Below, piece by piece: positions 1-4,260 of a stretch of DNA of 4,260 bases. This stretch comes from a virus. Its lineage: Duplodnaviria > Heunggongvirae > Uroviricota > Caudoviricetes. How positions within the stretch are numbered: the stretch's first letter is position 1; every line of letters begins with the position of its first letter. Location of the stretch: the IMG/VR virus record IMGVR_UViG_2529293063_000009; one strand, 5' to 3'. The notes beneath the pieces were generated by a model. That model saw only the letters and a program-made list of their open reading frames with translations. It was not told the origin of the DNA and ran no database searches. Made by a program: the position numbers and the translations under genes.

Positions 1-441
1 CCAGCCACCATTACGCTGGATCTGAACCAGCAGGCGGACTTCCGACGGATTCCTGTCCCCCTTTGAGGTGGTTTCCACCAGTGCCTGCACGCCGAAGGTA
101 AAACGCAGTCGGTCAATGTTTGCCGACGTGATGGTCCGGGTGATCGGCGTGTCGTATTTCACTTCCGTACCCAGCACCGTCTCGGAGCCGGAGGATTCAA
201 ATCCCTCCGGCGGTGTCTGCTCCTGCTCACCGGCCCGGAACACCACCGTGACGCCGGAGATATTGGTATTCCCCTCACTGTCCAGCACCGGCGTACTGTT
301 CAGCAGCACGCTTTTTAATCCATCCACCGGACCTTCAACCGGCCCTTCGCTGATGGCATCGATCACACTCAGCAGCTGCGTGGACTTCAGGTTGTCCTTC
401 GCTTCGCGCGGGGTATGCCCCTTACTGCTGCCTTTACCCAT
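1..441 (-). CDS. J: Tail tip fibre / host-specificity protein J, N-terminal 147 codons only; gene continues beyond the window start
   Basis: Minus-strand ATG at 441-439 opens a frame that I translated by hand as MGKGSSKGHTPREAKDNLKST..., which I recognise as the lambda gpJ N-terminus. It sits about 60 nt downstream of the I stop, as in lambda. Absent from the ORF track because it has no stop inside the window. Confidence 0.88.
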   Translation of the reverse strand, partial: MGKGSSKGHTPREAKDNLKSTQLLSVIDAISEGPVEGPVDGLKSVLLNSTPVLDSEGNTNISGVTVVFRAGEQEQTPPEGFESSGSETVLGTEVKYDTPITRTITSANIDRLRFTFGVQALVETTSKGDRNPSEVRLLVQIQRNGGW

Positions 442-463
442 TCCTCACGCTCCATAAACGACA

Positions 464-483
464 AAACCGCCCGCAGGCGGTTT
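464..483 (-). terminator. Perfect 8-bp inverted repeat with 4-nt loop in the I-J intergenic spacer; terminator-like on the transcribed strand
   Basis: Plus strand 464-471 aaaccgcc, loop 472-475 cgca, 476-483 ggcggttt (exact reverse complement). On the minus-strand transcript the stem is followed by UUUUGUCGUUUAU. Position is between the I stop (502-504) and the J start (441). Confidence 0.3.
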
Positions 484-501
484 CACATAAAACATTTTGC
501 A

Positions 502-1173
502 TCAGCGACCAATCACCACAACCTGACCACCGTCCCCTTCGTCTGCCGTGCTGATCTCCTGAGAAACCACGCGTGACCCCACGCGCATTTCCCCGTACAG
601 AACAGGCAGAACATTGCCCTGGGCAACCATGTTATCCAGTGAGGAGAAATAGGTGTTCTGCTTACCGTTATCCGTTGTCTGTGTACGGGGAGTTCTGGCT
701 TTCGGTGCCAGCATCTGCGCCACACCACCGAGCACCATACTGGCACCGAGAGAAAACAGGATGCCGGTCATACCACCGGCCCCAATGGCTGCCCCCCATG
801 CTGCAAGGGTGGCTCCGGCGGTAAAGAATGATCCGGCAATGGCGGCAGCCCCCAGGACAATCTGGAATACGCCACCTGGCTTGGCCCCGGCGACTCTGGG
901 AACAATATGAATCACAGCGCCATCAGGCAGAGTCTCATGTAACTGCGCCGTTAACCCGGACGTGCTGACGTCCCGCCCGGCAATCCGTACCTGATACCAG
1001 CCGTCGCTCAGTTTCTGACGAAACGCCTGGAGCTGTGTGGCCAGTGCCCGGATGGCTTCAGCCCCCGTTTTCACACGAAGGTCGATGCGGCGACCAAATC
1101 GTTGTAAATCCCCGTAAAGGCAGATGCGCGCCATGCCCGGTGACGCCAGAGGGAGTGTGTGCGTCGCTGCCAT
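502..1173 (-). CDS. I: Tail tip assembly protein I (223 aa): N-terminal putative ubiquitin-like region, then a Gly/Ala-rich hydrophobic segment
   Basis: ORF track 223 aa MAATHTLPLASPGMARICLYGDLQRFGRR...; length and sequence match my recollection of lambda gpI. Start lies inside the 3' end of K in a different frame, as in lambda. An AGAGG sits 11 nt upstream of the ATG (weak SD). Confidence 0.92.
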   Translation of the reverse strand: MAATHTLPLASPGMARICLYGDLQRFGRRIDLRVKTGAEAIRALATQLQAFRQKLSDGWYQVRIAGRDVSTSGLTAQLHETLPDGAVIHIVPRVAGAKPGGVFQIVLGAAAIAGSFFTAGATLAAWGAAIGAGGMTGILFSLGASMVLGGVAQMLAPKARTPRTQTTDNGKQNTYFSSLDNMVAQGNVLPVLYGEMRVGSRVVSQEISTADEGDGGQVVVIGR

Positions 1174-1814
1174 TTGTCGGTGTACCTCTCTCGTTTGCTC
1201 AGTTGTTCAGGAATATGGTGCAGCAGCTCGCCGTCGCCGCAGTAAATTGCGGCGTGATTCGGCACTGATGAACCAAAACAGCACAGCAGCACATCGCCCG
1301 GCTGTGCCGCTGACAACGGCACCTGATACAGCCCCGTCGCCTCCAGATTATCCAGATAGAGATTCTGGCCGTTACGCCACCAGTCATCCTCACGATAAAA
1401 GTCCGGCATCTCAATCCCCGCCAGATGATAAGCATCCCGGAACAGTGTGTAACAGTCCGTCACACCGTGCTCAAAGCGCCGCCCGGTGAGATGCGGCACA
1501 CAGCGGAACTTATGAATCGTCCCCCGGCAGACCAGCCACCACGGCAAATCACTCTGCACCTGCAGCCGCCGGTCGGCCTCACTCAGCCAGGGCAGACCAC
1601 CGGGGTGGCTGTGGACCAGCGCCACAATCTCACCCTGCATTTCTGCCTGCAGCCAGTCTTCCGGCGACATACGGAAATACGCCTCCGGCTCACCGGAGAT
1701 ATTCACGCAGGGAAAATATCTTTCCCCCTCCGGCGTGCTTACCACGAAGCCGCACGACTCCGCTGGCGCACATCGCCGGGCGTGCGCCAGAATCGCTGAT
1801 TCTGTCTGTGTCAT
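1071..1814 (-). CDS. K: Tail tip assembly protein K, with JAMM/MPN-type metalloprotease motif and NlpC/P60 Cys-His-His peptidase domain; coordinates are the full 247-codon ORF, the classical 199-aa annotation would start at 1670
   Basis: ORF track 247 aa. HSHPGGLPWLSEAD (HxHx7Sx2D JAMM signature) at ORF residues 68-81; NlpC/P60-like Cys121 (DCYTLF), His187 (VPNHAAIY), His199/200. Internal Met49 at 1670 gives a 199-aa product, the lambda gpK length as I recall it. Overlaps I by 103 nt. Confidence 0.88.
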   Translation of the reverse strand: MTQTESAILAHARRCAPAESCGFVVSTPEGERYFPCVNISGEPEAYFRMSPEDWLQAEMQGEIVALVHSHPGGLPWLSEADRRLQVQSDLPWWLVCRGTIHKFRCVPHLTGRRFEHGVTDCYTLFRDAYHLAGIEMPDFYREDDWWRNGQNLYLDNLEATGLYQVPLSAAQPGDVLLCCFGSSVPNHAAIYCGDGELLHHIPEQLSKRERYTDKWQRRTHSLWRHRAWRASAFTGIYNDLVAASTFV

Positions 1815-1819
1815 GGGAT

Positions 1820-2518
1820 TTACTGCGAAAGTTTGTTAATGGAAAGGAAGCCGCCAAAGTTGCCGACGTTATTGCGGAACTTACAACCGCTCAGGCATTT
1901 GCTGCATTTATCCTTCGTGATATCGGACGTTGGCTGGTCATATTCATCCGCGACCGCCGGACCGTGATAACCGCACTCATCGCCGCGATAGGTCCAGGTG
2001 CAGGTGTTGGCCAGCATGATACGTCCCGGAAAAACAGCGCCGTCCGTTTCCGTCGGCGTGGACAGTACAAAGGAGGCACTCACCGCGCTCAGTTCGCTGC
2101 ACTGCTCAATGCGCCAGCGGCTGATCACCTCCTGCTCCGGATCGGCGTAACTGTTTCCGTTGACGAAGTTCACCGCATCCAGAAAACGGGCGTAAACCTT
2201 ACGCCGGACCACCGTTCCGCCGACCAGACTCTGCATATCTTCCGCCATCCCGGTGACCATACCGTACAGGTTAGAAACCGTCAGCGTGGGGCGCGTACTG
2301 GTGCCTTTGCCATTCAGTTCAAAACCGCTCCCCTGAATGGGATACGGCTGATACTGTCGCCCCTGCCAGGTGACCGGCTCACCTTTTTCGTTCTGCTCAT
2401 TACAGAAAAAATAACGTTCTCCACCGACCTCTGTCAGATCGATTTCCCAGAGCACCACGCTGGCCGACTGCTCCGCACGGGTGCATTCATTCAGTGTTTC
2501 CTGCCGGATATCCTGCAT
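1820..2518 (-). CDS. L: Tail tip protein L (232 aa) with C-terminal cysteine cluster
   Basis: ORF track 232 aa MQDIRQETLNECTRAEQSASVVLWEIDL...; length and sequence match lambda gpL as recalled. Start ATG overlaps the M stop (TGATG). Preceded by AGGTGGTG (SD-like) lying in the last codons of M. Confidence 0.93.
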   Translation of the reverse strand: MQDIRQETLNECTRAEQSASVVLWEIDLTEVGGERYFFCNEQNEKGEPVTWQGRQYQPYPIQGSGFELNGKGTSTRPTLTVSNLYGMVTGMAEDMQSLVGGTVVRRKVYARFLDAVNFVNGNSYADPEQEVISRWRIEQCSELSAVSASFVLSTPTETDGAVFPGRIMLANTCTWTYRGDECGYHGPAVADEYDQPTSDITKDKCSKCLSGCKFRNNVGNFGGFLSINKLSQ

Positions 2519-2847
2519 CAGTTCACCACCTGTTCAAACTCTGCGCTGAACTCAACACGCAGCATACTGACCCGCGACGACCATTTTGCGCAGGTCACCT
2601 TTATCTGCCGCCACTCATAAGGCGGCGTCCACAGAAAGGATTTCCAGCCCCCGTGCTCTTCCAGAAACGACTCCAGTACCGTGGCCTCCTCACGGGAGAC
2701 AGAAAGCGTCACGCTGTACGTTTTCAGGTTGGCATTCAGCCCGGCAGGCGCTCGCTGAGAATAGCCATCACCAAAGCGCACCTTTCTTACAGAAGGGACC
2801 GAAGCCACATCCATACCGGGTTTCACTTTCCAGCGGAAGGTCTTCAT
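2518..2847 (-). CDS. M: Tail tip protein M (109 aa)
   Basis: ORF track 109 aa MKTFRWKVKPGMDVASVPSVRKVRFGDGYSQRAPAGLNANLKTYSV...; length and sequence match lambda gpM as recalled. ATGA overlap with the H stop; strong SD just upstream. Confidence 0.93.
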   Translation of the reverse strand: MKTFRWKVKPGMDVASVPSVRKVRFGDGYSQRAPAGLNANLKTYSVTLSVSREEATVLESFLEEHGGWKSFLWTPPYEWRQIKVTCAKWSSRVSMLRVEFSAEFEQVVN

Positions 2848-4260
2848 CGTCCACCTCCGGAGAACAGGCCACCATCACGCATCTGTGTCTGAATTTCATC
2901 ACGGGCACCCTTGCGGGCCATGTCATACACTGCCTTCATCATCTGTGGACCTGGCAGACCATTCGTACCGTCGTTCTGAATCACCACGTGATTGTTCTGA
3001 TTAAAATTAATGCCTTCAGCCCGCCGCATCTGCGCCGGACTTCCGGCACCGCCCACATAACCACCTTCCGCATAGCCCCGCATCAGGCGGTACAGGTTGC
3101 CGACACCAATCCGGCTGGTTGCCTCCTTCGTGAAGACAAACTCACCACGGTGAACAATCCCCGCTGGCTCATATTTGCCGCCGGTTCCCGTAAATCCTCC
3201 GGTTGCAAAATGGAATTTCGCCGCAGCGGCCTGAATGGCTGTACCGCCTGACGCGGATGCGCCGCCACCAACAGCCCCGCCAATGGCGCTGCCGATACTC
3301 CCGACAATCCCCACCATTGCCTGTTTAAGCAGAATTTCTGTCATCATGGACAGCACGGAACGGGTGAAGCTGCGCCAGTTCTGCTCACTGCCGGTCAGCA
3401 TCGCCGCCATATTCTGCGCAATACCATCAAAGGTCTGCGTGGCTGCACTTTTAACCTGCGACATACTGTCCGTGGCGCTCTCTTCCCACTCACTCCAGCC
3501 GGACTTCAGGCCTGCCATCCAGCTCCCGCGAAGCTGGTCTTCAGCCGCCCAGGTCTTTTTCTGCTCTGACATGACGTTATTCAGCGCCAGAGGATTATCG
3601 CCATACTGTTCCTTCAGGCGCTGTTCTGTGGCTTCCCGTTCTGCCTGCCGGTCAGTCAGCCCCCGGCTTTTCGCCTCAATGGCGGCCCGTTTTGCCCGTT
3701 GCTGCTGTGCGAATTTATCCGCCTGCTGCGCCAGCGCATTCAGGCGCTCCTGATACGTGACCTTATCGCCAAGTGCAGCCAGCTGGCGCTTGTACTCCAG
3801 TGTCTCATCTTTATGCGCCAGCAGGGATTTCTCCTGTGCGGACAGCTGGCGACGTTGTGCCGCCTCCTCCAGTACCGCAAACTGACTCTCCGCCTTCCAC
3901 AAATCCCGGCGCTGCTGGCTGATTTTCTCATTCGCTCCGGCATGCTTCTCCAGCGTCCGGAGTTCTGCCTGAAGCGTCAGCAGGGCAGCATGAGCACTGT
4001 CTTCCTGACGATCGCCCGCAGACACCTTCACGCCGGACTGTTTCGGCTTTTTCAGCGTCGCTTCATAATCCTTTTTCGCCGCCGCCATCAGCGTGTTGTA
4101 ATCCGCCTGCAGGATTTTCCCGTCTTTCAGTGCCTTGTTCAGTTCTTCCTGACGGGCGGTATATTTCTCCAGCGGCGTCTGCAGGCGTTCGTAAGCCTTC
4201 TGCGCCTCTTCGGTATATTTCAGCCGTGACGCTTCGGTATCGCTCTGCTGCTGCGCATTT
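2844..4260 (-). CDS. H: Tail tape measure protein H, C-terminal ~472 codons; 5' end lies beyond the window end
   Basis: ORF track gives 414 aa from an internal Met at 4088. I checked the same frame by hand from 4089 to 4260 and found no stop (...QADYNTLMAAAKKDYEATLKK...), so the gene runs off the window. Charged Q/A/R/E/K-rich helical sequence, then the Gly-rich hydrophobic block MVGIVGSIGSAIGGAVGGGASASGG; matches the C-terminal part of lambda gpH as recalled. Confidence 0.9.
   Translation of the reverse strand, partial: NAQQQSDTEASRLKYTEEAQKAYERLQTPLEKYTARQEELNKALKDGKILQADYNTLMAAAKKDYEATLKKPKQSGVKVSAGDRQEDSAHAALLTLQAELRTLEKHAGANEKISQQRRDLWKAESQFAVLEEAAQRRQLSAQEKSLLAHKDETLEYKRQLAALGDKVTYQERLNALAQQADKFAQQQRAKRAAIEAKSRGLTDRQAEREATEQRLKEQYGDNPLALNNVMSEQKKTWAAEDQLRGSWMAGLKSGWSEWEESATDSMSQVKSAATQTFDGIAQNMAAMLTGSEQNWRSFTRSVLSMMTEILLKQAMVGIVGSIGSAIGGAVGGGASASGGTAIQAAAAKFHFATGGFTGTGGKYEPAGIVHRGEFVFTKEATSRIGVGNLYRLMRGYAEGGYVGGAGSPAQMRRAEGINFNQNNHVVIQNDGTNGLPGPQMMKAVYDMARKGARDEIQTQMRDGGLFSGGGR
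2853..2858 (-). promoter_or_regulatory. Shine-Dalgarno GGAGGT for M, embedded in the final Gly codons of H
   Basis: Plus strand 2853-2858 acctcc is GGAGGT on the minus strand, 5 nt upstream of the M ATG at 2847; the same bases encode the ...SGGGR end of H. Confidence 0.6.

Follow-up and report, generated by a model that had tools for sequence, protein, structure and literature searches.

A single base missing from the lambda reference sequence and the probable 247-residue form of the tail assembly protein K

Gene K of the lambdoid virus record IMGVR_UViG_2529293063_000009 (IMG/VR), of which a stretch of 4,260 nucleotides was analysed (the window), is very probably translated from an ATG at position 1814, which would yield a protein of 247 residues (28.3 kDa), whereas the gpK of the lambda reference entries is 199 residues long. 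The shorter length stems from a one-nucleotide deletion in J02459 and NC_001416. The 247-residue K is not a new kind of protein, but a known one with a stale reference annotation, because the long form has already been annotated by PGAP and its JAB plus NlpC/P60 architecture was published in 2006.

The complete K coding sequence lies on the minus strand, as do all the features described below, and occupies positions 1071-1814 (744 nt according to the ORF list and translation: 247 codons and a TGA stop at 1073-1071). Its DNA shares 99.6-100% nucleotide identity with K of lambda and lambdoid phages, and exactly this 744-nt sequence is annotated by PGAP and in two phage records. The gene is flanked by L (1820-2518) and I (502-1173), and its PHROG matches (phrog_30/2635) carry the label 'tail'. 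Orthology to lambda K and the L-K-I position in the tail-tip gene cluster place it with lambda gpK/TAPK; judging by its sequence, the product is the tail assembly protein K, a two-domain peptidase of the JAB/JAMM and NlpC/P60 types. The 3' end of K overlaps the region in which gene I is classically taken to start (1071-1173; I ORF from 1173 to 502), and a start-site problem of gene I was also observed.

The K start codon (ATG, 1814-1812) is located 5 nt (ATCCC) past the TAA stop of L (1822-1820). The nearest in-frame stop upstream is TAA at 1838-1836 and there are no start codons between it and 1814, so the latter is the first possible start of K. The initial annotation had proposed that the first 48 codons of this frame (1814-1671) are a real part of the gene, and all the positions it gave (ORF from 1814 to 1071, the L stop, Met49 at 1670, the HxH at residues 68-70 and a GGAGG at 1686-1682) hold in the sequence. 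It is also correct that the ATG at 1814, preceded by CAAACTTTCGCAGTAAATCCC, has no purine-rich SD, while the GGAGG stands 11 nt before Met49. The open frame is weak evidence by itself, as 48 stop-free codons occurred in 13.6% of mononucleotide shuffles of the region; it was therefore rejected as the sole argument for the extension, and comparative evidence was needed. The latter is decisive: profile matches, homologues, selection and predicted structure together lend the 48-codon segment strong support.

The origin of the 199-residue annotation became apparent from alignment of the window with J02459, NC_001416, OM418625 and OQ243220. The window carries a G at position 1680, ten bases before Met49 and adjacent to the GGAGG (GGAGGC-G-TAT), which is absent from J02459/NC_001416 at 14266. 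Its absence puts the upstream 45 codons out of frame, so that in the reference Met49 became the first usable start; when J02459 is translated from the ATG at 14133, a frame of only 76 codons is obtained, out of frame with K. The 199-residue K of J02459 corresponds to residues 49-247 of the window protein except for one substitution (Y140H). Since the classical length was forced by the missing base, it is no evidence for an alternative start.

The full 247 residues are encoded by the window and by every other lambdoid sequence examined. Among 122 phage records, the 61-mer lacking the G was found only in J02459, NC_001416, OR474059 and OR974322, and among 7,198 loci from 3,923 complete E. coli genomes not one had the G-less allele. 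The G is present in several lambda stocks, i.e. imm21, imm434, h434 imm21, DE3, KT232076, PV340536 and LC730321. Neither of the two additional G-less records was accepted as independent support: OR474059 is an UNVERIFIED engineered strain whose first 24.5 kb are identical to J02459, and OR974322 (environmental, from a chicken swab) is a near-copy of the reference, possibly reference-guided, and was judged to be probably not independent. LC730321 was considered as a re-sequencing of the same strain and this was rejected as well, since 15 sites, one of them an extra C at 20833 (after orf-401 ends and before orf-314 begins), distinguish it from J02459; it is therefore a different lambda stock.

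The G-less allele is most likely an error of the 1982 sequencing, made in the G/C-rich run CCGGAGGCG. Many laboratory lambda strains carry 9 differences relative to the 1982 sequence (Feiss et al. 2022). Full-text literature searches revealed no paper naming the 14266 insertion or a 247-residue gpK, and the 14266 G is not listed in the supplement of a lambda mutation-accumulation preprint, which mentions 8 ancestral differences. It seems unlikely that the lambda cI857 Sam7 stock used for sequencing really contained the G-less allele, which certain commercial DNA might then carry to this day. If it did, a lambda with only a truncated K, having neither the catalytic Glu nor an intact JAB domain, would be fully viable in the laboratory. 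In this case the JAB domain would be dispensable for tail assembly itself and its real job would lie elsewhere, e.g. in counter-defence, by stripping host Bil-type Ubl conjugates off the tail fibre (Hor et al. 2023).

When 1.84 billion representatives were searched exhaustively with K, 2,773 matches were obtained. With homologues that are divergent but full-length (about 230-260 aa, 35-60% identity), the alignment begins at K residues 4-10, corresponding to their own residues 3-15, and in 106 of 108 of them the N-terminus lies at or before K residue 11. These N-termini are gene-caller output, biased to long ORFs; the conservation of E19, C21 and G22 and the dN/dS values are independent of gene calls. 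Within the 108 homologues, E19 is conserved in 95% (103/108), C21 in 91%, G22 in 97%, H68 in 97%, H70 in 96%, S78 in 90% and D81 in 97%. Few stretches of the N-terminal part are as well conserved as residues 8-22, and each of P17, E19, C21 and G22 of the signature P17-x-E19-x-C21-G22 is kept in at least 90% of the sequences of the homologue alignment (A1). The homologues do not begin at the equivalent of Met49; most have Ile at this position (65 Ile, 14 Met and 14 Leu among the 108).

At the DNA level, 120 distinct lambdoid K genes (72-100% nucleotide identity) were compared. No distant loci were found in IMG/VR by a DNA search with the 60%-identical homologue P0127, so these tests rest on loci of 72-100% identity. 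Codons 1-60 are free of indels in all 120 genes, changes in codons 2-48 are distributed over the three codon positions as 39/41/73, and dN/dS is 0.13-0.35 for codons 2-48 versus 0.11-0.42 for codons 49-107. This argues that codons 2-48 are under purifying selection like the rest of the JAB domain; conservation and third-position bias, which the initial annotation had named as a check on the extension, reach up to Met1. The ATG at the Met1 position is kept in 102 of the 120 genes. The other 18 start within a few codons of this position, with an SD (AGGAG or GGAG) or a TGATG stop/start overlap, and such an AGGAG, GGAG or TGATG precedes the Met1-equivalent start in relatives having a different L-K junction.

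Residues 1-107 (1814-1494) match the JAB/JAMM (MPN+) metallopeptidase fold in Pfam and Foldseek searches. The 247-residue form scores 52.3 bits against PF14464 Prok-JAB (E 6e-14, cut-off 25), with K residues 3-104 covering profile positions 3-112 of 114; the disputed segment accounts for positions 3-41. In contrast, the 199-residue form covers only positions 63-112 with 23.3 bits, which is under the cut-off, so that the profile comparison suggested in the initial annotation gives a full match for the long form only. The JAMM motif is defined as EXnHS/THX7SXXD (PMC300881), and K fits it as E19-x48-H68-S69-H70-PGGLPWL-S78-EA-D81, all positions being at least 90% conserved or invariant in 101 homologues. 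Its zinc-binding part, H68-S69-H70-x7-S78-x2-D81, is encoded at 1613-1572 (H68-S69-H70 at 1613-1605); in A1, H68, H70 and D81 are invariant, and S69 and S78 are kept in at least 90%. For the motif to be complete, translation must begin before codon 19.

It had been predicted that in a JAMM fold the HxH must be preceded, at a distance of 40-50 residues, by a Glu and a strand, with candidates in the extension only, and this agrees with what we found: E19 (codon GAG, 1760-1758) lies 49 residues before H68, and strands 1 and 2 lie in the extension. Of the three candidates proposed (E19, E29 and E31), the first is 95% conserved and aligns with the Glu of PDB 2kks, and is the putative catalytic (general base) Glu of the motif; E29 and E31 are not conserved and were rejected. 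By phmmer, K residues 7-105 align to the solved JAB protein 2kks (E 1e-5), including LAHARRCAPAESCGFVV versus LAHARQALPNEACGLL; the alignment takes in the E-x-C-G segment.

The AlphaFold2 model of K has a mean pLDDT of 97.2 and pTM of 0.91 (pLDDT 97-98 over residues 1-50) and places helix 1 at residues 3-15, strand 1 at 21-27, strand 2 at 30-36 and helix 2 at 51-60. In the predicted structure, a central beta sheet is flanked by helices, as in the MPN fold. Foldseek superposes the N-terminal half on 5ld9/5lda (PfJAMM1) with TM 0.66-0.69 and rmsd 2.5-2.6 A over 107-109 columns, and further matches of the domain include 2kks, Rpn11, CSN5 and AMSH. Residues 1-107 are thus predicted to form a complete JAB/JAMM zinc metallopeptidase domain, with E19 as general base, H68, H70 and D81 as zinc ligands, and S78. 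As the first 48 codons encode helix 1, strands 1-2 and the putative catalytic Glu, they would be an integral part of the enzyme rather than a leader.

Residues 108-230 (1493-1125) appear, from Pfam, Foldseek and the model, to constitute an NlpC/P60 (C40) cysteine peptidase domain with C121, H187 and H199. PF00877 NLPC_P60 matches K residues 111-224 over profile positions 1-105 of 105 with 48.3 bits (cut-off 23). The putative catalytic Cys121 (codon at 1454-1452) is conserved in 95% of homologues, and among the C40 residues in A1, D120 and H199 are invariant, while C121, H187 and H200 are each kept in at least 90%. Foldseek matches of this domain include MepS/Spr, LytE and the Acd autolysins.

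The GGAGG and the Met49 ATG (1670-1668), which is the start of the legacy annotation, invite the question of whether a second product is made from K. A 199-residue species with only the NlpC/P60 domain could arise by internal initiation at Met49, alongside the 247-residue one from the ATG at 1814, by analogy with the nested lambda gene pairs C/Nu3 and S107/S105. The spacing of 11 nt is usable, the ATG at 1814 lacks an SD, both GGAGG and the Met49 ATG are kept in 91 of 120 close lambdoid K genes, and the NlpC/P60 domain is a separate fold, which could in principle stand alone. However, the pentamer lies inside codons 43-45 and the Pro-Glu-Ala codons account for it. It is retained with ATT, ATA, ATC or CTG at codon 49 in 13 sequences, while 12 have the ATG without any SD-like 4-mer, so the two are not co-conserved and the GGAGG seems to be a by-product of the Pro43-Glu44-Ala45 codons. 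Moreover, residue 49 is Ile in most divergent homologues and is, according to the model, an internal residue just before helix 2. A product beginning there would carry 59 JAB residues but lack two core strands along with helix 1, which makes misfolding probable, and two K species have not been reported experimentally in the literature examined. We consider such dual products very unlikely.

That Met49 is the sole start, with the upstream 144 nt an untranslated spacer or the remnant of a decayed JAB domain, is extremely improbable. It is annotated in this way in J02459, NC_001416, HK630 and lambda imm21 (the last with an annotated RBS), and a good SD-like motif is present. On the other hand, the J02459 annotation is forced by the missing base, and HK630 and imm21, in which the G is present and the frame is open for 247 codons, are nevertheless annotated as 'similar to phage lambda protein'. 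The purifying selection, the lack of indels and the 95% conserved Glu upstream, as well as the failure of the short form to reach the Pfam JAB threshold, speak against it, and in 17 of the 120 lambdoid genes codon 49 is ATT, ATA, ATC or CTG and not a start codon. If K started at Met49, L would also be followed by a gap of 148 nt, and no other gap from Nu1 to J in this otherwise tightly packed operon is as large. The in-frame GTG codons 24 (1745) and 37 (1706) deserve hardly more credence as intermediate starts, even though GTG37 is annotated in KT232076 (211 aa). Both would drop E19 and strand 1, and GTG37 also strand 2, so that the well-conserved residues 8-22 would be lost; neither GTG is preceded by an SD, and homologue N-termini cluster at Met1.

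Given the lack of an SD and the position 5 nt past the L stop, the ATG at 1814 is most likely used by ribosomes that reinitiate directly after finishing L (termination-reinitiation coupling). Such coupling would suit a protein needed in small amounts and absent from virions. In lambda, tail assembly depends on K; virions do not contain the protein, and mass spectrometry did not detect gpK in them (PMC10721106). According to two published hypotheses, K would act on gpI by processing its ubiquitin-like domain (Iyer et al. 2006), or would free the tail fibre of host Bil-type Ubl conjugates (Hor et al. 2023). No report of zinc binding or (iso)peptidase activity of K was found in the literature searched.

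The closest relative is lambda gpK itself (AAA96551/NP_040598, 199 aa), which is the same gene (DNA 99.6% identical over the K region, with a shared H-M-L-K-I order), but lacks residues 1-48 in the reference owing to the missing G. The JAB+NlpC/P60 phage proteins published in 2006 share the two-domain architecture and the neighbourhood (ubiquitin-like TAPI, i.e. gene I, and TAPJ) and do not differ in kind from the window K, although the lambda start site and reference frameshift were not discussed there. P. furiosus JAMM1 (5ld9, and 5lda with ubiquitin-like SAMP2) and Desulfitobacterium DSY2949 (2kks) are stand-alone JAB proteins of about 125-145 aa, on which the predicted K residues 1-107 superpose with TM 0.57-0.69. 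In contrast, the JAB domain of K, a putative isopeptidase, is fused to NlpC/P60 and acts in phage tail assembly. The C-terminal domain shares its fold and conserved Cys/His with E. coli MepS/Spr and other C40 peptidases; however, K has neither a signal peptide nor cell-wall-binding modules and is cytoplasmic during assembly.

The biology described here is not new, and the value of the finding is that of an erratum for a model organism. One G missing from the 1982 reference removes the first third of a metalloprotease domain, including the catalytic Glu, so that J02459, NC_001416 and AAA96551 assign to the essential tail gene K a protein whose JAMM domain lacks its first 48 residues, and the curated records of HK630 and lambda imm21 carry the G yet copy the 199-residue start. 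The 2003 JAMM paper used AAA96551 as its lambda K entry, and a 2020 structural survey analysed the 199-residue gpK and reported the C-terminal peptidase domain only. Reagents and guides designed from NC_001416 take 14128-14275 as intergenic. Deubiquitinase-like tests of gpK, whether the substrate is the Ub-like gpI or a host Ubl conjugate, should use constructs cloned from the ATG at 14133 of the G-corrected sequence, since any other would lack the putative catalytic Glu.

The minus strand of the window encodes a block of tail-tip genes from a lambda-type phage: H (its 3' part, to 2844), M (2847-2518), L (2518-1820), K (1814-1071, 247 codons) and I (1173-502). The K region is 100% identical to that of the Stx2k phage phiSTEC1575 and 99.6-99.8% identical to those of lambda and its laboratory derivatives. 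The initial annotation had proposed that the 48 codons preceding Met49, the start of the legacy 199-aa gpK, are probably real, and a sequence check bore out all of its coordinates: the K ATG at 1814 is separated by a 5-nt spacer from the L stop (TAA, 1822-1820) and has no SD-like sequence ahead of it, H68-S-H70 is present in the ORF, and Met49 (ATG at 1670) has a GGAGG 11 nt upstream (1686-1682). As no start codon occurs between 1814 and the closest upstream in-frame stop (1838-1836), ATG 1814 is the earliest possible start. As 13.6% of shuffles also yielded 48 codons without a stop, the open frame by itself is no proof.

Only the 247-aa form gave a full match to the Pfam Prok-JAB profile, covering positions 3-112 of 114 with 52.3 bits against a cut-off of 25, whereas the 199-aa form matched positions 63-112 only and stayed under the cut-off (23.3 bits); the 48-residue segment by itself matched positions 3-41. 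The solved JAB protein 2kks was aligned by sequence with K residues 7-105 (E 1e-5; LAHARRCAPAESCGFVV against LAHARQALPNEACGLL). When 1.84 billion cluster representatives were searched exhaustively with HMMER, 2,773 hits were obtained, in which divergent full-length homologues (35-60% identity, 230-260 aa) align their own residues 3-15 at K residues 4-10. The N-terminus lies at or before K residue 11 in 106 of the 108 aligned divergent homologues, and at residue 49 in only one. In this alignment E19 (95%), C21 (91%) and G22 (97%) are as conserved as H68, H70, S78 and D81, while residue 49 is Ile in 65 proteins, Met in 14 and Leu in 14. At the DNA level, 120 distinct IMG/VR K genes (72-100% nucleotide identity to the window) contain no indels in codons 1-60, and changes in codons 2-48 are distributed 39/41/73 over the three codon positions. 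For divergent pairs, dN/dS against the window is 0.13-0.35 in codons 2-48, the same range as in codons 49-107 (0.11-0.42). Codon 49 is ATT, ATA, ATC or CTG in 17 of the 120 genes, so no start is possible there in these phages.

Based on these three independent lines of evidence (profiles, homologues and DNA-level selection), the extension is coding. It is real and carries the catalytic Glu; among the residues suggested for this role, E19 stood, whereas E29 and E31 did not.

An AlphaFold2 model of K, built with a 102-sequence alignment, reached a mean pLDDT of 97.2 (97-98 for the first 50 residues) and a pTM of 0.91, with a helix at residues 3-15 and strands at 21-27 and 30-36. Foldseek superposed its N-terminal half on P. 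furiosus JAMM1, both alone and with the ubiquitin-like SAMP2 bound (TM 0.66-0.69, rmsd 2.5-2.6 A, 107-109 columns), and also on 2kks, Rpn11, CSN5 and AMSH; the C-terminal half superposed on MepS/Spr and other NlpC/P60 enzymes. Met49 sits directly ahead of helix 2, and in this model a product started there would be missing the catalytic Glu as well as helix 1 and two of the core strands.

As ATG 1814 lacks an SD, the L stop is only 5 nt away and the genes are tightly packed (H/M overlap by 4 nt, M/L by 1 nt), K translation in the lambda group would most likely start by termination-reinitiation coupled to L. Relatives with different L-K junctions point the same way, with either a properly spaced AGGAG/GGAG or overlapping stop and start codons (TGATG) before the Met1-equivalent codon. 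Were Met49 the start, a gap of 148 nt would remain; no other gap between Nu1 and J in J02459 is as large. It is unlikely that the GGAGG ahead of Met49 drives internal initiation of a minor second K product, since this motif is made up of the codons for Pro43, Glu44 and Ala45 and is not conserved together with an ATG at codon 49. In some relatives (IMG/VR loci L143, L140, L142 and L120) a hairpin and T-run (e.g. AAACCCAGCTTCGGCTGGGTTTTTTAT) resembling an intrinsic terminator takes the place of the L-K junction, 40 nt upstream of the K start. An SD and the K start come after it; thus K is not directly downstream of an L stop in those phages.

The ambiguity of the K start disappears once a G missing from the lambda reference is taken into account. 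Alignment of the window with J02459, NC_001416, lambda imm21 (OM418625) and phiSTEC1575 showed a single G to be missing from J02459 and NC_001416 (J02459 position 14266, window 1680), where the window reads GGAGGC-G-TAT and the reference GGAGGCTAT. Consequently, translation of J02459 from ATG 14133 (MTQTESAILAHARRCAPAESCGF...) leaves the K frame once codon 45 is passed and terminates at codon 77, and the earliest remaining start for the K frame is ATG 14276. The 199-aa length is a product of the reference sequence and not a measured N-terminus.

Among 122 phage records matching a 61-mer with the G-less allele, exact matches were confined to J02459, NC_001416, OR474059 (an UNVERIFIED engineered strain, the same as J02459 across 24.5 kb) and OR974322 (reference-like, differing from J02459 at 6 sites, one of them the Sam7 change). 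Of 5,426 complete E. coli genomes searched, 3,923 contain the segment, at 7,198 places in total, and the G-less form occurred at none of these, the top identity being 98.4%, i.e. one extra base. The G is present in the laboratory derivatives imm21, imm434, h434 imm21, DE3, KT232076, PV340536 and LC730321. Feiss et al. (2022) reported 9 differences, not itemised, from the 1982 sequence in many laboratory lambda strains. Most likely, a G/C-rich run was misread on a gel in 1982; with low probability, a physical Sam7 stock truly lacks the G.

OR974322.1, recorded as a 'lambda isolate' and obtained from cloacal swabs of chickens, is near-identical to the 1982 reference and is the sole non-derivative record with the G-less allele. 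It has the Sam7 amber change (45352 G>A, in the J02459 region 45037-45352) without the cI857/ind1 changes, and resembles laboratory or control DNA for which the reference guided the assembly. The re-sequenced lambda LC730321 (Lambda_AGU) shows fifteen differences from J02459, among them three indels: G deleted at 138, G inserted at 14266 and C inserted at 20833, the last between the orf-401 end and the orf-314 start.

The annotation of gene I (window 1074-1173) mirrors that of K. The classical start (ATG 1173) gives 223 aa and a 103-nt overlap with K, and the start used by PGAP, PV340536 and KT232076 (GTG 1074) gives 190 aa and overlaps the K stop by 4 nt. In the long form, residues 14-97 match the whole Pfam Lambda_tail_I profile (2-83 of 83, 98 bits), while the 190-aa form matches positions 26-83 only (67 bits), therefore the ubiquitin-like domain is truncated in the short form; by this match it begins at Met14 (ATG 1134). 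The last ~17 residues of K (231-247, window 1071-1124; RASAFTGIYNDLVAASTFV) are missing in most divergent homologues, which end near 230, and model confidence is lowest (81) in the terminal block of 10 residues. Substitutions there are distributed 4/15/16 over the K codon positions, the least variable being I-frame position 2, which suggests that selection follows I, not K; the overlap with I may be the main reason for the existence of this tail.

Over 1.4 kb compared, the window and lambda show 13 differences, six of which cluster in one 90-nt stretch of L (window 1955-2042). Two are adjacent (1965-1966, window CA, lambda AG) and presumably change Ser of lambda gpL to His in the window, ..ECGY(H/S)GP... 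The cluster belongs to the Cys-rich C-terminal portion of L, called a 4Fe-4S domain in a 2020 survey. phiSTEC1575 (OQ243220) has the same K as the window yet lambda bases at this cluster, which makes the window a mosaic of both.

K is an already known protein, correctly called, and no new kind of system. A 2006 paper described the JAB plus NlpC/P60 architecture of lambdoid TAPK and its link to the ubiquitin-like TAPI (gene I). PGAP labels the 744-nt K CDS 'C40 family peptidase' in E. coli genomes, and 247 aa are also annotated in phiSTEC1575 and PV340536 (a 2025 lambda record). KT232076 annotates K from GTG37; the short form is kept in J02459, NC_001416, HK630 and lambda imm21, the last with an RBS at GGAGG. 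For the JAB domain, the 2006 paper proposed that it may process gpI, and Hor et al. (2023) a counter-defence against Ubl-conjugating Bil systems. The short form had consequences in later papers: the 2020 survey took gpK as 199 residues and reported one peptidase domain only, and the lambda K entry of the 2003 JAMM structure paper is AAA96551. Recognition of the missing G constitutes a useful erratum for the lambda reference.

Follow-up and report, generated by a model that had tools for sequence, protein, structure and literature searches.

The stretch of DNA analysed here (the window, 4,260 nucleotides) shows, on its reverse strand, a tail-tip operon of the lambda type with the gene order H-M-L-K-I-J; the tail assembly setting given in the original prediction, made from the letters alone, is thus confirmed. 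The window is 97.3% identical in DNA sequence to phage lambda, and K and I are the phage lambda tail-tip assembly genes, carried in an E. coli prophage: a single residue (H140Y) separates K from the lambda reference protein and three residues (P49Q, S99P, I164T) separate I from its counterpart, and the lambda orthologues gpK and gpI have the operon order and a 103-nt overlap of K with I in common with the window's pair. I matches the lambda gpI chains 8iyk, 8iyl, 8k35 and 8xcg at 1.7e-139. The flanking H and J genes are about 5-6% diverged from lambda, so that the source must be a mosaic lambdoid prophage and not lambda itself. The exact K protein is found in at least 1000 E. coli contigs and the exact I sequence, taken from a GTG start discussed below, in 6. 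(A technical note: the 199-amino acid K of the lambda reference is due to a 1-nt difference in J02459/NC_001416, and is not biology.)

Gene K (positions 1071..1814, minus strand) encodes tail tip assembly protein K, 247 amino acids with two peptidase domains, and gene I (502..1173, minus) encodes tail tip assembly protein I, 223 amino acids from its first ATG. By their ORF coordinates the two genes overlap at 1071..1173 (minus), where 103 nt read in different frames specify the C-terminal tail of K (including a predicted helix, 230-244) and residues 1-34 of I. Only 15.5% of sites vary in the overlap; where the sequence codes for K alone the figure is 33%, and for I alone 45%. Residues 1-34 of I are unchanged in 66 of the 70 distinct relatives, and the K tail occurs in 16 variants. 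Where does protein I begin? The starts of distant homologues line up with the second ATG, at M14. A GTG at V34, used in PV340536 and some E. coli records, yields a 190-amino acid form that would lack strands β1 and β2 of the ubiquitin-like domain described below; this start is rejected because the family as a whole conserves residues 14-33 (with G21 invariant and both L23 and G27 at 90% or more) and because most substitutions in the overlap leave the I protein unchanged. Relative to K, I is read in the -1 frame, and K-I fusion proteins exist in databases and PHROGs. A programmed -1 frameshift as their source was considered and discarded, there being no X_XXY_YYZ slippery site in the K frame. 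The fusions that were inspected are represented by one to three sequences each and their junctions, deletions or duplications are all different; rarity and differing junctions mark them as artefacts or decay products.

The two domains of K are readily placed. Residues 3-104 (1503..1808, minus) constitute a JAB/MPN (JAMM metalloprotease) domain, matching Prok-JAB (PF14464) at 52.3 bits (cut-off 25; 6.2e-14), and residues 111-224 (1143..1484, minus) an NlpC/P60 (C40, papain-like) domain, matching NLPC_P60 (PF00877) at 48.3 bits (cut-off 23; 1.1e-12). The JAMM motif is defined as E-x(n)-H-S/T-H-x7-S-x2-D (PMC300881), and its presence in lambda K was already noted in 2003. The site is complete in the window: the catalytic Glu is E19 (1758-1760, minus), and the zinc-site motif H68-S-H70-x7-S78-x2-D81 (1572..1613, minus) occupies residues 68-81, HSHPGGLPWLSEAD, so that E19, H68, S69, H70, S78 and D81 are all there. 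The triad of the papain-like domain is C121 (1452-1454), H187 (1254-1256) and H199 (1218-1220), all on the minus strand. A complete JAMM signature fused to an NlpC/P60-type Cys-His-His peptidase is what had been read from the sequence, with K placed in both families; both Pfam thresholds are passed, so that the motifs are no chance matches, the predicted fold agrees, and the residues that had been named (H68, H70, D81, C121 and H187) are all correct by position. In 47 close relatives, E19 and the C121/H187/H199 triad are invariant, and H68, H70, S78 and D81 reach at least 90% conservation; the JAMM motif and the triad are both retained in the homologues of T1, phi1026b, Mannheimia, Psychrobacter and Synechococcus phage (S-H1), and the catalytic residues of both domains are kept in 6 distant phage or prophage lineages.

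The AF2 model of K (pLDDT 85.4, pTM 0.81) assigns its N-terminal domain an MPN fold. In Foldseek this modelled domain matches first P. furiosus JAMM1, both with SAMP2 bound and without it (5lda, 5ld9; E 3e-5, target-normalised TM 0.64-0.68), and then Rpn11, CSN5 and AMSH, and its best NCBIfam match is "desampylase", which falls below its threshold. Residues 14-97 of I (883..1134, minus) match Lambda_tail_I (PF06805) at 98.3 bits (cut-off 23.8) and are predicted to form a ubiquitin-like β-grasp domain (Ubl). The AF2 model has medium confidence over residues 10-94 (pLDDT 70-84) and arranges strands 14-19, 29-33, 59-64 and 87-93 around a helix at 37-57 in ββαββ topology; the 50 best Foldseek PDB matches are without exception ubiquitin-like proteins, SAMP1 (TM 0.72), MoaD, CysO, Urm1, ubiquitin and SUMO among them, with target-normalised TM up to 0.76. 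Searching the PDB with the Ubl profile (hmmsearch) finds ThiS/MoaD chains at E 0.28-0.48, which is not significant, and the β-grasp call therefore draws on the medium-confidence model and on hhalign, which aligns the Ubl profile with CysO (probability 74%, E 2.9e-5) and, over the last 20 columns only, with MoaD. The prediction that the N-terminus of I would prove to be a β-grasp domain is supported by these models, the nearest solved structures being ubiquitin-like throughout. P92, near the end of the domain, is conserved in 54 of 54 diverse homologues.

The sequence of elements originally described for I--an N-terminal region, then AGAKPGG, then a hydrophobic segment--holds, with AGAKPGG at residues 95-101. 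Alignment by hhalign and column counts make A95-G96-A97-K98-P99-G100-G101 (871..891, minus) the predicted processing region. G96 aligns with the penultimate Gly of CysO and of MoaD (both reference sequences verified against PDB chains), CysO providing the best profile alignment to the Ubl tail (ILPAVAGG in CysO, IVPRVAGA in I). On this alignment G96-A97 corresponds to the C-terminal Gly-Gly of both proteins; in the window's I the tail motif reads Gly-Ala, not Gly-Gly. Of the glycines that follow the Ubl, G96 is the best conserved across diverse homologues (52/54), and a small residue (A/S/G) stands at position 97 equally often (52/54); G101 is present in 47 of 54 and G100 in only 22 of 54. The cleavage site is accordingly ambiguous, since position 97 is Ala and G101 is also well conserved: we infer that the Ubl is most likely cut after G96-A97, with a cut after G100-G101 as the alternative. 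The S99P change, which turns the KSGG of lambda into KPGG, falls inside this putative processing region, and if cleavage is indeed at G96-A97, it is a substitution at P2'. Pro at this position is a rare natural variant, seen in 3 of 113 close clusters.

Beyond the Ubl tail comes a hydrophobic linker rich in Gly and Ala, residues 102-155 (709..870, minus), in which hydropathy picks out two membrane-helix-like stretches (19-residue Kyte-Doolittle mean 1.1-1.6). G108 within it is invariant (54/54 homologues), and the AF2 model has low confidence across it. The structural C-terminal domain, as delimited in virion structures, comprises residues 134-223 (505..774, minus) and forms a trimeric plug in the lumen of the tail tip (PMC10721106, PMC12617516); residues 137-152 of lambda gpI are a helix that clasps the C-terminus of gpH (PMC10721106). 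Lambda virion cryo-EM resolves only residues 134/135-223 of gpI, and gpK is not found in lambda virions by MS or cryo-EM (PMC10721106, PMC12617516). The gpI chain of 9e7m is 90 amino acids long, and lambda virion MS yields a single gpI peptide (9.87% coverage), matching only the 22-amino acid C-terminal tryptic peptide.

Has the Ubl been removed from the virion protein, or is it only invisible? The same module is found in a tailocin, the P. aeruginosa F-pyocin, as the distant relatives PA0639 (gpK-like) and PA0640 (gpI-like), and a 2026 preprint on that particle notes that cryo-EM cannot tell a flexible domain from an absent one. The Ubl might thus stay in place, disordered, or serve as a ThiS/MoaD-type carrier or a conjugated modifier, its nearest folds being the sulfur carriers MoaD and CysO. 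Retention in any of these forms is very improbable. By MS in the same preprint, the N-terminus of PA0640 is gone from mature F-pyocin particles and present in stalled tips; the sole gpI peptide from lambda virions is C-terminal; 126 more residues follow the Ubl tail, which therefore has no free carboxylate unless it is proteolysed; and the window has no E1- or E2-like gene, its long minus-strand ORFs being only H, M, L, K, I and J. Around the distant homologues, too, only tail genes are found. K-I is for this reason a processing module and not a conjugation system like Bil or type II CBASS.

Iyer, Burroughs and Aravind predicted in 2006 (PMC1779556) that TAPI contains a ubiquitin-like domain and that the JAB domain of TAPK processes TAPI; the original prediction refers to this proposal, and does so accurately. 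A Davidson-lab talk summarised in a 2025 conference report states that gpI loses its Ubl to cleavage by gpK, and only after gpI has engaged the tip complex (PMC12908700). The further claim that the substrates of both peptidases are poorly defined is thus overtaken for the JAB domain and remains true of NlpC/P60. According to the F-pyocin preprint, PA0639 is essential yet missing from particles, and its deletion leaves tip-less tubes, an assembly defect; the protease is not identified there, and PA0640 expressed alone in E. coli also loses its N-terminus.

The analysis itself establishes the families, the predicted folds, the intact catalytic sites, the alignment of the tail motif and how far the parts of the module are conserved and found together; cleavage of the Ubl and its dependence on K are taken here from this literature (the summary of a conference talk, and the F-pyocin preprint, which concerns a homologue). 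Combining them with the features of the locus, we favour, with a probability of roughly 0.8, the view that I is a Ubl-bearing precursor whose Ubl is removed by the JAB domain of K as an assembly checkpoint in the lambda-type tail tip. Protein I would be made in three parts: the Ubl (about 14-97), the hydrophobic Gly-rich linker and the C-terminal structural domain, which would become the trimeric plug that holds the tape-measure C-terminus inside the tip. K would be a non-structural assembly enzyme, its JAB/JAMM domain recognising the Ubl and cutting at the ubiquitin-style C-terminal tail; E1 and E2 would be dispensed with, the Ubl being fused in cis and removed once. If I is cut only when it is already docked to J and L, removal of the Ubl would constitute a checkpoint, after which the tip is licensed to attach to tape measure and tube. 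The exact cleavage site and the checkpoint logic are inferred; the interpretation as such is not new, having been predicted in 2006, and its experimental confirmation is under way.

What is the second peptidase of K for? With a triad that does not vary in close relatives and persists in distant ones, the NlpC/P60 domain is probably an active peptidase. Its fold matches (Foldseek) are Acd33800, MepS and 7v6u peptidases, the best of them murein endopeptidases and autolysins (MepS, Acd33800), and K also has a sub-threshold NCBIfam match to "putative phage cell wall peptidase". One might accordingly suppose that the peptidases of K hit other targets, with NlpC/P60 acting, for example, as a cell-wall hydrolase in infection or lysis, and that K and I are adjacent for mere co-expression. 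That is quite improbable in view of the non-detection of gpK in virions by MS or cryo-EM (PMC10721106, PMC12617516), the absence of PA0639 from F-pyocin particles and the tip-less tubes left by its deletion; moreover, no signal peptide is evident in the K sequence, and in every lineage examined its translation is coupled to that of I.

The division of labour between the two domains could also be the reverse of that proposed: NlpC/P60 might remove the Ubl, or make a required second cut in the linker, with JAB serving only to dock the Ubl. Most eukaryotic deubiquitinases are papain-fold enzymes, and the conservation of the triad would suit such a role, as would the two conserved glycine positions, G96 and G101, together with the invariant G108. 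Residues 98-133 of gpI are not resolved in virions (PMC10721106, PMC12617516). Some phages, moreover, have an NlpC/P60-only K flanking a Ubl-bearing I (Iyer et al., 2006; PMC1779556), and JAB may for that reason not be universally required. We nonetheless consider this arrangement unlikely: the JAMM site of K is as well conserved as the triad, the JAB-Ubl precedents PfJAMM1-SAMP2 and Rpn11-ubiquitin are the top fold matches, the nearest NlpC/P60 folds are peptidoglycan endopeptidases, and cleavage is attributed to the deubiquitinating domain of K (PMC12908700). If JAB is the enzyme that removes the Ubl, its contact with the Ubl could position NlpC/P60 on a second substrate at the tip, either the Gly-rich region of gpH or the gpI linker (residues 98-133). 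Held beside the gpI C-terminal domain as it clasps the tape-measure C-terminus, NlpC/P60 could be what cuts gpH to gpH* and gpHC, a cleavage whose protease is not known according to PMC12617516. This is a tentative suggestion, and a doubtful one.

How widespread is the pairing? Distant genomic context, drawn from contigs encoding homologues and from annotated phage records, places K directly upstream of I, with the two genes overlapping or touching, in Mannheimia, Psychrobacter, T1, phi1026b and 2004III; in Synechococcus phage S-H1 the three domains are all present, and K is divided between two ORFs. Among 50,697 phage records, gpI is counted in 1726, K-JAB in 1489 and K-NlpC in 1748, with near-identical genus breakdowns; the module is thus present in approximately 3% of sequenced phage genomes (~1,700/50,697 records), as well as in F-type tailocins. 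A search for the converse, an I without Ubl paired with a K without JAB, produced no clean counter-example, and the test of Ubl-JAB coupling is for that reason one-sided. The single candidate examined was S-H1, where tblastn had matched only the C-domain of I; its Ubl, JAB and NlpC/P60 are all present. (P0287, a 2783-amino acid repeat protein with 24 matched stretches, was dismissed as a spurious compositional match.)

The best structural matches for both partners come from the archaeal SAMP/JAMM1 desampylase pairs (P. furiosus JAMM1-SAMP2, H. volcanii HvJAMM1-SAMP1): SAMP1 for the Ubl of I, PfJAMM1 for the JAB domain of K. Common to these pairs and to K-I are the JAMM motif and a MoaD-like β-grasp with a small-residue tail. 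SAMPs, however, exist as free modifiers, which an E1 conjugates and which are later removed, and their tail is Gly-Gly; the Ubl of I is encoded as a fusion ahead of its "substrate", has no E1 and ends, in the window, in Gly-Ala. In CysO-Mec+ of M. tuberculosis and in QbsE-QbsD a JAMM peptidase trims a MoaD/ThiS-type carrier, so that its carboxylate is exposed or recycled for sulfur chemistry. As in K-I, a bacterial JAB enzyme there works at the C-terminal Gly-Gly of a MoaD-like β-grasp, but the outcome in K-I would be release of a structural tail protein. A parallel in logic is eukaryotic: the ubiquitin-ribosomal protein fusions UBA52 and RPS27A, which are processed by deubiquitinases, also carry an N-terminal ubiquitin in cis on a structural protein and lose it during the assembly of a large complex. 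The protease families and assembly contexts are different, and the analogy is one of logic, not homology of the fusions.

One can think of K-I as a bacterial-virus case of ubiquitin-style biology that does without conjugation, a Ubl fusion with its JAMM deubiquitinase-type enzyme, and as such it bears on the pre-eukaryotic origin of the pairing of ubiquitin with deubiquitinases. In practical terms, where the Ubl is cut and what the second peptidase does are relevant to the engineering of lambda-like tails and tailocins. A 200-amino acid "putative phage tail assembly protein", chain 25vf_9, matches the Ubl profile of I at 1.7e-12 and the window's I itself by phmmer at E 2.6e-18, and is probably PA0640. 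The F-pyocin motif corresponding to the GAKPGG of the window's I is GSKQSG.

The K-I pair is a real ubiquitin-like/JAB-peptidase module within a tail operon, and the original prediction read it rightly: Pfam and the predicted folds agree on it. The 4260-base window is a lambda-type tail-tip operon in reverse complement. Lambda and its close relatives match it over its full length at 97.3% identity (megablast, phage genomes), and the lambda annotation places on its minus strand the C-terminal part of H, the genes M, L, K and I, and the start of J, with Tape_meas_lam_C, Phage_min_tail and Phage_tail_L identified by Pfam in the neighbouring genes. The finding is lambda gpK-gpI re-described: the module was predicted in 2006 and its confirmation is in progress. 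Divergence from lambda is uneven (H 5.8%, J N-terminus 5.0%, M-L-K-I 0.3-1.0%), which makes the source a mosaic lambdoid prophage. Diverged blocks (1-457 and 2844-4260) stand against a lambda-like one (502-2847), which suggests recombination boundaries on both sides of the tip-assembly block. Exact copies of the K protein occur on 1000 contigs or more, most of them E. coli.

The JAMM motif of lambda K was already listed in 2003, its function then unknown (PMC300881). In 2006, Iyer, Burroughs and Aravind described a ubiquitin-like domain (Ubl) in TAPI (I) and JAB plus NlpC/P60 in TAPK (K), and proposed that the C-terminal glycine of the Ubl is where the JAB frees it (PMC1779556): this is the proposal on gpI processing by gpK to which the original prediction referred. 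In the virion, cryo-EM and MS find residues 134/135-223 of gpI as a trimeric plug clasping the C-terminus of gpH, the tape measure protein, and find no gpK (PMC10721106, PMC12617516); virion MS gives a single gpI peptide, whose 9.87% coverage fits no tryptic peptide but the C-terminal one of 22 residues. Davidson-lab data have gpK cleaving the Ubl off gpI only once gpI has joined other tip proteins (2025 conference summary, PMC12908700). In F-pyocin, stalled tips retain the N-terminus of the gpI homologue, mature particles lack it, and the gpK homologue is essential and non-structural (2026 preprint). Set beside this record, a gpI that is never cleaved, or a Ubl that acts as carrier or modifier, is most improbable; no E1 or E2 gene lies in the window, and a conjugation system is therefore excluded.

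K (1071-1814, minus strand, 247 aa) carries HSHPGGLPWLSEAD at residues 68-81; the predicted numbering of H68, H70, D81, C121 and H187 is correct on its ORF, and E19, S78 and H199 are the remaining residues of its two catalytic sites. Membership of the JAB and NlpC/P60 families, also predicted, is borne out by Pfam (Prok-JAB, 52.3 bits vs a cut-off of 25; NLPC_P60, 48.3 vs 23). The gpK structure prediction (47-sequence alignment A3) is confident (pLDDT 85.4, pTM 0.81). The best PDB matches of its N-domain are P. furiosus JAMM1, alone or SAMP2-bound, then Rpn11, CSN5 and AMSH; as modelled, the JAB domain resembles JAMM1, a SAMP-removing enzyme. Those of the C-domain are the NlpC/P60 enzymes Acd33800, MepS and 7v6u. 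A role of this second domain as the protease of the Ubl, or in a second cut, is unlikely, and a K directed at the cell wall is somewhat less likely still.

In the lambda reference (J02459/NC_001416) the sequence is 1 nt shorter at window position 1680, in K codon 45 (4259 vs 4260 nt); resequenced lambda genomes (PV340536 compared) have the window's length. Because of this shortening the first 48 K codons are out of frame in NC_001416, and K is consequently annotated there as 199 aa from M49, a form whose JAB domain is truncated at the N-terminus and lacks catalytic E19; the resequenced annotation gives 247 aa.

In I (502-1173, minus strand, 223 aa), AGAKPGG occupies residues 95-101 and is followed, as described at the outset, by a hydrophobic segment, Gly/Ala-rich, to about residue 155. 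Pfam finds Lambda_tail_I at residues 14-97 (98.3 bits, cut-off 23.8); with Pfam scores above cut-off for both proteins, the motifs of K and I are, on sequence grounds, no chance occurrence. The predicted beta-grasp fold of the I N-terminus is upheld by structure prediction (60-sequence alignment A2) and Foldseek: the model gives residues 10-94 a pLDDT of 70-84 and shows two strands (14-19, 29-33), a long helix (37-57), another strand (59-64), a short helix and a further strand (87-93); linker and C-domain have low confidence when modelled as a monomer. All 50 best PDB matches are ubiquitin-like beta-grasp proteins, headed by SAMP1 (3po0; E 4.4e-4, target-normalised TM 0.72) with MoaD, CysO and Urm1, then ubiquitin and SUMO; the modelled Ubl thus resembles the SAMP/MoaD branch. 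Public annotations start gene I at ATG M1 (223 aa), ATG M14 (210 aa) or GTG V34 (190 aa). Distant homologues align from M14. The GTG start is wrong, because residues 1-34 (window 1071-1173) hardly change among 70 distinct relatives, in which the overlapping tail of K does vary; the 190-aa form would lose the first two Ubl strands.

Where would the Ubl be severed? Among 54 diverse I homologues (alignment A1; 33-60% identity to the window protein) P92 and G108 are invariant, G96 is kept in 52, position 97 is A, S or G in 52, and G101 is kept in 47 but G100 in only 22; position 99 varies freely (Pro in the window, Ser in lambda; S99P is a rare variant). With hhalign, a profile built on the Ubl by itself (A4) aligns to M. 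tuberculosis CysO (probability 74%, E 2.9e-5); G96 is thereby paired with the first Gly of the Gly-Gly that ends CysO (IVPRVAGA vs ILPAVAGG), and the register with E. coli MoaD is identical (references verified against PDB chains 3dwg_C and 1fm0_D). From this register we infer, by homology, that the scissile bond should be ubiquitin-style, after A97; G100-G101, a lineage-level feature, is a second candidate site. In sequence-only hmmsearch of the PDB, A4 reaches ThiS/MoaD chains at only E 0.28-0.48, so the relationship lies at the level of fold and profile-profile comparison, not of plain sequence. In the literature we found no full paper giving an exact gpI cleavage site.

Across 47 relatives, conservation of the JAMM residues and Cys-His-His triad of K is complete or no lower than 90%, and the catalytic residues are kept in T1, Burkholderia phi1026b, a Drexlerviridae phage and Mannheimia and Psychrobacter prophages (27-49% identity). 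In all five distant neighbourhoods examined, K with both domains lies directly upstream of I, abutting it or overlapping by 1-58 nt. By tblastn, gpI is matched in 1726 of 50,697 phage records, K JAB in 1489 and K NlpC/P60 in 1748, and the three sets break down by genus in nearly the same way; with an E limit of 1e-3, a search of representative proteins yields 3030 members of the family.

The best-supported reading, to which we give a probability of about 0.8, is that I is a Ubl-bearing precursor cleaved by the K JAB once docked. Folds, catalytic sites, motif register and co-occurrence come from the present analysis; cleavage, K-dependence and timing come from the literature. The Ubl, we infer, would keep the hydrophobic, membrane-active part of I soluble or sterically shielded. 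The JAB domain would bind the Ubl and, after I docks with J and L, cut the ubiquitin-like tail; the C-domain, once freed, would clamp the tape measure; K would depart, as would the Ubl.

Synechococcus phage S-H1 was considered as a Ubl-less case and rejected, all three domains being present: a stand-alone JAB ORF (2433-2741), an unannotated NlpC/P60 ORF (2720-3112) and a 432-aa I-like protein (3054-4352) with Ubl and plug domain as its N-terminal part. K's two peptidase domains are evidently workable as separate polypeptides, unless the record has a frameshift. Databases also hold K-I, L-K and I-J fusion proteins (P0009, P0013, P0015, P0017, P0028, P0030; phrog_28576, phrog_35166). The E. coli examples comprise 1-3 sequences each, with junctions, internal deletions or duplications all different; programmed K-I fusion was rejected, the records being consistent instead with frameshifts, prophage decay or assembly errors. 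P0287, a giant repeat protein (2783 aa) matched by the I N-terminus in 24 stretches, was rejected as a poly-Ubl: its sequence is repetitive and the resemblance short and compositional (FGDFENLSRRMDLKVFADAIRA).

A Gly/Ala/Ser-rich hydrophobic stretch of gpH, IVGSIGSAIGGAVGGGASASGG (window 3200-3330, minus strand; about residues 700-725 of 853), is similar in composition to the linker that follows the Ubl in gpI. This Gly-rich region is the presumed place of the gpH to gpH* cleavage, a cut whose protease PMC12617516 gives as unknown. The 60-nt I-J spacer (442-501) contains, between the stop of I and the ribosome-binding site of J, a GC-rich hairpin (about 459-488, minus strand), AAACCGCC-UGCG-GGCGGUUU (MFE -16.1 kcal/mol, z = -2.15), with a U-rich stretch after it. 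The hairpin looks like a terminator or RNA-stability element, is unflagged by a consensus terminator scan, and differs from that of lambda by one base (459).

Follow-up and report, generated by a model that had tools for sequence, protein, structure and literature searches.

The C-terminal cysteine cluster of tail tip protein L in a lambdoid tail-tip module corresponds to the described [4Fe-4S] site of lambda gpL

The question raised by this locus is whether a group of cysteine residues near the carboxyl terminus of a phage tail tip protein forms a metal site and, if so, which of the residues hold the metal. The whole stretch of DNA analysed, which we call the window, consists of 4,260 nucleotides of a virus of the Caudoviricetes (IMG/VR record IMGVR_UViG_2529293063_000009). 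The product of its gene L possesses eight cysteine residues, and five of them are gathered within the 40 residues from 173 to 212. The original prediction had placed these five at C173, C182, C205, C208 and C212 and had assigned the candidate iron-sulfur site to positions 1883-2002. The placement was exact, and the two limits coincide with the outer edges of the codons for C212 and C173. The cysteine cluster is the already-described [4Fe-4S] site of lambda gpL. That is, the assignment was correct, and the site is not new.

The features of the window are listed in Table 1. A lambda-type tail-tip module, H'-M-L-K-I-J', fills the window on the minus strand, and in the ORF list of the window the long frames supported by homology were found on the minus strand only. 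The siphophage tail-tip order H, M, L, K, I, J is intact, as judged from the ORFs together with the Pfam matches for H, M, L, K and I and from the N-terminus of J. The annotation of the tail-tip genes in lambda records agrees with this order. The identity of the DNA to phage lambda and its relatives was 97.3% over 100% of the 4260 bases, the identity to E. coli chromosomal prophages reached 98.7%, and a match to the window was present in 4464 of 5426 complete E. coli genomes. In view of the identity to lambda and the frequency of the match in E. coli, the window is, as judged from its sequence, an ordinary lambdoid tail-tip module.

Table 1. Features of the window, with their positions and the evidence for each.
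Feature	Position	Strand	Evidence or remark
Gene J, 5' part (J')	1..441	-	Translation MGKGSSKGHTPREAKDNLK... / MGKGSSKGHTPREAK..., open to window edge; lambda records annotate J where they match
Gene I, tail tip assembly protein I	502..1173	-	Pfam PF06805 Lambda_tail_I, E=3.5e-28
Gene K, JAB/MPN + NlpC/P60 peptidase	1071..1814	-	Pfam PF14464 Prok-JAB and PF00877 NLPC_P60
Gene L, tail tip protein L (baseplate hub protein 1)	1820..2518	-	232 aa + stop; Pfam PF05100
C-terminal iron-sulfur binding domain of L, residues 154-232	1823..2059	-	Limits from PMC10721106; holds the four invariant Cys
Cys212 codon TGT, ligand 4, context SGCKF	1883-1885	-	Conservation and PMC10721106; near-invariant Arg215 after
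Cys208 codon TGC, spare, non-ligand, context SKCLS	1895-1897	-	Cys in 4/71 homologues <60% identity; absent from the PMC10721106 ligand list
Cys205 codon TGC, ligand 3, context DKCSK	1904-1906	-	Conservation and PMC10721106; invariant Asp203 before
Cys182 codon TGC, ligand 2, context DECGY	1973-1975	-	Cys in 71/71 homologues <60% identity; PMC10721106
Cys173 codon TGC, ligand 1, context NTCTW	2000-2002	-	Cys in 71/71 homologues <60% identity; PMC10721106
N-terminal hub domain HDI of L, tail-tube-like fold, residues 1-153	2060..2518	-	Limits from PMC10721106 and PMC11101478; AF2 model
Gene M, distal tail protein	2518..2847	-	Pfam PF05939 Phage_min_tail, E=6e-40
Gene H, 3' part (H'), tape measure protein	2844..4259	-	Frame open to window edge; Pfam PF09718 Tape_meas_lam_C

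Several boundaries in the module were also noted. The M and L frames overlap by 1 base at the stop/start (2518), the H and M frames overlap by 4 bases (2844-2847), and the last 103 bases of K are the first 103 bases of I in another frame (1071-1173, minus strand). The tight coupling seen in these overlaps is typical of lambda tail genes. The K frame starts at the ATG at 1814, 3 bases past the stop of L, and its product has 247 aa, in which the Pfam Prok-JAB match begins at residue 3 and is followed by the NlpC/P60 match. In the classical lambda annotation, K has 199 aa. The longer, 247-aa K with the N-terminal JAB/MPN domain seems to be the real product. A 270-aa open frame on the plus strand (1808..2620) lies antisense to the whole of L and is without supporting evidence. 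We rejected it as a gene because the evidence from homology falls entirely on the minus strand, and it is most likely a non-coding shadow of the L frame.

When L was compared with Tail tip protein L of lambda (PDB 8iyk_L), 231 of 232 residues were identical, and both proteins are 232 aa in length. The chains of lambda gpL are present in 8IYK, 8IYL, 8K35, 8XCG and 9E7M, and the only difference of L from them is at residue 185, which is His here and Ser in lambda. The codon of H185 is at 1964-1966 (minus strand), 3 residues after the ligand C182. Position 185 is freely variable in the family; in the clusters with at least 90% identity, which represent close E. coli prophages, His was found in 47, Ser in 13 and Asn in 1. 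L shares with lambda gpL all five C-terminal cysteines and the H-M-L-K-I-J context. Pfam PF05100 (Phage_tail_L) matched L with 337.6 bits (cut-off 25, E=2.6e-101) over profile positions 1-206 of 206, and this was the sole Pfam match in L. All of the computationally accessible defining features of the gpL family, namely the profile score, the ligand cysteines, the gene context and the two-domain fold, were found in L. For the features seen at the bench, namely metal content, spectroscopy and mutant phenotype, there are published reports on lambda gpL and its homologues. On the basis of its sequence, L belongs to the gpL / Phage_tail_L family and is effectively lambda gpL itself. From this near-complete identity, the cluster is predicted to be present in this exact protein.

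Substitution of Cys by Ser or Ala in lambda gpL reportedly abolishes its activity. According to Tam et al. 2013 (J Mol Biol 425:2450), as cited in PMC10721106, conserved cysteines coordinate an oxygen-sensitive [4Fe-4S]2+ cluster within gpL's C-terminal domain, and the statement in PMC10276861 that cites Tam 2013 describes the cluster as indispensable both to the assembly of the tail and to biological activity. In the cryo-EM structure of the lambda tail published in 2023, the cluster was modelled into extra density amid Cys173, Cys182, Cys205 and Cys212, and this oxygen-sensitive cofactor lies at the exposed tip surface (PMC10721106). The statement in the original prediction that proteins of the gpL family bind Fe-S through C-terminal cysteines is borne out by this literature, in which the cluster is modelled between four cysteines. 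Its remark that the function is not obvious remains justified, as the authors of the 2023 structure leave the function of the gpL cluster to be characterised (PMC10721106). For its description of the cofactor as redox-active, no demonstration was found in the literature consulted, and current papers favour a structural role.

The C-terminal iron-binding domain of gpL comprises residues 154-232 (PMC10721106), and gpL as a whole is composed of the HDI and 4Fe-4S domains (PMC11101478). The AF2 model of L had a mean pLDDT of 82. Residues 21-150 mostly showed pLDDT values above 90 with beta strands, and residues 154-208 showed hardly any regular secondary structure and had lower confidence, the cofactor being absent. 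The picture given by the model fits a small domain whose fold may depend on a cofactor that the predictor cannot place. The top Foldseek matches of the model were 8iyk_L, T1 9l9p_J, Chi 8vjh_D, JBD30 8rk3_O and RcGTA 6tba, and the search also placed it with T5 7zqp and R4C 8gtc, which is the known spread of hub proteins.

We calculated how unusual the gathering of the cysteines is by itself. At least five cysteines in some stretch of 40 residues occurred in 9.3% of 200,000 shuffles of L's own residues, and with a background Cys frequency of 1.1% the upper bound for the same clustering was about 0.015. The clustering alone is only weakly beyond chance. Since it is marginal (p ~0.09), we argue for a functional site from conservation instead.

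In order to clarify which cysteines are conserved, L was searched against 1.84 billion cluster representatives, which gave 2374 matches at E<=0.001, and also against a 90%-clustered collection. The homologues were aligned to L with phmmer, and the counts were made on the rows covering residues 170-214. C173, C182, C205 and C212 were each Cys in 71 of 71 homologues with less than 60% identity and in 56 of 56 with less than 45%. The spacing C-x8-C-x22-C-x6-C was kept in 55 of the 71, and the last gap was 6 in 70 of them. The site is real, because four of the five cysteines are invariant across distant homologues. The original prediction had proposed an alignment to see which four cysteines are invariant, and had regarded a lack of conservation among L homologues as evidence against the site. 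These four residues are the answer, and for them conservation was found to be complete below 60% identity. The N-domain cysteines C12, C39 and C140 were unconserved in the same alignment. In distant homologues C39 (2402-2404) is mostly replaced by His (26) and C140 (2099-2101) mostly by Lys (48), and both are outside any conserved Cys site.

A MAFFT alignment of 31 full-length homologues, which are 33-50% identical to L and have a mean column identity of 39%, gave a similar picture. Just eleven of its columns were invariant, and C173, Y177, C182, D203, C205 and C212 are among them; R215 was at least 90% conserved. The profile made from this alignment found four solved relatives by sequence, namely lambda gpL, the F2-pyocin BHP, the T1 minor tail protein and the hub protein gp21, and in all four of them the four ligand cysteines align to Cys.

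At the DNA level, we compared 80 related loci, all of which are 86-100% identical, so that the codon test spans the close clade only. They gave 73 distinct close CDS from IMG/VR (86-100% protein identity). The four ligands were Cys in 73 of 73, with switching between TGC and TGT at every one of them. Such synonymous switching at kept ligand codons has the look of purifying selection.

Several apparent substitutions of ligands were also seen. Those in close relatives were set aside as untrue losses, as they are mostly frameshifted or fused gene calls in which the flanking sequence switches frame. The only full-length exception seen was a Citrobacter farmeri protein (P0101, 232 aa, 72% identical) that has C182R and in which W175 is changed too. 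It may come from a decaying prophage gene or from a sequencing error. Some gpL relatives, such as that of phage LSH1, are without the cysteines altogether. Since such relatives exist, the hub fold has no strict need for the cluster.

The fifth cysteine behaved differently from the other four. At position 208, the 71 homologues below 60% identity have Cys in 4, Arg in 35, Thr in 13, Ser in 9 and Lys in 5. C208 is thus the spare cysteine, and the earlier view of a four-cysteine site plus one spare agrees with the counts. Closer to L, Cys was found at 208 in 142 of 145 homologues with at least 50% identity, and positions 207, 209, 210 and 213 vary in this clade. In 1 of the 73 distinct close CDS, C208 is Tyr (TAC). 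The residue may have been carried along by shared ancestry, or it may play a minor role specific to the clade. That it has a function in the lambda clade, as a transient or back-up ligand during insertion of the cluster or after oxidative damage to the surface-exposed cluster, or as a disulfide partner that locks the domain after loss of the cluster, is unlikely in our view. If it were so, the tips of the lambda clade would tolerate or sense oxygen differently from those of other gpL-bearing phages.

The site was also compared with known systems. In the F-type pyocin BHP1, PA0638 (PDB 25vf chain 7), the protein resembles L in its two-domain layout, and its C165, C178, C201 and C208 hold a 4Fe-4S cluster (F-pyocin preprint). 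These residues align with C173, C182, C205 and C212 of L. PA0638 differs from L in that it is about 40% identical, has 4 extra residues between ligands 1 and 2, has Arg at the equivalent of C208, and belongs to a tailocin, not a phage. T1 gp36 (9l9p_J) and gp21 (23gd_C) were related to L by the profile search with all four ligand cysteines aligned, and cluster density has been reported for phage T1. Their identity to L, however, is about 22%, they have insertions in the first Cys-Cys loop, and gp21 independently keeps CxxC at the third ligand. In RcGTA gp13 and the hub of roseophage R4C (6TBA, 8GTC), the gene order is analogous to that of L, but their ion-binding domain is interrupted by an oligosaccharide-binding domain, and the two were detected from L by fold only (Foldseek E 3e-3 to 4e-2), not by sequence. 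An equivalent four-Cys metal site has been described for the hubs of RcGTA, R4C, T1 and JBD30.

The [4Fe-4S] sites of ferredoxins and radical-SAM proteins share the all-cysteine cubane ligation, but the motif of L differs from theirs in spacing. Assignment of L to these families was rejected, as the spacing is 8/22/6, neither CxxCxxCxxxCP nor CxxxCxxC is present in L, and no such Pfam domain was found in it. A zinc ribbon or zinc knuckle was also rejected. It needs two conserved CxxC/CxxH pairs, and the sole CxxC of L is C205/C208, of which C208 is unconserved outside the lambda clade.

Taken comprehensively, residues 154-232 are very probably an Fe-S domain, in which four cysteines hold a [4Fe-4S]2+ cluster as a structural staple and C208 is a non-ligand. 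Cys173, Cys182, Cys205 and Cys212 would give one thiolate apiece to the cubane cluster. As these ligands come from three separated loop segments, a cubane cluster would be the natural core of the domain. The cluster would presumably be inserted in the cytoplasm by the Fe-S assembly machinery of the host, and would act as a staple that allows the domain to fold and to dock on gpJ during tip assembly; gpL without the cluster would be non-functional in this assembly. In the finished tip, the small domain would lie on the outer face at the gpL-gpJ interface, pinned by the cluster, and would move as a rigid body at tip opening. Nothing that contradicts the reading as an Fe-S staple was seen in the sequence.

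The published structures offer points of comparison. [quoted passage not shown] On LamB binding, the 4Fe-4S domain rotates off the axis together with HDII, HDIII and HDII-ins1 as an unchanged rigid body (PMC11101478). The authors of the F-pyocin preprint call the Fe-S site a "molecular pin", and other groups read the equivalent sites as stabilising. We infer that the role of the cluster is purely structural. The weak point of a pure staple is that one would hardly expect a virion able to survive in air to use an oxygen-sensitive, exposed cluster for this purpose.

The main rival to the structural staple is a sensing role. That is, the cluster might be a redox or oxygen sensor in addition to a staple, and its oxidation or loss might alter the stability of the tip or its readiness to fire, so that infectivity would be tied to the environment. 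Lambda is routinely handled in air, which counts against such a sensor. The Fe-S domain does move during tip opening (PMC11101478), and the authors of the lambda structure leave the function open (PMC10721106), but the domain moves without internal change, the stabilising interpretation is the one given by other groups for the equivalent sites, and redox-dependent infectivity was not found reported in the literature on these tail-tip sites. We therefore consider a sensor improbable.

The identity of the ligands and of the metal must also be considered. C205-x2-C208 is a classic metal-binding spacing, and the retention of C208 in the close clade among the varying flanks 207, 209 and 210 would agree with a ligand set that includes C208, if only within the lambda clade or during some step of assembly, another of the four then being the spare. 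C208 is, however, omitted from the cryo-EM ligand list (PMC10721106), it is Arg, Thr, Ser or Lys in 66 of the 67 homologues below 50% identity in which the other four are kept, and a natural C208Y exists among close relatives, so that such a set is very unlikely. Slightly less probable still is that, in the assembled virion, just one metal ion such as Zn is bound by the four cysteines. Four-Cys sites can bind Zn, and for the equivalent site the JBD30 authors model just "a putative metal ion"; but the statements of the papers that cite Tam 2013 report [4Fe-4S]2+, density of the size of a cluster has been modelled in lambda, RcGTA, R4C, T1 and the F-pyocin, and C-x8-C-x22-C-x6-C is unlike a paired CxxC knuckle, the sole CxxC being the unconserved C205/C208. 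As to the view that the cysteines are gathered by chance or form disulfides without any cofactor, gpL is made in the reducing cytoplasm, which counts against disulfides. The weak statistics of the clustering under within-protein shuffling (p ~0.09) would allow chance, but the four positions are invariant at an overall identity of 35-50% and cofactor density is present in several solved structures. Conservation, together with the structures in the literature, already refutes this view, and its probability is next to nil.

The [4Fe-4S] site has little weight as a discovery, because biochemical work of 2013 described gpL's Fe-S cluster, and it has been seen in structures of lambda, T1, RcGTA, R4C and the F-pyocin from 2020 to 2026. 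The question that occupies the field is why an oxygen-sensitive [4Fe-4S] cluster is placed on the outer surface of the tail tip, and the window gives no new route to it. The present analysis adds that C208 is a non-ligand whose retention is confined to the enterobacterial lambda clade. It also adds that C-x8-C-x22-C-x6-C, the motif of the ligands, is accompanied by the invariant Y177 and D203 and the near-invariant R215.

Some homologues of unusual length were also observed. In many gpL homologues of 390-650 aa (P0193, P0221, P0236 and others), the PF05100 match is split around L residue 120, and the 170-350 residues inserted there belong to no Pfam family. This insert differs from that of RcGTA and R4C, which sits in the ion-binding domain. 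In four longer proteins, P0208 (2258 aa), P0196 (1170 aa), P0233 (1171 aa) and P0189 (685 aa), a full gpL-like module with the four cysteines is located at the extreme C-terminus, and the N-terminal 460-2030 residues have no Pfam match. These proteins may have arisen by fusion to tail genes lying upstream, or may result from read-through in gene calling.
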